This document shows, one piece after another, positions 1 through 64,000 of a stretch of DNA of 64,000 nt. Made by a program: the position numbers and the translations under genes. The stretch covers positions 24,215-88,214 of the forward strand of contig JBBTXZ010000005.1 in assembly GCA_038062015.1 (NCBI GenBank), in the 5' to 3' direction. The notes under the pieces are model-generated. The model saw only the letters and a program-made list of their open reading frames with translations. It did not search any database and was not told the DNA's origin. How positions within the stretch are numbered: position 1 is the stretch's first letter; each line of letters begins with the position of its first letter. This DNA comes from Patescibacteria group bacterium (GTDB lineage: Bacteria > Patescibacteriota > Minisyncoccia > 2-02-FULL-40-12).

Positions 1-369
1 AGCAAACTTTGAAGCCGTTTTGAGCGCGGCTCCTAAATTTACCCTCCCGGGCATCCTGTCGGATATTCGTAAAGAGCTGGAAGGTGCTACTTCCCCTATG
101 GGATAAGACTTTGGACGTGGACCCAGGTTTTTTGAGGCAATTTCCCGTTTGACCCGACGCGCGTTTTTCTGATAAGCGATTAGTGATTCTCTCGTTGTCA
201 GCCAACGGCCGTTGGCTTCACGAAGAGCATCAATTCTCTGCTGGCGGCAAAGCCGGCTGATATGATCAATTTCATACCCAAACTCTCGAGCTAACTCGCT
301 TATCGGAATGTACTCGGTTTTGTTTTGGTTGTTGCCGTAAAAACCCGACAAATCATAACATCCAAGTCT
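1..369 (-). CDS. Partial CDS (5' portion; continues beyond the window start): excisionase/HTH_17-like DNA-binding protein, GC-rich
   Basis: Open minus-strand frame with no stops from ~369 to position 1. It encodes ...ISELAREFGYEIDHISRLCRQQRIDALREANGRWLTTRESLIAYQ..., which fits the excisionase-type HTH pattern (S..ELA...G.S...I.RL...G.I.A.K.G..W.I....L..Y). No in-frame ATG near the 5' end, so the start is uncertain (TTG possible). Local GC is well above the genome background. Confidence 0.4.
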
Positions 370-433
370 TTACCAAATACCCGACATCACGCTGAGCGGA
401 TATTCGTCGTGCTCAGCGCGACATTCCGACATA
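265..433. repeat. 169-bp perfect direct repeat, copy 1 (contains hairpin cgctgagcg-N13-cgctcagcg)
   Basis: Identical to 829..997 by direct reading. Contains the inverted repeat cacgctgagcggatattcgtcgtgctcagcgcg. Confidence 0.9.
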
Positions 434-828
434 TCCAATTTTTAAAGTATATGTCGTGTGTATATAAATTATCTTATATACCAAGATAGCGCGTCAATAG
501 GTTTTTGTTGATAAGTTTATTAAAATCCTTACCCGTGTCAAATCTATTAGGATTTCGCTTTGGCTGACATTTTTTGGAGGTACGAATAGCTTATCTCAAG
601 TTTTTTGATTTTTTTGACTCGATTTTTGATTTCAAAAGGCCTTAAGCCGTTTTTCATCAATTTTTTACTTTTTTGATAGTTTATTAATGACTTTCTATGA
701 TACTTTATATATGTTTTAGCTATTTATAATACTTTTATTTTAAGATTTTTCATGATTTATTCGTTTAATTTTTAAATTTAGTTTTAATAGTAAAAATAAC
801 GAAAACTGCGGCGCCGATAATATCCATT

Positions 829-997
829 CTTATACCCAAACTCTCGAGCTAACTCGCTTATCGGAATGTACTCGGTTTTGTTTTGGTTGTTGCCGTAAAA
901 ACCCGACAAATCATAACATCCAAGTCTTTACCAAATACCCGACATCACGCTGAGCGGATATTCGTCGTGCTCAGCGCGACATTCCGACATATAGAGC
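829..997. repeat. 169-bp perfect direct repeat, copy 2
   Basis: Identical to 265..433. Immediately preceded by ggcgccgataatatccatt, which duplicates vanZ-like coding sequence at 1037..1055. Separated from copy 1 by ~395 bp of AT-rich DNA. Confidence 0.9.
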
Positions 998-1389
998 TAA
1001 AAAGAGGAATTGTCGTATAAAGTCATGAAAGTAATGGCGCCGATAATATCCATTGCTAAGTCATTGATAGTGTCATTAAGATTGCCCATACAGCAGATGA
1101 TTCCATGTGTATTATAAAGATAACTACTTAAGAAGGCGGTAGCTATATATTCTGAAAATTCCCAGATAACGCCGATAAAGACCGTTGCCCCTGTAATTAT
1201 GAGTAGTTTCTTAATTTTTCGGCCTTTCATATACTCTTTTAAATAGTTATAGAAAAACATAGCCACAAAAAAACCGCCTAAAAAGTGGAGAATTATGTCG
1301 AAATACAGAATTCGATAGAACCTGAAACCGAGGCCGAAAACCATATCAATCAGGAAAATCAGGATTAAAAACAGAATTGCGGTTCTCAT
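997..1389 (-). CDS. VanZ-like family membrane protein
   Basis: ORF 997..1518(-) trimmed to the internal Met (MRTAILFLIL...), because the upstream part overlaps the ileS start. Multi-pass TM protein with VanZ-like hydrophobic pattern. Confidence 0.55.
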   Translation of the reverse strand: MRTAILFLILIFLIDMVFGLGFRFYRILYFDIILHFLGGFFVAMFFYNYLKEYMKGRKIKKLLIITGATVFIGVIWEFSEYIATAFLSSYLYNTHGIICCMGNLNDTINDLAMDIIGAITFMTLYDNSSF

Positions 1390-1414
1390 TTTATTAGTGT
1401 AATAATCAATATAT

Positions 1415-4400
1415 ATGAAGCCTGAATTCAGTTTACCGAGAACAGAAGAAGAAATCCAGAAGTTTTGGGAGGCCAACAAGGTTTTTGAAAAAACTCTCGA
1501 AAACCGCAAGCGAGGCAAAAAATTTGTTTTTTATGAAGGACCGCCCACGGCCAACGGCCTGCCTCACATCGGTCATTTTTTGACCCGGGCGTTTAAGGAT
1601 TTGTTCGTTCGCTATAAAACTATGCGCGGTTTTTTTGTCCCCCGCCGGGCCGGCTGGGATACTCATGGCCTGCCAGTTGAAATAGAAGTTGAAAAAGAGC
1701 TCGGATTGAAATCAAAAAAAGAAATTGAAAAATACGGCATTGCCAAGTTCAATAAAAAAGCAAGGGAATCGGTCTGGCGCTATAAAGGTGAATGGGAGAA
1801 ATTTTCAAAGCGAATCGGATTCTGGCTGGATTTTGACAACCCTTATATCACCTATGCCAATGATTATATTGAAACGCTTTGGCATATAGTTAAGCAGTTT
1901 GATAAGAAAAAATTCCTGTATCAAGGCCATAAAGTTCTGCCCTGGTGCCCGCGCTGCGGTACTACCCTTTCAAGCCATGAAGTCGCTTTAGGATATGAAA
2001 GTATAACCGAGGATTCGGTTTATGTGAAGTTTAAAGTTACTGGCTATGAAAGATCACCGATCTATTTACTTGCTTGGACAACTACGCCTTGGACATTGCC
2101 CGGCAATGTTGCTTTGGCCGTTGGTAAAGATATAACTTATGTTAAGGGTTTTGTGCCGAATAAAGAGGAAATAGAATTTTATATCTTTGCAAAAGACCAA
2201 CTTCCTAAAATTAATGAAATTTTAGGTGAGGATTTGAATATAGTTACAGAATTCCCGGGAGGCGAGCTGGTCGGTTGGGAATACGAGCCCTTATTTGAAG
2301 TCAAAAAACTAAAATCCAATAAATCGTATAAAATTTATCCGGCTGATTTTGTGAATACCGAAGAAGGCGCCGGCGTAGTCCATACCGCGGTGATGTATGG
2401 AGAAGATGATTATCAATTAGGGGAAAAAGTCGGCCTGCCTAAACATCATACAGTAGATAAAGAAGGAAAATTCACTGAAGACGTTCCTGAATTTGCCGGC
2501 AGATTCGTTAAAGATGCCGAAAAAGACGTCATTGCTTACTTAAAAAACAAAAATCTTTTATTTAAAGTTGAACCTTATACTCATGATTATCCTTTTTGTT
2601 GGAGATGCAAAACGCCACTACTCTATTATGCGACCGATTCTTGGTTCGTAAAAACCACAGCCGTAAAAAAACAATTAATCGCCAACAACAAAAAAATAAA
2701 CTGGATTCCGCCCTACATTAAAGAGGGTCGTTTCGGCCAGTGGCTTAAAGAAGTCAAAGACTGGGCTTTTTCGCGAGACAGATATTGGGGAACGCCTCTG
2801 CCAATTTGGCATTGCCAAATTGGCAGAAGTAAAAAGTTAAAAGTTAAAAGTAAAAACTCAGATAATAATGGCTGCGGGAATTATTTAGTTATCGGATCAT
2901 TGGAAGAATTAGAGAAGCACCGCTATCAAAAACCAAACAGATACCATATCATCCGCCATGCCGAAAGCACAAAAAATATTGAGGGCCGGGAAATAAACAG
3001 CGTCAAACTGGAAAGTGATAAATATGATCTGACCGAAAAAGGGATCAACCAGGCCAGAAAATTAGCCAAAGATTTGAAAAACGAAAAAATAGACTTGATT
3101 TTCAGTTCCCCATTTTTAAGAGCTGAAAGAACCGCTGGAATAATAGCTGAAGAGTTGGGGCTTAAAGAAAAAGTTGACCACCGGCTTAAAGAAATAGACC
3201 ACGGAAGCGTCTGTGAAGGCAAGGATTATTTTGCCTGCATACCGAAAGGCCAATACCCTAACAAAGATTTTAACACTAAGTTCGGGCCGGATGGAGAGAG
3301 TCGGAATGACGTCAGAAAAAGAGTTTTTGATTTTATCAAAGAAACCGAAAGCAAATACGAAGATAAAAATATTTTAATCGTTAGCCACGGCGATCCTTTG
3401 TGGTTGATGGAGGGAATTTCAAAAAATCTTGGCGAAGAAGAATTATTTTCGGCGAAAAAGAACCAGATTTTGGGCATAAAAGATAATGCATTTAAGCTCA
3501 TTAAATTTGGAGAAAAAAGAGTTTTGGTTTTCGGCAATTATCCGAGGGATGAATTTGGGAATCCGGATCTTCACCGGCCGTATATAGATGAAGTTTTACT
3601 TAAATGCCCAAATTGTGGCGGCGGGACGCTAAGCGTCCCTGATAGCCACGCTCAGCGTGGCGAAATGAAACGGGTTCCGGAGGTAATTGATGTCTGGTTT
3701 GATTCGGGAGCAATGCCGTTTGCAAGTCGGCCTGACTTCCCGGCTGATTTTATAACCGAAGGCGTAGATCAGACCCGGGGCTGGTTCTACACTCTTTTGG
3801 CTGTTTCAACTCTTTTAGGCAAGAGTAATCCTTACAAAAATGTTATTTCTTTGGGTCATGTTTTGGATAAAGACGGGAAAAAGATGTCCAAGTCGCTTGG
3901 CAACGTGATTAAGCCTGATTATGTTATTGATAAATTCGGAGCTGATATTTCAAGATGGTGGTTTTATGGGGTTAATCAGGCCGGCGAATCAAAAAGTTTT
4001 CGAGAGGAAGAATTGAAAGAAATAACTAACGGCTTTGTCAGGGTGATTATAAATTCTTTGAGGTTTTGGCAATTATATAAAGGAAGTTCTAAAGCTAAAA
4101 TAAATTTCCACGATCTTAAAAATAAAAACTCTTTGAACTTATTAGACAGATGGTTATTATCAAAATGGAACAGTTTAGTTGATTTGGTTACAAAATCTTT
4201 GGATAAATACGACGCTACAACAGCAAGCAGAGAAATTGAAAAATTCGTGATTGAAGATTTATCCAATTGGTGGATTAGAAGAAGCCGGGATAAATTCCAA
4301 GTGCAACAAGGCGCTTCTCAGGAAGATTTACTAAGATTTGTCCTTTTGGAATTGTCGAAGTTAATTGCTCCGTTTGCGCCGTTTTTGGCGGAGTATCTGT

Positions 4401-5026
4401 ATAAGGAACTGCATCATGGTGTTAAGTTAGACGTGGCGAGTATTCATTTTCACAATTGGCCCAAAGCCGACAAAAAGCTGATTGATGAAAAGTTGGAAAA
4501 AGAAATGGAATTAGTGAGAGAGATTGTAAGTCTGGGCTTGGCGGCAAGGAAAGACGCGGGAATTAAGGTGAGGCAACCGCTGGCTTCGCTTGAAGTTTCA
4601 AAGTTTCAAAGTTTCAAAGTTTCAGAAGAGTTATTGAATCTAATAAAAGAGGAAGTGAATGTGAAAGACATAGAATTTAAAAGTTTAAAGTTTAAAGAAA
4701 CTGACAAAGAAGAACTATCGGTTGTTTTGGACACTGAAATTTCGCCGGCTTTAAGAGCCGGGGGTTGGGTTAGAGAATTTATAAGAATAATCCAGGATGC
4801 CCGAAAGGATGTCGGTTATGAATATGATCAAAAAGTCAGGGCTTACTGGTTTACTGAAGACAAATCTTTGGCCGAAGCCATAAAAAGAGAAGAAAAATTC
4901 ATAGTTCAAAAAACGGTTTTGAAAGAACTTCGCCAGTCTAACCACGACCCGAAGTTTGCCTATGATGTTGAAAAAGTCTGGGAGTTGGAACCGGGCCGAA
5001 AAATTTGGCTGGGATTGAAAAAGTGA
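1415..5026 (+). CDS. ileS: Isoleucyl-tRNA synthetase (type 2, eukaryote-like) carrying an internal ~200-aa histidine-phosphatase-like domain insertion
   Basis: HIGH motif (PHIGH), KMSKS, WFDSG and the CPNCGG zinc knuckle. 1203 aa, longer than usual because of the inserted domain (see findings). Confidence 0.95.
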   Translation: MKPEFSLPRTEEEIQKFWEANKVFEKTLENRKRGKKFVFYEGPPTANGLPHIGHFLTRAFKDLFVRYKTMRGFFVPRRAGWDTHGLPVEIEVEKELGLKSKKEIEKYGIAKFNKKARESVWRYKGEWEKFSKRIGFWLDFDNPYITYANDYIETLWHIVKQFDKKKFLYQGHKVLPWCPRCGTTLSSHEVALGYESITEDSVYVKFKVTGYERSPIYLLAWTTTPWTLPGNVALAVGKDITYVKGFVPNKEEIEFYIFAKDQLPKINEILGEDLNIVTEFPGGELVGWEYEPLFEVKKLKSNKSYKIYPADFVNTEEGAGVVHTAVMYGEDDYQLGEKVGLPKHHTVDKEGKFTEDVPEFAGRFVKDAEKDVIAYLKNKNLLFKVEPYTHDYPFCWRCKTPLLYYATDSWFVKTTAVKKQLIANNKKINWIPPYIKEGRFGQWLKEVKDWAFSRDRYWGTPLPIWHCQIGRSKKLKVKSKNSDNNGCGNYLVIGSLEELEKHRYQKPNRYHIIRHAESTKNIEGREINSVKLESDKYDLTEKGINQARKLAKDLKNEKIDLIFSSPFLRAERTAGIIAEELGLKEKVDHRLKEIDHGSVCEGKDYFACIPKGQYPNKDFNTKFGPDGESRNDVRKRVFDFIKETESKYEDKNILIVSHGDPLWLMEGISKNLGEEELFSAKKNQILGIKDNAFKLIKFGEKRVLVFGNYPRDEFGNPDLHRPYIDEVLLKCPNCGGGTLSVPDSHAQRGEMKRVPEVIDVWFDSGAMPFASRPDFPADFITEGVDQTRGWFYTLLAVSTLLGKSNPYKNVISLGHVLDKDGKKMSKSLGNVIKPDYVIDKFGADISRWWFYGVNQAGESKSFREEELKEITNGFVRVIINSLRFWQLYKGSSKAKINFHDLKNKNSLNLLDRWLLSKWNSLVDLVTKSLDKYDATTASREIEKFVIEDLSNWWIRRSRDKFQVQQGASQEDLLRFVLLELSKLIAPFAPFLAEYLYKELHHGVKLDVASIHFHNWPKADKKLIDEKLEKEMELVREIVSLGLAARKDAGIKVRQPLASLEVSKFQSFKVSEELLNLIKEEVNVKDIEFKSLKFKETDKEELSVVLDTEISPALRAGGWVREFIRIIQDARKDVGYEYDQKVRAYWFTEDKSLAEAIKREEKFIVQKTVLKELRQSNHDPKFAYDVEKVWELEPGRKIWLGLKK

Positions 5027-5040
5027 TAGGATAGAGTTAA

Positions 5041-6738
5041 ATGATCCGTCGAATAATAATCGGTTTATTCATTCTTTTGATTTTCGGCACGGCTATTTTT
5101 TTGTTGTACCGGAGCGGATTCCGCGAAGGCAATGTCATTTTTAAAATAGAAGCTCCGGACCAAGTCTCATCCGGAGAAGAAATTGAATACCGGCTCATCA
5201 TTGAAAACAGAAACAATTTTGATTTGAATAACACCAAGCTTTCGTTGTCTTATCCCGGCGGAACGATTTGGTTCAATAAAGAAGGCCAGCCGTCCAATTC
5301 GGCGATCAATAATATTGATTCAGCCGGGTTTCAAAGACGCGAGAGAAAAGAATTTATTTTAAGGGCAATTTTGACCGGCGAAAAAGGCGAGATTAAAAAA
5401 ATAAAGGCCGAATTCACTTATAGCCCGAGCGGCATCAAGCCGGTTTTTCAAAAAAGCGCCGAAGCCGGAACAACCATTTCGAAAGTTTCCATCCCTCTAA
5501 CTTTGAGCGGGCCGCCCAATGTCCTGCCCGGCCAACTGGTTCAGATCTCCCTTGATTTAAGAAATGAAACCGAAGATGACTTTAAGGATTTAGAAGTAGT
5601 TTTTTCCTATCCCGACGGCTTCATTTTCAAAAAAGCTTCGTTTTTGCCGAACCAGAGCAATAACGTATTTAATTTGTCTTTGCTTAAATCAGGGGAAGGC
5701 GTGAGGATTACTATTGAAGGCAATGTTTCCGGTTTTGAAAAAGAAAGCAAAAGATTTATCGCCGCATTAAAAAGAAAAATAGACGGGAAATTCTTTGATT
5801 TTCAAAAAACCCAGGTTCTGCTTACTGTTTCGTCGCCTCTTTTAGCCCTTGATGTTTTAGTGAATGATTCAAAAGATTATATCGCTAAAGCCGGAGACAA
5901 TTTAAAATATAAGATTATATTTTCAAATAATTCCGACAATAACTTTTCAGCTTTGGAATTGTCCGTTAAGCTTGAAGGCCAGATGTTTGACTTGGTTAGT
6001 TTGAAGACCAGCGGCTTTTTTGATCAAAACTCCAGGACAATTTTATGGAACGCGGCCGCCGAGCCGGCACTGGCGAATTTAAGCCCCAATCAAAGGGGAG
6101 AAGTTTCTTTTGATATTAATCTCAAGCCGGATTTTCCAAAGGCTTTCGGCAAAAATTATTCTTTGAAGGCGGGTTCTTCAATCCAGACTTCGTCGGTGCC
6201 TCCGGATTTTAATTTGGATAAGATTACGGCTTTAGCCGAATTGATTACCAAAGTTAAATCAAAGACTGATTTCATCTCCAAAGCTTTTTATAATGATTTA
6301 GTGTTTTCAAACACGGGTCCGGTGCCGCCGCAAGTTGGCCAAAAGACCACTTATACGATACATTGGAAGATAGTCAACGAGGGTAATGACCTGACCAATG
6401 TCAGAATCGTTTCGTCGCTTTTACCAGGCATCAGTTGGGAGAATAAATTTAAAATTATGCCGATCCAGTCAGATTTGAATTATAGTCTTTCAACCGGACA
6501 GATTTCCTGGAGTGTTCCGACTGTGCCAGCCGGAACCGGAATTGTTTCCCCGGTTTTTGAAGCGGTTTTTCAGGTTGGTGTAACGCCAAGCGTGAATCAA
6601 TCCGGCCAGAATTTGGGGATTTTAAAAGAGGTGGTTTTTGAAGCGGTTGATAACTTCACCAAAGAGAAAATTAATTTAAGTCAGCCCGGGATTAATACCC
6701 AGTTCGGGGTGGATTCTCCGGGGACGGTGCAGCCATAA
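5041..6738 (+). CDS. Hypothetical membrane-anchored, beta-rich extracytoplasmic protein
   Basis: N-terminal TM helix (IIIGLFILLIFGTAIFLLY), then a long S/T/N-rich region with repetitive beta-strand-like segments. No recognisable catalytic motif. Confidence 0.5.
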   Translation: MIRRIIIGLFILLIFGTAIFLLYRSGFREGNVIFKIEAPDQVSSGEEIEYRLIIENRNNFDLNNTKLSLSYPGGTIWFNKEGQPSNSAINNIDSAGFQRRERKEFILRAILTGEKGEIKKIKAEFTYSPSGIKPVFQKSAEAGTTISKVSIPLTLSGPPNVLPGQLVQISLDLRNETEDDFKDLEVVFSYPDGFIFKKASFLPNQSNNVFNLSLLKSGEGVRITIEGNVSGFEKESKRFIAALKRKIDGKFFDFQKTQVLLTVSSPLLALDVLVNDSKDYIAKAGDNLKYKIIFSNNSDNNFSALELSVKLEGQMFDLVSLKTSGFFDQNSRTILWNAAAEPALANLSPNQRGEVSFDINLKPDFPKAFGKNYSLKAGSSIQTSSVPPDFNLDKITALAELITKVKSKTDFISKAFYNDLVFSNTGPVPPQVGQKTTYTIHWKIVNEGNDLTNVRIVSSLLPGISWENKFKIMPIQSDLNYSLSTGQISWSVPTVPAGTGIVSPVFEAVFQVGVTPSVNQSGQNLGILKEVVFEAVDNFTKEKINLSQPGINTQFGVDSPGTVQP

Positions 6739-6787
6739 GGTAGAATTTAGGACTTAGAAATTAGAACTTAGAACCAGAAATTAAGAA

Positions 6788-8098
6788 ATGGAAGATAAGT
6801 TAAGCAAAATTGTTTCACTGGCCAAGCGCCGGGGTTTTATTTTCCCCGGTTCGGAGATTTACGGAGGGTTAGCCAACAGCTGGGACTATGGGCATGTTGG
6901 CAATGAACTGTTCAACAATCTAGCCAGTCTTTGGTGGAGTAAATTCGTTACCGAAAGAGACGACATGGTTGGAGTCAGAGGGACGGTCATAATGAATCCC
7001 AAAGTCTGGGAAGCTTCGGGCCATTTGCAGAGTTTCACTGACCCTCTCATCGAATGCAAAATTTGCCACAAAAGAATAAGGGCCGATAAAGAGGAAGAAA
7101 AACTGACCCACGAAGAATCGCACAACAACAAGAAAGAGAATCCGATATGGACCGAACCGAAAAATTTCAACCTTCTTTTCAAGACGTTTATCGGTTCGGT
7201 TGAAGACCAAAAGTCGGCCGTTTATTTAAGAGGAGAACTGGCCCAGACGATGTTTACGGATTTTAAGACGGTTTTAGACACCAATCGGCTCAAGCTGCCC
7301 TTTGGCATTGCCCAGATTGGCAAAGCTTTCAGAAATGAAATTACCACCGGTAATTTCATCTTCAGAACTAAAGAGTTTACGATAGCCGAGCTCGAATACT
7401 TTGTGAAGCCCGGCGAGGAAAATAAATATTTCAGGGAATGGCAGAATTTTATGGAAGAATTTCTGACCAACGAAATAGGCATCAAAAAAGAAAATCTAAA
7501 TTTATACGAACATCCCAAAGAGTCGCTGGCCCATTATTCAAAAGGGACGATTGATTTCCAGTATAAATTTCCGTGGGGCTGGGATGAACTGTGGGGGCTT
7601 GCTTCGAGAACTGATTACGATTTGAAAAATCACGAGAATTTTTCGGGAGAAAATCTTAAATATAAAGATCCGGAAACAGGAGATGAATTCTGGCCCTATG
7701 TGGTCGAACCTACCAGCGGATTAGACAGACTAATGCTGGCAGTATTGCTGGAATCATATAGTGAAGATGAAGACAGGGTGGTATTGAAATTTAAGCCCAA
7801 ACTGGCGCCGTATAAAGTTGGCATATTTCCATTACTAGCTAATAAGCCGGATTTGGTTAAGAAAGCGCGGGCGATTTACGAAGGTCTGAAAAAAGATTTT
7901 GAGGTTGTTTGGGACGACCGAGGCAATATCGGAAAAAGGTATTACTCGCAGGACGAAATCGGAACGGCTTGGTGCGTGACAATTGACCATCAGACCTTGG
8001 AAGACGATACGGTCACGGTCCGCGACCGTGACACGATGAAACAAGGAAGAATTAAGATTGAAGAGTTAAATAATTATTTTGAAGAACGGCTAAAATAG
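6788..8098 (+). CDS. glyQS: Glycyl-tRNA synthetase (dimeric class II type)
   Basis: N-terminus RGFIFPGSEIYGG...WDYG and overall alpha2-type GlyRS sequence pattern. Confidence 0.9.
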   Translation: MEDKLSKIVSLAKRRGFIFPGSEIYGGLANSWDYGHVGNELFNNLASLWWSKFVTERDDMVGVRGTVIMNPKVWEASGHLQSFTDPLIECKICHKRIRADKEEEKLTHEESHNNKKENPIWTEPKNFNLLFKTFIGSVEDQKSAVYLRGELAQTMFTDFKTVLDTNRLKLPFGIAQIGKAFRNEITTGNFIFRTKEFTIAELEYFVKPGEENKYFREWQNFMEEFLTNEIGIKKENLNLYEHPKESLAHYSKGTIDFQYKFPWGWDELWGLASRTDYDLKNHENFSGENLKYKDPETGDEFWPYVVEPTSGLDRLMLAVLLESYSEDEDRVVLKFKPKLAPYKVGIFPLLANKPDLVKKARAIYEGLKKDFEVVWDDRGNIGKRYYSQDEIGTAWCVTIDHQTLEDDTVTVRDRDTMKQGRIKIEELNNYFEERLK

Positions 8099-8102
8099 CC
8101 AA

Positions 8103-8134
8103 CCTACAAAAAATGATATATCATTTTTTGTAGG
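8103..8134. terminator. Perfect palindromic hairpin (cctacaaaaaatgatatatcattttttgtagg), intrinsic terminator
   Basis: Inverted repeat seen directly after the glyQS stop. Confidence 0.7.
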
Positions 8135-8158
8135 TTGAAGTTTGAAAACCCGAGATTT

Positions 8159-9436
8159 ATGAATCATGATTTCTTATTGCATCAATACGAAAACGGCCTG
8201 CGTCTTGTAGTCGTGCCGATGAAAAGCACCAAAACCGTGACGGTTTTGGTGCTGGTCGGCACCGGTTCCCGTTACGAAACCAAAGAGATCAACGGTATCT
8301 CCCATTTTTTGGAGCATATGATGTTCAAAGGAACGAATAAGAGGCCCAATACTTTGGATATTGCCAAAGAACTAGACTCAATCGGGGCCGAGTATAATGC
8401 TTTTACCCATAAAGAATATACTGGTTATTACGTCAAGGCAAGCAGTGAAAATTTAGACTTGATTACTGATGTCATATCCGACATATTTCTAAATTCAAAA
8501 CTTGACGAGAAGGAAATTGAAAAAGAAAAAGGAGTCATTATAGAAGAAATAAATTTATATCTGGACAATCCGCCCCGCTATGTAGGCGATTTATTCGAGA
8601 ACTTGCTTTACGGCGATCAGCCCTTGGGTTGGAATATTGCCGGAGAAAAAGACGTCGTCAGAAAATTGAACCGCAATAATTTCGTTGATTATTTCAATTC
8701 CCATTACGTAGCAAAGGACACTATTATTGCTGTCGCCGGTAACATAGATAAAGAAAAAGTGAGAGACGAACTGGTGCCGAAATTTTTCGGGGAAGCAAGA
8801 ATCGGGGGAAAATTGGACCGGCTGCCGGCGTCTGAATCCCAAACCAAGCCAAAAGTCCTTGTCCATTATAAAAAAACCGACCAGACTCACTTTATTTTGG
8901 GGGTTCGGGCTTACGATATGTTTTCTTCGAAGCTTCAAGCCGCTCAGATTTTATCGGTAATACTGGGCGGCGGCATGAGCTCGCGGCTTTTTATTCAAGT
9001 TCGAGAAAGGCAGGGTTTGGCTTACTATGTAAGTTCAAGTCTGGATCTTTATACTGATAAGGGATATCTGGCGACCCAGACAGGAGTGAATAATGATTTA
9101 GTGGAAAAAGCGATCGTTACGGTTTTGGAAGAATACAAAAAAATAAAAGAGAATATCGTGCCGGAAGAAGAGGTAAAAAAAGCAAAAGAATTTATAAAAG
9201 GAAAACTGGTTATCGGGCTTGAACAATCTGATGATCTGGCCGCTTACTATGCTAACCAGTGGCTTTTAAAGAACGAAACATTGACCCCGGAGGAAAAATT
9301 AAGTAAAATTATGGCAGTTACGGCCGATGAAGTTCAAGAAGCGGCCAATGAAATTTTCAGGCCGGAGAAGCTTAATCTAGCCTTAATTGGTCCGTTTGAA
9401 GACAAAGAGAAGTTTGAAAAACTATTAGAAATATGA
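8159..9436 (+). CDS. M16 family (pitrilysin/insulinase-like) zinc peptidase
   Basis: Inverted zinc motif HFLEHMMFKG (HxxEH). Start moved to the ATG at 8159, because the track start is a TTG inside the terminator hairpin. Confidence 0.85.
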   Translation: MNHDFLLHQYENGLRLVVVPMKSTKTVTVLVLVGTGSRYETKEINGISHFLEHMMFKGTNKRPNTLDIAKELDSIGAEYNAFTHKEYTGYYVKASSENLDLITDVISDIFLNSKLDEKEIEKEKGVIIEEINLYLDNPPRYVGDLFENLLYGDQPLGWNIAGEKDVVRKLNRNNFVDYFNSHYVAKDTIIAVAGNIDKEKVRDELVPKFFGEARIGGKLDRLPASESQTKPKVLVHYKKTDQTHFILGVRAYDMFSSKLQAAQILSVILGGGMSSRLFIQVRERQGLAYYVSSSLDLYTDKGYLATQTGVNNDLVEKAIVTVLEEYKKIKENIVPEEEVKKAKEFIKGKLVIGLEQSDDLAAYYANQWLLKNETLTPEEKLSKIMAVTADEVQEAANEIFRPEKLNLALIGPFEDKEKFEKLLEI

Positions 9437-10482
9437 ACGGAGAACGCTCATTATTTGATATCTCAACCGCCGCTATTTTTAAATTCATAATAATCGTTTT
9501 GTTTTTTGTTTTGCTTTATCAGGTCCGGCAGGTCATTTTTATTCTTTTTTTTGCGATTATAATCGCTTCGGCGATGAATCCTTTTGGCCAGTGGCTTGAC
9601 CGCAAAAGGATTCCCCGCCTTCTGGGCATTTTGGTTTTATACCTGTCAATATTCCTTTTGGTGGTTTTCATTCTTACTTTGATTATTCCTTTTTTTTCAC
9701 AGGAAATCGGCCAGCTGACTGAAGACTTGCCGAGGTTTATCGCCCAAGTGACGGCTTCGCTTGAAGCTATTAAAAGCGAGTCAGGGACTTTTGATATCGT
9801 CAGTCAGCTTGTAGGAATTCTAGATAGTTTTTCCCAGTTTCTTCAGGAGTCAAGTCAATCTGCCGTTGGTTTGATTATAAACATTTTCGGAGGCATTATT
9901 TCGTTTTTCGGGGTGGTGATCATTTCATTTTATCTTTCGGTGATGAGAGGCGGAATTGACCAGTTTTTGAAGTCGGTTGTGCCGGATAAATACGAAAAAT
10001 ATATATTGGACTTATGGCACCGTTCTGAAAAAAATTTGGGCCGCTGGTTTCAGGTCCAGCTACTATTATCTTTGATCGTCGGCTTGATGACTTTTATCGG
10101 TCTGTCTTTGCTCGGCATAAAATTCGCTCTTGTCTTAGCTGGTTTGATTATGATTTTAGAATTAGTGCCTAATGTCGGTCCGGTCTTGGCCGCTATTCCG
10201 GCTGTGGGCTTAGCCTTTTTCCAGTCGCCTTCTTTGGGCTTCTGGACGATTGTTCTTTATATTGGAATCCAACAGATTGAAAATCAGGTTTTGACGCCGT
10301 TGATTATAGGCCGGACACTGGGTATTAATCCGGTGGTGGTGATTATTTCTTTGCTCGTCGGATTTAATTTAGCTGGGATTTTGGGGATGATTTTAGCGGT
10401 GCCGGTGGCCACTGTGATAGTGGAGTTGTTTAATGACATTGTTGAGAAAAAAGAAAAAGCCAGAGCCGCAGCTGGAGGCTAG
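9433..10482 (+). CDS. AI-2E family transporter (PerM/YhhT-like)
   Basis: Eight-TM pattern and conserved AI-2E family sequence character. Confidence 0.75.
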   Translation: MNGERSLFDISTAAIFKFIIIVLFFVLLYQVRQVIFILFFAIIIASAMNPFGQWLDRKRIPRLLGILVLYLSIFLLVVFILTLIIPFFSQEIGQLTEDLPRFIAQVTASLEAIKSESGTFDIVSQLVGILDSFSQFLQESSQSAVGLIINIFGGIISFFGVVIISFYLSVMRGGIDQFLKSVVPDKYEKYILDLWHRSEKNLGRWFQVQLLLSLIVGLMTFIGLSLLGIKFALVLAGLIMILELVPNVGPVLAAIPAVGLAFFQSPSLGFWTIVLYIGIQQIENQVLTPLIIGRTLGINPVVVIISLLVGFNLAGILGMILAVPVATVIVELFNDIVEKKEKARAAAGG

Positions 10483-10517
10483 AAGCTGGAGGCTGGAGGT
10501 TGGAAGCTGGAAATAGT

Positions 10518-11192
10518 ATGGCTATTCTTTATATTGTTGCCACGCCGATCGGCAATTTGAAAGATTTCACGACCCGTGCCATCGAAACCTTGAAAGAGGT
10601 TGATTTTATTTTAGCCGAAGATACTCGTGAAACCATTAAACTTTTAAACTTTTATACCATCAAGAAACCATTAATATCATACTTTCAGCATAGCCGACTT
10701 AGTAAGATTGAGTATATTTTGGATTTATTAAAACAGGGGAAAAGCCTGGCTTTGGTTTCTGATGCCGGCACGCCCGGAATAAATGATCCGGGCGGAAAAC
10801 TGGTTGCCGAGATTGTTAAAAGGTTTGGCGATTCCGTGAGAATAGTTCCTATCCCCGGGCCGAATGCGGCAATTACGGCATTAAGTATCTGTGGTTTAAA
10901 TGCTGACCGATTTATGTTTTTAGGCTATCTGCCTCATAAAAAGGGCCGACAAAAGTTTTTTACCGAAATCTTGAAATCACGATATCCCGTAATAATTTAT
11001 GAATCGCCCCATCGGATTTTAAAAACCCTGAATGAGCTAGACGGATTTGAAGAATTAAAAAACCGCGAAATTGTCGTCTGTCGCGAACTGACTAAAAAAT
11101 TCGAGACGATTTATCGCGGCACGATTTCCGAGGTTTTATTAAAAATTGAGAGAGGCATAGTAAAAGGGGAGTTTACTGTCGTTATAAAATGA
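10518..11192 (+). CDS. rsmI: 16S rRNA (cytidine1402-2'-O)-methyltransferase
   Basis: ILYIVATPIGNLKDFTTRAIETLKEVDFILAEDTR... tetrapyrrole-methylase fold typical of RsmI. ATG at 10518 preferred over the TTG at 10500. Confidence 0.85.
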   Translation: MAILYIVATPIGNLKDFTTRAIETLKEVDFILAEDTRETIKLLNFYTIKKPLISYFQHSRLSKIEYILDLLKQGKSLALVSDAGTPGINDPGGKLVAEIVKRFGDSVRIVPIPGPNAAITALSICGLNADRFMFLGYLPHKKGRQKFFTEILKSRYPVIIYESPHRILKTLNELDGFEELKNREIVVCRELTKKFETIYRGTISEVLLKIERGIVKGEFTVVIK

Positions 11193-11193
11193 T

Positions 11194-11229
11194 CCCTAAA
11201 TTTATGCTATAGCATAAATTTAGGGATAT
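11194..11229. promoter_or_regulatory. 36-bp perfect palindrome atccctaaatttatgctatagcataaatttagggat (terminator/operator) downstream of the PaaX-like gene
   Basis: Seen directly. A near-identical copy lies at 11800..11836 on the other side of the gene. Confidence 0.8.
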
Positions 11230-11783
11230 TATTCTAGATTGTATTTCTTTTTTAATTTAGTTTCACCGTCTATTTCGGTTATCTCGCCTAATTTTACAAA
11301 AGGTTTAACTTCAAAGAGTTTTAGTATAAACTCTACCTCGTTCTCTAATGGATAAGGATGAATCCAAACGCTTTTCTGGAACTGGTATAAGCCAAGCCCT
11401 TTTAGTTTTTCTCTTAATGCGTTAGCCCGACCTTTAAATTTATTAGGGATGTCAAACATAACAAAACGCCATTTGCCGTCCCATTTTTTCATTGGCCTGA
11501 TTTTTAATTTTTCAAGATCGTATCCAAGTATTTTCTTTTTTCCATTTTTGGATAATTCGACTTTCATACTGCCATCGGGATTTTCTTTTATAATGATAAG
11601 TTTTCGTTCTTTAAGAGCGTGGATTACTTTGCCGATTTTATTATTGTATTTTCTTTTGATGAATTTATTTTTATTTAAGGCACTGAAAATGTTTGGAGCC
11701 ATTGCTCCGGTGATAGTAATTAATCCAAGTAATCCAACTCCTATTAGTATTTTTTTGATCAGTTCTTTTCTATCCGGATTCAT
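11229..11783 (-). CDS. Membrane-anchored winged-helix + PaaX_C/Cas2-fold domain protein (putative autoregulator), paralog of 43635..44231
   Basis: N-terminal TM helix, a wHTH-like middle, and C-terminal WDGKWRFVMFDIP...RANALREKL..LG..QFQKSVW (Cas2/PaaX-C-like pattern). Bracketed by two near-identical palindromes. Confidence 0.5.
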   Translation of the reverse strand: MNPDRKELIKKILIGVGLLGLITITGAMAPNIFSALNKNKFIKRKYNNKIGKVIHALKERKLIIIKENPDGSMKVELSKNGKKKILGYDLEKLKIRPMKKWDGKWRFVMFDIPNKFKGRANALREKLKGLGLYQFQKSVWIHPYPLENEVEFILKLFEVKPFVKLGEITEIDGETKLKKKYNLE

Positions 11784-11799
11784 TGTTTGAATTATATCT

Positions 11800-11836
11800 C
11801 CATCCCTAAAATTATGCTATAGCATAATTTTAGGGA
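11800..11836. promoter_or_regulatory. Palindrome ccatccctaaaattatgctatagcataattttagggatgg upstream of the PaaX-like gene start (candidate operator)
   Basis: Seen directly, ~17 bp upstream of the start codon at 11783. Confidence 0.7.
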
Positions 11837-11942
11837 TGGAGAGGAACGGGGAATAATAATACGGGGAATAATAATTATGAGGATAATTATTTGATTATCA
11901 GCGACTTTATTTTTGAGTATATAGTTGATATGATTTTGTATT

Positions 11943-13439
11943 ATGGCCGGAAAATTTTCTATTACAACTGCGATACCGTATGTAAATGCCAAAGGGCATG
12001 TGGGTTTTGCCATGGAGTTGATTCAAGCTGATGTGCTTGCCCGATTTGAGCGGCTTAGAGGAAATAATGTTTTTTTCTTAACCGGAACAGATGAAAATGC
12101 TCTCAAAAATGTGCAGGCGGCGGAAAAAGCGAATAAACCAATTAGAGAATTTATCGATGAACACGCTAAAAGTTTCATTGAGCTTGCTAAATTGCTCAAT
12201 ATATCAAATGACGATTTTATAAGAACTACAGAAGGAAGGCACATAAAGGGGGCCCAGAAACTTTGGCGGGCCTGTGAAGCGGCCGGCGATATTTATAAGA
12301 AAAAATATAAAGGTTTGTATTGCGTCGGATGCGAGGAGTTTAAAACAGAAAAAGATTTAATAGACGGATTATGCCCCGAGCATAATACTAAACTCGAAGA
12401 AATCGAAGAAGAAAACTACTTTTTCAGATTGTCTAAGTATCAGGATAAAGTCGAGAAACTTATTTTTTCAGATGAGTTGCGAATTGTGCCGATAACCCGG
12501 AAGAACGAGGCCTTAAGTTTTATCCGTCAAGGATTGCAAGATTTCAGTATTTCTCGCAGCCGGGAACGAGCTAAAAATTGGGGGATTCCTGTTCCCGGGG
12601 ACGACAGTCAGATAATTTACGTGTGGTATGACGCGTTAACCTGGTTTATAAACGCTCTCGGGTATTCTGATAACGAAGAAAAGTTTAAATTGTGGTGGAG
12701 TGATCGCAACATAGATCTTATCGGCAAGGGGATAAATAGATTTCATACGATTTACTGGCCGGTGATGTTAATTTCCGCCGGTCTTCTTCCGCCCAAGGAA
12801 ATATATATTCACGGATACATAACCATTGGCGGCGAAAAAATATCCAAATCCCTCGGCAACACAATTGACCCAGTTGATTTAGTCGGAAAATACGGAGTAG
12901 AAATTGTTCGTTATTTTCTTTTGCGGGAAATTCCGTCAGACGGCGACGGTGATTTTTCTGTCAAAAAATTAGAGGCCCGCCACAATGCGGATTTAGCTAA
13001 TAATTTAGGGAATTTGGTTTCGCGGGTTGTCGCTTTGATAGAAAAGTTTTTCAGCGGCAGTTTTAACTACTCCCGAAGATTTGTTTTAAAAGAAGTTGAC
13101 GATAAAGTGATTGATATATGGAAAAAGTACAATGAAAACATAAATAATTTTAAGCTCCACATTGCTTTAGAAAATATTTTTTCTTTGGTTGATTTCGCTA
13201 ATTTATATATTGATGAGCATAAACCCTGGTCTTTGGGCGATAATCCGGAGCATCTGAATGAAGTTATGACAAATCTGATTGTGATTTTACTTAATGTGGC
13301 TTGGTTTTTAAAGCCGTTTCTGCCTGAAACTTCAAACAGGATTTTCGGTATTTTAGGCGCGGATAAAGATGGTAAATCGTGGGAAGAAAAACCGTTTCAG
13401 GTCAAACCGGAAATTTTATTTCCGAAAATAGAGCAATGA
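11943..13439 (+). CDS. metG: Methionyl-tRNA synthetase (short form, no C-terminal tRNA-binding domain)
   Basis: N-terminal ITTAIPYVNAKGHVG region, zinc knuckle CVGCEEF...CPEH, and KISKS (KMSKS) motif. Confidence 0.9.
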   Translation: MAGKFSITTAIPYVNAKGHVGFAMELIQADVLARFERLRGNNVFFLTGTDENALKNVQAAEKANKPIREFIDEHAKSFIELAKLLNISNDDFIRTTEGRHIKGAQKLWRACEAAGDIYKKKYKGLYCVGCEEFKTEKDLIDGLCPEHNTKLEEIEEENYFFRLSKYQDKVEKLIFSDELRIVPITRKNEALSFIRQGLQDFSISRSRERAKNWGIPVPGDDSQIIYVWYDALTWFINALGYSDNEEKFKLWWSDRNIDLIGKGINRFHTIYWPVMLISAGLLPPKEIYIHGYITIGGEKISKSLGNTIDPVDLVGKYGVEIVRYFLLREIPSDGDGDFSVKKLEARHNADLANNLGNLVSRVVALIEKFFSGSFNYSRRFVLKEVDDKVIDIWKKYNENINNFKLHIALENIFSLVDFANLYIDEHKPWSLGDNPEHLNEVMTNLIVILLNVAWFLKPFLPETSNRIFGILGADKDGKSWEEKPFQVKPEILFPKIEQ

Positions 13440-13565
13440 AATATAATCCTCAAAAAATTGAGAAGAAGTGGTCCCGATTTTGTCTCCGACAAAGTCGGAG
13501 CTATAAAATCGAGGATCCTCGATTTGTTGATTGTGCTTCGCGCAAAACAAATCGGGACAGAAATT
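13437..13565 (+). other. ~130-bp insertion at the metG/leuS junction: duplicated leuS 5' end plus a nested-hairpin structured element
   Basis: atgaaatataatcctcaaaaaattgagaagaagtgg at 13436 duplicates the true leuS start atgaaatataatccaaacaaaatagaacgaaaatgg at 13566. Between them: long-range stem gtcccgattt/aaatcgggac enclosing the hairpin ctccgac-aaa-gtcggag and the 20-bp palindrome aaatcgaggatcctcgattt. Confidence 0.7.
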
Positions 13566-15986
13566 ATGAAATATAATCCAAACAAAATAGAACGAAAATG
13601 GCAACGTTACTGGGAGAATAAAAAACTTTATCAAACTAAAGATAAAGTCAAAGGCAAGAAAAATTTTTATCATTTGGTGATGTTTCCTTATACTTCAGGC
13701 GATCTTCATATGGGACATTGGTATAATTATGCGCCATCAGACGTATATGCCCGTTTCAAGCGGATGCAGGGATTAAATGTAATGGCGCCGATCGGTTTTG
13801 ACGCTTTCGGGCTTCCGGCTGAAAATGCGGCCATCCAAAGAAATATCAATCCGGCTGATTGGACCAGACAAAATATCTCGTATATGACCAAGCAATTAAA
13901 AAGCATGGGCGCAATTTTTGACTGGTCGAGAAAAGTAGAAACAATTGACCCCGAATACTATAAATGGACCCAGTGGATATTTTTGAAGTTTTATGAAAAG
14001 GGTTTGGCTTATCGAGCTAAAACAAAAGTAAATTGGTGTCCTAAGGATAAAACTGTTTTGGCTAACGAGCAGGTCGTGGATAATTGCTGCGAAAGGTGTG
14101 GGACTCAGGTGGTTCAGAAAGAATTAGTTCAGTGGATGTTTAAAATCACAAAATATGCCGATCAGCTTATTGATGATTTGGAAAAACTTGATTGGCCTGA
14201 AATAACTAAAACCGCCCAGAAGAATTGGATAGGAAGATCGCAGGGAGCAGTTATAAAATTTCAAGTTGAAAATTCAAAGAATTATGTAGATGTTTTTACG
14301 ACTAGGCCTGATACTATTTTCGGCGCTACTTTTATGGTTTTAGCGCCGGAGCATGAATTGGTTAAGAAAATTACTAAAGATCAATTTTTAGGCCAAGTAA
14401 ATAATTATCTTGAGAATGCAAAAAAGAAAACAGAGCTTGAAAGATTGGCTGAAGTAAAAGAAAAGACAGGGGTTTTTACTGGTGCTTATGCTTTCAATCC
14501 GGCAACCAAAGAGAAAATTCCGATTTGGATTTCTGATTTTGTTTTGCCTCATTACGGTACTGGCGCGATTATGGCTGTTCCGGCCCATGATGAAAGGGAT
14601 TTTGAGTTTGCAAAGAAGTTTAATTTATCCATTAGGGAAGTTATTGGCGGCGGCGATATTTTAAAAGAAGCGTACGAAGGCGAAGGTAAATTGATTAATT
14701 CGGGGAAGTTTTCCGGAATGGATTCTGAAAAAGCCAAGTGGGAAATTACAGAATTTGTCGGCGGAAAGAAAATGATTTCTTATCGGCTGCACGACTGGAT
14801 AATTTCTCGTCAGCGGTATTGGGGGGCGCCGATCCCAATGGTTTATTGCCAGAAATGTGATTGGCAGCCAGTTTCAGAAAAAGATTTGCCGGTTTTACTG
14901 CCTAAAATAAGAGATTACAAACCCCCTGGAACTGGAGAGCCGCCTTTAGTTAAAGCTAAAGATTGGCTCAATGTAAAATGTCCAAGATGTTTCGGTCAAG
15001 CTCGGCGTGAGACGGATACCATGGATGCTTTCGTTGATTCGGCTTGGTATTTTCTGCGATATAGCGATCCAAAAAACAAAAAACAATTTGCTTCAAAAGA
15101 CAAATTGGAGTCTTGGCTTCCGGTAGATATGTATATCGGCGGCCAGGAGCACGCCACTAAACACCTGCTTTATGCCAGATTTATAACCAAAGTTTTGAAT
15201 GACTCTGGTTATTTGAGTTTTGACGAGCCGTTTAAGACTATGAGGCATCAAGGTCTGATTTTGGGCCTTGACGGGAATAAAATGTCTAAATCAAGAGGCA
15301 ATATAGTTGATCCCGATGAAATGGTTAAGAAATTTGGTTCAGATTCTGTTCGAATGTATCTTTGTTTTATGGGGCCTTATGAAAACGGCGGACCTTGGGA
15401 TCCGAAAGCGATTGTTGGAGTATTCAGATTCCTAAACCGAGTTTGGAATCTGATAAAACCCAAATTCCAAAATCCAAATGACAAATCAATTCCAAATTCC
15501 AAAATCCAAAACAAAGAATTAGATAAAGTTTTCAATAAAGCGATTAAAAAAGTTGGCGAAGATATAGAAAACTTAAGATTTAACACAGCGGTGAGCGAAT
15601 TGATGAAGTTACTTAACGAAATAGAAGATTTTATTAATAAAGGTTTTACGTTTCAAGTTTCAAGCTTCAAGGTCTTTTTGAAATTGCTGGCGCCATTCGC
15701 GCCGCATTTAGCTGAAGAGCTTTGGCATCAGATTGGGAACAAAAAATCAATCCATTTAGAAAAGTGGCCGGAGTATAACCCGAAACTTATTGAAGATGAG
15801 ACAGTTGATTTGGTGATTCAAGTTAATGGCCGGACTCGGGATGTAATCAAAGCCCCGCATGATTTAACCGAGCCGCAAGCCCGCGAATTGGCTCTAGCTT
15901 CGGAAAAAATCAAAAAATACGTTTCCGGAAAAGAAATCAAAAAATTTATTTACATCCCCAACAAAATCGCTAATATAGTAATTTAA
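13566..15986 (+). CDS. leuS: Leucyl-tRNA synthetase
   Basis: HMGH (HIGH) motif and KMSKS. Start placed at MKYNPNKIERKWQ (the track ORF begins upstream inside the insertion). Carries an in-frame 'ccaaaatccaaa' repeat at ~15459..15511. Confidence 0.9.
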   Translation: MKYNPNKIERKWQRYWENKKLYQTKDKVKGKKNFYHLVMFPYTSGDLHMGHWYNYAPSDVYARFKRMQGLNVMAPIGFDAFGLPAENAAIQRNINPADWTRQNISYMTKQLKSMGAIFDWSRKVETIDPEYYKWTQWIFLKFYEKGLAYRAKTKVNWCPKDKTVLANEQVVDNCCERCGTQVVQKELVQWMFKITKYADQLIDDLEKLDWPEITKTAQKNWIGRSQGAVIKFQVENSKNYVDVFTTRPDTIFGATFMVLAPEHELVKKITKDQFLGQVNNYLENAKKKTELERLAEVKEKTGVFTGAYAFNPATKEKIPIWISDFVLPHYGTGAIMAVPAHDERDFEFAKKFNLSIREVIGGGDILKEAYEGEGKLINSGKFSGMDSEKAKWEITEFVGGKKMISYRLHDWIISRQRYWGAPIPMVYCQKCDWQPVSEKDLPVLLPKIRDYKPPGTGEPPLVKAKDWLNVKCPRCFGQARRETDTMDAFVDSAWYFLRYSDPKNKKQFASKDKLESWLPVDMYIGGQEHATKHLLYARFITKVLNDSGYLSFDEPFKTMRHQGLILGLDGNKMSKSRGNIVDPDEMVKKFGSDSVRMYLCFMGPYENGGPWDPKAIVGVFRFLNRVWNLIKPKFQNPNDKSIPNSKIQNKELDKVFNKAIKKVGEDIENLRFNTAVSELMKLLNEIEDFINKGFTFQVSSFKVFLKLLAPFAPHLAEELWHQIGNKKSIHLEKWPEYNPKLIEDETVDLVIQVNGRTRDVIKAPHDLTEPQARELALASEKIKKYVSGKEIKKFIYIPNKIANIVI

Positions 15987-15988
15987 CA

Positions 15989-16627
15989 ATGAAAACAATC
16001 AAAGTTGACTTAAAAGGCGATTTTTCCGAGGCAATCCGGGAGGCGGTTGCGGTTTTAAAACTGGGCGGAACAATAATTTATCCAACCGATACCTTATACG
16101 CCCTTGGAGCGAATGCTCTTGAACTTGGTCCAGTTGAGCGGGTTTTTAAGATAAAAGACAGGGCCAGAGAAAAACCGTTGCCTCTCGCTGTCAGAAATGT
16201 ACAGTGGGCAAAAGAACTCTCCTTTATTTATAAAAAGGAAGAAAAAATTTTAAATTCGGTTTGGCCGGGAGCAGTGACCGTCGTTCTTCCTAAAAGAAAT
16301 ATAGTGTCTAGTATTGTAACGGCTGGCCAGCCAAGCGTGGCTCTGCGGGTGCCAAACTATCCTTTCGTGGACAGACTATTGGGCCATTTCGGTTACCCTT
16401 TGACTGCAACTTCAGCTAACATTTCCGGTGAGGAGGCTTCCAGAAAGATTTCAGAAGTGATTGATCTGTTCAAAGAAAATTACTATAAACCTGATTTAGT
16501 AATTGATGCCGGAGATTTACCTGAATCAGAGCCGTCAACGATTTTGGATTTGACTACGGACAGGCCGAAAATTTTGAGGGTTGGTCCAGTGAAGCCCGAG
16601 ACCTTAAGAAAATTATTGGAAGTATGA
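15989..16627 (+). CDS. tsaC: L-threonylcarbamoyladenylate synthase (YrdC/Sua5 family)
   Basis: YPTDTLYALGANAL... and KIKDRAREKPLPLAV, typical YrdC motifs. Confidence 0.8.
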   Translation: MKTIKVDLKGDFSEAIREAVAVLKLGGTIIYPTDTLYALGANALELGPVERVFKIKDRAREKPLPLAVRNVQWAKELSFIYKKEEKILNSVWPGAVTVVLPKRNIVSSIVTAGQPSVALRVPNYPFVDRLLGHFGYPLTATSANISGEEASRKISEVIDLFKENYYKPDLVIDAGDLPESEPSTILDLTTDRPKILRVGPVKPETLRKLLEV

Positions 16628-17790
16628 TTAAAGATTTAATTAAAAAAGAACTTACCCGCCAGAAAAAAGTGATCAATCTGATTCCCTCCGAAAACTATCC
16701 CTCCAAAAATGTTTCGGCGGCTTTAGGAAGCCAATTGACTTCAAAATATTCTGAAGGGTATCCGGGCAAAAGATATTATGCCGGGAATAAAGTAATGGAT
16801 GAAATTGAGTTGGAAGCGCAGAATTTAGCCCGTAAGGTTTTTGGCTTGTCAAAAAACTGGCATGTTAATGCCCAGCCGTATTCCGGCTCGCCGGCCAATA
16901 TGGCGGTTTATTACGCTTTGCTTGAACCGGGCGAAAAAATCATGGGAATGAGCCTGCCTTTTGGCGGCCATCTTACCCATGGCTGGAAAGTGAATTTTTC
17001 GGCGCGTTTCTATAAAGCCGTGCAGTATCAGGTGGGCAAAGATGGATTTCTTGATTATTCTGCGATTAGAAGGCTTGCCCTTAAAGAAAAGCCTAAAATC
17101 ATAGTGGCCGGCGCCACCGCTTATCCAAGAAAATTTGATTTTCAGAAATTTGGCACAATCGCCCGCGAGGCCGGCGCATATTTTCTTGCAGATATTTCAC
17201 ATGAGGCCGGGCTTATTGCGGCCAAGTTGCACCCCTCGCCGTTTCCGCATGCGGATATAGTGACTACTACAACCCATAAAACGCTTCGCGGCCCGCGAGC
17301 CGCAGTTATTTTTGCAAACCTAAAATCGGTGTTAGCGAAACGAAACGGCGTTGAAATGGCTAAAGCAATTGACCGGGCAGTGTTCCCGGGGCTTCAAGGT
17401 GGGCCTCATATGAATACAATCGCGGCAATGGGGATTGCTTTTGAGGAAGCATTGAAGCCGGATTTCAAAAATTACATCAAACAAGTGGTTAAAAACGCGA
17501 AAGTTTTAGCCAATGAATTAAAAAAGTACGGCTTCAATTTAGTTTCCGGCGGAACCGACAATCATCTTATTCTGGTTGATTTGAAAAACAAGAACATCTC
17601 GGGCCGCGAAGCCCAAGACCGTCTTGAGAAATCAGGCATTATCGTCAATCGAAATACCGTGCCAGGCGATGAATCGCCGTTTAATCCAAGCGGTCTTCGC
17701 CTCGGCACCCCGGCTGAAACCACTCGCGGAGCTAAAGAAAAAGATATGGTAAAAATCGCTCAAAAAATCGCCGAGATTTTGAAAAATTGA
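16624..17790 (+). CDS. glyA: Serine hydroxymethyltransferase
   Basis: SENYPS..., the TTTTHKTLRGPR PLP-lysine region, and overall SHMT pattern. Confidence 0.92.
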   Translation: MIKDLIKKELTRQKKVINLIPSENYPSKNVSAALGSQLTSKYSEGYPGKRYYAGNKVMDEIELEAQNLARKVFGLSKNWHVNAQPYSGSPANMAVYYALLEPGEKIMGMSLPFGGHLTHGWKVNFSARFYKAVQYQVGKDGFLDYSAIRRLALKEKPKIIVAGATAYPRKFDFQKFGTIAREAGAYFLADISHEAGLIAAKLHPSPFPHADIVTTTTHKTLRGPRAAVIFANLKSVLAKRNGVEMAKAIDRAVFPGLQGGPHMNTIAAMGIAFEEALKPDFKNYIKQVVKNAKVLANELKKYGFNLVSGGTDNHLILVDLKNKNISGREAQDRLEKSGIIVNRNTVPGDESPFNPSGLRLGTPAETTRGAKEKDMVKIAQKIAEILKN

Positions 17791-17826
17791 CATTTTAGTA
17801 ATTTCCTGTATAGTTTAATATACCAA

Positions 17827-17850
17827 GAAAGTCCTGAAATAGGGACTTTC
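17827..17850. terminator. Hairpin gaaagtcctgaaatagggactttc after glyA
   Basis: Inverted repeat seen directly. Confidence 0.5.
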
Positions 17851-17892
17851 CAGAGAGCAATTCCGCTTTTTGAAAACATAGGAGAACTGACC

Positions 17893-18648
17893 ATGTCTGA
17901 ACAATTGGTCGGTGCGTTGCCGGGCGAAGTGCTTGGTACGCTGGCGGACATTATGCTGAAGCTCAAAAACGGCGGTATCTCGCCCGACGAGCTTAAGCAG
18001 TTCGCCAAACGGGAAAATCCGTTCGAGATCGTTGTAGTGTCGGCCCCGAAGGCCGCGCCAACGATCCAGACAATCGAGGAGCTTCTGGATGACTGGGTCA
18101 ACTTCTATCGAAACGTTTTCGCGGAGGACCTTGACTTAACTAGCCTGCGAGTACCCGACCGGCACGAGGGCTTTGACCGGCTTATCATCGTCGCCAAGGG
18201 TATGTCCCCGGAACGTGTTTTCCAAAAGATGCAAGAATTCTTTACTTGCTGGAAATACACGGGTAACCGGAGTCTCGACGAAGTCGTGTTCGACGCCGAC
18301 GGCGTGGAAAAGAAGCGCCGCCGCTCCGACCGCGAAACCCACGCTGTCTGGGTGCGCAACCGGATTGAGGCCGATCAAGAATTGAAGAATCAATCGGCCA
18401 ACCAGCTCAAGGAGTGCGGCATTCCCGGGATCACCTTGGAAGCGCGCGAGCTTTACGAGCTTAAATACTTCAGGGAAACCGGAAAGCACCTCGACATCAG
18501 CAATTGGACGCTTTGCGCGGGTTCGCGCCGCGTCGGTGGCCATGTGCCGGGCATGGGTTGGGACGGCGGCGACCGCAGGGTCGAGGTCTATTGGTTCAAT
18601 CCTTCGCATGCCTTCGCCTATCTCCGTTCCCGCGAAGCAGTTTCGTAA
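17893..18648 (+). CDS. Hypothetical protein, GC-rich (horizontally acquired island) with its own RBS and terminator
   Basis: Marked GC shift relative to neighbours. Strong SD (aggaga) 7 nt upstream. Stem-loop terminator follows. No recognisable domain. Confidence 0.6.
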   Translation: MSEQLVGALPGEVLGTLADIMLKLKNGGISPDELKQFAKRENPFEIVVVSAPKAAPTIQTIEELLDDWVNFYRNVFAEDLDLTSLRVPDRHEGFDRLIIVAKGMSPERVFQKMQEFFTCWKYTGNRSLDEVVFDADGVEKKRRRSDRETHAVWVRNRIEADQELKNQSANQLKECGIPGITLEARELYELKYFRETGKHLDISNWTLCAGSRRVGGHVPGMGWDGGDRRVEVYWFNPSHAFAYLRSREAVS

Positions 18649-18681
18649 TCTTGTACCTTTAATCTTATAACCTTTCTTCCG

Positions 18682-18728
18682 CGGCTCTACTAAAGGAGGT
18701 GATTCTAAAGTAGAGCCGTTTTATTTTT
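18682..18728 (+). terminator. Rho-independent terminator (cggctctac...gtagagccg + T-run)
   Basis: 9-bp stem followed by ttttattttt. Confidence 0.75.
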
Positions 18729-18770
18729 CGAAAAATTGTATAAAAAGTAAATTTCTATTAATTTATAGTT

Positions 18771-19568
18771 ATGTTTATCGACGGCAGAAAGATCGCCTTT
18801 AAAATTTTAGATGAGCTGAAAGAGACCCTTCGACAAGCTCAAGGCAAGAAAAAATTAAGACTTGTCGGGATTTTGGTTGGGGAGAAACCAGAATTAAGAA
18901 AATTCATTGAATTAAAGAAAAAAGCGGTTCAAGAAATCGGGGTAGATTTCAGAATTTATGAATTTCCGGAAAATATCAGCAATAATCAGTTAAGAGAAGA
19001 ATTGAATAAAATAGTTAAAGCAAAAGTAAATCACGGAGTGATTATTGAATTGCCATTACCAAGCCATTTAAATACCCAGTATCTATTAAATACAATTCCC
19101 GAAAAAAAAGATGTTGATGTTTTGTCGCAAAAAAGCCAGGGTTTATTCTTCACGGGTCGAAGCAAAATTCTTCCGCCCTCTGTTGAAGCGGTGAAGCAGA
19201 TTTTTGAAGAATATAATATTGATCCGAAAGGAAAAACCGCGGCGGTTTTCGGATATGGATTTTTAGTCGGGAAATTAGTTAGTCATTGGTTGATTCAGCA
19301 GGGGGCGACGGTTTCAATAATCACCGAATTCACGAAAGGGCCGGAAAAATTTTCTAGAGAAGCGGATATAGTAATTTCCGGGGTGGGTAAGCAGAACTTG
19401 ATTACAGCAGATATGGTGAAAGATGGGGCAGCGGTGATTGATTTTGGCAAAGACGTTGATTTTGAAAATGTTTCTCAAAAAGCCGGATTGATAACGCCGC
19501 CTGTCGGCGGGGTCGGGCCGATAGTTGTGGCCAGTGTTTTAAAGAATTTATTGGAATTGTGGAGTTAA
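18771..19568 (+). CDS. folD: Bifunctional 5,10-methylene-THF dehydrogenase / cyclohydrolase
   Basis: Conserved FolD N-terminal region and GKxxxVVGxS-like Rossmann segment (AAVFGYGFLVGK). Confidence 0.85.
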   Translation: MFIDGRKIAFKILDELKETLRQAQGKKKLRLVGILVGEKPELRKFIELKKKAVQEIGVDFRIYEFPENISNNQLREELNKIVKAKVNHGVIIELPLPSHLNTQYLLNTIPEKKDVDVLSQKSQGLFFTGRSKILPPSVEAVKQIFEEYNIDPKGKTAAVFGYGFLVGKLVSHWLIQQGATVSIITEFTKGPEKFSREADIVISGVGKQNLITADMVKDGAAVIDFGKDVDFENVSQKAGLITPPVGGVGPIVVASVLKNLLELWS

Positions 19569-20008
19569 TTATTATTTTTTTTGCTAAGTATCTTGGTTAT
19601 ATTTTGTTAGCTGCTTTTTTAATTCTGTTTTTAAATAATCAGCGTAAAGATTTTTTAATTGTTCCGCTTTTTTCCGCGTTATTGTCCAGATTTGTTTTTA
19701 CGGAGATAATCAGATTTTTCTATTTTCGGCAAAGACCCTTTGTGGTAGAAGCGTTTATACCTTTGATTAACCATGCGCCGACTGCTTCTTTCCCTTCCGG
19801 CCATGCCGCTTTTTTCTTTGCCTTGTCGGCCGGAATTTATTCTTTCAACAAAAAAGCCGGTCTTTGGTTTTTTGCGGCTAGCTCTCTTTTGAGTTTCGCC
19901 AGAGTTTTTGCCGGACTCCATTATTTCACTGATGTCTTGGGCGGCTTTATTGTCGGCTTCTTATCTTATTTGTTAGTTAAAAAGCTTTCAAGTTTAAAAC
20001 TTTTATAA
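19559..20008 (+). CDS. PAP2 family phosphatase (undecaprenyl-diphosphatase-like)
   Basis: PAP2 motifs SFPSGHAAFF and the ...HYFTDVLGG segment. Confidence 0.8.
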   Translation: MELIIIFFAKYLGYILLAAFLILFLNNQRKDFLIVPLFSALLSRFVFTEIIRFFYFRQRPFVVEAFIPLINHAPTASFPSGHAAFFFALSAGIYSFNKKAGLWFFAASSLLSFARVFAGLHYFTDVLGGFIVGFLSYLLVKKLSSLKLL

Positions 20009-20010
20009 AA

Positions 20011-20094
20011 TGCCGAGAGAGGGAGTCGAACCCTCAAGCCCTTGCGGACGGCTGATCTTGAGTCAGCTGCGGTTGCCAATTTCGCCACCTCGGC
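20011..20094 (-). tRNA. tRNA-Leu (anticodon CAA), type II with long variable arm; CCA not encoded
   Basis: Manual fold: acceptor GCCGAGG/UCUCGGC, anticodon stem GCUGA/UCAGC with loop CUCAAGA, long variable arm, T-arm GAGGG-UUCGACU-CCCUC. Confidence 0.8.
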
Positions 20095-20139
20095 TTATAT
20101 CTATTGTATCATTTTTTTCGCCGTTTTACAATTATAATA

Positions 20140-20904
20140 ATGGCCAAAGTAATCGGCATAGTTAACACTAAAGGCGGGAGCGGAAAAAGTACTACAAGTA
20201 TAAATTTGGGAGTTTATATGGCGGCTTTCGGTAAGCACGTTCTCCTCGTTGATTTGGATCCCCAGGCCAATGCTTCGGGTGGTTTGGGAATAAAACTGGA
20301 AAAAGACCAATACAATATTTATCATACCCTTGTGGCTGATGCAGAGCCCGGGGCCCTTATTAAAAAAACATCTATTTTTAATCTAGATATTCTGCCGTCT
20401 TCTGAAAGTCTGGCCGGCGCCAATATAGAACTTGTGAGTTTTAAAAACCGCGAGTTCCAGCTTAAAAAAGTTTTAGCTAAAGTTAAAAACGATTATGATT
20501 TTATTTTAATTGATTGCCTGCCTTCGGTCGGCATTTTGAACGTCAACGCCTTGTCTGCTTCGGACTATATTTTGATTCCGGTCCAGTCCGAGCATTTCGC
20601 TTTAGCCGGGCTTGATCAGCTTTTATCGGTTGTCGATTTGGTTAAAAAGTATTTGAATCCGGATTTGAGGATTCTGGGGGCGGTAGTGACAATGTTTGAT
20701 AAAAGAAACCAGCTGGATAGAAGTATTTTAAACCAAGTCCATAAAAATTTCCCGGGTCATGTTTTTAATGCCGTGATTCCGCGACAAGTCAGCCTTGCCG
20801 AATCTCCGAGCTTCGGGAAAAGCATTTTACAGCACGACCCTTATTCGAAAGGGGCTAGGTCTTATAGAGAGCTGGCGATCGAAGTAATGGATAAAGTTAA
20901 ATGA
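20140..20904 (+). CDS. parA: ParA/Soj family chromosome-partitioning ATPase
   Basis: Deviant Walker A KGGSGKST. ATG at 20140 (MAKVIGIVNTKGG). Confidence 0.9.
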   Translation: MAKVIGIVNTKGGSGKSTTSINLGVYMAAFGKHVLLVDLDPQANASGGLGIKLEKDQYNIYHTLVADAEPGALIKKTSIFNLDILPSSESLAGANIELVSFKNREFQLKKVLAKVKNDYDFILIDCLPSVGILNVNALSASDYILIPVQSEHFALAGLDQLLSVVDLVKKYLNPDLRILGAVVTMFDKRNQLDRSILNQVHKNFPGHVFNAVIPRQVSLAESPSFGKSILQHDPYSKGARSYRELAIEVMDKVK

Positions 20905-20905
20905 A

Positions 20906-21253
20906 ATGAAAAAAATAAAGGGCAGAGGGCTTCAGGCTCTCATTCCGATAAAACCCAGAACCAAATCCAAAAGAAAAAAGGAAAATGTTTATTATGTTGA
21001 GATAAGAAAAATCAGGCTTACCCCGGAACAATTTAAGGAAGAAGTCAATAAAAAAGTTTTAAAAGATTTAACCGAGTCAATCAAGAAATACGGAGTGATT
21101 CAGCCGCTCGCCCTGGTCAAAGTTGAAAAAAGAAAAAAACATGGGATTAATGTTTATTATAAGTTGCTTGAAGGTCGAAAAAGATTTTTAGCGGCTAAAG
21201 AGGCCGGCCTAAGAGTAGTCCCAGCAAAGATAAAGAAAAATGACCAAGTCTAA
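20906..21253 (+). CDS. ParB N-terminal-domain-only protein (truncated ParB-like, 115 aa, no HTH)
   Basis: RGLQALIP motif, GVIQPLALV segment, and LEGRKRFLAAKEAGL (ParB box II-like). Confidence 0.6.
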   Translation: MKKIKGRGLQALIPIKPRTKSKRKKENVYYVEIRKIRLTPEQFKEEVNKKVLKDLTESIKKYGVIQPLALVKVEKRKKHGINVYYKLLEGRKRFLAAKEAGLRVVPAKIKKNDQV

Positions 21254-22709
21254 AATTTTCCTGTTTTTGATGCTGGCGTTTATTTTGGGAGTCGGGAGCG
21301 GCTCCTTTTTTGATATATCTCAAGAGGTTTTTTTGGTTATTGCTATTATTGCCGTTTCTTTGGTGGCTGTTTTTTATCGTCAGGGTTCTAAAACTTTGAG
21401 TTTCCCGGTTGCTTTTAGCGCTTTTTTGATTCTAGCTTTTTCAGCCGGGGTTTTAAGATTTGACGTTTCCGAATCTATAAACAAAGTTTTAACCAGTTTT
21501 AACGATACAAATGTAAAAGTTGAATTGCGGGGATATATTAACGATGAACCGCAAAGATTAATTGATAAGCAGCGATTGACGCTTCAGGTTAAAGAAATTC
21601 GAGTGCCGGATTATGTTGACCCCGTTAGAGGCAGAGGCGCGCTGCGAGCCCTCGCGGCCTCTAACGGGGCGGTTTTTACCGATGAGAAGATTTTGACCAC
21701 CGTGAATTTATATCCGGAGTTTCAATACGGCGATTTGATTTCAATTGTAGGCATCCTCCAAAGTCCGAAAAATTTTGATGATTTCGATTACATTAATTAC
21801 TTGGCGAAAGATGGCATTTTTTCTTTGGTTTATTATCCGAAAATTTCTGAGATTTCTAAAGATGCCTTCTTCCGGCCTAAAGAAGTTTCTATTTTCGAAA
21901 ATTTAAAAATCGGCTTATTTAAGAATATTTTCAGGATTAAAAAATCTTTTGAAGAATCAATTGAAAGAGTTATCGCCGAGCCCAATGCCGCTTTGATTAA
22001 CGGGATTCTGCTCGGTTCGCGGGAGAATATTCCCCAAGACTTGAAAGAAGCTTTTAATAAAACCGGGACGACCCACATTTTAGCCATCTCCGGCTATAAT
22101 ATTACCATCGTCGGCCTTTATATTTCTTCATTGTTTATGTTTTTTATGCGGCGGCAAAAGGCTTTTTGGTTTACGGTTTTAGGCATAGTTATATTTACAA
22201 TTTTAACCGGCGCTTCAGCTTCGGTTATTCGGGCGGCGATTATGGGTATTTTGGTTTTGTTGGCCTATCGGGAAGGCCGATTCCACAACATGACCAACTC
22301 AATTGTTTTTGCCGGAGTAATTATGATTATCTTGAATCCGAAAGTTTTGAGATTTGATATTGGATTTCAGCTTTCTTTTCTAGCCACACTGGGGCTTATC
22401 TATCTTGCCCCTTTTTTAAGCGAGAAATTAAAGAGAGTGCCGGAATTCTGGAATTTCAGAGAAAATTTTATTGCCACCCTCTCCGCCCAAATAATGGTCT
22501 TGCCGGTAATTTTATATAACTTCGGCAGTTTTTCTTTGGTTTCTCTGCCGGCTAATGTATTGATTCTGCCGATTGTGCCGATAACAATGTTTTTCGGTTT
22601 TCTGGCCGGAGTTTCAGGATTGATTTGGCTGCGGCTTGGCGAAGCCATCGGTCTGATTGCCTGGCTTTTTTCCGAATATGAAATTTTAATCGTGAAGATT
22701 TTTTCTTGA
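21240..22709 (+). CDS. comEC: ComEC/Rec2 family competence channel protein (DUF4131 + competence domain)
   Basis: Polytopic membrane protein with the GTTHILAISGYNITIV competence-domain motif. Confidence 0.8.
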   Translation: MTKSKIFLFLMLAFILGVGSGSFFDISQEVFLVIAIIAVSLVAVFYRQGSKTLSFPVAFSAFLILAFSAGVLRFDVSESINKVLTSFNDTNVKVELRGYINDEPQRLIDKQRLTLQVKEIRVPDYVDPVRGRGALRALAASNGAVFTDEKILTTVNLYPEFQYGDLISIVGILQSPKNFDDFDYINYLAKDGIFSLVYYPKISEISKDAFFRPKEVSIFENLKIGLFKNIFRIKKSFEESIERVIAEPNAALINGILLGSRENIPQDLKEAFNKTGTTHILAISGYNITIVGLYISSLFMFFMRRQKAFWFTVLGIVIFTILTGASASVIRAAIMGILVLLAYREGRFHNMTNSIVFAGVIMIILNPKVLRFDIGFQLSFLATLGLIYLAPFLSEKLKRVPEFWNFRENFIATLSAQIMVLPVILYNFGSFSLVSLPANVLILPIVPITMFFGFLAGVSGLIWLRLGEAIGLIAWLFSEYEILIVKIFS

Positions 22710-22728
22710 ATAACATCCTAATTTACGA

Positions 22729-23622
22729 ATGTATCCAAATCTGCGAATAATTATTTTAGGGGTATTAACTCTATTTTTGGTTTTGACCTTTGTGGTTGAA
22801 TTCCGTGGCGAATACGGACTTAAAGTCTATTTTTTTGATGTCGGCCAGGGCGATTCAATTTTTATTGAAACAGAAGAAAAGAAACAAATTCTGATTGACG
22901 GCGGGCCGGATAACAAAGTGGTTCAAAAATTATCAGAAGCAATGCCATTTTGGGACCGAACCATAGACTTGGTTATTCTGACTCATCCGGACAAGGACCA
23001 TATCTTAGGTTTAATCGAAGTCTTGAAAAGATACCGAGTTAAGGGAATCATTGAAACTGGAATCGAATGCGGGAAAGCGGAATGTGTAGTCTGGAAAGAG
23101 TTGAAAGAAAAAGAAAAAGCGCCGGTTATTTTCGTGAAACTCGGCGACTCGTTAATACTTAACGAAAATACTAAAATTTTAATTTTAAATCCTTTCGCCG
23201 ATATGGCCGGAGAAAAAATTTCAAAAGCCAATAATTCTTCTATCGTGGCTAAATTAATCTACGATGGATACAGCATTTTATTGACCGGCGATATTGAGAA
23301 ACATATTGAAGAAAAGCTGGTTCTGGCCGGAGTAGACATTGATTCTGATTATCTTAAAATTCCGCATCATGGTTCTAAGACCTCAACCACCGAAGAATTT
23401 TTGGAAAAAATTTCCCCGCTTTCGGCTTTTATCTCTCTCGGCAAGAATAATTCTTACGGCCATCCGCATGATGAAGTTACCGGCCGTCTTGAAAAAAGAA
23501 ATATAAAATATTATCGTACTGATGAACTGGGAACTATTTTATTGAGTTGCAAGTTTAATGAACCGTGTTCAGTAAAATTCCAAATTCCAAATTCCAAAAT
23601 CCAAATAACAAATGACAAATAA
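22729..23622 (+). CDS. MBL-fold metallo-hydrolase (the ComEC C-terminal beta-lactamase domain as a separate gene)
   Basis: VYFFDVGQGDSIFIE and LVILTHPDKDHILG motifs. The 3' end runs into a 'ccaaaatccaaa' repeat. Confidence 0.8.
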   Translation: MYPNLRIIILGVLTLFLVLTFVVEFRGEYGLKVYFFDVGQGDSIFIETEEKKQILIDGGPDNKVVQKLSEAMPFWDRTIDLVILTHPDKDHILGLIEVLKRYRVKGIIETGIECGKAECVVWKELKEKEKAPVIFVKLGDSLILNENTKILILNPFADMAGEKISKANNSSIVAKLIYDGYSILLTGDIEKHIEEKLVLAGVDIDSDYLKIPHHGSKTSTTEEFLEKISPLSAFISLGKNNSYGHPHDEVTGRLEKRNIKYYRTDELGTILLSCKFNEPCSVKFQIPNSKIQITNDK

Positions 23623-23653
23623 AATCCAAAATCCAAATTCCAAAATAAATAAG

Positions 23654-24259
23654 ATGAAGAAATTACTAGCCGACCCCAAACATCCAAGGGAAGAAAAGAC
23701 CCTTGTTTTAATCAAGCCAGATGCCGTGAAAAGGGGGTTGGTCGGCGAAATAATCAAACGTTTTGAAAGCCGGGGACTTAAGATTATTGGTCTGAAAATG
23801 GTTCACGGCGCGCCAAAAGATTTTGACAAGCATTATCCTAAAAGCAAGGGATGGATTGCTAATTTAGGCAAAAGAACTATAGAAACCTACAAAAAATACA
23901 GTTACAGCTTGAAAAACGATTTTGGCACCGATGATCCGTTTAGAATCGGCAAAATTTTCCGTAACTGGCTGATTGATTTTATGGCTTCCGGGCCGGTGGT
24001 CAAGATTTTGATTGAAGGGGCTCATGCCATTGATGTGGTCAGAAAAATTGTCGGCGACACCCAGCCTCATTTTGCCCTGACCGGAACTATCCGCGGCGAT
24101 TTTAGTGTTGACTCGGCCGGCTCGGCGAATAAGTCAAAGCGGGCCGTTCATAATTTAGTTCACGCTTCGGGCGATAAAAATGAAGTCCGAAACGAAATAA
24201 TACTCTGGTTTAATCCCGAAGAAATCTGCGACTACAAGAGAGTGGAAGAGTTGATTTAA
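23654..24259 (+). CDS. ndk: Nucleoside-diphosphate kinase (with an internal insertion)
   Basis: TLVLIKPDAVKRGLVGEII... and active-site NLVHASGD. ATG at 23654. Confidence 0.8.
   Translation: MKKLLADPKHPREEKTLVLIKPDAVKRGLVGEIIKRFESRGLKIIGLKMVHGAPKDFDKHYPKSKGWIANLGKRTIETYKKYSYSLKNDFGTDDPFRIGKIFRNWLIDFMASGPVVKILIEGAHAIDVVRKIVGDTQPHFALTGTIRGDFSVDSAGSANKSKRAVHNLVHASGDKNEVRNEIILWFNPEEICDYKRVEELI
24203..24259. repeat. 56-bp direct repeat, copy 1 (the ndk 3' end)
   Basis: tctggtttaatcccgaagaaatctgcgactacaagagagtggaagagttgatttaa is repeated at 24998..25053. Confidence 0.9.
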
Positions 24260-24264
24260 TTGTA

Positions 24265-24675
24265 TTATTGCTGGATTTGAGTTATTGTTGGAGTTTTAAG
24301 TCCGGGTATTTTTTTTGATACATCTTCTTTAGCTAGAATTTTTGTTGCTAATTTAATAATTAAACTTAAATCAGGGCCGAATTTTGTGCCAATTTCGTCT
24401 AGGATTATCATTTCGTTAAGCAAATCTTCAAATTCTTCACTCAACTGGTCTCTAATCTTTTTATCTAAGGCATATTCAATTTTAATAAAACAATTACAGC
24501 CATCTTTTAGAGGAGTTTTTCCTTTCTGAAGAGCATCAATCACATCTAAAACCAGAAGAGCTGTTTCTCTTTCTATACCGGCAGTGTCTTTGCCTTCTTT
24601 TATCAAATTTAAAATCAACCGAAGCCGTTTTTGGATAATTTGATTATGTAGATTGTTTTTTTTCATTTTTACCAT
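24265..24675 (-). CDS. Hypothetical protein (second gene of the inserted two-gene cassette)
   Basis: ORF 136 aa, no recognisable motif. Its start overlaps the upstream ORF's end (operon-like). Confidence 0.4.
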   Translation of the reverse strand: MVKMKKNNLHNQIIQKRLRLILNLIKEGKDTAGIERETALLVLDVIDALQKGKTPLKDGCNCFIKIEYALDKKIRDQLSEEFEDLLNEMIILDEIGTKFGPDLSLIIKLATKILAKEDVSKKIPGLKTPTITQIQQ

Positions 24676-24683
24676 GATAATAA

Positions 24684-24959
24684 CTACTTTAAAATTATTT
24701 TTATGTCTTTGTGAATTACCCTGCCGGCTTTAACCACTACATGCCATACTTCAACTAACTTATTATTCTTAAATATTTTTACCATTTGCGATATGCCTTT
24801 ATCTTTTCCGAGAATTCCTCTTCTGACAATCTTAACAGAATAATTATCTATATTAACATAATCGATTTTTCTTAGCAATTTTGTGCCTCGGAAAGCGGTG
24901 ATTGATAATCGAGTTACAAGTTCTAAAATTTTAATAGTCCCTGAAGCAGGCATTGGCAT
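24684..24959 (-). CDS. Hypothetical small protein (first gene of the inserted cassette; possible toxin-antitoxin or defence pair)
   Basis: ORF 91 aa, basic, no recognisable motif. Confidence 0.4.
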   Translation of the reverse strand: MPMPASGTIKILELVTRLSITAFRGTKLLRKIDYVNIDNYSVKIVRRGILGKDKGISQMVKIFKNNKLVEVWHVVVKAGRVIHKDIKIILK

Positions 24960-24997
24960 AAGTAAATTATACGAAGTATTAAGAGATGGTCAAAGAT

Positions 24998-25053
24998 TCT
25001 GGTTTAATCCCGAAGAAATCTGCGACTACAAGAGAGTGGAAGAGTTGATTTAA
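24998..25053. repeat. 56-bp direct repeat, copy 2 (duplicate of the ndk 3' end), followed by the original ndk terminator
   Basis: Identical to 24203..24259. Followed by aaaaaccgctttaagcggttttttgg. Confidence 0.9.
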
Positions 25054-25056
25054 AAC

Positions 25057-25084
25057 CAAAAAACCGCTTTAAGCGGTTTTTTGG
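25057..25084. terminator. Bidirectional intrinsic terminator aaaaaccgctttaagcggttttttgg
   Basis: Stem-loop flanked by A-run and T-run. Confidence 0.8.
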
Positions 25085-25091
25085 TTTTAGT

Positions 25092-25161
25092 CGGGCTGCC
25101 GGGATTTGCACCCGGGCTAAATCGACCCCATCGACTCGTGCTGCTGCTACACCACAGCCCG
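25092..25161 (-). tRNA. tRNA-Pro(GGG)-like cloverleaf with non-canonical D-loop and T-loop (could be a tRNA-like element)
   Basis: Manual fold on the minus strand: acceptor CGGGCUG/CAGCCCG (7 bp), D-stem GUGU/GCAC, anticodon stem AGUCG/CGAUU with loop AUGGGGU (U33, GGG, G37), T-arm CCGGG-UGCAAAU-CCCGG. Lacks G18G19 and has G55. Begins 6 nt after the rpmB stop. Confidence 0.45.
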
Positions 25162-25167
25162 TGTTTT

Positions 25168-25350
25168 TTATCTCGTTTCTTTATGCAGCGTCTTAATGCA
25201 GTCGGTGCAGATTTTCATTCTCTTGCCGTTAACTACGGCCCATTGGAGATTGGGTTTTTGGCGATGGGTGCTTGTTGGATTATAATGGCCGCGCAATAAC
25301 TTGCGTTTGGTAACTTTCATTGATTTTTTTCCGCATCTCGGACAACGCAT
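25168..25350 (-). CDS. rpmB: 50S ribosomal protein L28 (zinc-ribbon type)
   Basis: MRCPRCGKKSMKVTKRKLLRGHYNPTS...PNLQWAVVNGKRMKICTDCIK, the L28 pattern with four Cys. Confidence 0.8.
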   Translation of the reverse strand: MRCPRCGKKSMKVTKRKLLRGHYNPTSTHRQKPNLQWAVVNGKRMKICTDCIKTLHKETR

Positions 25351-25434
25351 ACAATTAGAATTTAGTAATTAGTACTTAGAATTAAAAAACTAAGATCGTT
25401 TACAGATTACCTTAAAAATGATAACTTTTCAAGA

Positions 25435-26046
25435 ATGGAAGGACTTTTACTCGTCGTTTTTCAAATCCTTGTGGTTTTGTTTTCAATCGTCATCCACGAA
25501 GTCAGCCACGGCTTAATGGCTTTGAGTTTGGGCGATCAGACCGCTAAAAACGCCGGCCGGCTGACCCTTAACCCCTTGCCTCACTTGGATATATTCGGAT
25601 CAGTAATCCTCCCTCTTTTGACTTTTTCTTTGGGCGGTTTTATTTTCGGTTATGCCAAGCCAGTGCCTTATAATCCTCTTTATCTCCGGGACCAAAGATT
25701 CGGCCCGGCCAAGGTCGGTTTTGCCGGGCCAGCTTCAAACATTTTAATCGCTTTGATTTTTGGCCTGATTTTAAGATTTTTACCAACGTTTCTTCAGGCC
25801 ACGATTCTTCCGGAGCTTTTTTCTTTCATTGTTTTAATAAACTTAGTTTTGGCAGTTTTTAATCTGCTTCCGGTGCCGCCCTTAGACGGGCACTGGTTGC
25901 TTTTAAGCGCTGTGCCTGAAAGATTTTACGGTTTTAAAAATTTTTACCTGCGCTACGGATTGTTTTTATTTATTTTAGTTTTACTTTTTGTTTTGCCGCT
26001 TATTTTCCCTCTGGTGTTTAAACTCTTTAAATTGATAGTTGGATAG
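25435..26046 (+). CDS. Site-2 protease (M50) family membrane metalloprotease, small form
   Basis: HExxH in a TM helix (VIHEVSHG) and a second LPVPPLDG (LDG) motif. Confidence 0.75.
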   Translation: MEGLLLVVFQILVVLFSIVIHEVSHGLMALSLGDQTAKNAGRLTLNPLPHLDIFGSVILPLLTFSLGGFIFGYAKPVPYNPLYLRDQRFGPAKVGFAGPASNILIALIFGLILRFLPTFLQATILPELFSFIVLINLVLAVFNLLPVPPLDGHWLLLSAVPERFYGFKNFYLRYGLFLFILVLLFVLPLIFPLVFKLFKLIVG

Positions 26047-26104
26047 ATTTCTTGCGACGAAAAAATTTTTATGTTAGTATTTTTTTGCTAAATTGAAGTA
26101 ATTT

Positions 26105-26515
26105 ATGCCTACATTCAGACAGCTTTTGAAAAACCCGAGAAAAACATCAAAGGCGAAGACTAAGTCGCCGGCTTTGACTTTTGGATTTAATACTAATAAG
26201 AACCGGCCGGTTGACTATCCTTCCCCTTTTAAACGCGGGGTCTGCATCAAAGTTACAACTACCACTCCTAAAAAACCGAATTCGGCTCTAAGAAAAATCG
26301 CCCGGGTCCGGTTGACCAACGGCCAAGAAGTGACGGCTTACATTCCCGGCGTCGGCCATAACCTGCAGGAACACTCGGTGGTGGTGATAAGAGGCGGAAG
26401 GGTCAAGGATTTGCCCGGAGTCAGATACCATATTGTGAGAGGAGTTTTGGATTCAAGCGGTGTCGAAGGCCGGAAGCAGCAGAGGTCAAAGTACGGAGCC
26501 AAGAGGCCGAAATAA
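26105..26515 (+). CDS. rpsL: 30S ribosomal protein S12
   Basis: [14 protein letters not shown]...[34 protein letters not shown]. Confidence 0.95.
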
Positions 26516-26632
26516 GTTTTTGTCTGCGAGCGTTAGCGAGCAGTGACAAAAAGTTACCGAGCACATAATTAAATTTTATGTGCTCGGTGCTCAATGTTGT
26601 AGCTATTCGCTTCGCTCATAGACAACATTGGC

Positions 26633-27100
26633 ATGAGACAAGGACAAGCACCTAAAAGACCAAACGAACCAGACATTAAATACCAAAGCGCTCTAGTCGC
26701 TAAATTTATTAATTACATAATGAGAAGCGGCCGCAAGACGATTGCCCGCCGGATTGTTTATGATTCTCTGGAGAGCGCCGAAAAAAAATTGGGCAAAAGC
26801 CCTTTGGAAATTTTAGAGCAAGTCATAAAAAATGCCGGCCCGGATCAGGAATTAAGAAGCCGCCGGATCGGCGGGGCCAATTATCAGATTCCTTATCCGG
26901 TTAAGCAAGACCGGAGAATTACTTTAGCTTTACGTTGGATAATAGATGCGGCTAAAGCGAAAAAAGGGAAGCCGATGGATGATAAACTAACCCAGGAACT
27001 GATTGATGCTTTTAATAATACCGGCTTGGCAGTTAAGAAAAAGATAGATACTCACAGAATGGCGGATGCGAATAAAGCTTTTGCTCACTTTGCTTGGTGA
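26633..27100 (+). CDS. rpsG: 30S ribosomal protein S7
   Basis: Conserved S7 sequence pattern and gene order rpsL-rpsG-fusA. Confidence 0.92.
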   Translation: MRQGQAPKRPNEPDIKYQSALVAKFINYIMRSGRKTIARRIVYDSLESAEKKLGKSPLEILEQVIKNAGPDQELRSRRIGGANYQIPYPVKQDRRITLALRWIIDAAKAKKGKPMDDKLTQELIDAFNNTGLAVKKKIDTHRMADANKAFAHFAW

Positions 27101-27305
27101 CAGAGAGAATATAGAACACAGAATATAGAATATAGGATATAGGATATAGAATAAGAATGACCAATTCCTTTAAGGATTTGATAGTTTGGCAAAAGTCTAA
27201 ACAACTAGCCGTAGAAATATATAAACTAATTTAGAAGAAATAATGAAAATATTAAACAACTTTGTTAAGAAGTTATCTTAGTTTTAATTCTATATTCTAA
27301 ATTCT
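27101..27305. repeat. ~200-bp spacer bounded by inverted 'tagaat'-type repeat arrays (MITE-like element)
   Basis: Left end gaatatagaatataggatataggatatagaat. Right end ttctatattctaaattctat (inverse). A compact version lies at 39181..39258. Confidence 0.5.
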
Positions 27306-29438
27306 ATGCCAAGAGACTATCCAATCGAAAAAACCCGTAACATAGGCATTATCGCTCACATAGACGCAGGCAAGACCACGGTCAGCGAACGGGTTTTGTT
27401 TTACGCCGGCGTTTCTCATAAAATCGGCGAGGTTCATGAAGGCAAGGCGATTATGGACTGGATGGAGCAGGAACGCGAGCGGGGTATTACCATTACCGCG
27501 GCGGCGACCACGGTTTTTTGGGTGCCTGCTTACGCAATCGCCAATCATCAATCATCAATTACTAACCGAAAAGGCTTAGAATACAAAATCAATATCATTG
27601 ATACTCCCGGGCATGTTGATTTTACAGTTGAGGTGGAGCGTTCTTTGAGAGTGCTTGACGGAGCGGTGGTGGTTTTTGACGGCGTGGCCGGAGTGGAGCC
27701 CCAGTCAGAAACGGTCTGGCGCCAAGCCGACAAGTATAAAATTCCCCGAATATGCTTTATCAATAAATTAGACCGGTTAGGCGCTTCTTTTGATCGTTCT
27801 TTTCAATCAATTCTTGGAAGGCTTACTCCAAGCGCCGTCCGGATGCAGGTTCCTGACGGCGAAGAAGATAAGTTCACCGGCATAGCCGACCTTTTGACTA
27901 TGAAGTTTTATTGCTTTGAAGGAAAATTCGGCGAATCAGTGGCGGAATCGGAAATTCCGGAAAACCTGAAAGAAAAAGTCCAAAAGTTCCGCCACGAATT
28001 AATTGAAAAAATAGCTGAGAGCGACGATGAAATAATGGAAATGTTCTTGGAAGGAAAAGATATTCCCCTTGAAATTTTAAAAAAATCTTTGAGGAAGTCA
28101 GTTTTGAATTATAAAATCGTTCCAGTCTATTGCGGTTCGGCTTTAAAAAACAAAGGAGTTCAATTAGTTTTAGACGCGGTTATTGACTATTTGCCGTCTC
28201 CTTTGGATGTCCCGTCGATTAAAGGAATAAATCCTAAAACCGGCCAAGACGAGGAAAGGCACCCTAAAGATGATGAGCCTTTTACCGCTTTAGCTTTCAA
28301 GGTGGCCACTGATCCTTATGTCGGCCAGCTTACTTTTTTCAGGGTATATTCCGGAGTTTTGAAAGCCGGTTCTTATGTTTTAAACGCGACCAAAGACGAG
28401 AAGGAAAGAATCGGCCGGATTTTAAGAATGCATGCCAATGAAAGGCAGGAATTGTCAGAAGTCTATGCCGGCAATATCGCTGCCACTGTTGGTTTGAAAT
28501 TTACCAAAACCGGCGATACTTTAACTGACCCGGAGTGGCCGGTTGTTTTGGAGGAAATTGTTTTTCCGGAGCCGGTTATTTCTTTGAGGATTGAACCTAA
28601 AACCAAGGCTGACCAGGAGAAGATGTCTTCGGCTTTAAGAAAGCTTTCCGACGAAGATCCGACTTTCCGGATGAAAACCGATCAGGAGACCGGCGACATG
28701 ATTATTTCCGGGATGGGCGAACTTCATCTTGAAATTATCGTTGACCGGATGAAAAGGGAATTTTCAGTCGAGGCCGCTATTGGCCGGCCCCAAGTGGCTT
28801 ACAAAGAAACGATTACCGCTTCGACCGAAGTCGAGGGCAAATATATCAGACAGTCCGGCGGCCGGGGCCAGTACGGCCATGTCTGGTTGCGTCTTGAACC
28901 GTTAGAGCGGGGGCAGGGGCTTGAGTTTGTCAACGCTATCAGAGGCGGAGCCATACCTGATGAGTTCATTCCGGCGGTGGAAAAGGGAATTTTAGAAGCC
29001 AAAGAAAAAGGAGTTTTGGCCGGCTATCCGATAATCGATTTCAAAGCTACTTTGTATGACGGCACTTTCCACGAAGTTGATTCTTCGGAGATCGCTTTTA
29101 AAATCGCGGCTTCAGCCGCTTTTCAAGATGGAGCGAAAAGATCAAAACCGGTTATTTTAGAACCACTGATGAAACTTGAGGTAATTGTTCCGGAAAGATT
29201 CATGGGCGAAGCCACCGGCGATCTTTCGAGCCGTCGAGGCCAGATTTTAAATATCACTGACCGGGGGATCTTGAATCTTAAAGTCATAGATGCTAAGGTT
29301 CCTCTTGGTGAGATGTTCGGCTATGCCACGGTTTTACGTTCTTTGACCGAAGGGAGAGGCACCTTCACGATGGAATTTTCGAATTACGAGACGGTGCCCG
29401 CCAGCGTGGCCGGCGAAATCATCGCCGGGGAAAAATAA
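27306..29438 (+). CDS. fusA: Elongation factor G
   Basis: G-domain motifs [21 protein letters not shown], and EF-G domains IV/V. Confidence 0.95.
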
Positions 29439-29509
29439 GTTTTTGTCTACGAGCGAAGCGAGTGGCTACAAAAAGTATACCCGCCTTAGGCGGGCGCTGA
29501 AATTTATAG

Positions 29510-29860
29510 TTGCTTGCCAAGCTCGCAAATAAATTCCGCATGATAAACGAAGAATTGAAAAATTTAGTTTCCAGTTTAGGGACTTTGGTAATCGTTGAAA
29601 ATAATCAGCCGAAATTTATAGTCATGACCTATGATAAATTTAATTCAGTTATCCACAAAAGCATTGACAATTCTAGTAATTTTAATAAAGATAGTAATGA
29701 GACGCTAAGCGTTTCTGGTTATCACGCTCAGCGTGATGAGGAGATAGTTAATCGGTTGAATGAAGAAATATTTGCTTTAAAGGAGCAGGTAGTTGAAAAA
29801 GAAAAAGAATTTAGTAATTTGTCTGAGCGCAGCGATAGCGAGCACAGCGACAAATTCTAA
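29510..29860 (+). CDS. Small hypothetical protein (Phd/YefM-like N-terminal segment + coiled coil) inserted between fusA and tuf
   Basis: ORF 116 aa. Contains an in-frame double-hairpin element (gacgctaagcgtt...cacgctcagcgtg at 29702..29736). Flanked by repeat-family hairpins at 29441..29509 and 29861..29950. Confidence 0.45.
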
Positions 29861-29952
29861 ACCGAGCACATAAATTAGCCGAAAAAAGGCTAATTTATGT
29901 GCTCGGTGAGCGATTTTGCAGCTGCTCACTTCGTTCGCAGGCGAAAATCGTC

Positions 29953-31158
29953 ATGGCGGAAAAATTTGAAAGAAGCAAGACCCATGTGAATATCGGTACT
30001 ATAGGTCACGTGGATCACGGTAAAACCACTTTAACGGCGGCGATGCTTCATGTTGCTGGGGAACTTTTAACCGACGAAGGCTATAAGGCCAGAGTTGAAA
30101 AAATCGACCAGATTGACAAGGCTCCGGAAGAAAAAGCAAGAGGCATTACCATTGCTTTGCATCATTCCGAATTGGAAACGCCTAAAAGGCATTATGCCCA
30201 TGTTGATGCTCCGGGCCATGCCGATTACATTAAAAACATGATCACCGGAGCCGCCCAGATGGATGGAGCGATTCTGGTTGTTTCAGCCCCGGACGGTGCT
30301 ATGCCTCAAACAAGAGAGCATATTCTTTTAGCCCGCCAAGTCGGTGTTCCTTCCATTATCGTATTTTTAAACAAGACCGATCAGGTAGAGGACCAGGAAT
30401 TGGTTGATTTGGTTGAAACCGAAATCAGAGAGCTTCTGAATAAATATCAGTATCCCGGAGATTCAACGCCGATCATCCGCGGTTCGGGCTTGAAGGCCCT
30501 GGAAGCGAAATCAAAAGACGATCCGGCTGTCCAGCCGATTCGCGAGCTTTTGAAGACCATTGATGAATATATTCCGGACCCGGTCAGAGACACCGATAAG
30601 CCCTTTCTTATGCCGATTGAAGACGTTTTTTCGATTGAAGGCCGGGGCACGGTCGTGACCGGAAAAGTTGAGCGGGGCAAGATGAAGCTTAATGAGGAGA
30701 TAGAGATCATTGGAATGAGGCCGACCCAGAAAACAATCATCACCGGCGTCGAGATGTTTAATAAGCAGATGGATGAAACTATTGCCGGTGACAATGTCGG
30801 GCTCTTGCTTCGGGGAATCAAAAAAGAGGATGTTTCCCGCGGCCAGGTCATTGCCAAGCCCGGCTCAATCACTCCTCATACCGAATTTGAAGCCGAAATC
30901 TATATTTTGACCAAAGAGGAAGGCGGCCGCCACACTCCTTTCTTTGCCGGATATAAGCCCCAGTTTTACGTAAGGACTACCGATGTCACCGGTGAAGTAA
31001 TACTGCCGGAAGGAACGGAAATGGTTATGCCCGGTGATACCGTCAACTTGAAAATAAAATTGATTGCGCCGATCGCTCTGGAGGAAAAAATGAGATTCGC
31101 CATCAGAGAGGGAGGGAAAACGGTTGGTGCGGGAGTGGTGACGAAGATAATCGTTTGA
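29953..31158 (+). CDS. tuf: Elongation factor Tu
   Basis: [27 protein letters not shown] and the rest of EF-Tu. ATG at 29953 (the track ORF begins upstream). Confidence 0.95.
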
Positions 31159-31195
31159 TAAGATATATCGAAATATCAGACAGTTCCTTAAATCA

Positions 31196-31540
31196 ATGGC
31201 GAAGGTTAAAAAAGAAAAAGAAAGCAAATCGGAATCGGGGCAGCGGATCAGAATCCGCCTGAAAGCTTTTGACAGCCGAGTCATTGACCGGTCAGTCAAG
31301 CAGATTATTGAAACTTTGGAAAAACTTGATGTTAAAGTGATTGGGCCGATTCCGTTGCCGACAGAGATATGGAAAGACACAGTTCTCCGTTCTCCTTTTG
31401 TCCATAAAGACAGCCGGGAGCAGTTTGAAATGAGGACTCATAAAAGATTAATCGAAATTCTTAATCCGACTCCAAAAATTATTGATTCCTTGATAAATTT
31501 AAGTCTTCCTGCGGGAGTAGATATTGAGATCAAGATGTAG
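31196..31540 (+). CDS. rpsJ: 30S ribosomal protein S10
   Basis: IRIRLKAFD...PIPLPT... S10 pattern. Confidence 0.92.
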
Positions 31541-31744
31541 CATCCGAATAGCGCAACCTCGGCTTTCGGCCTCGGGTATCCGAATGCGTCCATCCGAATA
31601 TGCGGTGGCAAATCACGAATCAGAAAGCTATTCCTGGTTCGAAATTTGTTACCACTATGGTAATAAAAACAATAACAATTTAAGTTTGAAAAAAATTTAG
31701 CTTTAGTATGCTTAAAATCGGGCGCTAAGGCCCGATTTTCATTT

Positions 31745-32173
31745 ATGGCAGAAATTGTCGTCCGAAAATTAGGGATGTCTCAAGTATTCAAGGGAAACAA
31801 AGTTATCCCGGTTACTTTGATTGAAGTCCCCGGAGGAGATTTTGAAGTAAAAGAAGGCGACAAAGTAAAGGTGAGCGGGATTTCAAAAGGAAAAGGATTT
31901 CAGGGGGTGGTGAAGAGGCATGGATTTTCCGGTTTTCCGGCCAGCCACGGGCACAAGGGTCACGAAAGGGGGCCCGGTTCAATCGGCCAGAGATTCCCTC
32001 AGCATACTTTGAAAGGGAAAAGGATGGCCGGCCGCATGGGCGGGACAAAAGTGACGGTTAGGAACCTAGAAGTTGTTAAAATAGACAAAGACGATAGAAT
32101 CTTGGCGGTTAAAGGAGCGGTGCCCGGAAGAAGAGGGACGGAGTTAAAGATAATAAAAAGTTTAAATGTTTAA
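31745..32173 (+). CDS. rplC: 50S ribosomal protein L3 (short form)
   Basis: [13 protein letters not shown]...[14 protein letters not shown]3 core. Only 142 aa. Confidence 0.85.
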
Positions 32174-32191
32174 AAGTTTAAAAATAAAATT

Positions 32192-32851
32192 ATGGAAGTT
32201 AAATTATACAATCAGTCAGGTGAAGAAGTCGGAAGCGTTGAATTATCAGATGCTATTTTTAATGTGCCGATAAACCCAGATTTAATTTATCAGGCAGTGG
32301 TTACCCAAAGGGCCAACGCCAGAAAAATTTTAGCTCACGCAAAAGGAAGAGGCGAAGTAAGAGGTGGCGGTAAAAAGCCGTGGCGTCAGAAAGGCACTGG
32401 CCGGGCCCGGCATGGTTCAATAAGGTCGCCGATTTGGAAAGGAGGCGGAGTGACTCACGGACCCCTCAAGCAAAAAGTCTATTTTAAAAATATAAATAAA
32501 AAAGCCAGAAGGAAGGCTCTCTTTATGGCTTTGAGTTCAAAAATTAAAGACGGCCAGTTAATAATTTTGGATTCCATTTCTTTGGTTGAAGCCAAGACTA
32601 AAAAAATGAAAGAGATTATAGACAAAATTTCAGTTAATTTGCCGGGATACAAAAAGAGCAGAAAAAAAAACGATTCAATTTTATTGGTTCAACCCGATTC
32701 GGATAAATCCCTGATCAGAACCGCCAGGAACTTAAATTTTGCCAAAGTAGTTCGGGCCGACGGTTTGAATACGACCGATGTTCTAGAAAAAAAATATCTT
32801 GTCTTACTGAAAAATGCGATACCGGTGATTGAAAAGACATACCTTAGATAA
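32192..32851 (+). CDS. rplD: 50S ribosomal protein L4
   Basis: Position after rplC and L4-like sequence (GGGKKPWRQKGTGRAR). Confidence 0.9.
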   Translation: MEVKLYNQSGEEVGSVELSDAIFNVPINPDLIYQAVVTQRANARKILAHAKGRGEVRGGGKKPWRQKGTGRARHGSIRSPIWKGGGVTHGPLKQKVYFKNINKKARRKALFMALSSKIKDGQLIILDSISLVEAKTKKMKEIIDKISVNLPGYKKSRKKNDSILLVQPDSDKSLIRTARNLNFAKVVRADGLNTTDVLEKKYLVLLKNAIPVIEKTYLR

Positions 32852-32948
32852 TTTTCAATTTTCAATTTTAAATGAAATCTAAATTTTTAAAATTCAAAAC
32901 ATTTAAGCGTTCAATTAAAATTTAAAATTTGGGTTTTGAATTTTTAAC

Positions 32949-33338
32949 ATGGCATTATTCAAAAGAAAAAAAGAGCCCCCCTTCGCTAAAGCTACGGAGG
33001 GCAAGGGAATAAAAGAAGCCGAGAAGAAGGAGGCCAAACTTGGTTTGCCTGTAGGCAAAGACCCTCGGCTTTACAAAATAGTAGAGAAGCTGGTTCAAAC
33101 CGAAAAAGCAATCGGTTCGTCCAGCCACAATAAATATGTTTTTAAGGTTTCGCCGAAAACCAACAAGATTGAAGTCAAGAAAGCGATTGAAAAATTATAC
33201 GAGGTTAAAGTCAAGGACGTGAGAATAATTAATACGTTTGGGAAAAAGAGGCAGGTCGGCCGTTTTGAAGGCTGGAAGCCGGGTTTTAAAAAGGCGATCG
33301 TGGCATTAGAGAAAGGATATAAAATTGAAACAATATAA
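32949..33338 (+). CDS. rplW: 50S ribosomal protein L23 (with N-terminal extension)
   Basis: KYVFKVSPKTNKIEVKKAIEKLYEVKVKDVRI L23 core. Confidence 0.88.
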   Translation: MALFKRKKEPPFAKATEGKGIKEAEKKEAKLGLPVGKDPRLYKIVEKLVQTEKAIGSSSHNKYVFKVSPKTNKIEVKKAIEKLYEVKVKDVRIINTFGKKRQVGRFEGWKPGFKKAIVALEKGYKIETI

Positions 33339-34149
33339 ACCCATAACTCCGGGAAGAAGACAGATGACTGGCTACAATTTCAATGGTTTGATTAAAACCA
33401 GGCCTTTAAAATCTTTGACTAAGAATTTTAAAAGAAGTTTCGGCCGTTCCGGCAACGGAAGAATCACTTCAAGGCATTTAGGCGGGGGTCATAAAAAACT
33501 ATACCGTTTGGTTGATTTCAAGCAGGACAAATTAGATATGCCGGCCAGAGTCAAGACTATTGAATACGATCCATATCGGTCATCTAGGATTGCCTTGGTT
33601 GCTTATGCCGATGGAGAAAAGAGATATATTTTATCGCCTGACGGGCTTAAGATTGGAGAAAAAATACAGTCTTTTTCCGGAAAAGGAAATTTGGATAACG
33701 GTAACAGGATGAAGTTAAGATTTATTCCTCAAGGAACGTTGGTCCATAATATTGAATTAAATCCTGGTCAGGGCGGGAAAATGGCCAGATCAGCCGGTTC
33801 TTCGGCTCAAGTTCTGGCTCAGGATAATAAATATACCCAGCTAAAAATGCCTTCCGGAGAAGTAAGAATGGTTTTGTCGGAAAGCCGGGCTTCGATAGGC
33901 CAGCTTTCAAATCCAGAGCATATTCATATCAGCCTTGGGAAAGCCGGAAGATCGCGTTGGCTTGGAAAAAGGCCGAAAGTCCGCGGTTCGGCCATGAATC
34001 CGGTTGACCATCCGCATGGCGGCGGCGAAGGCAGGCAGGGCATCGGTTTAACCGGTCCTAAAACCCCTTGGGGCAAGCCGGCTAGGGGGGTAAAAACCAG
34101 AAAAAGAAAGAAGAAGTCGAGCAAGTTAATTTTAAAGAGAAGAAAGTAA
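33325..34149 (+). CDS. rplB: 50S ribosomal protein L2
   Basis: L2 pattern including the ...GSAMNPVDHPHGGGEG signature. Confidence 0.95.
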   Translation: MKQYKPITPGRRQMTGYNFNGLIKTRPLKSLTKNFKRSFGRSGNGRITSRHLGGGHKKLYRLVDFKQDKLDMPARVKTIEYDPYRSSRIALVAYADGEKRYILSPDGLKIGEKIQSFSGKGNLDNGNRMKLRFIPQGTLVHNIELNPGQGGKMARSAGSSAQVLAQDNKYTQLKMPSGEVRMVLSESRASIGQLSNPEHIHISLGKAGRSRWLGKRPKVRGSAMNPVDHPHGGGEGRQGIGLTGPKTPWGKPARGVKTRKRKKKSSKLILKRRK

Positions 34150-34226
34150 CATCTACAAAATTACAAATCATTTACGAATATACAAATTTGTATATTTGTA
34201 GGGATTTGTAAATTCGTAGATATTTA

Positions 34227-34565
34227 ATGAGCCGAAGCCTAAAAAAAGGACCATATGTAGATCAGAAATTGCTCAAGAAATTGGGGCGGTTTAAAGCTGG
34301 CGATAAAACAATTATCAAAACCTGGTCGCGGGGCTCATCCGTTACCCCGGAAATGGTCGGTTTTACTATCGGCGTTCATAACGGTAAAATCCATATTCCG
34401 GTTTTTATCGTTGAAGAGATGGTCGGCCATAAATTGGGCGAATTCAGTTTGACTAAGAAATTCACCCGGCACGGCGGAAAGATGCAGAGAGAACTTGAAG
34501 CCCAAGCCAAACAGAAAGAGATTGATGCGGCCAAAACGGTCAAGGCGGCCGAAGAGAAGAAATAG
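34227..34565 (+). CDS. rpsS: 30S ribosomal protein S19 (with C-terminal extension)
   Basis: [11 protein letters not shown]...GHKLGEF S19 pattern. Confidence 0.92.
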
Positions 34566-34577
34566 TTAACTAAAACT

Positions 34578-35123
34578 ATGCCACAAATCACTGCCCAATT
34601 AAATTATTTACGAATATCCCCCAGAAAAGTGCGGGCGGTGGTTGAATTGCTTAGGGGCTTGGATGTTGATGCGGCCATAGCCCAGCTTAGATATTTAACC
34701 AGAAGGCCAGCCAAGCCGATTTTAAAGCTTTTAAATTCAGCTATTTCTAATGCAAAGCACCTTGGTTTCGAAAAAGATTATCTTTATATAAAAGAAGCAA
34801 TGGTTAATGAAGGAATGAAATTAAAAAGATATAAGCCCAAAGGATTTAGTCTTATGATGCCGATTCAGAAAAAAACTTCGCATATAAAAATAGTTTTGGA
34901 CGAGCTTCCGGAAGAAAAAAAGAAAAAGAAAGAAAAGTTAATAGCTAAAATGCCGAAAATTGAAGAGAAAAAACTTTCCTTCGGCAAGGCTATGGAGGAT
35001 AAGAAGGAAGAAAAAATTGAAAAACCAAAGTTTGGTAAAGAAACAGAAAAAGTTCCAAAGAAAAGAGGATTCGGCGGGATTAAGACATTGGGTCGGAGGT
35101 TATTTAGAAGAAAGGTGGTTTAA
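34578..35123 (+). CDS. rplV: 50S ribosomal protein L22 (Lys-rich C-terminal extension)
   Basis: LRISPRKVRAVVELLRG L22 pattern. Confidence 0.9.
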   Translation: MPQITAQLNYLRISPRKVRAVVELLRGLDVDAAIAQLRYLTRRPAKPILKLLNSAISNAKHLGFEKDYLYIKEAMVNEGMKLKRYKPKGFSLMMPIQKKTSHIKIVLDELPEEKKKKKEKLIAKMPKIEEKKLSFGKAMEDKKEEKIEKPKFGKETEKVPKKRGFGGIKTLGRRLFRRKVV

Positions 35124-35177
35124 AGAAATTTCGATATGTCGATATAAAAACATTTCGACATATCGAAATATCAAATT

Positions 35178-35834
35178 ATGGGGCAGAAAACTTCACCAAT
35201 TTCAATGAGGATGGGTTTTACCCAGGACTGGCGCTCCCGGTATTTTTCCAAACGCGAAATGATTAAGTACCTGAGGGAAGATGTCAAAATCCGCGAATTT
35301 TTAAATAAAAAATTGAGATTTATGAGCGTAGCCCGGGTTGAAATTGAAAGGACGGCCGGCCAGCTGAAAGTAATAATTTTTACTTCAAGGCCGGGTTTGA
35401 TCATTGGCCGCGGCGGAACCGGAAGCGAAGAACTTAAAAAAGAAATTGAAAAGTTGATTGCCTGTTCTAGCCCGGTGAGAATTGAAATCCAGGAATATAG
35501 AGGCCCGGAAAGCTCGGCGGCGATAATGGCCGAACAGATTGTTGAGCGAGTCGAGAAAAGGGTGCCTTTTCGAAGAGTCATTAAGCAGGCTTTGGCAAAA
35601 ATAATATCAAATCGGGAGGTCAAAGGGGCCAAGATTGGAATTAAGGGCCGTCTGGATGGAAGTGAAATCGCCCGGACAGAGCATTTAGAAGAAGGATTGA
35701 TGCCTCTTCAAAAATTGACCGCCGATATCGATTTTGCTAAAAATACGGCTTATACCACTTATGGAACAGTCGGAGTAAAAGTTTGGATTTATAAAGGCGA
35801 TGTAAAAAATGGTGTTTCAACCAAGAAGGATTAA
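35178..35834 (+). CDS. rpsC: 30S ribosomal protein S3
   Basis: MGQKTSPI...KH domain and S3 C-terminal domain. Confidence 0.95.
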   Translation: MGQKTSPISMRMGFTQDWRSRYFSKREMIKYLREDVKIREFLNKKLRFMSVARVEIERTAGQLKVIIFTSRPGLIIGRGGTGSEELKKEIEKLIACSSPVRIEIQEYRGPESSAAIMAEQIVERVEKRVPFRRVIKQALAKIISNREVKGAKIGIKGRLDGSEIARTEHLEEGLMPLQKLTADIDFAKNTAYTTYGTVGVKVWIYKGDVKNGVSTKKD

Positions 35835-36216
35835 ATATCCAAAAGTCCATAAAGGCCGATTAAAGAAAGTCTCGAGCCGAGGCGTCAGCTTAGCTTTTGG
35901 TTCCTATGGTCTCAAGGCTTTAGAATCAAGCTGGATAAAAGTCAATCAAATAGAAGCGGCCAGAAGGACTTTAATCAGGTATCTTGAAAAAGGAGGGAAA
36001 ATTTGGATCAGGATTTTCCCCGATAAGCCCCGAACCGCCAGAAGTCCGGAACTTGGAATGGGCGGGGGAGCTGGAAGCATGAGTCATTTTGTTGCGCCGG
36101 TTGAAGCAGGCAGAATTTTATTCGAGCTCGACGGCATTTCCGAAGACGCGGCCAAAGAGGCTTTTAAACTGGCCAGCCATAAATTGCCGGTAAAGACCAG
36201 ATTCATTAAAAGATAA
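35809..36216 (+). CDS. rplP: 50S ribosomal protein L16
   Basis: L16 pattern (...RIFPDKP...). Confidence 0.92.
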   Translation: MVFQPRRIKYPKVHKGRLKKVSSRGVSLAFGSYGLKALESSWIKVNQIEAARRTLIRYLEKGGKIWIRIFPDKPRTARSPELGMGGGAGSMSHFVAPVEAGRILFELDGISEDAAKEAFKLASHKLPVKTRFIKR

Positions 36217-36292
36217 TACTACGAAGTACGAATCAGTCCGAATGTACGAATTCGTATATTCGTAAAGATTCGTAAATTCGTAGTTTAACATT

Positions 36293-36559
36293 TTGACAGT
36301 AGAAAAAATCATAGAAAAAAAGAAGAAGCGGCAACTAAAAGGAATAGTGGTTTCAGACAAGATGCAGAAAACCATCGTGGTTTCGGTTGTCCGTTTGAAA
36401 AAGCATCCCAAATACAAAAAATATTTCAAGGTTACCAGAAAATTCAAAGCCCATGACGAGAATAATGAATATCATGTGGCTGATAAAGTAGTAATAGAAG
36501 AAACGAGGCCGCTGTCGAAAGATAAGAAATGGAGGGTAATTAGTAAACCATTGGCATGA
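36293..36559 (+). CDS. rpsQ: 30S ribosomal protein S17 (TTG start)
   Basis: [31 protein letters not shown]17 pattern. No L29 gene between rplP and rpsQ. Confidence 0.85.
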
Positions 36560-36921
36560 TTCAATTACGAAGTATTATTAATGTTGCCGACAACTCGGGC
36601 GCTAAAACTATTGGCGTAATTAGGGTTTTGAAAGGCCATAAGGGGAAATACGGCGAAGTCGGCGATATCGTCGTTGGTTCGGTTAAGGAAGCAGAACCGA
36701 GAAAGGCAGTCAAGAAAAAGGACATAGTCCGCGCTTTGATTGTAAGGCAGAAGAAACCCATCAGGAGATTAGACGGTTCGTATGTGAGATTCGATGACAA
36801 CGCCGTAGTCATAATTGAAGGCAAAGAGCCGAAAGCGACAAGGATTTTCGGGCCGATAGCCAGAGAAGTAAGAGAAAGAGGCTTTAATGCGGTCGCTTCA
36901 ATGGCAGAAGAACTGGTGTAA
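36556..36921 (+). CDS. rplN: 50S ribosomal protein L14
   Basis: [17 protein letters not shown]... L14 pattern. Confidence 0.95.
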
Positions 36922-36997
36922 ATCTACGAATTTACCAATTCATTACAAATATACAAATATTTGTATATTTGTAGAGATTTGTAATTTTGTAGATAAA

Positions 36998-37303
36998 ATG
37001 AATATTCGAACGAATGATACAATAATGATGCTTATAGGCAAAGATAAAGGTAAAACTGGAAAAATACTGCAAGTTTTGCCAAAAAGCGGAAAGGCCGTAG
37101 TTGAAGGCTTGAACCTGGTTAAAAGGCACCAGCGACCCAAGAAACAAGGCCAAAAAGGAGAAATTATTTCAAGGCCGAGGCCGATTGATATTTCGAATGT
37201 GATGTTAATTTGCCGGCACTGCAAGAAGCCTTCAAGAATGGGAATGAGACGAGAAGGTAAAAAAGTATTTAGGGTCTGCAAGAGATGCCGTGGAGAAAAT
37301 TAA
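36998..37303 (+). CDS. rplX: 50S ribosomal protein L24 (KOW) with C-terminal CxxC...CxxC zinc-ribbon-like tail
   Basis: MNIRTNDTIMMLIGKDKGKTGKIL KOW motif. Start at the internal Met, because the upstream part overlaps rplN. C-terminus CRHCKK...CKRCRG. Confidence 0.8.
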   Translation: MNIRTNDTIMMLIGKDKGKTGKILQVLPKSGKAVVEGLNLVKRHQRPKKQGQKGEIISRPRPIDISNVMLICRHCKKPSRMGMRREGKKVFRVCKRCRGEN

Positions 37304-37304
37304 A

Positions 37305-37838
37305 ATGACCAGACTTTTAGAAAAGTATAGAAAAGTAATGCCATCCATGATGGAGAAGTTTTCTTATAAGAATGTAATGGCTGTTCCGAAGATTGAAAAG
37401 GTCGTAATAAATGTCGGATCAGGAAGAATAGATTCCGAACCGAAATTCAAAGAAAGGGTCCAAAAAGATATCGCCGCAATTTGTGGCCAGAAGCCGGCTT
37501 CAAGATCAGCCAAAAAATCGATTTCCGGGTTTAAAATAAGACAGGGGATGATGATTGGTTTTATTTCCACTTTAAGGGGGAAAAGGATGTATGATTTTCT
37601 GGACCGTCTGATCTCAATAGCTCTGCCAAGATCTCGCGATTTCCGGGGCATCGACGTCAAATCGTTTGATCAAAAAGGCAGTTTGAATATGGGTATAAGA
37701 GAGCAGATAATTTTTCCGGAGGTGAACTACGAATCATCCAAAGATATTTTTCCTTTTCAAATTACGGTCGTGACCACGGCTAAAACCAAAGAAGAGGGAT
37801 TGGAATTATTGAAATTAATGGGATTTCCAATAAAATAA
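37305..37838 (+). CDS. rplE: 50S ribosomal protein L5
   Basis: [19 protein letters not shown]...[15 protein letters not shown]5 pattern. ATG at 37305 immediately after the rplX stop. Confidence 0.9.
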
Positions 37839-37851
37839 ATTTCGATATATT

Positions 37852-38037
37852 ATGGCTAAAAAATCACTAGTTTCCAGATTGAATAAACCGAAAAAATACA
37901 AAGTTAGAAAAGTTAACCATTGTTTTATTTGCGGCCGGACAAGAGGCTATATCAGAAAATTTGATTTATGCCGGATACATTTTAGGGAGTTAGCCTCGAA
38001 AGGGGAGATCCCGGGGGTAAAGAAATCATCATGGTAA
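37852..38037 (+). CDS. rpsZ: 30S ribosomal protein S14 type Z (zinc-binding)
   Basis: 61 aa with CFICGR...CRIH cysteines and the S14 pattern. Confidence 0.9.
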
Positions 38038-38167
38038 AGGCTTGGTTGAAAAATTCAAGCCAAAGGCGTAGAATTTTTCAACCAAGCCTTTACCCGCCTA
38101 AGGCGGGCGCTCAACTTTGTAGTTGTTCGCTTCACCCCGCTGAGCGGGGATTCGCTCACAAACAAAA

Positions 38168-38572
38168 ATGGCAGATTTAACTTCAGATTTTTTCATCAGA
38201 ATAAAAAACGCCTATCTGGTTAAAAAAGACCGGGTGGTTGTGCCTTTTTCAAGAATGAAATACGAAATGGCTAAAATTTTGGAGCAAAGCGGTTTTGTTT
38301 TGGCTATCCGGAAAAAAAAGAAAATAAAAAAAAGTGGATATGAAGAACTATTTCTGGATTTAAAGTTGAAATACGAAGGGGATGAGCCGGCATTCAGCAA
38401 TGTCAGGCTTCTTTCAAGTCCGAGCCGGCGGATTTATTTGAAGAAAAGCGAAATCAGGCCGGTTAGAGACGGCTACGGTATTTTAATAATTTCTACTTCG
38501 CGCGGGATTATGACCGGCGACCAGGCCCAGAAGCTCGGTCTTGGCGGCCAAGCGATAGCAGAAGTGTGGTAG
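38168..38572 (+). CDS. rpsH: 30S ribosomal protein S8
   Basis: S8 pattern and position after S14. Confidence 0.92.
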   Translation: MADLTSDFFIRIKNAYLVKKDRVVVPFSRMKYEMAKILEQSGFVLAIRKKKKIKKSGYEELFLDLKLKYEGDEPAFSNVRLLSSPSRRIYLKKSEIRPVRDGYGILIISTSRGIMTGDQAQKLGLGGQAIAEVW

Positions 38573-38619
38573 CGGAGAGAAATAGAATTTAGTAAATAGA
38601 ACTTAGAATATTTAAATTT

Positions 38620-39183
38620 ATGAGCAGAATCGGCAAGCAACCAATTAAGATTCCTGAAGGCGTTGAAATAAAAATCAGCGATGATTTGATTTTGGTAAAA
38701 GGGCCAAGGGGTCAGTTGTCAAAAAAGATTTATCCTTTAATATCGGTCAGCGAAAGCGGCGGGTTAATCACGGTTCAGCCGAAAAATGATACAAAAGAAG
38801 CTTTGGCTTTGTGGGGGACTTTCCGTTCTTTGATTAATAATATGGTTAAAGGCGCAAAAGAAGGTTTTGAGAAAGTTTTGCTTTACGAGGGGATTGGTTT
38901 TAAATCTGAAGTGAAACAAGATCCTTCGGTTGAATCGGAGAAAGTACTGGAATTAAACGTCGGATTTACTCATCCGGTCAGAATTACGGCTCCCAAAGGC
39001 ATTGACTTTAAAGCCGAAAAAAACCAAATTACTATTTCCGGGGCTGATAAGGAGCTGGTCGGTCAGATTGCCGCAAATGTAAGGAACGTAAGGCCGCCAG
39101 AGCCATATAAAGGCAAAGGGATAAGATATAAGGACGAGGTGATAATCAGAAAAGCAGGGAAGAAAGCGGTGGCGACGGGATAG
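38620..39183 (+). CDS. rplF: 50S ribosomal protein L6
   Basis: MSRIGKQPIKIPEGV... L6 pattern. Confidence 0.95.
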   Translation: MSRIGKQPIKIPEGVEIKISDDLILVKGPRGQLSKKIYPLISVSESGGLITVQPKNDTKEALALWGTFRSLINNMVKGAKEGFEKVLLYEGIGFKSEVKQDPSVESEKVLELNVGFTHPVRITAPKGIDFKAEKNQITISGADKELVGQIAANVRNVRPPEPYKGKGIRYKDEVIIRKAGKKAVATG

Positions 39184-39258
39184 AGATAGAACATAGAATA
39201 TAGAATATAGAATGTAGAATACGATCCTATGTTCTATATTCTAAATTCTACATTCTAA

Positions 39259-39585
39259 ATGGATTCAAAAGAAAAACGACAAAAAAGAATAAGACGGCAT
39301 AAACGGGTGAGAGCGGTTGTGAAAGGCACAAGTGAGCGGCCTCGTTTTTCTGTTTTTCGTTCAAACAAACGGATTTACGCTCAACTGATTGACGATTTCA
39401 GAGGGATGACTTTATTAAACGGGAGCAATGTTAAAACATCTGCTTTTAAGGTCGGAGAAACTTTGGCGAAAAAAGCATTAGAGAAGGGAATAAATTCAGT
39501 TGTTTTTGATAGAGGAGGATATAAATATCACGGCCAAGTTAAGGCTTTAGCCGAAGGGGCAAGAAAAGGCGGATTGAAATTTTAG
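39259..39585 (+). CDS. rplR: 50S ribosomal protein L18
   Basis: L18 pattern (...[20 protein letters not shown]...). Confidence 0.92.
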
Positions 39586-39593
39586 AAAATAAA

Positions 39594-40073
39594 ATGGAAG
39601 AAATAAAAAAAACAGAGAATAATTCAGGCAGAGGAATTTCTGAATACGACCAGAAAGTTTTGGATATCGCCCGGGTGACCCGGGTCACTAAGGGTGGCAA
39701 AAGATTCACTTTCAGGGCAGCTATTGTAATTGGCGATAAGCACGGGAAAGTCGGCTTCGGCCTCGGTAAGGGGCTTGATGTTGCCCGGTCGGTTGACAAA
39801 GCTTTTAAACAAGCCAAGAAGAATTTAATCAATGTTATTTTTAAAGAAGGGACGATTCCCCATCGCATTGAAGCAAAAGTTAATAGTGCGGTCGTTTTCT
39901 TAAAACCAGCTGCCAAAGGAAGCGGAGTCCGAGCCGGCGGCCCGATGCGGGTAATTGCCAAATTAGCCGGAATTGAAGATGTTTCGGGGAAAATAATCTC
40001 CAGAACTAATAATAAAATCAACATTGCCAAAGCGACGATTGAGGCGTTGAAGAAACTAAAAAGTCCAAAATAA
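39594..40073 (+). CDS. rpsE: 30S ribosomal protein S5
   Basis: S5 dsRBD and C-terminal domain pattern (VTKGGKRFTFRA...). Confidence 0.95.
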   Translation: MEEIKKTENNSGRGISEYDQKVLDIARVTRVTKGGKRFTFRAAIVIGDKHGKVGFGLGKGLDVARSVDKAFKQAKKNLINVIFKEGTIPHRIEAKVNSAVVFLKPAAKGSGVRAGGPMRVIAKLAGIEDVSGKIISRTNNKINIAKATIEALKKLKSPK

Positions 40074-40074
40074 A

Positions 40075-40521
40075 ATGCAGCTATACGAATTAAAACCATT
40101 ACAAAAAAGAAAAAATAAAAAACGGGTCGGCCGGGGAGGCAAGCGAGGCACTTATTCCGGCAAAGGGCAGAAAGGCCAAAAGTCCCGTGCCGGTGCCGGG
40201 ATAAAGCCGGGTTTTCGCGGCGGCGACACCCCGCTTTGGAAAAAATTCCATAAAGCCAGAGGCGCGACCAAAACACTGGATATAAAAAAGCGCGGTTTCC
40301 AGCTTCGCCATCCCAAGCCGGAAATTGTTAATTTAAGAGATCTGGAAAGAAATTTTTCAGAGGGCGAGATGGTTTCACCTGAAACGTTGATGGAAAAAAG
40401 GCTGGTGAAAAAAGTAAAGCATGGTGTTAAAATTTTAGGCAAAGGCGAGCTTCGCAAGAAATTGATATTCAAAGGAATAAAGATGTCAAAATCAGTGAAA
40501 GAAAGAATTGCGAGGGTATAG
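40075..40521 (+). CDS. rplO: 50S ribosomal protein L15
   Basis: GRGGKRGTYSGKGQKGQKSR L15 pattern. Directly follows rpsE, so no L30 gene. Confidence 0.92.
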   Translation: MQLYELKPLQKRKNKKRVGRGGKRGTYSGKGQKGQKSRAGAGIKPGFRGGDTPLWKKFHKARGATKTLDIKKRGFQLRHPKPEIVNLRDLERNFSEGEMVSPETLMEKRLVKKVKHGVKILGKGELRKKLIFKGIKMSKSVKERIARV

Positions 40522-40567
40522 CCAATTTCTTCTCTGAATTTTTTAGACAAATAATCTTTAGAGAGTA
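40522..40567 (+). repeat. ~46-bp intergenic repeat (ccaatttcttctctgaattttttagacaaataatc...agagag), copy 1 of 3
   Basis: Also at 42833..42879 (inverted) and 63838..63883 (direct). Confidence 0.85.
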
Positions 40568-40668
40568 CCATTCGCTCCGTTTCACTCCGTCTACACTAAA
40601 ATTTGCCGACAACTAGGGCGTGTCCACCCCTTCATCCCCTAGCTTGTTAGCGGCAAATTTTTACTCTC
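40561..40668 (+). ncRNA. ~108-nt long imperfect hairpin with nested inverted repeats (candidate structured ncRNA or complex terminator)
   Basis: Nested inverted repeats gagagta/tactctc, aaatttgccg/cggcaaattt and ctaggg/ccctag around the loop cgtgtccaccccttcatc. Confidence 0.4.
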
Positions 40669-40790
40669 TTTCAGTTATTTGTTACTAAAAAACCCAAGTT
40701 CAGAAATTGGCTATATCCCTCGCCAGCCAATAATCAGATTCCGCTGCTCGCCAAGCTCGCAACGGCGAAGCCCGAAATACAAGAAATGCC

Positions 40791-41213
40791 ATGGAAAATA
40801 AACTAAAAGAAACAACGAGTGCTGGTGGTATAGTGATAAATCAGAAAGGAGATATTCTGGTGGTTAGTCAACATGGTACCTCTTGGTCATTGCCCAAGGG
40901 TCATGTTGAAGAAGGAGAAAATTATTTGACTACAGCAAAGCGTGAAATATATGAAGAGTCAGGCATTAAAGACCTCAAATTTATAAAAGAACTTGGCAGT
41001 TATCAACGAAATAAGATAAGTTTAGATGGAGGAGATGATCCTTCAGAAATAAAAACGATTCATATGTTTTTGTTTAAAACAGCTGATTCTAGTTTAAAGC
41101 CTCAAGATCCTATGAACCCAGAAGCACGATGGGTTAACAAAAATGATGTGGGGAAATTGCTCACTCATACTAAAGATAGAGAATTCTTTGAAAGAGTAAA
41201 AGCGGAATTATAA
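40791..41213 (+). CDS. NUDIX hydrolase
   Basis: Nudix box GHVEEGENYLTTAKREIYEESGI. Confidence 0.85.
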   Translation: MENKLKETTSAGGIVINQKGDILVVSQHGTSWSLPKGHVEEGENYLTTAKREIYEESGIKDLKFIKELGSYQRNKISLDGGDDPSEIKTIHMFLFKTADSSLKPQDPMNPEARWVNKNDVGKLLTHTKDREFFERVKAEL

Positions 41214-41565
41214 ATGTTATATAGAATTAATAAAAAGCCACAAACTTATCCATTTAGATTTAGAAACCGGCTCGCGATATCAATTTCTGTATAAAAAGCG
41301 CGAGGGTGTAGTTGTTGAGGAAGTTCAGGAGGCCGAAATTGCACGGTTTGTCATAGATTTTTAGAAGAATAAAGATTTGGATTAAGCATAAGCGAAGCCA
41401 AATCTTCTTCTAAAATATCTTGACAAAATGAGGCCGTATGTACAGTGAGCGAAACCTCGCTGGGGTTTCGCGAACGGTTCCGAAACAGCTACACCCGAAG
41501 GTAGCTTTTTAAGAAATTGATATTGCGAGAGGTGAGTTTTTATAGTATGTTTGTGGCTGATTTAA

Positions 41566-42825
41566 ATGAATAAAATACTAAAACTTTTCAAAATTCCGGA
41601 TTTGAGAAAGAGGGTAGTTTTTATATTGGCCCTTTTGGTTATTTTTCGGATAGCGGCGGCGATTCCGGTGCCGGGAATCGATACTTCGCGTTTAGCCCAG
41701 TTTTTTTCCCAGAACCAGCTTTTTGGCTTAATCAGTTTATTCACCGGCGGCGGTTTGGAAACTTTATCAATCGTGATGCTCGGCGTCGGTCCTTATATAA
41801 CCGCTTCAATCATCATGCAGCTTTTGACTATGATTTTCCCCCAGCTTGAACAGATGTATAAGTATGAGGGCGAGGCCGGAAGGCAGAAGTTCAATCAGTA
41901 TTCGCGCCTTTTGACTGTGCCTCTGGCCCTGCTTCAGGGCTTTGGATTTTTGACCTTGCTTTCCCGGCAAGGAGTCATCGGCGCCTTATCTTTAAACCAA
42001 TGGCTTATTTCTTTGATCGTGGTTACGGCCGGAACAATATTTATAATGTGGCTCGGGGAATTGATTACAGAAAAAAATCTGGGCAACGGAATTTCGCTTT
42101 TGATTTTCGCCGGCATCGTTAGTAGTGGCCCGCAGGCGGTAAGACAGCTCTATTTCGGTTATGACCCGGGCCAGCTCTTCACTTATGTTGGTTATTTCAT
42201 TTTGGCTTTGGTGATAATCGGTGGCGTAGTCTATATTACTGAAGCCCAGAGGCAAATTCCGATAAACTACGCTAAACGCGTCCGCGGTTTTAAGATGTAT
42301 GGCGGCGTTTCAACTTACTTGCCTTTGCGGGTTAATCAGGCTGGCGTAATTCCGATAATTTTTGCCTTGTCTATTTTACTTTTTCCGGGAATGGTGGCTA
42401 ATTTTTTCGCCGGGTCAAACATTGTTTTTCTTTCCAGATTAGCCGAGGGTTTTAACAGATTTTTGAATAATCAAATGATTTATGGAAGCTTGTATTTTAT
42501 TTTGGTCGTCGCTTTTACCTATTTTTACACGGCTATCACTTTTGATCCGAAATCAATTTCGGAAAATATCCAGAAGCAAGGCGGCTATATCCCCGGCATC
42601 CGGCCCGGACCGTCAACTGCCCAGTTTTTAAGCCATCTCTTAAATCGGATTACTTTGGTCGGAGCCGTTTTTTTAGGCCTGATTGCGGTTTTACCTTCCA
42701 TTATTCAGGTTTTAACCGGGATTAGCGCTTTTACTTTGGGTGGGACCTCATTATTAATTATGGTTTCGGTGGCGTTGGAGGTGATGAAGCAGATGGAGAG
42801 CCAGCTTTCGATGTATGAATACTAA
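41566..42825 (+). CDS. secY: Preprotein translocase subunit SecY
   Basis: Ten-TM SecY pattern and position after the ribosomal cluster. Confidence 0.95.
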   Translation: MNKILKLFKIPDLRKRVVFILALLVIFRIAAAIPVPGIDTSRLAQFFSQNQLFGLISLFTGGGLETLSIVMLGVGPYITASIIMQLLTMIFPQLEQMYKYEGEAGRQKFNQYSRLLTVPLALLQGFGFLTLLSRQGVIGALSLNQWLISLIVVTAGTIFIMWLGELITEKNLGNGISLLIFAGIVSSGPQAVRQLYFGYDPGQLFTYVGYFILALVIIGGVVYITEAQRQIPINYAKRVRGFKMYGGVSTYLPLRVNQAGVIPIIFALSILLFPGMVANFFAGSNIVFLSRLAEGFNRFLNNQMIYGSLYFILVVAFTYFYTAITFDPKSISENIQKQGGYIPGIRPGPSTAQFLSHLLNRITLVGAVFLGLIAVLPSIIQVLTGISAFTLGGTSLLIMVSVALEVMKQMESQLSMYEY

Positions 42826-42832
42826 TTGCTTT

Positions 42833-42879
42833 GACCTCTCTGAGGATTATTTGTCTAAAAAATTCAGAGAAGAAATTGG
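42833..42879 (-). repeat. ~46-bp intergenic repeat, copy 2 (inverted orientation)
   Basis: gacctctctgaggattatttgtctaaaaaattcagagaagaaattgg is the reverse complement of copy 1. Confidence 0.85.
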
Positions 42880-42912
42880 TCATACCCGAGCAAGTTTGCT
42901 ATCGTTAAATCA

Positions 42913-43572
42913 ATGTATAAAGTCATTTTCTTAATCGGGCCGCCGGGGTCAGGGAAAGGGACGCAAGCCGAGCTTTTAGCCAAAGAACTCGGTTTTTATC
43001 ATTTTGAAATTTCAAAAGTGATTGAGAAGAATTTTAAGGAGGCTGATTCGAGCGACAAAGAAATCAGCCACCAAAAAGAACATTGGATTGCTGGAGAACT
43101 GATTCATCCTGAACTTGTTTCAAGTTGGTTTATAGAAGAAGTTGAGTTACTTAAAGATAAAGTAAGCGGTTTTGTTTTTTCAGGCTCCGGAAGAAATTTA
43201 AAAGAAATAGAAGAGGAATTGGGTTATTTGGAAAAGATTTACGGCCAGGAGAATATTGCGGCAGTTGAAATAAAATTGAGCGAGGAAGAATCGGTAAAAA
43301 GAAACAGCCATCGCCGGATTTGTTCAAAAAATCGCCATCCGATTCCGAATTTTCCGGAATACGCCGATATAAAAGTTTGCCCCGAAGACGGTTCAGAAAT
43401 TATTACCCGACCTTTGGATAAGCCGGAAATAATAAAGGAGCGTTATAAAGTTTATCTTCAGGAGACTCAACCGGTGATTGAATATTTCAGACAGAACGGA
43501 TATAAAGTGATGGAAGTTAATGGCGAACAGCCGATTGAGAAAGTATTCCAAGACATTAAATTATCTCTTTAA
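42913..43572 (+). CDS. adk: Adenylate kinase (long form, zinc-binding LID)
   Basis: P-loop GPPGSGKGTQ and LID cysteines C...C...C. Confidence 0.9.
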   Translation: MYKVIFLIGPPGSGKGTQAELLAKELGFYHFEISKVIEKNFKEADSSDKEISHQKEHWIAGELIHPELVSSWFIEEVELLKDKVSGFVFSGSGRNLKEIEEELGYLEKIYGQENIAAVEIKLSEEESVKRNSHRRICSKNRHPIPNFPEYADIKVCPEDGSEIITRPLDKPEIIKERYKVYLQETQPVIEYFRQNGYKVMEVNGEQPIEKVFQDIKLSL

Positions 43573-43589
43573 TCTAAATTAAACTTATA

Positions 43590-43625
43590 TTACAATTGTA
43601 ATATAAGTTTAATTTTTGATTTAAT
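43590..43625. promoter_or_regulatory. Perfect palindrome aaacttatattacaattgtaatataagttt upstream of the PaaX-like paralog 2 (candidate operator)
   Basis: Seen directly, ~10 bp before the ATG at 43635. Confidence 0.75.
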
Positions 43626-43634
43626 GGAATTTTA

Positions 43635-44231
43635 ATGAAACTTGGTGAATTAAGGGTCAAAAAAGAAAGCTTTACTTTAAAAGTTCTTAAAGCCGTAGCA
43701 ATTGGAGGGATGGCATTAATTGCTACTTCAAATAAACGCTTTTGGCTTGATTTTTATTTAAACTTTAATAAAGAGTTAAATAGATATAAAACACAGAAAG
43801 AAAGAAGTAAATTGTATCATGCCCTTAGATACTTAAGAGGGAGAAAATTTGTAGATGTTGCAGAAAGACCAGATGGTTTATTGGTAAAAATCAGCACTAA
43901 AGGGTATGAAGTAGTTAAATTTTTTGAATCCATTGAGAAAATGAATTTAATAAAGCCTACCAAATGGGACGGTAAATTCCGATTAGTTATTTTTGATATA
44001 CCTGCAAAAAAGCAGGGAGCGCGCATTGTTTTTATACAAAAGCTAAAAGAAATGAATTTTTATATGCTTCAAAAAAGTATTTGGGTCCATCCTTACGATT
44101 GTACTAATGAAATTGCAGTTCTTAAAAAATTATTTGAAATAGAACCTTATGTTAAAATAGTCGTTGCAGATGCAATAGAAGAACCTTATAAGATTTTAAA
44201 GAATTTTAATTTATTTAAAAGAATGTTGTAG
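43635..44231 (+). CDS. Membrane-anchored wHTH + PaaX_C/Cas2-fold domain protein, paralog of 11229..11783, inserted between adk and map
   Basis: KWDGKFRLVIFDIPAKKQGARIVFIQKLKEMNFYMLQKSIWVHPY aligns with WDGKWRFVMFDIPNKFKGRANALREKLKGLGLYQFQKSVWIHPY of the other copy. Confidence 0.5.
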   Translation: MKLGELRVKKESFTLKVLKAVAIGGMALIATSNKRFWLDFYLNFNKELNRYKTQKERSKLYHALRYLRGRKFVDVAERPDGLLVKISTKGYEVVKFFESIEKMNLIKPTKWDGKFRLVIFDIPAKKQGARIVFIQKLKEMNFYMLQKSIWVHPYDCTNEIAVLKKLFEIEPYVKIVVADAIEEPYKILKNFNLFKRML

Positions 44232-44262
44232 ATATATTACAATTGTAATATATCTTTAATTT
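44232..44262. promoter_or_regulatory. Palindrome agatatattacaattgtaatatatct downstream of paralog 2 (terminator / second operator copy)
   Basis: Seen directly. Same tatattacaattgtaatata core as the upstream palindrome. Confidence 0.7.
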
Positions 44263-45039
44263 GTGGGAATTATTACTAAATCAGAAAAAGAAATAGCAAT
44301 AATGAAAGAAGGTGGAAATATTTTGGCAGAGATTCTTAAAAAACTCGCCACAGAAATAAAAATTGGAATAGCCACTATGGAATTAGAGAATCTAGCCCGC
44401 CAATTAATAGAAAAAGCCAGAGCAGAGTCGGCCTTTTTGGGATTTAAAAATTATCCAGCAGTTTTGTGTACTTCTGTTAATGAGGAAGTAGTCCATGCTA
44501 AACCTTCTTATAGAGTATTAAAGGAAGGCGATTTACTCAAAATTGATATGGGAATTCTTTATAGAGGATTTTATACTGATTCGGCGATTACTCTACTTGT
44601 AACAGATTGGGCTATTTTTAAGATAGAACAACAAGAAGAGTATTTTCAGAAAAATAAACTGATTAAAACTACAAAAGAATGTCTTGAAATCGGGATTTCT
44701 CAAGCAAAAATCGGTAATACAATCGGCGATATTTCTTTTGCTATTCAAAATCACGCCGAAAAAAATGGTTTTTCGGTGATTCAGGATTTAGTCGGCCACG
44801 GCATCGGCCGCGAACTTCACGAAGAACCCGAGGTGCCGAATTTCGGCGCTCCGGGTAAAGGTCCGAAACTAAAAGAAGGAATGGTAATTGCCATTGAGCC
44901 GATGCTCTCGGCCGGTTCTCATGAAGTTATAGAAGATAAAAAAACTTTGGCTTGGATGACAAAAGACAGTTCTTTATCGGCTCATTTCGAACATACTATA
45001 GCAATAATAAAAAGTGGTCCGTTGGTGTTAACTAAGTAG
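44263..45039 (+). CDS. map: Type I methionine aminopeptidase (GTG start)
   Basis: MetAP pattern with metal ligands (D...D...H...E...E context: LVGHGIGRELHEEP). Confidence 0.9.
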   Translation: MGIITKSEKEIAIMKEGGNILAEILKKLATEIKIGIATMELENLARQLIEKARAESAFLGFKNYPAVLCTSVNEEVVHAKPSYRVLKEGDLLKIDMGILYRGFYTDSAITLLVTDWAIFKIEQQEEYFQKNKLIKTTKECLEIGISQAKIGNTIGDISFAIQNHAEKNGFSVIQDLVGHGIGRELHEEPEVPNFGAPGKGPKLKEGMVIAIEPMLSAGSHEVIEDKKTLAWMTKDSSLSAHFEHTIAIIKSGPLVLTK

Positions 45040-45057
45040 TTTGATAAGATTTAAGAA

Positions 45058-45780
45058 ATGCATCTTTCTGTAATAATTCCTGCTTATAACGAAGCTGAAA
45101 GAATCACTGGCACTCTTTTTTCAATAAAAGATTATTTATCCCGACAACCCTATGATTGGGAAGTTTTGGTGATTTCAGACGGTTCAAAAGATAATACTGC
45201 TGAAATAGTGAATAATTTTACTAAACAAAATCCAAGTTTTAAATTAATAGATAATAAAGAGAACCACGGGAAAGGCTACGTAGTTAGACAAGGAATGCTT
45301 GAAGCAAAAGGTGAATACCGCTTATTCACCGACGCCGATAATTCAACAACTATAGACCATCTGGAAAGATTCTGGTCATACTTTAAACAAGGCCATGATG
45401 TCGTGATCGCTTCGATTGCAGCTAGAGGAGCAACTTTAGCTCATTCCGAAAAATTCTATAAACGTTGGTTCGGGAAGCTTGGTAATCTTTGGATTCAGTT
45501 GTGGCTTTTGCCTGGAATTTGGGATTCCAGAAGAGGTTTTAAGATGTTTACAAAAAAAGCGGCCGAAGATATTTTTTCAAAAGTGATAGAACCGGGCTGG
45601 ATTTTTGATGACGAAGCTTTGGCTATTGCGAGAAGACTAAGTTATAAAATAAAAGAAGTCCCTATCCATTGGGTTAATGACCCTGAGTCAAAAGTAAAGT
45701 TAAGAGATTATCCAAAATCTTTATTAGGTACTTTAAAAATAAGATCGAATTTATTAAGAGGGAAATATAGTTTAAAATAA
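45058..45780 (+). CDS. Family 2 glycosyltransferase (dolichyl/polyprenyl-phosphate sugar transferase-like)
   Basis: VIIPAYNEAERI...DGSKDNT...DAD GT2 signature. Confidence 0.8.
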   Translation: MHLSVIIPAYNEAERITGTLFSIKDYLSRQPYDWEVLVISDGSKDNTAEIVNNFTKQNPSFKLIDNKENHGKGYVVRQGMLEAKGEYRLFTDADNSTTIDHLERFWSYFKQGHDVVIASIAARGATLAHSEKFYKRWFGKLGNLWIQLWLLPGIWDSRRGFKMFTKKAAEDIFSKVIEPGWIFDDEALAIARRLSYKIKEVPIHWVNDPESKVKLRDYPKSLLGTLKIRSNLLRGKYSLK

Positions 45781-45784
45781 TTTT

Positions 45785-46777
45785 ATGGACAAATCATTAA
45801 GCGAATTCAGGCAGGATTTAGTTTCCGGGGACTGGGTTTTATTTTCGGCCGAAAGAACCCATTCCATAAGAAAATTTGAAGATTCTTTTCAACTCAAAGA
45901 GGATTGCCCTTTTGAGGATCCCCAAAAATCCGGCCAGGAAATTATCTGGGGCTGGCCGGACAAAGAGAACTGGCGGGTTATGATTATTAAAAATAAGTAT
46001 CCGGCGGTTCTATCAGGGGTTTGCACTCCGACGAGATACTTCGGGCCGTTTAATATTCATGACGGCGTAGGGGAGCACAATGTCATAGTTTTTAAAGATC
46101 ACGATACTCATTTTGCCGACTTCACGATTGACCAGGCAGTTGAGGCCATCAGAGTTTATAAAAAAAGATATCAGGAAATGACCGTGGCTTCTGAATGTGT
46201 TGAATACATAATGATTTTTCACAATTCCGGCAAAGAAGCTGGAGCCAGCATTTTTCATCCTCACTCCCAAATTATTTCTTTGCCGATTCTGCCGCCGGAT
46301 GTATCAAGAAGCATTCGCGGCTCTTATGGATATTACCAAGAACATAAAAAGAGGGTTTACGACGTTGTCGTTGAGTGGGAGTTGGAGCAGAAAAAAAGAA
46401 TTGTCTATGAAAATGATTTTTTTGTCGCTTTCTGCCCTTTTGTTTCTAAATTCCCTTATGAGGTCAGGATATTTTCCAAAGACAGCCATGCCCATTTTGA
46501 AAAGATGCCTGATGAATTTGACAAATATTTAACCGATGTCCTTTTGGCCGTTTTGAAAAAAATCAGAAAAGTCTTGAATAATCCGCCTTATAATTTTTTC
46601 ATCCACACCGCGCCGGCTAAAGAGAGTAAATTTGAGGCCAATTTCCACGAATTCTACCATTGGCATATAGAGATTCTGCCTAAACTTTCAATAGCCGCCG
46701 GTTTTGAGCTGGGAACCGGAGTGGATATAAACGTGGTTGATCCGGATGTGGCGGCCGAAGAATTGAGAAATGCTTAA
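45785..46777 (+). CDS. Galactose-1-phosphate uridylyltransferase (GalT/HIT-like) family protein
   Basis: LVSGDWVLFSAERTHSIRKF and the HxHxQ-like motif FHPHSQI. Confidence 0.6.
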   Translation: MDKSLSEFRQDLVSGDWVLFSAERTHSIRKFEDSFQLKEDCPFEDPQKSGQEIIWGWPDKENWRVMIIKNKYPAVLSGVCTPTRYFGPFNIHDGVGEHNVIVFKDHDTHFADFTIDQAVEAIRVYKKRYQEMTVASECVEYIMIFHNSGKEAGASIFHPHSQIISLPILPPDVSRSIRGSYGYYQEHKKRVYDVVVEWELEQKKRIVYENDFFVAFCPFVSKFPYEVRIFSKDSHAHFEKMPDEFDKYLTDVLLAVLKKIRKVLNNPPYNFFIHTAPAKESKFEANFHEFYHWHIEILPKLSIAAGFELGTGVDINVVDPDVAAEELRNA

Positions 46778-47396
46778 CCTGATTTCATCAGTAAGCCGAT
46801 GGTCGTTGGATGTTTTAAGCCAAGCAGGATATCTTGGCGTTTTTTTTCTCTCAATCGCCGACCGGCTGGCTTTTCAATTCATTCCCGGAGAAGTTATTTT
46901 TTCTCTACTCGGTTTTTTAGTCAGCCAAGCCAGGTTTGATTTCATTTTGGCCCTAGTTTTAACGGTCGCAGGGAATTTTATCGGCGATGTCGTTATTTAT
47001 TCTATTTCTTTGAAGGGCGGTCGTAAATTTATCGAGAAATTCGGCAAATACTTTTTGATTTCCCATTATGATTTAGAGCATACAGAAAAGATTTTTGATA
47101 AATACGGAAGTAAAATGATTTTCTGGGGAAGATTTATTCCAGTTGTAGTTACTTTCATTTCCATTCCGGCCGGTTTGGCCAAAATGAATTTCAAAAAGTT
47201 TTCTATTTTTACTTTTTTAGGCTCTTTGCCGAGAAATTTCATTTTAATCTTTCTCGGTTTTAAACTGGGCGAAAATTGGTCTTTAATCATCAGGTTTTGG
47301 GGGAAGAGCCAATCTGTTATAATTTTAGTGTTGATTGGATTGGTGGTTGGGTATATTTACCGGCATTTAAGAAAAAAACATCTTACTCATAATTAA
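46770..47396 (+). CDS. DedA/TVP38 family membrane protein
   Basis: GYLGVFFLSIADRLAFQFIPGEVIFSLLGF DedA pattern. Confidence 0.75.
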   Translation: MLNLISSVSRWSLDVLSQAGYLGVFFLSIADRLAFQFIPGEVIFSLLGFLVSQARFDFILALVLTVAGNFIGDVVIYSISLKGGRKFIEKFGKYFLISHYDLEHTEKIFDKYGSKMIFWGRFIPVVVTFISIPAGLAKMNFKKFSIFTFLGSLPRNFILIFLGFKLGENWSLIIRFWGKSQSVIILVLIGLVVGYIYRHLRKKHLTHN

Positions 47397-47397
47397 T

Positions 47398-48084
47398 ATG
47401 GATAAAAAAATTATCGTAGCCAATTGGAAGATGAATCCGCAGATGCTCCCAGAAGCCGAGGATTTATTTCGGGTCAGCGGCAATGCCATCGTCTGTCCGC
47501 CGTTTGTTTATATCGAAGCTTTGTCAAAAATAGATTCAGAAGCAGTTTTAGGCGCCCAAGATTGTCATTGGGAAGATGAAGGCGCTTTTACCGGCGAAGT
47601 TTCCGCTAAGATGCTTAAAAACTTAGGGGTCAGATATGTGATTATCGGTCATTCGGAAAGAAGGTGGATTTTCGGCGAAACCGACGAGATAATAAATAAA
47701 AAATTAGAAGCGGTTTTAAGAAACGATTTGACGCCGATTTTGGCTGTCGGCGAAAGGAATAAAAGTGATAAAAGAGAAGAAATTTTAACCTCTCAATTAA
47801 AAGCCGATTTAGATGGAGTTGATTCTGCTAAAATTATTATTGCTTATGAACCGGTTTGGGCCATCGGTAGTGGCGATGCCGAAACTCCGGAACATACCAT
47901 TGAGGCGGTTAAAATTATCAAAAGCGTAGTCGGCGACGCCCCGGTTTTATACGGTGGCAGCGTTGATCCCCGGAATGTCGGAGATTTTATCTCAAAGCCG
48001 GAAATCGCCGGTGTTCTGATTGGTGGAGCAAGCGTTGATAAAGAAGAATTTAGAAAAATCATGGAGATCGTTTCAAATGTTTAA
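47398..48084 (+). CDS. tpiA: Triosephosphate isomerase
   Basis: IVANWKMN and AYEPVWAIGSG motifs. Confidence 0.92.
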   Translation: MDKKIIVANWKMNPQMLPEAEDLFRVSGNAIVCPPFVYIEALSKIDSEAVLGAQDCHWEDEGAFTGEVSAKMLKNLGVRYVIIGHSERRWIFGETDEIINKKLEAVLRNDLTPILAVGERNKSDKREEILTSQLKADLDGVDSAKIIIAYEPVWAIGSGDAETPEHTIEAVKIIKSVVGDAPVLYGGSVDPRNVGDFISKPEIAGVLIGGASVDKEEFRKIMEIVSNV

Positions 48085-49216
48085 AAAGTTAGAGCAATTT
48101 TCAAAAGAAGAGCTAAGTGGCAAAAAAGTTTTTCTGCGGGTTGATTTTAATATTCCATTAACACAACTTCCAACTTCTAGTTTTCGGCTTACAGAGACTT
48201 ATAGAATAAAAGCCCACAAAGAGACTATTGATTTTTTATTGTCGGCTGGAGCCAAAGTCGGGCTAGTTAGTCATATCAACGATAGTTTCAAAAATATTAC
48301 AGAAGAAATTGGGATAATTTTAGGCCATCAGCTTAATTTTGAAGAAGATATTTTAAATCCAAAGTTAGATTCGCCACTCACCCTTTTTGAAAACATCCGA
48401 AAATACGAAGGTGAAGAAATAAACGATTCTGGATTTGCCGAAGATTTGGCTAAAAACTTCGATATTTACGTTAACGACGCTTTTTCGGTTTCTCACCGCA
48501 ATCACGCTTCGGTCTCGGCGATAACCAAATTCCTGCTGTCTTATGCCGGTTTTTTAATGGAAAAAGAATTAAGTAATCTGGAGAAAGTTTTAAATGCGCC
48601 GGCTCAAGGGAAGATAATAATTTTAGGCGGAGCGAAAATTTCCACCAAGATTCCGGTGATTAGGAACTTTTTAGACAAAGCCGGCCATATATTAATCGCC
48701 GGCGCCTTGGCTAATGCAGTTTTCAAATTTAAGGGCTTGGCCGTAGGTCGGTCAACGGCTGATGATTCAGAAGCGACAGAAGTATTGAAACAAACAGATT
48801 GGGACGATTCCAAAATTCTACTGCCTAAAGACATAGTTGTTTTAGAAGACCCTGAAGGAACCCTAAAAGTATTGCCGGTTCAGAATTTAGAGGATAATCA
48901 GATGATTCTGGATATTGGTCCGGAAACGGCCAAGCAATTTTCGGAAATAATAAAAAAATCAAAAACGGTTATTTTCAACGGGCCGCTCGGATTAGCTGAG
49001 GTTGAAGCTTTTTCAGCCGGAACAAAAATAGTTTTAGATTCAATAATCCGTTCCGGGGCTTTTTCGGTTATTGGGGGTGGAGACACTCTGGCTTTGGTTG
49101 AAAAATTGAATTTAACAGACAGTTTTGGTTTTGTTTCCACCGGCGGCGGAGCGATGCTGGAATTTTTGGCTGGGAATAAACTGCCGGGGTTGGAGGCATT
49201 GGGATATTATGGATAA
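48077..49216 (+). CDS. pgk: Phosphoglycerate kinase
   Basis: KVFLRVDFNIP and PGK C-terminal motifs. ATG at 48077 overlaps the tpiA stop. Confidence 0.9.
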   Translation: MFKKLEQFSKEELSGKKVFLRVDFNIPLTQLPTSSFRLTETYRIKAHKETIDFLLSAGAKVGLVSHINDSFKNITEEIGIILGHQLNFEEDILNPKLDSPLTLFENIRKYEGEEINDSGFAEDLAKNFDIYVNDAFSVSHRNHASVSAITKFLLSYAGFLMEKELSNLEKVLNAPAQGKIIILGGAKISTKIPVIRNFLDKAGHILIAGALANAVFKFKGLAVGRSTADDSEATEVLKQTDWDDSKILLPKDIVVLEDPEGTLKVLPVQNLEDNQMILDIGPETAKQFSEIIKKSKTVIFNGPLGLAEVEAFSAGTKIVLDSIIRSGAFSVIGGGDTLALVEKLNLTDSFGFVSTGGGAMLEFLAGNKLPGLEALGYYG

Positions 49217-50060
49217 TCAAAAAATTAAGAAAAATGTAGTTATTTTATATCACGCTGACTGCAGCGACGGTTTTGGCGGAGCTTTTGCGGCTTGGAAGAA
49301 ATTCGGCGAGGAAGCCGATTATATTCCGATAGAACATCAGGCGCCTTTACCAGAAGATTTAAAGGGAAAACAGATTTTTTTCATTGATATTGTTCCGGAC
49401 GAAACAATTCTTAAAAAAGTGATTAACGGCAATATTTCAGTTGTCGGGATTGACCACCATAAAACCAGCGAGGCCAGTATGCATTTATTTAAAGAATATT
49501 CTTTTGACAACAATCATTCCGGCGCGGTTTTAGCCTGGAAATATTTTAATCAAGAAAAATCAGTTCCCAAGCTTTTGCTTTTAATTGAAGATATGGATTT
49601 ATGGAGATGGGGATATCCGGAGACTAGCCGATTTATTGCGGCCTTAGCTCTTTACGATTATGGCTTTGATAGTTGGGATAAAATATCCTCGGATATAGAA
49701 AATCCTGAAAAGTTTAAAGACTATCTTTCCAAAGGAGAAATTATAAATACTTACATCAAAAGAATCGCCAATAATTTAGTTAAGTATGCCCAAAAAGTCA
49801 ATTTTGAAGGTTATCAGGTTTATGCCGCGAATGTGCACCACCCAATTAAAAGTTTTGTTGGGCCGGTTTTAAAAGAAAAATATCCGCCTTTTGCTATTAC
49901 TTGGGTTCAGGAAGGCGATATAATTCACGTTTCTTTGCGGTCTGACGGTTCGGTTGATGTTTCTGAAATCGCTAAAAAATACGGGGGCGGAGGGCACAAA
50001 GCCGCGGCCGGTTTTTCTTTCCCGGCCGGCCAGCCCTTTCCATGGAAGATAATCAAATAA
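49209..50060 (+). CDS. DHH/DHHA1 family phosphoesterase (NrnA-like)
   Basis: HADCSDGFGGAFA and IDHHKT (DHH) motifs, plus a GGGH DHHA1 region. Confidence 0.8.
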   Translation: MDNQKIKKNVVILYHADCSDGFGGAFAAWKKFGEEADYIPIEHQAPLPEDLKGKQIFFIDIVPDETILKKVINGNISVVGIDHHKTSEASMHLFKEYSFDNNHSGAVLAWKYFNQEKSVPKLLLLIEDMDLWRWGYPETSRFIAALALYDYGFDSWDKISSDIENPEKFKDYLSKGEIINTYIKRIANNLVKYAQKVNFEGYQVYAANVHHPIKSFVGPVLKEKYPPFAITWVQEGDIIHVSLRSDGSVDVSEIAKKYGGGGHKAAAGFSFPAGQPFPWKIIK

Positions 50061-50111
50061 ACCCAGCTTACAAATAATGATATATCATAAAAAGTAAGCT
50101 GGAGGAAAATT

Positions 50112-50549
50112 ATGAATCAAAAATTTATAATACACACAGATGGAGGAGCTAGAGGAAATCCAGGCCCTGCAGCAATAGGCGTTATAATAGAAGCGCCCGC
50201 GGAGATAAAAAAATACGGCGAATATATTGGTGAAGCGACTAATAATGAGGCCGAGTATCAAGCGGTGGTTTTCGCCTTGAAAAAATTGAAGCAGTTAATC
50301 GGAAAGGAAAAATCAAAATCAGAGGCCGAGGTTGAGATTCATTTAGACAGCGAGCTTTTAGCCAGCCAGATTAATGGAGAATATAAGATTAAAGAAAAGA
50401 ACTTGCAGGAGCTTTTTTTGCAAGTTTGGAACTTGAAGCAGGATTTTAAAAACGTAAGTTTCAAAAATATTCCGCGAGAAAAAAATCGGGGCGCGGATAA
50501 GCTGGTTAATCAGGCTTTGGATAAAGAGTTGTCAAGATTGGATTTATAG
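50112..50549 (+). CDS. rnhA: Ribonuclease HI
   Basis: IHTDGGARGNPGPAAIG...NNEAEY RNase H motifs. Confidence 0.88.
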   Translation: MNQKFIIHTDGGARGNPGPAAIGVIIEAPAEIKKYGEYIGEATNNEAEYQAVVFALKKLKQLIGKEKSKSEAEVEIHLDSELLASQINGEYKIKEKNLQELFLQVWNLKQDFKNVSFKNIPREKNRGADKLVNQALDKELSRLDL

Positions 50550-50550
50550 A

Positions 50551-50580
50551 CAAAAAAATCGATGAGTATCGATTTTTTTG
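50551..50580. terminator. Bidirectional terminator caaaaaaatcgatgagtatcgatttttttg
   Basis: Stem-loop flanked by A-run and T-run, between rnhA(+) and rnpB(-). Confidence 0.8.
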
Positions 50581-50589
50581 TGTTCCTTG

Positions 50590-50965
50590 GTAAATCTATA
50601 AGCCGAATTCTGTATTTGTGTAGTCATTTATCTGGCCCATCGATTACTTTCAGGGTCAAGCGGCACTCCCTAAACTACATAGAGTCCAGGGTACGGCCTT
50701 GCACCCGGGTAAGGATTTAGCGGACCGATATGTTGCCATACCAGTACTCGTTTCACCCCGATGCTTTAAACCCATCGCATCGGACTAAGCTTAATTTGAT
50801 AAAATCAAATCTTTGGGTTTGCCTTCTTTGGAGTCGCCTCCTTGGACGTCTCTTGTCGCACCTCTATCCTTTCGGACGGCGGGCGTTACCCGCTACCATT
50901 TTAACTACTCATTTTTAAATAAGTACGTGGGTGTTCGGACTTTCCTCTCTCTGTTAAAATATATA
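50590..50965 (-). ncRNA. rnpB: RNase P RNA (bacterial type)
   Basis: Minus strand contains a P3 hairpin followed by GAGGAAAGUCCGAAC (P4 5' strand), GGGUAACGCC, a GAAAGG...GGUGCGACAAGAGAC region resembling GAAAGGGUGCGGUAAGAGCGCACC, and ACAGAAUUCGGCUUAUAG (P4 3' strand, cf. ACAGAACCCGGCUUAUCGG). The + strand ORFs here are spurious. Confidence 0.65.
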
Positions 50966-51014
50966 ACAGAGAGTGACTACCCGATTTGCCAAAGAACTAT
51001 TATATTATAGCAAA

Positions 51015-51617
51015 ATGAACTTAAAAGTCAAACGGTTTATTGATATAGTATTATCTCTTATTGGTTTAATCGTTTTAAGCCCTGTTTTTTTAATCATTGC
51101 CTTTTTCATCAAGTGGGATTCAGAAGGTCCAGTCTTTGTGAAATTAAGAAGAGTAAGCCAAGGGAAAGATTTTTGTTTTATAAAATTCAGGTCGATGATA
51201 AATAACGCCCACTTCCTCAACCCACAATTGCGTCTAATTAGAAATGACAGGCCAAATGCCGGCCCTTTTTGGAAGATGAAAGATGATCCGAGAATTACCA
51301 GAGTGGGTAGATTTTTGAGGAGTCATTTTTTGGACGAGCTGCCTTCTTTGATTAATGTCTTAAAGGGCGATATAAGTTTGGTTGGGCCGCGGCCGCACGA
51401 GCCGGAAGAAGTTATTCAATATAAAAATAAATATCCAGAAGTTGTTGCAGCCAAGGCAGGCATTACCTGTTTGCCTCGGCTTTATAATCCGCATCTCACT
51501 TTTGAAGAAGAAATGATAATAGAACAAAATTATTTAAAAAACCAATCCCTCTCGCTTGATTTTAAAATTTTGGTTAAAACACTCGCGAAGGTTTTTAAGG
51601 ACAGGCCGGAAGGGTGA
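51015..51617 (+). CDS. Polyprenyl-phosphate sugar phosphotransferase (bacterial sugar transferase, WbaP/WcaJ-like small form)
   Basis: N-terminal TM, then ...DELPSL.NVLKGDISLVGPRP signature. ATG at 51015 chosen, because the track's GTG start overlaps rnpB. Confidence 0.8.
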   Translation: MNLKVKRFIDIVLSLIGLIVLSPVFLIIAFFIKWDSEGPVFVKLRRVSQGKDFCFIKFRSMINNAHFLNPQLRLIRNDRPNAGPFWKMKDDPRITRVGRFLRSHFLDELPSLINVLKGDISLVGPRPHEPEEVIQYKNKYPEVVAAKAGITCLPRLYNPHLTFEEEMIIEQNYLKNQSLSLDFKILVKTLAKVFKDRPEG

Positions 51618-51866
51618 ATTAGTAATGTTTAACTTTTAATACCTAAGTATAAAAAGAGCTATATGACTCCTCATCTTGAATGCACCCCAGCGAATTTTGA
51701 CAAAAGACACCAACTTTGCTATAATGTAAAAGTAAGATAAAACAGCACTTTTATAAGATTTATTTGCGAAAGAGATAGCCGTAGCCAAAAGCACTTCGAT
51801 AAACTCAGTGTTTCTGGCTATGGCTATCATGGTGATGGTCCTCTGGCACAACCCAAGGAGGTTGTC

Positions 51867-52475
51867 ATGGCAAGAGTAGCACTCTGCGATATTCGTGGAC
51901 TGCTCGTTGATACGATCGAGAAGCTGTCGGGCGAAGATGGTACCGAGTGGGCTGAAGAGTTCAAGCAGATTCTCCGTAAGGGAGTATCGGGTTTGCTCAG
52001 GAAGTTCACCGAAGTCATGGCCACCGGCGTCCAGAGGTTCGTCGCCAGAGACGCTTTCGGCGAGAACAACGCTGACGGCATCAAGTTCTATCTCTGGCCG
52101 AATTTCGTGAACAACTACCTCGGTAAGATCGAGGAAGACGTGAAGCCGGCGACCATCGTCATCCACCGTCTCGAGAAGGCATCGCGCAACGACAAAATCA
52201 TGGCCGAGCTGGGCATTGACATCAAGACCAAGAAGGGGGTCATCAAGTTGGCCCACTTCCGCGAGATGCTCAAAGTTCAAGCCCAAGGCCAGGAAGGTCT
52301 TCTTCTTGTTAACGGTTACGCAAACATGGCGTATATCGAAGATGAGAAAGGGAAGGTCTGGGCCGTGTACGCGTACTGGTATTCGTCGTATCGCGAGTGG
52401 CGCGTCTTTGCCGACTCTGTCGAGGACCCGTGCGAGTGGTTTCAGGGCGACCGGGTTCTCTCGCAAGTATCCTAG
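51867..52475 (+). CDS. DGR target (variable) protein, GC-rich; the C-terminal ~36 aa are encoded by the variable repeat
   Basis: Strong SD aaggagg 7 nt upstream. The 3' end (52357..52462) matches the downstream TR except at TR adenines. A terminator follows. Confidence 0.8.
   Translation: MARVALCDIRGLLVDTIEKLSGEDGTEWAEEFKQILRKGVSGLLRKFTEVMATGVQRFVARDAFGENNADGIKFYLWPNFVNNYLGKIEEDVKPATIVIHRLEKASRNDKIMAELGIDIKTKKGVIKLAHFREMLKVQAQGQEGLLLVNGYANMAYIEDEKGKVWAVYAYWYSSYREWRVFADSVEDPCEWFQGDRVLSQVS
52357..52462 (+). repeat. DGR variable repeat (VR)
   Basis: 106-nt alignment with 52788..52893. All 16 mismatches lie where the TR has A (VR has T, C or G). Confidence 0.85.
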
Positions 52476-52512
52476 GATCTTGGGTCTTCGGACTTTTGGT
52501 CCTTGGGTCCGC

Positions 52513-52555
52513 CGGGTCGGTTGGAGTTTTCAACCGACCCGTTTTCTTTTACAAA
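52513..52555 (+). terminator. Hairpin + T-run downstream of the VR (gggtcggttgg...ccaaccgaccc gttttctttt)
   Basis: Seen directly. May also act as the DGR target-recognition hairpin. Confidence 0.6.
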
Positions 52556-52787
52556 AGTTTCCAGTAAGATATATTTGGATAGTAGGCGAATCTGCCGGCG
52601 GTTACGGCTTCCGGCGGCCGAACTCCAGGCGTGCATAATGGTTTTGAATATAGGAGCCTTAAAAACGAAGATACTTGGTGCGGAATATTAGGGGAATAAG
52701 GAAAATTATATTCCGAGGGTCCCGAATTCGATACAGTCCTGAGAGCATTCAAGGGGCAGTGGCACAGAAGATATTCCGTACGATAAT

Positions 52788-52893
52788 CTGGGCCGTGAAC
52801 GCGAACTGGAATTCGTCGAATCGCGAGTGGAACGTCAATGCCAACTCTGTCGAGAACCCGAACGAGTGGAATCAGGGCAACCAGGTTCTCTCG
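52788..52893 (+). repeat. DGR template repeat (TR), non-coding, rich in AAC codon-equivalents
   Basis: In the VR frame it would encode WAVNANWNSSNREWNVNANSVENPNEWNQGNQ. The ORF 52675..52989 in the track is an artefact of this repeat. Confidence 0.85.
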
Positions 52894-52920
52894 AAAATCT
52901 CTTCGTTCAATCCGCCTTAT

Positions 52921-53196
52921 CTATTGGCGGGTTGTTTTTTTCTGCCAGCCGCCGAGCATCCGGCCGACCTCTTCAAGTTTTATAGATAGAGCAATATACT
53001 GTTTACTATTCAATAGTTTTAGTTCCCACATTATCTGAAAAAGGAATTTTAGTATATCAAACGAGTCAGATGCTTTATTGAGATATATCAGTTTATCCGG
53101 TTTTGTTTTCCGACTCGCGATAAAAATATTCTGAATCGTTTCAATAAATAAAGATTCAATTTTAGCTCCAAGTCCGAATCTGGTCAGTTTGTCCAA
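52921..53196 (-). CDS. avd: Avd-like accessory variability determinant (four-helix-bundle, 23S-IVS protein family), antisense to TR and RT
   Basis: C-terminus ...YIALSIKLEEVGRMLGGWQKK matches the IVS/Avd family ending (E-I/V-G-K/R-M-L-x-G-L/W). TTG start, with no in-frame ATG upstream. Confidence 0.55.
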   Translation of the reverse strand: MDKLTRFGLGAKIESLFIETIQNIFIASRKTKPDKLIYLNKASDSFDILKFLFQIMWELKLLNSKQYIALSIKLEEVGRMLGGWQKKTTRQ

Positions 53197-53263
53197 ATGA
53201 ATCCAATAACCATGCCAAATCTTGTAAGCGGCAATAAGCTTTTGGAGTATCGGCAGAGTAAGG

Positions 53264-54247
53264 TTGGGGGGGGGGCGTAGAAGTCATCTTTATTATGAAG
53301 ATATTATCTCACTTGAAAATATTTTGGAAGCGTGGAAAGAATTCATCAAAGACAAAAGAAAGAAAAAAGATGTCTATGAGTTCCAGTTGAATCTGATGGA
53401 TAATATTTTGGAACTCCACCGAGATTTAAAGAGCTTCAAATATATTCATGGTGGTTATAAGGTATTCAAAATCAACGATCCGAAACCAAGAAACATCCAT
53501 AAAGCCGATGTCAGAGACAGATTACTGCATCACGCCATTTACAGAATTTTGTATCCGTTTTTTGATAGGACGTTTATTAGTGACTCTTTTTCCTGCAGAA
53601 ACTACAAAGGGACTCACAGGGCCTTAAACAGATTCAGAAGGTTTGGTTACAAGGTCAGTAAAAATAACACTAAAACCTGCTGGGTTTTAAAATGCGACAT
53701 CAGGAAATTCTTTGAAAATATTAGCCAAGATATTCTAATCGGTATTTTAAAAAAGTATATTCCAGATAAAAAAGTAATCTGGCTGCTTGAAAAAGTAATC
53801 CGCAGTTTTTCTTCTGGTTTGCCCCTCGGAAATCTTACTTCCCAACTCTTAATCAATATCTATATGAATGAATTTGACCAGTTTGTGAAACATAAATTAA
53901 GGATTAAATATTATATCAGATATGCTGATGATTTTGTCATCTTTTCGGGAGATAGAAACTGGCTTGAAAGTAAAATAGAACCGATTAGGAACTTCTTATC
54001 TGACAGATTGAAATTAGAGCTTCATTCGGATAAGATTTTCATTAAAACCTTAGCTTCGGGAGTTGATTTTCTCGGCTGGGTTCATTTTCCGGACCACAGA
54101 ATTCTAAGAACAACTACCAAAAGAAGAATGTTTAGAAGATTAAAAGAATCAAGAAATCAAGAAACTCTTAATTCTTATTTGGGGTTGATTAAACACGGGA
54201 ACACTGGAAAGATAAAAAAGAAGATTTATTTAATTCAAAAATTATGA
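53264..54247 (+). CDS. DGR reverse transcriptase
   Basis: RT motifs, including the catalytic YADD (IRYADDFVIF) and an upstream ...LPLGNLTSQLLINIYMNEFD (motif 4/5-like). TTG start flanked by a 10-G homopolymer. Confidence 0.85.
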   Translation: MGGGRRSHLYYEDIISLENILEAWKEFIKDKRKKKDVYEFQLNLMDNILELHRDLKSFKYIHGGYKVFKINDPKPRNIHKADVRDRLLHHAIYRILYPFFDRTFISDSFSCRNYKGTHRALNRFRRFGYKVSKNNTKTCWVLKCDIRKFFENISQDILIGILKKYIPDKKVIWLLEKVIRSFSSGLPLGNLTSQLLINIYMNEFDQFVKHKLRIKYYIRYADDFVIFSGDRNWLESKIEPIRNFLSDRLKLELHSDKIFIKTLASGVDFLGWVHFPDHRILRTTTKRRMFRRLKESRNQETLNSYLGLIKHGNTGKIKKKIYLIQKL

Positions 54248-54534
54248 ACCCCCACACTCACAAAGCTTATATGTTCTACGTTTATTTAATAAAAAGTAGG
54301 AAAACAGGTAATTTATACACGGGTTGTACTAGTAATTTGGTAAAAAGATTCAAAGAACATAATGAAAACAAAAACTTTTCTACGAAGAATAAAGGACCAT
54401 TTGAACTTATTTACTATGAAGCATATAAAAATAAAGACGATGCTTTCAATCGCGAACATAATTTAAAGCTTCGTGCCAATGCTTTAACTGGTCTTAAAAG
54501 AAGGCTGGTTAAAAGCCTCGGCAAAGCTTTATGA
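54244..54534 (+). CDS. GIY-YIG nuclease family protein (YhbQ/UPF0213-like), overlapping the RT stop by 4 nt
   Basis: FYVYLIKSRKTGNLYTGCTSNLVKRFKEHN, the GIY-YIG signature. Confidence 0.75.
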   Translation: MNPHTHKAYMFYVYLIKSRKTGNLYTGCTSNLVKRFKEHNENKNFSTKNKGPFELIYYEAYKNKDDAFNREHNLKLRANALTGLKRRLVKSLGKAL

Positions 54535-55634
54535 GTGTGGGGGTGAAAATCGCTTTAGTCTATGATTATTTGACTCAATTCGGCGGAGGGGAAAGAGTGC
54601 TTAAAGCGTTTTGCGAAATGTTCCCGGAGGCGCCGATTTTTACTTTGATTTATGACGAGCGAGCTACTGGCGGCGCTTTTAAGAATAAAAAAATCTATAC
54701 CTCTTTTTTACAAAAAATCCCGGGCGCCAAGAAACTTTTCCGCGGGTTCATTTGGCTGATGCCTTTGGCAATTGAGCAATTTGATTTGTCTGATTTTAAT
54801 CTAGTAATTTCTGTTTCTCATTCTTTCGGCAAAGGCATAATCACAAAGCCAAAAACAAAACATATTTGCTATTGTCTGACTCCGACCCGCTATCTTTGGC
54901 ATGATGCCGGCCTGCCCTTCAAACCGGTTTCGCAATTTCTCCTGACTTATTTAAGGGCTTGGGATTATCAAGCCGCTCAACGGCCGGATTATTTTATCGC
55001 TGATTCGGAAAACGTCCGCCAAAGAATCAAGAAATACTATAACCGCGAATCAAAAGTGATTTACCCGCCACTCTGGAGGCTGGAGACTGGAGGCGAGAAG
55101 CTGGAAGTTGAATATAAAAACTATTTTTTGATGGTCGGGCGGATGGTGCCGTATAAAAGATTTGATATAGCGATAGAGGCATTTAAAAGATTGCCGGAAG
55201 AAAAATTGTTAATTATCGGCGATGGACCGGGAAGAAAGAAGTTAGAAGTAAGAAATAAGAAATTAGGAGCTAAGAATATAAGATTTCTTGGCAAGGTTTC
55301 TGATTCAGAACTGGCAAAATATTATGCCGGCTCTAAAGCGCTGATTTTTCCGCAAGAAGAAGATTTCGGCATTGTGCCATTGGAAGCAATGGCTTCGGGC
55401 CGATCAGTGATTGCTTATCGGGCCGGCGGGGCCCTGGAAACAGTAATAGAAGGGGAGACCGGCGAATTTTTCAGCGAACAAACTCCGGAATCTTTAATGA
55501 GAAAAGTCCAGTCATTTGACGAGAAAAAATTTAACCCGCAGAAAATCAGAGAGTATTCTTTTAAGTATGACAAAGTAGAGTTTAAAAATAAGATCCAGAA
55601 TTTTTTAAGCCATTTGCATAATTATAAAAAATAA
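54531..55634 (+). CDS. Family 4 (GT-B) glycosyltransferase
   Basis: GT4 C-terminal signature (...LIFPQEEDFGIVPLEAMASGRSVIAY...). Carries an in-frame 'ctggaggctggag' repeat at ~55079..55125. Confidence 0.8.
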   Translation: MSVGVKIALVYDYLTQFGGGERVLKAFCEMFPEAPIFTLIYDERATGGAFKNKKIYTSFLQKIPGAKKLFRGFIWLMPLAIEQFDLSDFNLVISVSHSFGKGIITKPKTKHICYCLTPTRYLWHDAGLPFKPVSQFLLTYLRAWDYQAAQRPDYFIADSENVRQRIKKYYNRESKVIYPPLWRLETGGEKLEVEYKNYFLMVGRMVPYKRFDIAIEAFKRLPEEKLLIIGDGPGRKKLEVRNKKLGAKNIRFLGKVSDSELAKYYAGSKALIFPQEEDFGIVPLEAMASGRSVIAYRAGGALETVIEGETGEFFSEQTPESLMRKVQSFDEKKFNPQKIREYSFKYDKVEFKNKIQNFLSHLHNYKK

Positions 55635-55660
55635 GATAATATTATATAAGGAGGTGAAAG

Positions 55661-55966
55661 ATGGGTGATATTTTCAGCTGGCCCCTGTCTTTGGCAATGA
55701 AGGCTTTCAGTTTTTTCGTCTTAGCCGCTTTCCTTTTTTTGATTGCTGGTTTAGCGGCTTGGATAAGAGACGCCCGGCCGCCGGAAGAAAAGTTAGTCGT
55801 TTTTGTCATCTGGGCTGGTCTTGCTGCCGTGTCTTTCTTCGGTTTTCTGATTTTTGGCTTGGGCTTATCTGGTTCAGCAGGAGTCGTAGTCGGCGCCTCT
55901 CTCTGGGGTTTTTTCTGGAAGCAGATTATATCGTTCTTTTTTGGAAAAGAGCCTTTGTCGCTTTAA
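55661..55966 (+). CDS. Small hypothetical membrane protein (3 TM)
   Basis: ORF with a hydrophobic helix pattern. SD ggaggtg upstream. Confidence 0.45.
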   Translation: MGDIFSWPLSLAMKAFSFFVLAAFLFLIAGLAAWIRDARPPEEKLVVFVIWAGLAAVSFFGFLIFGLGLSGSAGVVVGASLWGFFWKQIISFFFGKEPLSL

Positions 55967-56026
55967 GCGGCGAAGGCTCTATTTTATTCACAAAGGATTT
56001 ATTTAAAATTTTGCTATACTAAAAGA

Positions 56027-58516
56027 GTGAATAGGCAAAATATCACTTTGGCTATTTTTGATGTCAGGCCGATTGATTCCAAAACTAAAAGGGTTAATTT
56101 CGAATTGATAGAAAGTTTAAGGCCGGAAATAAATCTAAAGGGGGAAAATAGAAAAAAGAAGCTTATCCCTAGTGAAGTCTCCTATTCGAATATTCTGCCC
56201 GTAAAAATAATTCCACCAGTTCTTGATGTCAAAGAAGAAGTCTTACAAGAATTACAAGCCAATCTTTCAGAGGGCATTGATTTTAATAAAGAAATTGAGC
56301 TATTCGGCGGCAGATTAGTAGATTCTCCAACTCGAATTCGGCCGAAATTGTCCTACTTGATATTTAAAAAGGATAAAAAGCCTGATTCCGATTATCTTAC
56401 TCAAGATAGTGAAAATTTAGATAAATTTAGAAAAGAATTTTCAAAGATATTTTCTGATTATCCGAAAGAAACCAAAGTCAATGGAGAGATAAAATTGATT
56501 TCGCCGCCTCCTTATCTGCCTTGGGGACCCGAAATAAATGTCAAAGAATCCAGGCCAGTTTTAAGTCTTTCACCGGCGGCCAGAGAATTAGATGCGGTGC
56601 TGGATACTTTTAGTAAAGCAGTAAAAAGCGAGCCAGCGCCCATTCCCTATAAGGCAGTTGAGGAGAAATCTTCAAAAGCCCTGATTTATTTTGCTTTAAG
56701 CGTGGCCTCTGTTTTTATTTTAACCTTTTTGTCGGTTGAATCTTTGAATTTAAAAAACAGCATTCTCCAGAGAAGCAATCAGGCTTACATAAATTTGAAC
56801 TCGGTTCAGGGTAATCTTTCCGAGTTCAATTTTTCCGGAGCGGCCAGTTCTTTTGCTTTAGCCGCAAGGAATTTTGAATTGATGCATGAGGATTTGAAAA
56901 AAGCCGGATCCGTTTTCAACGTTTTGGATAAAGTGACTCTTGGCGGGACCTCAAATGTTTCAAGTCTTCTTAAAGCCGGCGAGCTTATTTCCGGAGCCGC
57001 GGTCCAGCTCGCCGCCGCCTTAGAAAAAATTTCGGATGTGAATTTGATTTCAGTCATTCAATTCGATGCAAAAAATAACACGGAAACGAATATTTTGGAA
57101 GTTCTAAGGCAGTTTCGGATCAATTTGATCCAGGCATCTAGAAACTTAAATGAAGCCGATGCGTTAATTTCAAATTCAGATACGAGTTTAATCCCAGAGT
57201 CTGAAAGGAAAAGATTTGAAGAATTAAAGTTAAGTCTCTCGGAATTCAACGGTTTTATTGAAAAAGCGGTCCGTTACTCGGATGCTTTAATGTTTATGCT
57301 CGGCCAGTCCGGCCCTCAAAGATATATTGTTTTGTTCCAGAACACTTCCGAATTAAGGCCGACCGGAGGCTTCCCCGGTTCTTATGCTTTAATAGAGTTT
57401 AACAAAGGAACGATGGAAAAGTTTTTTGTCGACGATATTTACAATCCCGACGGCCAGATGAAGGAAAAAATAATTCCGCCCCGGCCTTTACAAAAAATCA
57501 CGCCTAACTGGGGTATGCGCGACGCCAATTGGTTCAGCGATTTTCCGGCTTCAGCCAAAAAAGTCGCCGAATTTTACTATAAAGATACCGGTATTTTAGT
57601 TGACGGAGTGATGGCGGTAAATGTTGATTTGATCCCCGAAATTCTGAAAATAACCGGTCCGATTGAGATGACTGACTATGGAATTGTTTTAGACTCTGAA
57701 AATTTCATCTTCGAAATTCAAAAAGAAGTTGAATATGAGAGGAGCAAAGGCGATGGCCAGCCCAAAAGAATTTTAGTTGATTTTGGGCCTAAGCTTTTAG
57801 AAAAACTATCAAGTTTAAGCCGCGATGACTGGATGAAAGTTTTTGCGGTTTTAGTGGCCGGACTTGAGAAAAAGGATATTTTAGGCTATTTTGCCGAGCC
57901 CCGGCTCGAGAATCTAGCTTTGGAGAATGGCTTTGCCGGAGAAATAAAAGAGGCCCAAAACTTTGATTATTTAATGATTGCTCATTCAAATATCATGGGT
58001 TCTAAGACCGACGCCGTAATTGATAATTTTGTTTCGTTGAATATAGAGAAATCGGAAAATGGCTTGGATCATACTTTGAAAATTGAAAGAAGGCATAACG
58101 GCGGCAATTTTGGTTTTTACAATAAGAAAAATAACGATTACGTGAGGGTCCTTTTGCCTGATGGTGCTGAATTGATTGAGGTAAGCGGGAATGATTCGTT
58201 TGAATCCAATCCTTTATTGGATTATCGACAAAATGGTTTTGTTTTTGATCCTGATTTAGAAAGGTATGAATCAAGAATCCAAAAAACAGGCAGTATAGAA
58301 ATTTTAAGCGAAGCCGGTAAAAAAGTTTTTGCCTTTTGGATGATTGTCGAACCGGGGCAGGCCAAGACAGTTAAAATAAAATACAAGACCCCAAATTCAG
58401 ACAGTATCTATATTCAAAAACAACCGGGCCTGAAGAGTAAATTCACTTTGATTCTCAACGGCAAAATTTTATTTGACGAAAGCCACTCTTTTGATAAGAA
58501 TATTGTTCTGGAGTGA
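56027..58516 (+). CDS. Large hypothetical secreted/membrane-anchored protein (DUF4012-like?)
   Basis: ORF 829 aa with an internal TM segment (ALIYFALSVASVFILTFL) and the motif FQNTSELRPTGGFPGSYALIEF. No catalytic motif recognised. Confidence 0.45.
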   Translation: MNRQNITLAIFDVRPIDSKTKRVNFELIESLRPEINLKGENRKKKLIPSEVSYSNILPVKIIPPVLDVKEEVLQELQANLSEGIDFNKEIELFGGRLVDSPTRIRPKLSYLIFKKDKKPDSDYLTQDSENLDKFRKEFSKIFSDYPKETKVNGEIKLISPPPYLPWGPEINVKESRPVLSLSPAARELDAVLDTFSKAVKSEPAPIPYKAVEEKSSKALIYFALSVASVFILTFLSVESLNLKNSILQRSNQAYINLNSVQGNLSEFNFSGAASSFALAARNFELMHEDLKKAGSVFNVLDKVTLGGTSNVSSLLKAGELISGAAVQLAAALEKISDVNLISVIQFDAKNNTETNILEVLRQFRINLIQASRNLNEADALISNSDTSLIPESERKRFEELKLSLSEFNGFIEKAVRYSDALMFMLGQSGPQRYIVLFQNTSELRPTGGFPGSYALIEFNKGTMEKFFVDDIYNPDGQMKEKIIPPRPLQKITPNWGMRDANWFSDFPASAKKVAEFYYKDTGILVDGVMAVNVDLIPEILKITGPIEMTDYGIVLDSENFIFEIQKEVEYERSKGDGQPKRILVDFGPKLLEKLSSLSRDDWMKVFAVLVAGLEKKDILGYFAEPRLENLALENGFAGEIKEAQNFDYLMIAHSNIMGSKTDAVIDNFVSLNIEKSENGLDHTLKIERRHNGGNFGFYNKKNNDYVRVLLPDGAELIEVSGNDSFESNPLLDYRQNGFVFDPDLERYESRIQKTGSIEILSEAGKKVFAFWMIVEPGQAKTVKIKYKTPNSDSIYIQKQPGLKSKFTLILNGKILFDESHSFDKNIVLE

Positions 58517-60369
58517 TAAGTACCAGAAATTTTGTCATCATCGCTCACATAGACGCAGGCAAGTCCACTTTGGCGGATCGGTTTTTGGAATTAACCGGAA
58601 CAATTGAAAAAAGAAAGATGCAGGAGCAGTTTTTGGATATGCATCCTTTAGAAAGAGAACGGGGGATTACGATTAAACTTCAGCCGGTAAGGATGAATTA
58701 TGGTGATTATATTCTGAATTTGATTGATACTCCGGGCCATGTTGATTTTTATTATGAGGTTTCGCGATCTTTGGCTGCAGTTGAAGGAGCCATTCTTTTA
58801 ATAGATGCCACTAAAGGAATTCAGGCCCAGACCCTTTCAAACTATAATTTTGCCCTTAGGCAGGGCCTTACAATAATTCCAGTTATAAATAAAATTGACT
58901 TGCCTAACGCTCAAGTGGAAAAAATTGAAGAAGAAGTGATAAATTTAACCGGAGCAAAAAGAGAAGATATTTTTAAGATTTCAGCCAAAATAGGGACTGG
59001 GATTGAAGATGTTTTGAGAGCGGTGATAGAAAGAGTGCCGCCGCCGCGCTCAGCGCGGCTGTCTGGGACGCTAAGCGTCCCGCCCAAAGGGAAGGCCGAG
59101 TCTCTCCAAGCTCTTATTTTTGATTCAAAATTTGATACTTATAAAGGAATAATTGCCTATGTCAGAATTTTTAGCGGTAAGGTTAAGACTGGAGATAAAA
59201 TTAAATTTGCAGTTCAAAATCAAATTGCCGAAGCAATTGAAGTTGGTTATTTTAAACCGAATTTGGAAAAATCAGGAAGCTTGAATGATGGTGAAATCGG
59301 CTATATCGCTACTGGTTTGAAAGATATTTCTAGAGTCAGGGTTGGCGACACGATTATTTTAGCCGATTCTGACGCTTCAGCTTTGCCGGGCTATGAAGAG
59401 CCGAATCCTTTTGTTTTTGCCAGTTTGTATCCCCGCAATGCCAACGATTTCAGTTATCTTAGGGAATCTTTGGAAAAGTTAAAGCTTCAGGATTCTTCTT
59501 TGCGTTTTGAGCCGGAGCATTCCGATGCTTTGGGTCCGGGTTTCCGGTGCGGATTTCTAGGGATGCTTCATGCTGAAATTGTTTCAGAGCGGCTGAAAAG
59601 GGATTTTAGTTTGGATTTAATTATTACTTCGCCCTCGGTTGAGTACGAAGTAAAATTAAAAAGTAAAAATGACCCATCCGATAAAACTCAGGGTCATCCT
59701 GAGCGAAGTCGAACGGATGAAAAATTAAAAATTAAGTCTGCTTCGAAACTTCCGGATCCAAGTCAGATAGATATAATTTTAGAGCCGATGGTGGAAATTG
59801 AAATTTTGAGTCCAACCCAATACTTAGGGCAGATAATGAAACTGATGCCGGATTATCGGGCTCAGTATATTGAAACAAGTTATTTGAGTTCTGAAACCAT
59901 TATTTTAAAATACCACGTGCCTTTAGCCGAAATAATTATTGATTTTTATGACAAATTAAAAAGTATCAGCTCTGGTTTTGCTTCGATGAATTATAAATTT
60001 ACCGATTTTAAAGAATCTGACTTAGTTAAGTTAGATATTTTGATTGGTGGTGAGCCCGTCGAACCATTTTCGCGGATTGTGCCTCGTGAGAATTCTTATC
60101 AGGAAGGAAAAAGAGTGGTTGAAAAATTAAAAGAGATAATGCCGCCGCAATTATTCACTTTGGCTTTGCAGGCGGCGATTGGGGGTAAAATTATTGCGCG
60201 GGAAACGATTAATGCCCGCCGAAAAGACGTAACCGGTTATCTCTATGGCGGCGATGTGACCAGAAAGATGAAGCTTTTGAAGAAACAGAAACGCGGCAAG
60301 GAGCGGCTCAAAGAAAGTGGTCGCGTGGAAATTCCGCAAGAGGTTTATTTGGAGATACTTAAGAAATGA
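58513..60369 (+). CDS. lepA: Elongation factor 4 (LepA), GTG start, with an in-frame palindromic insertion
   Basis: [22 protein letters not shown] and the LepA C-terminal domain. Inserted ...RSARLSGTLSVPP... in the ERVPPP-G loop. Confidence 0.92.
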   Translation: MISTRNFVIIAHIDAGKSTLADRFLELTGTIEKRKMQEQFLDMHPLERERGITIKLQPVRMNYGDYILNLIDTPGHVDFYYEVSRSLAAVEGAILLIDATKGIQAQTLSNYNFALRQGLTIIPVINKIDLPNAQVEKIEEEVINLTGAKREDIFKISAKIGTGIEDVLRAVIERVPPPRSARLSGTLSVPPKGKAESLQALIFDSKFDTYKGIIAYVRIFSGKVKTGDKIKFAVQNQIAEAIEVGYFKPNLEKSGSLNDGEIGYIATGLKDISRVRVGDTIILADSDASALPGYEEPNPFVFASLYPRNANDFSYLRESLEKLKLQDSSLRFEPEHSDALGPGFRCGFLGMLHAEIVSERLKRDFSLDLIITSPSVEYEVKLKSKNDPSDKTQGHPERSRTDEKLKIKSASKLPDPSQIDIILEPMVEIEILSPTQYLGQIMKLMPDYRAQYIETSYLSSETIILKYHVPLAEIIIDFYDKLKSISSGFASMNYKFTDFKESDLVKLDILIGGEPVEPFSRIVPRENSYQEGKRVVEKLKEIMPPQLFTLALQAAIGGKIIARETINARRKDVTGYLYGGDVTRKMKLLKKQKRGKERLKESGRVEIPQEVYLEILKK

Positions 60370-63159
60370 TTAACTGCAAACTCCGGTGATTTCACCGCAG
60401 TTGCGGCAGAGGAGGCAAGTACCGGCCCGGTACATAATAAATCCGCATTTAGAGCAGAGAGGATTTTCAGTTGTTTCAGATAGAGCCAAAGCTGGTTGGA
60501 TATCTGGCTCTGATTCTGTTTGTTCTGTAAATTTAGCCATTATAGTTTCAAGGCCATTGTTGTTAAGGGCACTTGGCAGACCATTTTTTGTAACTGATTC
60601 AGTTTTTTCGTTTCTGGCATCGCCATCACGCTGAGCGTGACTACTGGAGACGTTTAGCGTCCCGTTTCCGGGAGCGGGCGTCCCGAAAACTTCAACTTTT
60701 TCTTCGTCGGTCAAAAACTTCGCGCCCAGATATTTAAAAATATAATCAACAATTGAACTGGCAAATGGAATATCTTTGTTGGCGGTCATACCCATCGGTT
60801 CAAAGCGCATATCTTTTAGTTTTTTAACCAGAACTTTGAGCGGAATGCCGTATTGCAAGGATACTGAAGTCAGGACCGCAATCGTGTCCATTAAGCCGGC
60901 CATGGTTGAACCTTCTTTAGCCATATTGATGAATGTTTCGCCGACTTTGTAATCTTCCGGGTAAAGCCCGACATTGATGTAGCCTTCGTGGCCGGTGATG
61001 GAAAATTTGTGATGTATTGCCGGCCGTTCATTGGGCAGGTAGCGCCGGATTAATTTCGGCAGTTTTATCTTCTTTTCTTCCTTTTCGGTGTTTAATGGTT
61101 GGACTGTTTTGGAGCCGTCCCGGTAAAAAGCCACAGCCTTGATCCTCAGTCTCCAGGCCTCGATAAAAGCATTAAAGATTTCTTCTTTGGTTGATTCGCG
61201 AGGCAGATTTACGGTTTTTGAAATTGCGCCGCTCACAAAGGGCTGGACCGCCCCCATCATTTTTAAATGGCCCATATAACTTATAGTTCTTGTTCCTTTA
61301 GCGGCCTTGAAAGAACAGTCAAAGACCGGCAGGTGTTCGTTTTTAATATGCGGCGCTCCTTCAATGGTGTCATTCCGGTCAATATAATCGGTTATTTCTT
61401 TTATTTGTTCATCGGTGTAATTGAGTTTCTTTAAAGCTCGCGAAACTTGGTTATTCACTAGTTTCAAAACTCCGCCGCCGACTAATTTTTTGTATTTAAT
61501 CAAAGCCAACTCCGGTTCAATGCCAGTGGTATCGCAGTCCATCATAAAAGCTATAGTGCCAGTGGGAGCAATGACGCTTACTTGAGAATTTCGATAGCCG
61601 AATTCATGGCCGTAAGCCAAAGCTTCATCCCAGGATCTTTGAGCTTCTTTAAGGAGTTCTTTTTGTTCGACTAAATTTTCATCAATCTTATAAGCCTCGT
61701 CGCGATGCATTTTAATTACGTTTAGCATCGGTTCTCTATTAATGGGATAGCCGTTGAAAGGCCCCTTATGTTTAGCTATTTCAGCCGAGAATTTGTATGC
61801 TTTGCCATTATATAGAGCCGAGATCGCTCCGGCCATAGCCCGACCCTTGTCAGAATCATAAGGCAGGCCTTGGGCCATTAAAAGGGAACCAAGGTTGGCA
61901 AAACCAAGACCGAGCTGGCGGAAATTCTTGGTATTTTGAGTGATTTTTTCGGTTGGGTAAGAAGAATTATCTACTAAAATATCCTGAGCCAGAATCATTA
62001 CATCAACCGCTTTTTTGAAAAGTTCGGTATCAAAATCTTCGTCATCTTTTAAGAATTTTAGAAGATTGAGCGAAGCTAAGTTACATGCAGAATTATCTAT
62101 ACTCATATATTCACTACATGGATTTGAGGCATTTATTCTACTTGTATTTGGAAGCGTGTGCCATCGATTTATTGTCGTATCATATTGCATTCCCGGATCA
62201 GCCGAGTGCCAAGCTGCGTCGGCGCACCATTCAAGCACTTGTCTGGCTTTTACTTTTTCCAAACTCTCGCCGTCTTTCACCGCTTTTAAATCCCAATCTT
62301 CATCATTCAAAACTTTTTCCATAAACTCATCAGTAACTCTGACGGAATTGTTTGCATTCTGGAAAGGCAGAGTGGTATAGATTGAAAAAAGCTTGCCTTC
62401 TATTGAAGTGTCATACTTTCCGGTCTGGGCCAGCACCCGCGACATTTCTTCCATAATGCGTTTGCAGTAAATGAAGTCTTTGATGTCAGGATGGTCGGCA
62501 TTGAGTACTACCATCTTGGCGGCGCGCCTTGTCCGGCCGCCTGACTTGATTGAATTGGCCACACCATCCGCTCCTTGCATAAAAGAAACCGGGCCAGAAG
62601 CAGTTCCGCCTTTAGATAAAGATTCTTTTGAAGAACGTAGATTGGAAATATTTATTCCTGAACCAGAACCATTTTTGAAAATTTTCCCTTCAACTGCATA
62701 CCAGTCATGAAGAATTGAATCCATGTCATCTTCAACCGAAAGGATAAAACAGGCCGAGGCCTGAAAGTTTTCAATTACGCCGACATTGAACCAGACCGGA
62801 CTATTAAAAGAAGCGTATTGATTAACTAATAACCATTTCAAGTCGTTTTCAAAATTCTGGGTGTTTTCGGCTGAATCAAAGTAGCCATCTTTTAAGCCTA
62901 AGCTGGAAATTGTTTTAGCCACCCGGCTGACTAGTTGTTTAACCGAATTTTCTCTTTCCGGAGAATTTTTTTTGCCGGAAAAATATTTTGAAGCGACAAT
63001 GTCAATCGCAGTCTGGGACCAAAAATCAGGAACCTCAACATTTTTCTGTTCAAAAATAATTCGGCCGTCTGATGAGCCGATTTTAGCGTCTCTCTTAACC
63101 CAGTTTATTTGGTCAAAGGGATCGCCTTGGGCGAATTTTGGTTGCCAGTTAAAAGCCAC
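60370..63159 (-). CDS. nrdJ: Adenosylcobalamin-dependent ribonucleotide reductase (class II, NrdJ) with C-terminal zinc ribbon
   Basis: Class II RNR pattern (large, VWFNVGV..., catalytic Cys context ...NPCSEY...) and C-terminal CSKCGF...CRNCG. Carries an in-frame double-hairpin element near the C-terminus. Confidence 0.8.
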   Translation of the reverse strand: MAFNWQPKFAQGDPFDQINWVKRDAKIGSSDGRIIFEQKNVEVPDFWSQTAIDIVASKYFSGKKNSPERENSVKQLVSRVAKTISSLGLKDGYFDSAENTQNFENDLKWLLVNQYASFNSPVWFNVGVIENFQASACFILSVEDDMDSILHDWYAVEGKIFKNGSGSGINISNLRSSKESLSKGGTASGPVSFMQGADGVANSIKSGGRTRRAAKMVVLNADHPDIKDFIYCKRIMEEMSRVLAQTGKYDTSIEGKLFSIYTTLPFQNANNSVRVTDEFMEKVLNDEDWDLKAVKDGESLEKVKARQVLEWCADAAWHSADPGMQYDTTINRWHTLPNTSRINASNPCSEYMSIDNSACNLASLNLLKFLKDDEDFDTELFKKAVDVMILAQDILVDNSSYPTEKITQNTKNFRQLGLGFANLGSLLMAQGLPYDSDKGRAMAGAISALYNGKAYKFSAEIAKHKGPFNGYPINREPMLNVIKMHRDEAYKIDENLVEQKELLKEAQRSWDEALAYGHEFGYRNSQVSVIAPTGTIAFMMDCDTTGIEPELALIKYKKLVGGGVLKLVNNQVSRALKKLNYTDEQIKEITDYIDRNDTIEGAPHIKNEHLPVFDCSFKAAKGTRTISYMGHLKMMGAVQPFVSGAISKTVNLPRESTKEEIFNAFIEAWRLRIKAVAFYRDGSKTVQPLNTEKEEKKIKLPKLIRRYLPNERPAIHHKFSITGHEGYINVGLYPEDYKVGETFINMAKEGSTMAGLMDTIAVLTSVSLQYGIPLKVLVKKLKDMRFEPMGMTANKDIPFASSIVDYIFKYLGAKFLTDEEKVEVFGTPAPGNGTLNVSSSHAQRDGDARNEKTESVTKNGLPSALNNNGLETIMAKFTEQTESEPDIQPALALSETTENPLCSKCGFIMYRAGTCLLCRNCGEITGVCS

Positions 63160-63235
63160 AATTTAGTATTCAAATAAAAATACAAACCTAACCCAATTTT
63201 AAGTTTTTGGGATGACGGGGTCAATGTTTATAACC

Positions 63236-63841
63236 TTAATATTCAACGCCTCGCTTTACCGGTCCAAATTTATATTTGATTTCCTTCATTTCTGTGGCGA
63301 TGTCGGCTAGGTATATGAATTTTTGGGGCGCGTTTCGGCCGGTAAGAATGATGTCAGTGCCTTGGGGCGCCTTTTTGAGTATTTTTAAGATATCGTTTTC
63401 AGAAATCAGTTTCAAACTGATGGCGACATTGACTTCGTCTAAAATTACAAGATCATATTTTTTGCTCAAAATTATTTTTTCAGCGAGCTTCAGAGTTTTT
63501 TGAGCCGCTTTTTTGTGGACTGAACGCGGAAGCCGGTCACCCATGATGCCGACAAAGCCTTTACCGCCTTTGATTATTTGAAAATTATAGAATTTTTTTA
63601 ATTCTTCTGTTAATTTTTTATTTTTGCTTTGTAATTTTGATTTTTGATTTTTAATTTTTGATATCAGGTAATCTTCTCCCGATACCCATGGTCCCTTGAT
63701 GAACTGGATCATTATAACTTTCTTGCCTTCGCCCAAAGCCCGGATGGCCTGGCCCAAAGCCGCAGTAGTCTTACCTTTGCCGTTACCGGTATAAACGATA
63801 ATCATAAATGTTTGTTCAGGGAAACCGGCCCGCAACACCAA
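63236..63841 (-). CDS. cobO: Cob(I)alamin adenosyltransferase (CobA/CobO/BtuR type)
   Basis: P-loop-like IIVYTGNGKGKTTAALG and overall BtuR pattern. Confidence 0.75.
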   Translation of the reverse strand: MVLRAGFPEQTFMIIVYTGNGKGKTTAALGQAIRALGEGKKVIMIQFIKGPWVSGEDYLISKIKNQKSKLQSKNKKLTEELKKFYNFQIIKGGKGFVGIMGDRLPRSVHKKAAQKTLKLAEKIILSKKYDLVILDEVNVAISLKLISENDILKILKKAPQGTDIILTGRNAPQKFIYLADIATEMKEIKYKFGPVKRGVEY

Positions 63842-63883
63842 TTTCTTCTCTGAATTTTTTAGACAAATAATCTTCAGAGAGTT
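63838..63883 (+). repeat. ~46-bp intergenic repeat, copy 3, followed by a ~70-bp element homologous to 41290..41360
   Basis: ccaatttcttctctgaattttttagacaaataatcttcagagag, then ...aggaggccgaagtagcacggtaagtca (compare 41329 aggaggccgaaattgcacggtttgtca). Confidence 0.8.
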
Positions 63884-64000
63884 GTGTAGGTTGAGGATAG
63901 AGTATGTTTTTCGGGAAATTTAGGAGGCCGAAGTAGCACGGTAAGTCAAGATTGTTTAACGAAATCATGAAGTGATTTCTAGTCTTGACTTTACGAGGCC

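What the first reader, a model, noticed from the sequence alone, without database searches (positions are those of the whole stretch)
17893..18648. GC-rich orphan gene island between glyA and folD
A 756-bp ORF with clearly higher GC than its neighbours, a strong SD, and its own hairpin terminator. It interrupts the one-carbon pair glyA/folD. There is no recognisable domain. The C-terminus is Gly/Trp-rich (...GGHVPGMGWDGGDRRVEVYWFNPSHAFAY). Its composition is similar to the DGR target gene, but it shows no nucleotide match to the TR, so it is not a current DGR target as far as can be seen. Antisense ORFs over it are compositional shadows.
Basis: partly seen in the sequence, partly recalled or inferred. 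Interest (0 to 1): 0.5.

Follow-up and report, generated by a model that had tools for sequence, protein, structure and literature searches.

The report
Leftover target gene of lost retroelement
The GC-rich "orphan" between glyA and folD belongs to a large family of lectin-fold binding proteins that ultra-small (CPR) bacteria normally rewrite with a diversity-generating retroelement (DGR); in this genome the rewriting machinery next to it has been deleted, so the gene is an ordinary frozen relic.

Summary
The ORF (17893-18648, 251 aa) is real. It is the most GC-rich gene in the window: 56.9% GC and 70% GC3, against 41.1±4.7% for the other genes. It has a Shine-Dalgarno (SD) site, a near-consensus promoter and a conserved hairpin followed by a T-run.

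About 45% of 163 surveyed family genes have an adenine-mismatched template repeat (TR) about 400 nt downstream, followed by a reverse transcriptase (RT).

The two closest orthologues sit in the same leuS-sua5-glyA-X-folD-PAP2 synteny:
- One carries X-TR-bAvd-RT with 21 adenine-only mismatches between its variable repeat (VR) and its TR.
- One has a decayed VR/TR pair and a truncated RT.

The window lacks this ~1.7 kb entirely. Its C-terminal 42 codons still differ from the orthologue's TR mainly at TR adenines (22/33 against 10/86 elsewhere, p=7e-9). The only TR in the window (52787-52901) does not match the ORF.

Verdict: a relic DGR variable-protein gene, still under purifying selection. High GC is a family-wide trait, not evidence of recent transfer, and its cause is unexplained.

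The parts
16624..17790 (+). glyA (serine hydroxymethyltransferase), the upstream synteny anchor
   Evidence: PF00464, E=9.7e-158. It holds the same position in orthologous loci L008 and L010.
17787..17814 (+). Sigma-70-like promoter: TTGACA, 16-nt spacer, TATAGT (11 of 12 consensus positions)
   Evidence: Consensus scan. Function is inferred.
17880..17884 (+). Shine-Dalgarno AGGAG, 8 nt upstream of the ATG
   Evidence: Read directly from the sequence.
17893..18648 (+). Relic DGR variable-protein gene (251 aa). It belongs to a large Pfam-less family found almost entirely in Patescibacteria.
   Evidence: dN/dS of the scaffold is 0.17-0.26. Only 2 of 54 highly conserved family columns deviate, against a family median of 3.
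17893..18072 (+). N-terminal two-helix module (helices at residues 11-25 and 31-38) plus a low-confidence linker (residues ~39-60). This part varies between family members.
   Evidence: AF2 secondary structure and pLDDT; alignment A1.
18073..18519 (+). Constant scaffold of the C-type-lectin/FGE-like fold (residues 61-209). It carries the family motifs W-V-R-D/N-R-x-E-A-D and H-L-D...T-L-C-A-G-S-R.
18520..18645 (+). Former variable repeat (VR; residues 210-251), now without a template
   Evidence: It is homologous to the VRs of L006 and L008, which have adenine-only mismatches to their TRs. Against the L008 TR, 22 of 33 adenine sites differ compared with 10 of 86 other sites, p=7e-9. dN/dS is 0.7-0.9. 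No TR for it exists in the window.
18650..18657 (+). CTTGTACC motif inside a pyrimidine-rich spacer that starts right after the stop codon
   Evidence: Found with at most 1 mismatch within 45 nt of the stop codon in 50 of 77 family genes. It is absent after the two orthologous TRs inspected. A role as a homing-site element is inferred.
18681..18729 (+). Conserved hairpin (18681-18719) plus T-run. It looks like an intrinsic terminator and may also be the counterpart of the post-VR hairpin described for DGRs.
   Evidence: -21.5 kcal/mol. There are 5 compensatory base pairs across 4 orthologues.
18753..18770 (+). Junction of the ~1.68-kb deletion. In the orthologue L008 this interval holds TR, bAvd and RT.
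   Evidence: blastn: window 17851-18752 aligns to L008 10045-10948, and window 18771 onward aligns to L008 12630 onward. L008 TR is at 11136-11260, bAvd at 11294-11578 (- strand) and RT at 11701-12633.
18771..19568 (+). folD, the downstream synteny anchor
   Evidence: PF00763 and PF02882. In L008 and L010 the RT stop codon overlaps the folD start codon.

Best explanation
The ORF encodes a small protein with no recognisable signal sequence or membrane segment (judged by reading the sequence). It has a short N-terminal helical module and a C-type-lectin/FGE-like domain. The last ~40 residues of that domain form the ligand-binding variable surface.

In relatives this surface is rewritten by a diversity-generating retroelement (DGR):
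- A template repeat (TR) about 400 nt downstream is transcribed.
- A reverse transcriptase, helped by bAvd, copies it and misincorporates opposite adenines.
- The cDNA replaces the variable repeat (VR).

An ancestor of this organism carried such a cassette (target, TR, bAvd, RT) between glyA and folD. In this lineage a ~1.7-kb deletion removed TR, bAvd and RT. The target gene kept its promoter, SD site, post-VR spacer and hairpin.

The gene is therefore a frozen, single-specificity binding protein that is still kept by selection. The window's other DGR (51.9-54.2 kb) cannot rewrite it, because its TR has no homology to this VR.

Shown: family membership, fold, the adenine signature, synteny, absence of a TR in the window.
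Inferred: the direction of the event (loss rather than gain), current expression, binding function, cytoplasmic location.
For: 1. Family size and range. There are 129 homologues and 2,342 cluster representatives. Loci come from many Patescibacteria lineages. None was found in 2.9 million viral contigs.

3. Family members are genuine DGR targets.
- L006: the 100-nt VR probe gives 86 identical positions, 14 mismatches at TR adenines and 0 others, with an RT downstream.
- Across 163 distinct genes, 74 have a TR with at most 5 non-adenine mismatches per 100 nt. In the 38 TR-linked genes of the metagenome set the TR lies 364-448 nt downstream in 37.
- All 49 of these with at least 2.5 kb of downstream sequence have an RT.

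4. Orthologous synteny.
- L008 (78% aa identity) reads leuS-sua5-glyA-target-TR-bAvd(-)-RT-folD-PAP2. Its VR/TR pair has 98 identical positions, 21 adenine mismatches and 0 others.
- L010 (65% aa identity) has the same order, but its RT is cut to 134 aa and its VR/TR pair shows 73 identical, 21 adenine mismatches, 19 others and a 6-nt gap.
- The window reads target, 122 nt, folD.

5. Adenine signature. The window VR compared with the L008 TR has mismatches at 22 of 33 adenine sites and 10 of 86 other sites (Fisher p=7e-9).

6. Selection. The scaffold has dN/dS 0.17-0.26 and the VR 0.69-0.89. The protein deviates at 2 of 54 conserved columns.

7. The post-stop spacer motif and the hairpin with compensatory pairs are retained.

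8. No matching TR exists in 64 kb on either strand. The locus is identical in 3 further assemblies.
Against: - Only 64 kb of the genome could be scanned for a TR. The genome is not in the species-representative collection: a TR-style pattern did not even recover the VR itself.
- The gene trees of the flanking genes are mosaic. leuS and glyA group L008 with L010, whereas sua5, the ORF, folD and PAP2 (by a small margin) group the window with L008. Loss rather than gain is therefore an inference from parsimony and the stereotyped cassette layout.
- The purifying selection is measured over the whole path to the orthologues, not specifically since the loss.
- Expression, the ligand and the cellular location are untested.
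Confidence: 0.82

Rival explanations
1. The gene is still a live DGR target, rewritten in trans by a matching TR located outside the window. The TR could be served by the RT/bAvd at 52.9-54.2 kb or by another cassette.
For: - Remote targets exist in this family. Paralogues P0030 and P0085 in one MAG have almost identical scaffolds, but their VRs differ at about 20 clustered sites, and neither has a TR or RT within 10 kb.
- 39 of the 163 surveyed genes stand alone with at least 2 kb of sequence on both sides.
- The relic keeps the post-VR motif and the hairpin.
- An intact RT and bAvd lie in the same window.
Against: - Its cognate TR-bAvd-RT, present at this exact position in the orthologues, is missing here.
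- The only TR in the window is unrelated: 31 non-adenine mismatches in 126 nt, which is background.
- The consensus VR is identical in four assemblies. This is weak evidence, because the active-looking orthologue P0002 is also identical across its assemblies.
Confidence: 0.1
2. The stand-alone gene is the ancestral state. The relatives L008 and L010 later gained a TR-bAvd-RT next to it, so nothing was lost here.
For: leuS and glyA identities group L008 with L010 and leave the window outside. On that tree one gain is as parsimonious as one loss.
Against: - The target, ~400 nt, TR, RT layout is the stereotyped family arrangement: 37 of the 38 TR-linked genes in the metagenome set.
- The window VR already carries the adenine-site signature of a TR like that of L008.
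- sua5, the ORF, folD and PAP2 (by a small margin) group the window with L008, which would make L010 the outgroup and imply loss.
- L010 shows the same cassette midway through decay.
Confidence: 0.05
3. It is a recently acquired foreign island. The GC excess would mark lateral transfer of an otherwise unrelated orphan gene.
For: - Its GC and codon use differ strongly from the host and from highly expressed genes.
- Gene GC correlates only weakly with flank GC across the family, r=0.30.
Against: - The same slot and the same GC3 (0.67-0.71) occur in three species whose flanking genes have dS of 1.1 to above 3.
- The GC excess is family-wide: 67 of 68 and 79 of 81 loci.
- The cassette's own RT is AT-rich (31% against 37% for the flanks), so the cassette is not uniformly foreign.
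- No mobility genes flank the gene in the window.
Confidence: 0.03

Closest known systems
C-type-lectin-fold DGR variable proteins with solved structures: TvpA (Treponema denticola, 2Y3C), Mtd (Bordetella phage BPP-1, 1YU0), TaqVP (Thermus aquaticus, 5VF4)
   Same: - The variable residues sit in the C-terminal ~40 residues.
- In family members the VR is paired with a downstream TR that differs only at adenines, next to an RT and bAvd.
   Different: - There is no detectable sequence similarity: no Pfam FGE-sulfatase or DUF1566 hit, no PDB sequence hit, and Foldseek is not significant.
- The protein is much smaller (251 aa).
- It has no recognisable signal sequence or membrane segment (read from the sequence), and no phage-tail context was seen.
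- This particular copy has no TR or RT of its own.
Cell-encoded DGRs of Patescibacteria/CPR: 'DGR clade 2' of Roux et al. 2021 (PMC8144416) and the 'CPR set' with VR classes of unknown fold, UVR1-6, of Wu et al. 2018 (PMC5758913)
   Same: - The host group is the same.
- The location is chromosomal and non-viral.
- The targets are small and carry no annotation.
- The RTs are of the RVT_1 type.
   Different: I could not map this family onto a named UVR class, because the supplementary alignments were not consulted. Here the fold is assigned as C-type lectin, and the copy is cassette-less.
Formylglycine-generating-enzyme (FGE)/sulfatase-modifying-factor fold, including EgtB, OvoA, PvdO and PorK domains
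   Different: There is no sequence match to the FGE family. Whether the family's conserved Cys, His, Asp and Glu residues correspond to FGE catalytic or metal-binding sites was not examined. An enzymatic role is not supported.
Non-adjacent ('remote') DGR targets and decayed DGRs
   Same: Like a remote target, the gene is a VR-bearing gene with no TR or RT beside it. Like a decayed DGR, it forms a series with L008 (intact) and L010 (RT truncated, VR drifting).
   Different: A remote target by definition still matches a TR somewhere. None was found in the sequence available.

Membership tests
DGR variable (target) protein family | Homology to genes whose 3' VR pairs with a TR through adenine-specific mismatches | tested here: met
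   - Homologue in L006: 86 identical, 14 adenine mismatches and 0 others per 100 nt.
- Orthologue in L008: 98 identical, 21 adenine mismatches, 0 others.
- 74 of 163 family genes are TR-linked.
DGR variable (target) protein family | C-type-lectin (or Ig) fold with the variable residues on a C-terminal surface | tested here: met
   [not shown]
DGR variable (target) protein family | The VR of this gene bears an adenine-site substitution signature relative to a TR | tested here: met
   Against the orthologue's TR (L008), 22 of 33 adenine sites are mismatched compared with 10 of 86 other sites, p=7e-9. This is an indirect test, because the gene's own TR is absent.
Functional (complete) DGR cassette at this locus | A cognate TR within the same genome | tested here: not met
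   No candidate exists in 64 kb on either strand. The rest of the genome could not be reached.
Functional (complete) DGR cassette at this locus | A DGR-type reverse transcriptase and accessory protein (bAvd) adjacent to the target | tested here: not met
   Only 122 nt separate the stop codon from folD. The orthologue's 1.68-kb TR-bAvd-RT segment is missing. An RT and bAvd exist 34 kb away but belong to another cassette.
Functional (complete) DGR cassette at this locus | Cis elements 3' of the VR (an IMH-like sequence and an inverted repeat) | tested here: inconclusive
   The conserved CTTGTACC spacer motif and the hairpin with compensatory pairs are present. Their role in homing, as opposed to transcription termination, is not established.
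Functional (complete) DGR cassette at this locus | Ongoing diversification of the VR in the population | not testable with these tools
   This needs read-level data. The consensus sequences of four assemblies are identical.
Formylglycine-generating enzyme (Pfam FGE-sulfatase) | A sequence match to the family profile | tested here: not met
   No Pfam hit at E<=10 apart from a spurious 17-residue match. There is only fold-level resemblance.
Orphan (lineage-restricted, homologue-less) gene | No detectable homologues outside the genome or species | tested here: not met
   129 homologues, 2,342 cluster representatives, and 219 hits in species-representative genomes.

The most novel reading that the evidence does not exclude
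DGR variable-protein genes of CPR bacteria are held at a distinct GC-rich and C3-rich synonymous codon usage, about 10-13 GC points above the host and about 19 above their own RT. This is kept through speciation, and even after the retroelement is lost, by a force tied to being a DGR target.

Candidate forces are selection against A/T on both strands near an adenine-mutagenic RT, or a DNA-structural requirement for homing. The alternative is simply lateral transfer.

The two unrelated target genes in this window have almost identical third-position profiles (A/C/G/T of 0.13/0.38/0.33/0.16 and 0.13/0.39/0.31/0.17, against 0.27/0.19/0.22/0.33 for host genes).
Probability: 0.2. Interest if true: 0.55.

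Novelty: new member of a known kind. Interest (0 to 1): 0.3.

Why it matters
The result turns an apparent compositional orphan into an annotated object: a member of a very large, Pfam-less family of lectin-fold DGR variable proteins in Patescibacteria.

It also documents three stages of DGR decay at one chromosomal site: intact, RT-truncated, and cassette deleted with the target kept. This suggests that a diversified binding protein can stay useful once its specificity is fixed.

Practical points for annotation:
- A model of this family would label thousands of 'hypothetical' CPR proteins.
- GC-rich single-gene 'islands' in AT-rich CPR genomes should be checked for DGR-target ancestry before horizontal transfer is invoked.

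The unexplained GC-rich codon usage of target genes, next to their AT-rich RT, is a small open question about DGR biology.

Tried and rejected
- Pfam, NCBIfam, PHROGs and PADLOC scans of the protein gave nothing meaningful.
- A profile search against PDB sequences gave no hit below E=1.
- Foldseek against the PDB was not significant. The afdb50 library was unavailable.
- BLASTP and hhalign between this family and the family of the window's active DGR target showed no significant homology. hhalign gave 1% probability, although it aligned VR to VR. The two targets therefore share at most a fold.
A relaxed 70-nt pattern then found nothing in genome contigs, not even the VR, so the genome is not in that collection and the test says nothing.
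- The viral-contig scan found no relatives, so a phage origin is not supported.
- The idea that adenine mutagenesis explains the whole-gene GC excess was rejected, because T at third codon positions is halved as well as A.
- The idea that translational selection explains it was rejected, because codon choices differ from those of tuf and fusA.
- Collapse of VR onto TR during assembly was rejected as the cause of the missing segment. The gap starts ~105 nt after the VR and removes the RT up to the folD start. Four assemblies agree.
- Rfam and tRNA scans found nothing at the locus.

Full report
**Observation**

The ORF at 17893-18648 (+, 251 aa) exists as described. Its GC is 56.9% and its GC3 is 70.2%. 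The other 59 long ORFs of the window average 41.1% GC (sd 4.7) and 42% GC3, so z is about 3.75 on both measures. It is the most GC-rich gene in the window. Only the DGR target gene at 51867-52475 is comparable, at 54.7% GC and 72% GC3.

Other features check out:
- AGGAG lies 8 nt before the ATG.
- A TTGACA-16-TATAGT promoter-like site overlaps the glyA stop codon.
- A hairpin at 18681-18719 (-21.5 kcal/mol) is followed by a T-run.
- The neighbours are SHMT/glyA and folD.
- Pfam, NCBIfam, PHROGs and PADLOC give nothing.

**Not an orphan**

A word-seeded search found 129 homologues, down to 33% identity. All are unnamed or 'hypothetical', those with a source name are from Patescibacteria/CPR, and none has a Pfam hit. 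An exhaustive profile search found 2,342 representatives of 50%-identity clusters, 1,152 of them at E<=1e-30.

Species-representative genomes hold 219 relatives. They come from Yanofsky-, Lipton-, Portnoy-, Nomura-, Staskawicz-, Nealson-, Doudna-, Moran-, Wolfe-, Vogel-, Giovannoni- and Falkowbacteria, Kazan, Paceibacterota and others, often with several copies per genome. A few records carry other labels, such as 'uncultured Gammaproteobacteria' or Syntrophobacterales. I take these for mislabelled bins, but did not check. No relative occurs in 2.9 million viral contigs.

**Anatomy of the protein**

The alignments show three parts:
- a variable N-terminus;
- a strongly conserved core with the motifs YAVWVRDRVEADEELKN-SAND and ETGKHLD-N-TLCAGSR;
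- a hypervariable stretch of ~35 residues that ends in the conserved LRSR-AVS.

AlphaFold2, run with the 120-sequence alignment, gives pLDDT 91.8. It predicts a small two-helix N-terminal module, a low-confidence linker, and a compact domain from residue ~61 to the end with pLDDT 94-99.

- dozens of animal C-type lectins

Three of these (TvpA, Mtd, TaqVP) are DGR variable proteins. As a caveat, Foldseek on the same model found nothing significant, and a sequence profile search of the PDB found nothing.

**The family is a DGR target family**

In locus L006 the homologue P0052 is followed by a direct repeat of its last ~118 nt. Every mismatch in the repeat falls on an adenine of the downstream copy, and an RVT_1 reverse transcriptase follows.

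I surveyed 80 distinct genes from metagenome contigs and 83 from species-representative genomes. For each gene I scanned for an ungapped match to its last 100 VR nucleotides and classed mismatches as 'TR has A' or 'other'.
- 38 and 36 genes, respectively, have a TR with at most 5 non-adenine mismatches.
- In the metagenome set, 37 of those 38 TRs lie 364-448 nt downstream.
- All 24 and all 25 such genes with at least 2.5 kb of downstream sequence have an RT there.
- 8 and 10 genes show decayed pairs or other repeats.
- 14 and 25 genes stand alone with at least 2 kb of sequence on both sides.

Stand-alone copies can still be live targets. Two paralogues in one MAG (L001 and L005) have nearly identical scaffolds, but their VRs differ at about 20 clustered positions, and neither has a TR or RT within 10 kb.

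**The orthologous locus**

The two closest relatives are P0002 (78% identity) and P0003 (65%). Both come from the same aquifer metagenomes (Hainich well H51) and lie in the same gene order, leuS-sua5-glyA-X-...-folD-PAP2.

L008 looks active:
- The target's VR (10713-10837) pairs with a TR at 11136-11260: 98 identical positions, 21 mismatches at TR adenines, 0 others.
- A bAvd gene lies on the minus strand (11294-11578; PF22296, 45 bits).
- A 310-aa RT (11701-12633) follows, and its stop codon overlaps the folD start codon.

L010 is decaying:
- The TR is still present.
- The VR has drifted: 73 identical, 21 adenine mismatches, 19 others, and a 6-nt gap.
- Only the C-terminal 134 aa of the RT remain.

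The window lacks the cassette. blastn aligns 17851-18752 to L008 10045-10948 (82% identity, running ~105 nt past the stop codon). It then aligns 18771 onward to L008 12630 onward, which is folD. The ~1.68 kb carrying TR, bAvd and RT is absent.

This is not an assembly collapse. The gap is not bounded by the VR/TR repeat, and three other assemblies give the identical 981-nt glyA-to-folD interval.

**Signature of past diversification**

When the window's VR-equivalent (18520-18645) is aligned to the L008 TR, 22 of 33 TR-adenine positions differ, against 10 of 86 other positions (Fisher p=7e-9). Between orthologues the VR has dN/dS of 0.69-0.89, while the scaffold has 0.17-0.26.

The window protein deviates from the family at only 2 of 54 columns that are at least 85% conserved, against a family median of 3. 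It does not look like a pseudogene.

**No template here**

An adenine-tolerant scan of both strands of the window finds no TR for this VR. The best candidate has 31 non-adenine mismatches in 126 nt, which is background level. The same scan recovers the window's real VR/TR pair (52357-52471 and 52787-52901) with 96 identical positions, 18 adenine mismatches and 1 other.

That second DGR is complete:
- a target gene at 51867-52475;
- a TR;
- a bAvd on the minus strand at 52921-53196 (PF22296, 47 bits);
- an RT at 53264-54247.

I could not scan the rest of the genome. A 70-nt 'VR base or A' pattern found nothing in the species-representative collection, not even the VR, so the genome is not held there.

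**Cis elements**

Directly after the stop codon the family has a pyrimidine-rich spacer. CTTGTACC (at most 1 mismatch) occurs within 45 nt of the stop in 50 of 77 genes. A hairpin and a T-run follow.

In the four closest orthologues the hairpin keeps its pairing through 5 compensatory changes, and its loop holds a conserved AAGGAGGTGAT. The motif is absent after the two orthologous TRs inspected. The window's active DGR target has the same layout of stop codon, spacer, hairpin and T-run.

As summarised in the introduction of Wu et al. 2018 (PMC5758913), DGRs carry an IMH sequence at the VR end and a GC-rich inverted repeat downstream that promotes homing. Whether the elements seen here serve homing, termination or both is inferred, not shown.

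**Composition**

The GC excess is a family trait and not a mark of recent import.
- Gene GC exceeds flank GC in 67 of 68 metagenome loci (mean +11.5 points) and in 79 of 81 genome loci (mean +9.9 points).
- Within cassettes, the target averages 49.6% GC, the RT 31.0% and the flanks 36.7% (n=31).
- Along the gene, the N-terminal part averages 47%, the scaffold 46.5% and the VR 62% (with only 11.5% A), against 37.7% for the flanks.

The three orthologues keep GC3 of 0.67-0.71, while their flanking genes have GC3 of 0.34-0.45 and dS of 1.1 to above 3. The ORF's dS is only 0.6-1.0.

The shift is not specific to adenine: T at third codon positions is halved too. The codon choices are not those of tuf or fusA. 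The two unrelated target genes of the window have nearly identical third-position profiles. I have no tested explanation for this.

**Interpretation**

The gene is the surviving variable-protein gene of a DGR that once sat between glyA and folD. Its TR, bAvd and RT were deleted in this lineage, which froze one VR variant: RRVGGHVPGMGWDGGDRRVEVYWFNPSHAFAY.

It most likely still works as a fixed-specificity binding protein. I see no signal sequence or membrane segment on reading the sequence, and its ligand is unknown.

The rival explanations are:
- a live remote target (about 10%);
- a gain in the relatives rather than a loss here (about 5%);
- a recently acquired foreign island (about 3%).

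**Comparison with the literature**

CPR bacteria are known to be rich in chromosomal DGRs with small unannotated targets. Roux et al. 2021 (PMC8144416) describe a clade of almost entirely cell-encoded DGRs restricted to Patescibacteria. They note that their method misses remote targets. Wu et al. 2018 (PMC5758913) left most CPR VR classes without an assigned fold.

This finding is therefore a new, cassette-less member of a known kind. The fold assignment for the family and a three-stage decay series are modest additions.

Noticed in passing
window 51867-54247: A complete, active-looking DGR:
- VR at 52357-52471;
- TR at 52787-52901 (96 identical, 18 adenine mismatches, 1 other);
- bAvd on the opposite strand at 52921-53196;
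- RT at 53264-54247, which is 55% identical to the RT lost from the glyA-folD site.
   Followed up: partly
window 17893-18648 and 51867-52475; loci L001-L174: DGR target genes are about 10-13 GC points richer than their host flanks, while their own RT is about 6 points poorer. The two unrelated targets of this window share nearly identical third-codon-position profiles. These differ from both average and highly expressed host genes. The cause is unknown.
   Followed up: partly
window 18649-18729; the 90 nt after the stop codon in family loci: A CTTGTACC-type, pyrimidine-rich spacer sits directly after the stop codon in 50 of 77 family genes, followed by a hairpin and a T-run. In the four closest orthologues the hairpin loop holds AAGGAGGTGAT, a perfect Shine-Dalgarno-like sequence. 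The stem shows 5 compensatory pairs.
   Followed up: partly
L001 10001-10705 and L005 10001-10732 (same MAG, GCA_024654575.1): Two paralogues have different N-terminal modules and nearly identical lectin scaffolds. Their VRs differ at about 20 clustered positions, and neither has a TR or RT within 10 kb. They appear to be remote targets of one unseen TR.
   Followed up: partly
L008 9600-10019 (- strand): In the orthologue with the intact DGR, a 139-aa ORF lies between glyA and the target gene. It has helix-turn-helix matches close to Pfam's thresholds (best HTH_23, E=3e-5; several are transposase-type). The window has no counterpart.
   Followed up: no
window 267-434 and 825-992: A 168-nt direct repeat, 98% identical and 558 nt apart, lies in a region with only short ORFs. 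Its nature is unknown.
   Followed up: no
window 24199-24259 and 24993-25053: A 61-nt repeat (97% identical) ends in a stop codon in both copies. The second copy lies just upstream of tRNA-Pro (25090-25161, - strand). It may be a duplicated gene 3' end.
   Followed up: no
window 34151-34222, 36224-36286, 36922-36995: Short arrays of TTTGTA/TTCGTA-type repeats recur between genes in the 34-37 kb region, which I take to be the ribosomal-protein cluster (not annotated here).
   Followed up: no
window 50583-50992 (-) and 20011-20094 (-): Bacterial RNase P RNA (class A, 113 bits) and tRNA-Leu(CAA). Both are ordinary housekeeping RNAs.
   Followed up: yes

Follow-up and report, generated by a model that had tools for sequence, protein, structure and literature searches.

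Many genomic islands carry replacement ends for tRNA or other genes. Small segments may also be placed by host recombination; classical homology-facilitated illegitimate recombination (HFIR), which combines a homologous join on one side with an illegitimate join during transformation, yields insertion-deletions rather than duplications. The minimal substrate for RecA pairing is about 25–30 bp. HFIR and repeat-flanked small variable segments have been summarised together (PMC2884548), and Patescibacteria keep genes for both competence and homologous recombination (PMC12455944).

The locus described here combines known kinds of element, an addiction-like cassette and a repeat-flanked small variable segment, and contributes two new protein families. 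Like cis-mobilisable, att-flanked islands, it has repeats that are the 3′ end of its target, leaves that target intact and contains no internal integrase. It differs from such islands in its size of 0.74 kb, in the lack of a common att core, in the variability of its repeats and in that no cognate integrase was found. Like the products of insertion-duplication and HFIR, the insert lies between direct host duplications that are longer than the minimal RecA substrate, the two copies are each contiguous with one ancestral flank, no enzyme is encoded by the element, and the host lineage is competent and recombination-proficient (PMC12455944). It departs from these systems in that they do not account for the homology that the cassette DNA would need at a first arrival, and it departs from classical HFIR in showing a duplication. 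With type II toxin–antitoxin (TA) systems of the toxin-first kind (hicAB/higBA) it has in common two small, co-oriented genes, tightly spaced or overlapping, that are served by their own promoter.

The cassette lies at the 3′ end of ndk in a stretch of 64,000 nucleotides, which we call the window and which forms part of a 105-kb contig of a groundwater Patescibacteria MAG. The features of the locus are the following, in the coordinates of the window.

23654–24259, plus strand: ndk, nucleoside diphosphate kinase, intact (PF00334; the longest ORF runs from 23612)
24204–24259, plus strand: repeat copy 1, the final 56 bp of ndk with its TAA stop, joined to ancestral upstream sequence
24260–24997, minus strand: unique inserted segment of 738 bp, absent from the related genomes L012–L015
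24265–24666, minus strand: downstream cassette gene, 133 aa, putative antitoxin or immunity partner, of no known family, all-helical
24684–24959, minus strand: upstream cassette gene, 91 aa, pI 10.6, putative toxin, of no known family
24966–24993, minus strand: cassette promoter, TTGACC-16 nt-TATAAT, matching the consensus at 11 of 12 positions
24998–25053, plus strand: repeat copy 2, orphan ndk 3′ end, joined to ancestral downstream sequence
25051–25089, no strand assigned: bidirectional terminator hairpin, ancestral, common to ndk and tRNA-Pro/L28, conserved in L013
25090–25161, minus strand: tRNA-Pro(GGG), a conserved neighbour by which the empty site is recognised in relatives

The assignment of ndk is based on PF00334 (E 1.7e-36). 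In the window, comEC is found just upstream of this gene. The duplication of the last 56 bp of ndk, claimed in a sequence-only reading of this stretch, is exact: positions 24204–24259 and 24998–25053 align with 0 mismatches, and about 4e-24 such 56-bp pairs would be expected by chance in 64 kb. A second, independent assembly, a 6-kb contig from a single sample of the Hainich aquifer (H51; L001), repeats this structure without a single difference. Downstream of copy 2 the order is hairpin, tRNA-Pro(GGG) and an L28-like gene. The hairpin (25051–25089) has a perfect 19+19 stem, with a dG of −24 to −26 kcal/mol and a z of about −7 on either strand. The only Rfam match in the region was the tRNA.

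Related genomes were examined for an uninterrupted junction between ndk and its terminator, and such a junction was found in four related species (L012–L015). In all four, the ndk stop is followed by tRNA-Pro and no cassette is present, within a common gene order of comEC, an MBL-domain gene, ndk, tRNA-Pro, L28, an M50 protease and S12. A short terminator separates the ndk stop from tRNA-Pro in L012–L014, and none is present in L015; the hairpin of L013 is almost the same as that of the window. These empty sites and the near-identical hairpin bear out the further claim that copy 2 meets the original ndk terminator. Ndk of the window is 82–87% identical to that of the four species over residues 1–201. 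Because the alignment with these genomes is continuous to 24259 and resumes at 24998, copy 1 represents the ancestral left flank and copy 2 the right one, so that each copy is contiguous with one ancestral flank, as in insertion-duplication. The window thus has 794 additional bp (24204–24997 or, equivalently, 24260–25053), made up of 738 unique bp and one repeat copy. Since four relatives have the empty site, these 794 bp are an insertion. We saw no empty-site allele from the same species, and among the loci fetched there was no contig with the terminal overlap of a circular form.

With the cassette in place, ndk meets no terminator until the hairpin at 25051. Antisense read-through of the cassette is therefore expected, and ndk transcripts should cross it as far as that hairpin.

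The cassette has a GC content of about 30%, compared with about 40% in its flanks. Among sigma-70-like promoters in the region, that of the cassette is the best. Only 6 nt lie between the end of its −10 box and the ATG, a geometry that suggests a leaderless mRNA and that recurs, in similar form, at several homologous loci. The downstream gene encodes 136 aa if read from its first ATG (24675); homologues and the NCBI call place the start at 24666, which gives 133 aa. This gene is convergent with ndk, and the two stops are 5 nt apart. The two ORFs had been read as overlapping, which is not the case in the window, where a gap of 8–17 nt separates the 91-aa from the 133/136-aa frame; their homologues do overlap, by 4–14 nt, at several loci. 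The 738-bp insert holds these two small ORFs only: it contains no recombinase and no transposase domain, and there are no inverted repeats at its ends. An integrase was not found in or next to the cassette, nor was a paralogue of either gene found elsewhere in the window. The cassette is best explained as a horizontally acquired, self-expressed two-gene module.

Profile and structure searches of both small proteins returned no known domain or fold, in agreement with the earlier description of the two ORFs as lacking recognisable domains. Searches of Pfam, NCBIfam, PADLOC and PHROGs with both proteins and all family members gave nothing above noise, and neither protein matched a solved fold. 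The best domain match, to DUF3969, occurred in 3 of 34 distant homologues of the partner (E 2.6e-4), and the clusters of these distant homologues are all named 'hypothetical'. The 91-aa family comprises 24 clusters in a collection of 5.8 billion sequences. It is uniformly very basic (median pI 11), with R46, R47, G51, S57 and H83 conserved and D53, Q58, W72 and H73 nearly so. In the predicted structure of the 91-aa protein (pLDDT 89.8), a helix at the N terminus packs against an antiparallel sheet of five strands; a PDB profile search with this family gave PDCD5-like matches, which we discarded as noise. The partner family has 33 representatives (E below 1e-3) among 1.84 billion sequences, and the model of the partner (pLDDT 88.2) contains six helices, for which only generic helical matches were obtained. 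We also considered the partner as a homing endonuclease and rejected this, as the match to I-CreI is non-catalytic and borderline. The partner profile aligns only with I-CreI residues 73–152, the C-terminal helices, at chance level (i-Evalue 0.01–0.3); the LAGLIDADG motif and the alpha-beta-beta-alpha-beta-beta-alpha core are absent from the partner, whose model is all-helical. The two proteins define two new small-protein families, the predicted folds of which are confident and unmatched.

The two genes travel as a pair. At all complete loci of the 91-aa family, a partner of 127–144 aa lies directly downstream, at a spacing of −14 to +17 nt. A search for the same cassette elsewhere, proposed on the basis of the sequence, succeeded: the pair occurs in at least 10 unrelated genomic contexts. 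These include the ndk/tRNA-Pro junction, positions upstream of mraZ, after a histidine kinase gene, downstream of Phd/PIN, after sufBD, after an H+-pyrophosphatase gene, after atpG and upstream of hicBA-leuS, among others. The GC content of the host contigs ranges from 33% to 54%. A phage or plasmid origin was considered and is unsupported, with no matches to the 91-aa family in viral_contigs and none to either protein by tblastn against plasmids.

The likeness to type II TA systems extends beyond gene arrangement. The distribution is patchy over unrelated genomes, and the neighbours are often TA pairs, namely Phd/PIN and HicAB modules. Gene decay follows the same pattern, in that loss or truncation first affects the gene for the basic protein and the other gene persists. 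In L002 and L003, residues 14–68 of the 91-aa protein are missing through an in-frame deletion next to an intact partner, and in L008 the 91-aa gene is absent. The partner is under purifying selection, with an omega (dN/dS) of 0.14 between the window and L003. Early loss of the basic gene is the pattern expected of a toxin with a neutraliser. However, neither cassette protein resembles a known toxin or antitoxin superfamily, or a known defence protein, in sequence or fold; the 91-aa protein did not fall into the known toxin superfamilies (RelE/ParE, MazF, VapC, HicA, Doc and others). The partner also differs from type II antitoxins: its pI of 8.5 is not that of an acidic protein, and neither a recognised DNA-binding domain nor any Pfam domain was found in it. 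Judging from this context, the cassette most likely encodes a putative addiction-type pair, a basic 91-aa toxin and a helical 133-aa neutraliser, and the toxin–antitoxin guess of the sequence-only reading is a reasonable one.

Duplications also flank the pair at other sites. In L009, the pair lies directly 3′ of a HisKA/HATPase kinase gene and is followed by an orphan copy of the kinase 3′ region; this repeat measures 108–115 bp, with 93% identity between copies and a spacing of 909 bp. The orthologous kinase site in L016 has a repeat of at least 81 bp at 91% identity, cut by the contig end, and the orthologous site in L023 is arranged in this way too. In L024, which is another organism with another insertion site, the pair is bracketed by a 39-bp repeat with 36 of 39 positions identical (92%), upstream of hicBA. 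At six or more other loci, no flanking repeat was found above background.

Across the three target sites (ndk, the kinase and upstream of hicB), the repeats have no sequence in common and measure 56, about 108–115 or more, and 39 bp. Their distance to the cassette genes varies as well (38, 180 and as much as 46 nt on the upstream side; between 5 and 29 nt on the downstream side), and the cassette ends share no motif or conserved sequence across sites. We rejected a transposon or IS origin, as inverted repeats, a fixed short target duplication, a transposase and conserved ends were all lacking. The combination of variable repeats with the lack of inverted repeats and common ends excludes a fixed target duplication of the transposase type. 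A site-specific att core is disfavoured too, since the repeats of the three sites are alike in neither sequence nor length. The sequence-only reading had likened the locus to a small integrative cassette. The insertion at the ndk 3′ end and the recurrence of the cassette with duplications stand, but with no integrase and with repeats that are unlike at three sites, 'integrative' in a site-specific sense is unsupported. The duplication is best explained as the footprint of how a recombinase-less cassette moves.

Other inserts in the window, unrelated to this cassette, also lie between duplicated gene ends, namely the start of leuS and a 168-bp repeat at the window start, and the remark that long flanking repeats recur here is true for both. 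That unrelated cargo is bracketed in the same way favours a host-level process filtered by selection over an activity of the two proteins. In compact genomes, selection would allow only those insertions that regenerate the interrupted gene to survive. Two pairs of 33–36-bp repeats (11192/11802 and 43586/44233) are of a different kind, being perfect palindromes that flank PaaX-like genes.

The age of the ndk repeat can be judged against L002 and L003, in which the cassette occupies the same ndk junction. Both have neither the orphan ndk copy nor the hairpin, and tRNA-Pro abuts the 5′ end of the cassette. An ancestral cassette had been predicted to show itself by orthologous genomes that all carry the two genes here without the duplication; L002 and L003 do so, but L012–L015 are cassette-free. 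In flanking genes (81–88% nt identity), the distance of L002 and L003 from the window is about that of the cassette-free L013. The cassette itself has diverged by about 19% between the window and L002/L003, with a dS of 0.79. For copies at 10% divergence, 0 differences in 56 positions would have a probability of about 3e-3, and for copies at 15% one of about 1e-4. A repeat with no differences next to a cassette this diverged is thus much younger than the residence of the cassette, or has been homogenised. Its lack in L002 and L003 indicates either a deletion there or a later origin of the repeat in the window lineage. We considered a later cassette exchange from the dS values for the window and L003 (0.79 for the cassette vs 1.56 for ndk) and set it aside, since ndk is saturated and only small numbers are involved. 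Apart from a 121-bp mosaic patch inside ndk, L002 and L003 are identical, and this patch indicates that short-patch recombination does occur at the ndk locus.

The kinase site gives a similar picture. Cassette and kinase body are only 70–73% identical among L009, L016 and L023, and the repeat copies are 91–93% identical within a genome vs 64–83% between genomes. The orphan copy of L023 carries L023-specific bases. Over all sites, repeat identity within genomes is 91–100%. Higher identity within than between genomes implies that the repeats have been renewed, through loss and re-insertion, or homogenised by gene conversion. Between the kinase repeat copies, 6 of the 9 differing codons are synonymous, a weak hint that the copies may stem from two functional alleles rather than from a decaying duplicate; the window copies are identical and hence uninformative on this point.

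We propose that the 794 bp consist of an addiction-like module and a second ndk end, and that they were placed by host recombination of the insertion-duplication type, a reading to which we give about an even chance. We infer the route of recombination and the excision as follows. DNA carrying the cassette beside ndk-end homology would recombine with a cassette-free ndk–terminator junction. This could proceed by a Campbell-like single crossover of a circle that carries the cassette and a piece of the target, or by HFIR, with one homologous and one illegitimate join during transformation. This would leave ndk intact, followed by the cassette and by an orphan ndk end that runs into the original terminator. 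The 56-bp repeats could then recombine with each other, which would delete the cassette precisely and release a 794-bp circle, which would be able to re-enter any genome with that ndk end. The cassette is probably kept mobile by host recombination in this manner, and such excision and re-entry would explain both the cassette-free close relatives and the young repeats. All three repeat lengths (56, about 108–115 and 39 bp) exceed about 30 bp. The Campbell route needs an ndk end on the incoming DNA and thus explains spread among relatives better than first arrival. In addition, the higher identity of repeats within than between genomes needs an extra assumption, either gene conversion or repeated re-insertion. 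Between recombinational insertion-duplication and site-specific integration, the former is the most likely.

The main rival, which we consider unlikely, is that the repeat is a secondary scar. The cassette would be ancestral in an L003-like form, and a 92-bp segment of 'ndk end plus hairpin' would have been added later via HFIR with a cassette-free relative. This would account for the cassette–ndk junction being the same in the window lineage and L002/L003, for a cassette divergence (81% nt identity) that matches that of the flanking genes, and for a repeat that is too well preserved for 10–15% divergence; the mosaic patch in L002/L003 shows that short-patch recombination takes place at the locus. 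However, L003 and the cassette-free L013 are equally close to the window, similar duplications at two unrelated sites argue that duplication accompanies insertion, and the illegitimate join would have to fall exactly upstream of the promoter. More doubtful is a cis-mobilisable integrative (CIME-like) element, in which the 56-bp repeats would be attL and attR of a tyrosine or serine integrase encoded elsewhere and the element would bring a replacement ndk 3′ end. Exact direct repeats do bracket the insert, the 3′ end of the target is regenerated, a tRNA gene lies 36 nt away, and the cassette family is bracketed by repeats at other sites too. Yet the insert has no recombinase, the repeats of the three sites differ in sequence and length, their distances to the genes vary, the tRNA itself is not duplicated, and L002 and L003 carry the cassette without an att-like repeat.

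A self-mobilising minimal element is less probable still. Here, the 91-aa and 133-aa proteins would themselves insert the cassette next to or into gene ends, with variable duplications of 39 to more than 100 bp. The same low probability goes to a fuller form of this reading, in which the host gene stays intact and repeated excision and re-insertion keep the repeats alike. In its favour, unrelated genomes show flanking duplications with this very cargo, neither protein has a known fold or function, residues R46, R47, S57, H73 and H83 are conserved, and the partner profile is weakly similar to C-terminal helices of I-CreI (i-Evalue 0.01). That similarity, however, leaves out the LAGLIDADG catalytic core and is no better than chance; the cassette has neither terminal inverted repeats nor conserved ends, its duplications vary in length and are missing from most loci, and the bracketing of unrelated cargo in the window by duplicated gene ends points to a host-level process. 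The least credible reading, in our view, is an assembly artefact, produced by merging cassette-bearing and cassette-free strains, or an empty site and a free circle. The repeat is exact, its 56 bp equal k + 1 for a de Bruijn assembly with k = 55, and the MAG and L001 come from one aquifer well series. Against this, the 105-kb MAG contig and the 6-kb single-sample contig agree, the junction between the cassette end and the repeat start must exist in the reads either way, and the repeats in L009, L016 and L024 are imperfect (91–93%) and cannot be k-mer artefacts.

At two unrelated targets, repeat copies are alike within genomes and divergent between them, which is a sign of gene conversion or cassette cycling. 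The two families, which always travel together, are candidates for a new toxin/immunity or defence pair. If insertion-duplication by host recombination is the correct reading, it would show how ultra-compact Patescibacteria, with almost no intergenic space, may gain selfish or accessory genes while essential genes are spared: the insertion would supply a spare copy of the gene end that it interrupts, and the repeats would make the gain reversible.

Copies of the two-gene cassette found beside an orthologous histidine kinase in three genomes are accompanied by an orphan fragment of that kinase gene:

L009, 7828-8851: histidine-kinase cassette site
L016, 2781-3788: histidine-kinase cassette site
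L023, 1-950: histidine-kinase cassette site

Within each genome, the orphan fragment and the functional kinase copy share 91-93% identity, whereas the fragment's identity to the equivalent segments in the other two genomes is only 64-83%. This excess of within-genome over between-genome identity indicates that the repeat copies have undergone concerted evolution or repeated re-insertion.

Elsewhere, the cassette was found in reduced forms, both in the two relatives that carry it at the ndk junction (L002 and L003) and at a further locus, L008:

L003, 853-963: decayed cassette
L002, ~4505-4615: decayed cassette
L008, 148-551: decayed cassette

In L002 and L003, residues 14-68 of the 91-aa gene are deleted in frame and a tRNA-Pro lies directly upstream; in L008 the 91-aa gene is absent, the partner gene carries a frameshift and the gene directly upstream is a tRNA-Val. 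These forms represent a cassette in decay. The sequences of L002 and L003 match exactly from M50 to a point 69 nt inside ndk, with the cassette included. The next 121 positions (L003 1452-1572 against L002 5104-5224) hold 26 differences, beyond which identity resumes. The divergent stretch is a short mosaic patch within ndk that came from an unsampled relative.

Gene-end duplications also occur at leuS and at the start of the window. The 5' end of leuS is present twice (13436-13601), and a long direct repeat lies at the window start:

13436-13471: orphan leuS start MKYNPQKIEKKW, overlapping the metG stop
13567: real leuS start MKYNPNKIERKW
267-434 and 825-992: 168-bp direct repeat, copies 98% identical

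The two leuS starts are separated by a single-copy element of ~95 nt with terminal inverted repeats (TCCCGATTTTGT...ACAAATCGGGA) and strong structure (dG -45, z -7.2). The peptide of the orphan start has exactly the sequence found at the N-terminus of LeuRS in L024, another organism, in which the cassette lies upstream of hicBA-leuS. What the 168-bp repeat duplicates is the 5' end, promoter included, of an HTH gene on the minus strand, which extends past the window start. Segment 793-828 is a 78% copy of 1019-1054, the 3' end of the neighbouring gene for a 173-aa membrane protein, and ~360 bp of unique AT-rich sequence with a 37-aa ORF sits between. The resulting X-R-X'-insert-R order across 267-1054 is as expected for single-crossover integration.

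Several other repeats were identified in the window:

40522-40566 and 63838-63882: 45-bp segment, copies 98% identical
11229-11783, minus strand: PaaX_M (Cas2-like domain) gene, within bracketed region 11192-11837
43635-44231, plus strand: second PaaX_M (Cas2-like domain) gene, within bracketed region 43586-44265
11192 and 11802: palindrome ATCCCTAAATTTATGCTATAGCATAAATTTAGGGAT
43586 and 44233: palindrome TATATTACAATTGTAATATA
23575-23651, 15455-15510, 27097-27160, 39186-39221, 34178-34222, 36224-36286 and 36951-36995: AT-rich tandem motifs

The first 45-bp copy lies immediately 3' of the rplO stop, with a NUDIX gene (40791-41213) between rplO and the presumed secY; the second spans the start and upstream region of a cobA/btuR-like gene adjoining a class II ribonucleotide reductase. 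Each PaaX_M gene is flanked on either side by its own perfect palindrome. The two copies of ATCCCTAAATTTATGCTATAGCATAAATTTAGGGAT are not identical, but the two changes between them compensate each other, so that both copies are perfect palindromes. The palindromes may serve as operators, or they may be scars left by the insertion of a different type of small cassette. The short tandem motifs (families CCAAAAT/CCAAATT, ATAGAAT/ATAGGAT and TTTGTA/TTCGTA) are intergenic and repeatedly lie just 5' of genes, including ndk, and could be elements associated with promoters.

Many members of the cassette family, including those in the window, L006, L019 and L024, have a -10-like hexamer that ends 6-9 nt 5' of the start codon (ATG) of their 91-aa gene and lack a Shine-Dalgarno sequence. 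This arrangement suggests that the cassette brings its own promoter to each insertion site and is expressed there as a leaderless mRNA.

Follow-up and report, generated by a model that had tools for sequence, protein, structure and literature searches.

The junction between adk and map in the window, the whole 64-kb stretch of DNA that was analysed, is occupied by a small gene bracketed by two palindromes. We propose, with a probability of roughly 55%, that this unit is an acquired, self-contained cassette, which consists of a short PaaX-type DNA-binding protein together with its two cognate sites and is probably autoregulated. The cassette would extend over ~690 bp (about 43573–44262), with one gene and two copies of its own predicted binding site. 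The junction contains the following features:

42913–43572, + strand: adk, the left flank (PF00406)
43576–43615, unstranded: upstream palindrome, 40 nt, perfect with zero loop, AAATTAAACTTATATTACAA followed by TTGTAATATAAGTTTAATTT
43586–43615, + strand: left copy of a 30-nt direct repeat, TATATTACAATTGTAATATA AG TTTAATTT
43635–44231, + strand: cassette gene, 198 aa, the sole ORF between the palindromes
44230–44255, unstranded: downstream palindrome, 26 nt, perfect, AGATATATTACAA followed by TTGTAATATATCT
44233–44262, + strand: right copy of the direct repeat (30 nt), TATATTACAATTGTAATATA TC TTTAATTT
44263–45039, + strand: map (methionine aminopeptidase), the right flank (PF00557)

With secY (PF00344) upstream of adk in the window, the original prediction held that the cassette had been inserted into the secY-adk-map order. 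Synteny comparison of the adk-map region bears this out. Both genes are present in 22 related loci (adk identity 27–86%), and in 21 of these map comes directly after adk; these empty junctions have gaps of at most 190 nt, include several ATGA-type stop/start overlaps, and contain no family gene. The sole other occupied junction (L100) carries a cassette whose protein shares 31% identity with the window protein and 37–41% with other family members, and which has another repeat, TTTAAACGATCGTCTTAAA, at both sides. Because L100 combines a distant family member with a different palindrome, it represents an independent insertion. Orthologs of the cassette gene were not found at adk|map in the relatives: the closest homologs (63–66% identity) lie in three other genomic contexts, and neither adk nor map adjoins the family gene in any of 80 homolog loci. 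The data support an insertion of the cassette into the ancestral adk/map junction. Every contig with an identical adk or map also has the cassette, and neither an empty-site nor a solo-palindrome allele of the same species was found among these contigs; the cassette is fixed in its own population. Each exact protein that was checked has a single context across 5–18 contigs, and the same protein in two contexts, as expected from recent transposition, was not found (P0001, 9 contigs; P0028, 18; P0023, 11). There are no near-identical multi-copy elements, the same-genome paralogs being 33% and 65% identical to the cassette protein.

The upstream palindrome begins 3 nt past the adk stop codon and finishes 19 nt ahead of the cassette ATG, while the downstream palindrome overlaps the final two bases of the cassette TAG stop codon and finishes 7 nt before the map GTG. 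Both contain the 20-mer core TATATTACAATTGTAATATA, which has exactly two copies in the 64 kb (43586–43605 and 44233–44252); no second copy is expected by chance (0 of 100 shuffles matched, with 3 mismatches permitted). The copies of the surrounding 30-nt direct repeat differ at two positions (AG to TC), and this change in the right copy is mirrored in its own left arm, so that palindromy is kept. The last base of the right copy immediately precedes the map GTG (44263). Folded as a hairpin, the upstream palindrome has a dG of −14.7 kcal/mol (z −8.8), and the downstream palindrome forms 13 pairs only (−6.4 kcal/mol). A search of Rfam returned two chance-level miRNA matches only, and a known RNA family was rejected. 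An 8-mer, TCTTTAAT, is present at both outer edges of the cassette (43566–43573 and 44253–44260); we do not claim it as a target-site duplication, as it belongs to the A+T-rich palindrome arm and has roughly a few percent probability by chance. The cassette edges show no clear target-site duplication outside the palindromes. A scan of 43400–44450 for sigma-70-type promoters was at chance level (8 sites versus 5.2 ± 2.6 in shuffles) and gave zero terminator-like sites, a result that is usable as evidence neither way.

The cassette protein contains a PaaX_M domain (Pfam PF20803, 'PaaX protein central Cas2-like domain') at aa 109–182, with 62.6 bits (cut-off 24) and an E-value of 3.8e-17. Its scores are below threshold for TIGR01573 cas2 (19.6 bits versus a cut-off of 24.5) and for TIGR02277 PaaX (22.8 bits versus 264.55). 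The predicted structure begins at the N terminus with a winged helix-turn-helix (helices 13–26, 44–48 and 54–69; wing 73–86), followed by a linker helix (88–101) and a Cas2-fold ferredoxin domain (aa 115–178), inside which the FDIP and QKSxW motifs are located. The AF2 model has a pLDDT of 76.7, and its closest structural match is PaaX (PDB code: 8a39). One family member weakly matches the winged helix-turn-helix of the PaaX N terminus (PF07848). The chain stops ~15 residues past the Cas2-fold domain, with no PaaX_C match in Pfam, and the domain searches returned the winged helix and the PaaX_M/Cas2-fold domain only, without a transposase or recombinase domain. A single-domain sequence search against solved structures gave no match, and profile searches gave only marginal matches to Cas2 and Rv0674 (E 0.02–0.05). 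PADLOC yielded weak matches to Cas2 (E 2e-4 or worse) and LmuC, all below system significance, PHROGs gave no informative match, and a homolog is labelled 'CRISPR-associated endonuclease Cas2' in one annotation source. We infer that the product of 43635–44231 is a DNA-binding-type protein with a winged helix and a PaaX_M/Cas2-fold domain, its DNA binding being predicted. The ORF, the PaaX_M domain, the fold and the paired palindromes of the originally predicted second locus of a PaaX/Cas2-like gene were thus all found. An aspartate at the Cas2 catalytic position is kept in 179 of 179 family members, with S148, Q146 and R130 likewise conserved; it aligns with the Cas2 aspartate and is missing from the PaaX-like Rv0674. 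As read from the alignment, this invariant residue hints at a role beyond dimerisation.

The first locus of the cassette that had been predicted also exists, as a paralog with its own palindromes, and two further palindromes of the same class stand in the window by themselves:

8100–8137, unstranded: solo palindrome, 38 nt, perfect with zero loop, same class, no family gene adjoining
11189–11230, unstranded: palindrome downstream of paralog 1, sequence family as at 11797–11842
11229–11783, − strand: paralog 1, 184 aa, 33.5% identity; PaaX_M E = 4e-19
11797–11842, unstranded: paralog 1 upstream palindrome, 46 nt, perfect, TCTCCATCCCTAAAATTATGCTA followed by TAGCATAATTTTAGGGATGGAGA
50063–50102, unstranded: second solo palindrome, same class

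Paralog 1 is also an insertion, between rsmI and metG, and the palindrome at 11189–11230 sits between the convergent ends of rsmI and the paralog. Junctions that hold palindrome-bounded inserts in the window are empty in 21 of 22 relatives for adk|map and in 4 of 4 for rsmI|metG. The palindromes of paralog 1 belong to a different family from those at 43576–43615 and 44230–44255. The solo palindrome at 8100–8137 is itself an insertion; in three relatives, the two genes on either side of it overlap (ATGA). The half-site of the solo palindrome at 50063–50102 agrees at 14 of 17 positions with a palindrome flanking a family gene in another genome (L066). In the DNA examined, each palindrome type has two copies only; the two solos in the 64 kb are of other types.

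The association between gene and palindrome extends across the family. Among 80 loci, the palindrome density is 0.47/kb in the immediate flanks of family genes versus 0.037/kb elsewhere (~13-fold), and 40 of the 58 long palindromes lie in these flanks. At least one flanking palindrome was found for 36 of 86 cassettes, and one on both sides for 20 of 86; over half of the family loci are without a long palindrome at the thresholds applied. The palindromes are private to each gene and usually flank it on both sides. They diverge together with the protein (Mantel r = 0.45, not reached in any of 2000 permutations): proteins with more than 60% identity have a half-site identity of 0.72, and those with less than 45% one of about 0.41. 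The subfamily with 63–66% identity occurs in four different genomic contexts and has an ATTACA half-site common to all, and therefore the palindrome travels with the gene. Family palindromes span 34–52 bp, with cassette-specific positions 12–20 from the dyad, whereas positions 3–4 from the dyad are conserved throughout the family (C in 47 of 51, G in 39 of 51). The centre is GC-N4-GC across the family and C-N4-G at this locus. The symmetry runs through the very centre in 51 of 56 palindromes, and the centres resemble restriction sites (CATATG, CCATGG, CTATAG, CGATCG, CACGTG and CAATTG). Between two copies of one gene's palindrome, 36 positions differ symmetrically in both arms versus 27 asymmetrically. 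Upstream palindromes end 0–54 nt before the start codon, and downstream palindromes mostly begin within a few nt of the stop codon. The next gene downstream is convergent in 13 of 28 cases, which rules out the downstream palindrome as an operator of that gene.

Neighbors of the homologs include UvrD/ksgA, dnaE, pilin genes, smpB and hpf. One locus is an array in the order palindrome-gene-palindrome-family gene-palindrome (L025), and another has two cassettes side by side (L034). The titles of the 80 loci kept are nearly all Patescibacteria/CPR, with one Nanoarchaeota and two Bdellovibrionales, and the family is largely confined to Patescibacteria. It is very diverse and patchily distributed, with 5953 clusters at 50% identity and 478 matches in species-representative genomes. 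No homologs on plasmids, phages or viral contigs were found in IMG/VR, INPHARED phages or PLSDB plasmids, which argues against a phage or plasmid origin. NCBIfam has no dedicated model for the family, the full-text literature yielded no published description of the family or its layout, and it is apparently undescribed so far.

Under the favored model of an acquired regulator cassette, the protein would dimerise via its Cas2-fold domain, as PaaX does, and the two winged-helix domains would recognise the ~40-bp palindrome at its outer parts, which are cassette-specific. The centre, conserved as C-N4-G at this locus and as GC-N4-GC in the family, would lie beneath the conserved dimer core. In E. 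coli, PaaX represses its own promoter, and its 39-bp site, TGATTC(N27)GAATCA, has half-sites 14–19 bp from the dyad (PMC9493321). The upstream palindrome is most likely the site of such autorepression, as for PaaX at Px, because it is placed where the promoter and leader must be. The downstream palindrome would be an intrinsic part of the unit that marks its other boundary; at 7 nt from the map start, it may also put map expression under the influence of the protein at this locus. The whole site-gene-site unit would have been inserted into the adk/map junction in the lineage of the species, where it is now fixed.

Several observations fit less readily with a regulator. Typical operators are much less perfect palindromes than these, and contacts of a repressor with a few bases in each half-site do not alone explain the symmetric changes and the central symmetry. 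The downstream copy has no obvious regulatory logic, solo palindromes inserted between otherwise overlapping genes would be an unusual origin for operators, and, with the ligand-binding C-terminal domain of PaaX missing, no signal input is apparent. In view of the Cas2 aspartate, the GC-N4-GC centre and the inserted solo palindromes, the protein may have a role in cleavage or recombination.

Such a role is central to an alternative that we consider possible but unlikely, in which the cassette is a self-mobilising element and its protein a site-specific nuclease or recombinase: the winged helices would dock on the palindromes, and the Cas2-fold dimer would act at the centre. Recombination between the two direct copies could release the cassette, so that a solo palindrome stays behind, or staggered cuts around a solo palindrome and subsequent fill-in could duplicate the palindrome on insertion, like a CRISPR repeat. 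Palindrome-gene-palindrome units would then be minimal genetic elements of Patescibacteria (candidate phyla radiation) that form a hitherto unrecognised class, in which the Cas2-fold protein cuts or duplicates its private ~40-bp palindrome; it would also create or maintain its own flanking repeats and leave or use solo palindromes. We advance this proposal tentatively and hold it, in all its parts together, to be doubtful. It agrees with the position of the palindromes as cassette boundaries at two independent sites in the window and at L100, with the 30-nt direct repeat flanking the gene, and with the presence of the 63–66% relatives in four contexts. The restriction-site-like GC-N4-GC centre and the catalytic-position aspartate, which is invariant in all 179 members together with S148, Q146 and R130 and absent from Rv0674, also suit a nuclease, the insertion of same-class solo palindromes where relatives' genes overlap suits the excision or duplication, and near-perfect symmetry through the centre would suit the templating of one arm from the other. 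However, the empty adk|map sites contain no solo palindrome that could be a target, and the palindrome itself is the only candidate for a target-site duplication. The single context of each exact protein, the lack of near-identical multi-copy elements and the absence of homologs from the plasmids, phages and viral contigs searched also speak against mobility. Cas2-fold proteins are not known to act as transposases or recombinases, and the nuclease activity of Cas2 is dispensable even for CRISPR adaptation. A further alternative is a single-protein module related to toxin-antitoxin or defence systems, in which a Cas2/VapD-like nuclease 'toxin' is fused to an antitoxin-like, autoregulating DNA-binding domain; the module would be maintained as a selfish gene for addiction or defence. 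Type II toxin-antitoxin loci typically regulate themselves through palindromic operators, the same junction hotspots carry bona fide HicAB pairs and other small accessory genes in relatives, and the diversity and patchiness of the family (5953 clusters) would be in keeping with such a module, as would the conserved Cas2-like catalytic residues. Yet there is one gene without a partner, a covalently fused toxin could not be released from its antitoxin, the Cas2 and LmuC matches in PADLOC fall below system significance, and the downstream and solo palindromes would be left unexplained. We judge this module very unlikely.

The palindromes could instead act as RNA or ssDNA hairpins, which would bracket the transcript as terminators, insulators or stabilisers, with the link to the protein being either incidental or due to RNA binding or cleavage by the Cas2/VapD-like domain, which would result in post-transcriptional autoregulation. 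Some Cas2 and VapD proteins are RNases, and the structure 3exc was deposited as an RNase. The predicted stability is high relative to shuffles (z −5 to −10), the 36 positions with compensatory differences in both arms are a classic stem signature, the G-C pairs next to the 4-nt centre resemble a loop-closing pair, and the downstream copy begins at the stop codon and leads into a T-rich run, TTTAATTT. A free loop would be symmetric in ~1 in 16 cases by chance, whereas the central 4 nt are symmetric in 51 of 56. Moreover, the stems are A+T-rich, that downstream has only its 13 pairs, the scan of the region gave no terminator-like site, and no Rfam family matches. A terminator that works efficiently 7 nt ahead of the map start would leave no room for a promoter and would block expression of this essential gene, and a generic terminator does not need a gene-private sequence that co-diverges with the protein. 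A hairpin function is, in our estimate, quite unlikely. We hold it highly improbable that the gene is an ordinary regulator of vertical descent, lost from the relatives, or the remnant of a CRISPR-associated Cas2. The fixation of the cassette in its own population and the Cas2 label of a homolog speak for such an origin, but it is already contradicted by the synteny data: 21 of 22 junctions are empty, several of them overlapping, over an adk identity range of 27–86%, and the closest homologs have other contexts. The window contains no CRISPR array, no cas gene adjoins the cassette or occurs in the Pfam-called neighborhoods, and the cas2 score (19.6) stays below its cut-off (24.5).

The biology of Patescibacteria is poorly understood, and their tiny genomes have few regulators that can be recognised. 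If the family members are regulators with private 40-bp operators, they may rank among the main transcription-factor families of this group; since the flanks of each gene directly reveal its cognate site, they would also offer a natural collection of orthogonal protein/site pairs. If instead the Cas2-fold domain acts catalytically on the palindromes, the cassettes would represent a novel type of mobile or selfish element, and their protein would be the first of the Cas2-like proteins to act on DNA sequence-specifically by itself, a point that would bear on the relationship among Cas2, VapD and PaaX. If the protein does cut or duplicate its palindrome, it would link Cas2 functionally with the PaaX regulators, and the process would be akin to CRISPR repeat duplication but independent of Cas1. 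Either way, even the most conserved gene string of bacteria (r-proteins-secY-adk-map) is, in this clade, a landing zone for small accessory modules.

Compared with Cas2 and VapD (PF09827, TIGR01573), the Cas2 pattern LVVYDVS...R...L...GL..IQRSAF aligns with xViFDIP...R...L...GF..LQKSVW of the family, including the metal-binding aspartate. When Cas1-Cas2 integrates DNA, a ~30-bp repeat that is partly palindromic is duplicated and comes to lie on both sides of the insert; the repeat-gene-repeat cassette is formally analogous to this. In contrast to Cas2, the cassette protein is fused to a DNA-binding domain and scores below the Cas2 cut-offs, and it is the gene itself that takes the place of the 'insert' between the repeats. 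With no interspaced repeat array in the 64-kb window, and with Cas2 models below cut-off, a CRISPR link was ruled out.

REP/RAYT systems (REPtrons/REPINs) also comprise a single gene flanked by palindromic repeats that are thought to be recognised by its own protein; they likewise have additional palindrome copies without a gene in intergenic regions, and a single-copy gene with a stable place within a lineage. The RAYT protein, however, is a Y1 (IS200/IS605-type, HUH) transposase, a domain that the cassette protein does not have. The cassette palindromes are much longer, perfect and without a loop, and the DNA examined contains two per type and rare solos, in contrast to the tens to hundreds of dispersed REP copies. 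Small gene units bounded by short palindromic sites, imperfect or perfect, also form pdif modules and integron cassettes, which can be arranged in arrays as in L025 and L034. Those units share a common site and a tyrosine recombinase of the host or integron, whereas the site here is private and covaries with its own protein, and no recombinase gene was found in six neighborhoods with Pfam calls. Insertion sequences resemble the cassette in having repeated ends and in being present or absent between related genomes; their transposase, near-identical copies and population polymorphism were not found for the cassette. Type II toxin-antitoxin systems are two-gene operons, while the cassette is a single ORF and the neighboring junctions of relatives hold true HicAB pairs.

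PaaX of E. coli (PF07848, PF20803 and PF08223) likewise has an N-terminal winged helix followed by a Cas2-like middle domain, and its long 39-bp palindromic site is comparable to the 34–52-bp palindromes of the family. The W-x-G-x-W motif before strand 1 is common to the cassette family and the PaaX-like Rv0674, which lacks the Cas2 aspartate that the family keeps (FDIP). PaaX has ~310 aa, compared with about 190 aa in the cassette family, which is without the C-terminal domain that binds the ligand (phenylacetyl-CoA). PaaX is linked to paa genes, none of which adjoins the cassette (adk, map) or the homologs examined. Unlike PaaX, the cassette has near-perfect palindromic sites on both sides of the gene, and the gene behaves as an insertable cassette.

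The cassette gene is a single open reading frame lying between adk and map, with secY further upstream, and is arranged with its neighbours and with paralog 1, the related gene between rsmI and metG, as follows.

42913..43572: adk, left neighbour of the cassette gene
43576-43615: upstream palindrome, perfect, 40 nt, zero-loop, 3 nt past the adk stop and 19 nt short of the cassette ATG
43635..44231, + strand: cassette gene, 198 aa
44230-44255: downstream palindrome, perfect, 26 nt, overlapping the TAG stop of the cassette gene
44263..45039: map, right neighbour, GTG start
11229..11783, - strand: paralog 1, 33.5% identical to the cassette protein
11797-11842 and 11189-11230: palindromes of paralog 1 (...CCCTAAAATTATGCTA|TAGCATAATTTTAGGG..., with the bar at the dyad), unlike that of the cassette

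The 20-mer TATATTACAATTGTAATATA, which forms the centre of both cassette palindromes, occurs exactly twice in the 64-kb window, where no copy is expected by chance. In direct orientation the two sites have 30 nt in common with two mismatches (43586-43615 versus 44233-44262), and the last base of the right copy immediately precedes the map GTG. Both mismatches (AG to TC) have their counterparts in the downstream copy's left arm, which leaves each copy a palindrome in itself. The original prediction of a palindrome-bracketed PaaX/Cas2-like gene at this junction is borne out by the reading frame, its PaaX_M match and the paired palindromes, and the first locus that it implied is real, with its own, different bracketing palindrome. 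The segment inserted with paralog 1 also holds a perfect tandem duplication of the 15-mer ACGGGGAATAATAAT (11846-11875), which directly adjoins the outer end of the upstream palindrome.

Relatives of the adk protein were found at 26 metagenome loci, 22 of which carry both adk and map. At 21 of these 22, whose adk proteins are 27-86% identical, map directly follows adk, with several ATGA stop/start overlaps and otherwise spacers of no more than about 190 nt, and none of the 21 has a family gene at the junction. The sole exception is locus L100, where adk is 53% identical. Its junction holds a family gene whose protein is only 31% identical to the cassette protein and closer to other members (37-41%), and which is bracketed on both sides by its own repeat TTTAAACGATCGTCTTAAA; this junction has therefore received a family gene twice, in independent events. 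Among 80 loci with homologs, taken from species-representative genomes, neither adk nor map ever adjoins the family gene, and the closest homologs (63-66%) occupy three other contexts: between UvrD and ksgA in the same MAG, in a pilin gene region, and downstream of dnaE. The claim that the cassette is an insertion breaking the secY-adk-map order is thus upheld by synteny, and an ortholog shared by related genomes at this position was looked for and not encountered. By the same comparison, paralog 1 is an insertion too: in four relatives (rsmI 73-79% identical) metG directly follows rsmI with 31-90 nt between. The cassette is fixed in its own population, with the same arrangement on every contig that carries an identical cassette protein, adk or map. 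The UvrD-type helicase gene adjoining the third paralog in this MAG (L081, 2543-5689) contains an intein (PF14890).

Short non-coding insertions occupy the adk-map junction of three other relatives (L089, 2515-2700; L097, 1047-1170; L092, 3892-3970). One is 186 nt long, G+C-rich and MITE-like with a long inverted repeat, and the others are A+T-rich with inverted or heptamer repeats. The L15-secY and secY-adk junctions also vary among relatives (L094, 3448-3988; L107, 1089-1498; L096, 3279-3983), where some hold HicAB (HicA/HicB) toxin-antitoxin pairs and others DUF5674 or further small open reading frames; in the window, a Nudix gene (40791-41213) lies between L15 and secY. In this clade, the string of ribosomal-protein genes, secY, adk and map is therefore an insertion hotspot where small accessory modules, the cassette among them, have settled. 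The intergenic regions of the ribosomal-protein cluster also contain arrays of 7-nt units (TACAAAT, TACGAAT, ATAGAAT, AGAATAT, AAATTCC), in tandem and often inverted to give imperfect palindromes of 28-38 nt; these are a repeat kind distinct from the cassette palindromes.

34148-34225, 36227-36274, 36936-36993, 39186-39260, 23575-23644 and 27106-27158: 7-nt unit arrays
38033-38094: perfect inverted repeat, 24-nt arms, 14-nt loop
29861-29907: perfect inverted repeat, 20-nt arms, 7-nt loop
25051-25089: perfect inverted repeat, 19-nt arms, 1-nt loop

The last two, which contain G+C and have A/T runs alongside, look like ordinary bidirectional terminators.

The cassette protein matches Pfam PaaX_M ('PaaX central Cas2-like domain') over residues 109-182 (E=3.8e-17) but its scores against the full-length PaaX model and the Cas2 model lie far under their cut-offs. 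An AlphaFold2 model (pLDDT 76.7) has three parts.

N-terminal winged helix: helices 13-26, 44-48 and 54-69, wing 73-86
Linker helix: between the winged helix and the domain that follows
Beta-alpha-beta-beta-alpha-beta domain: residues 115-178

Across 179 aligned family members D121 and S148 never vary, and W111, D112, R116, F120, P123, R130, Q146, P153 and C156 hardly do. In the domain profile, the family motif FDIP...R...L..GF..LQKSVW aligns with LVVYDVS...R...L..GL..IQRSAF of Cas2, the metal-binding aspartate included, whereas the PaaX-like Rv0674 has IVTSIG at the aspartate motif; the family thus combines a PaaX architecture with hallmark residues of Cas2. Residues ~12-31 (43668-43727) form a hydrophobic segment with an invariant Gly. 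Its hydropathy is transmembrane-like in 140 of the 179 members and borderline in the cassette protein, where the structural model places it as helix 1 of the winged helix; a membrane anchor is conceivable in some subfamilies.

The family is large: a profile search returned 5953 cluster representatives at E<=1e-3, and species-representative genomes gave 478 matches; by title, the 80 loci kept are nearly all Patescibacteria/CPR, with one Nanoarchaeota and two Bdellovibrionales. Long palindromes, defined by arms of 14 or more and a loop no larger than 4, number 58 in these 80 loci, and 40 of them lie directly beside the family gene, a density of 0.47 per kb versus 0.037 per kb elsewhere. At the thresholds used, at least one flanking palindrome accompanies 36 of 86 cassettes and both sides are occupied in 20; two further cassettes examined have palindromes on both sides. 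The palindromes span 34-52 nt, mostly with no loop (51/56), and are centred on CATATG, CCATGG, CTATAG, CGATCG, CACGTG, CAATTG and a few other hexamers. Numbering outward from the dyad, C occupies position 3 in 47/51 and G position 4 in 39/51, positions 8-11 are A/T, and positions 12-20 vary between cassettes. Upstream palindromes end 0-54 nt ahead of the start codon, and downstream ones mostly start no more than a few nucleotides from the stop.

Palindromes and proteins diverge together (Mantel r 0.45; 0 of 2000 permutations as high), with half-site identity of 0.72 for proteins more than 60% identical versus about 0.41 for distant pairs. Within the 63-66% subfamily the central tetranucleotide varies (ACGT, ATAT, AATT), and the ATTACA half-site is kept across four genomic contexts, which indicates that the palindromic site moves with its gene. 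At L025, a homologous locus (3262-4609), the order is palindrome, gene, palindrome, family gene, palindrome, the third cognate copy preceding an unannotated 157-aa open reading frame with a hydrophobic N-terminal stretch; another, L034 (2196-4510), has two family genes side by side, each with its own palindrome pair. Short-read assemblies break repeatedly and precisely at the flanking palindromes (L120-L122 begin with the palindrome core, and L138-L140 stop 16-31 nt past the gene), so cassettes should often be found at contig ends or be missing from MAGs, and flank-based surveys would undercount palindromes.

Full-text literature searches turned up no description of the family or its layout, and NCBIfam has no dedicated model; members are named 'hypothetical protein', 'phenylacetic acid degradation operon negative regulatory protein' or 'CRISPR-associated endonuclease Cas2'. 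The known part is a predicted, truncated PaaX-type DNA-binding protein. What is new and unexplained is the private perfect palindromes on both sides of the gene, insertable with it as a unit.

A purely regulatory role leaves several features unaccounted for. When the copies on either side of a gene are compared, 277 arm positions agree, 36 are changed in both arms with pairing kept, and 27 are unpaired in one copy. Such compensatory changes fit palindromes acting purely as RNA hairpins, but neither the symmetry of the central four bases (51/56) nor the place of a putative terminator, 7 nt before the start of the essential map gene, fits this explanation. The symmetry of the palindromes goes far beyond what an operator requires, and the downstream copy is ruled out as an operator of the next gene, since that gene is convergent in 13 of 28 cases. 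Palindromes of the cassette class also occur without an adjacent family gene.

8100-8137: solo palindrome, 38 nt, zero-loop, exactly filling the gap that separates the genes for a class II tRNA synthetase and an M16 peptidase
50063-50102: solo palindrome, 40 nt, zero-loop, exactly filling an intergenic gap

The genes around the former overlap by ATGA in three relatives, so this palindrome was itself inserted, and the half-site of the latter agrees at 14/17 positions with that of the L066 palindrome, which borders a family gene in a different genome. Together with the invariant Cas2 aspartate, the excess symmetry, the downstream copy and the solo palindromes point to a possible role of the family protein in cutting or recombining its sites; the units would then represent a novel type of element. 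Against such a role, identical proteins always occur in one context, empty adk-map sites have no target palindrome, and homologs on phages or plasmids were not found.

Most likely, the cassette encodes a PaaX-type autorepressor acting as a dimer on its cognate palindromes, within a site-gene-site unit that was inserted at the adk-map junction and is now fixed. Of this, the comparisons demonstrate the insertion, the fold and the pairing of gene with site. The protein would dimerise via its Cas2-fold domain, and we infer that the two winged helices of the dimer read the outer palindrome arms, the conserved centre lying beneath the conserved core; from the upstream site the protein would repress its own gene. 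E. coli PaaX binds TGATTC(N27)GAATCA, a 39-bp site with half-sites 14-19 bp from the dyad, and represses its own promoter by occlusion (PMC9493321). The family palindromes have the same overall span as this site, and the positions that distinguish one cassette from another lie within the same range of distances from the dyad.
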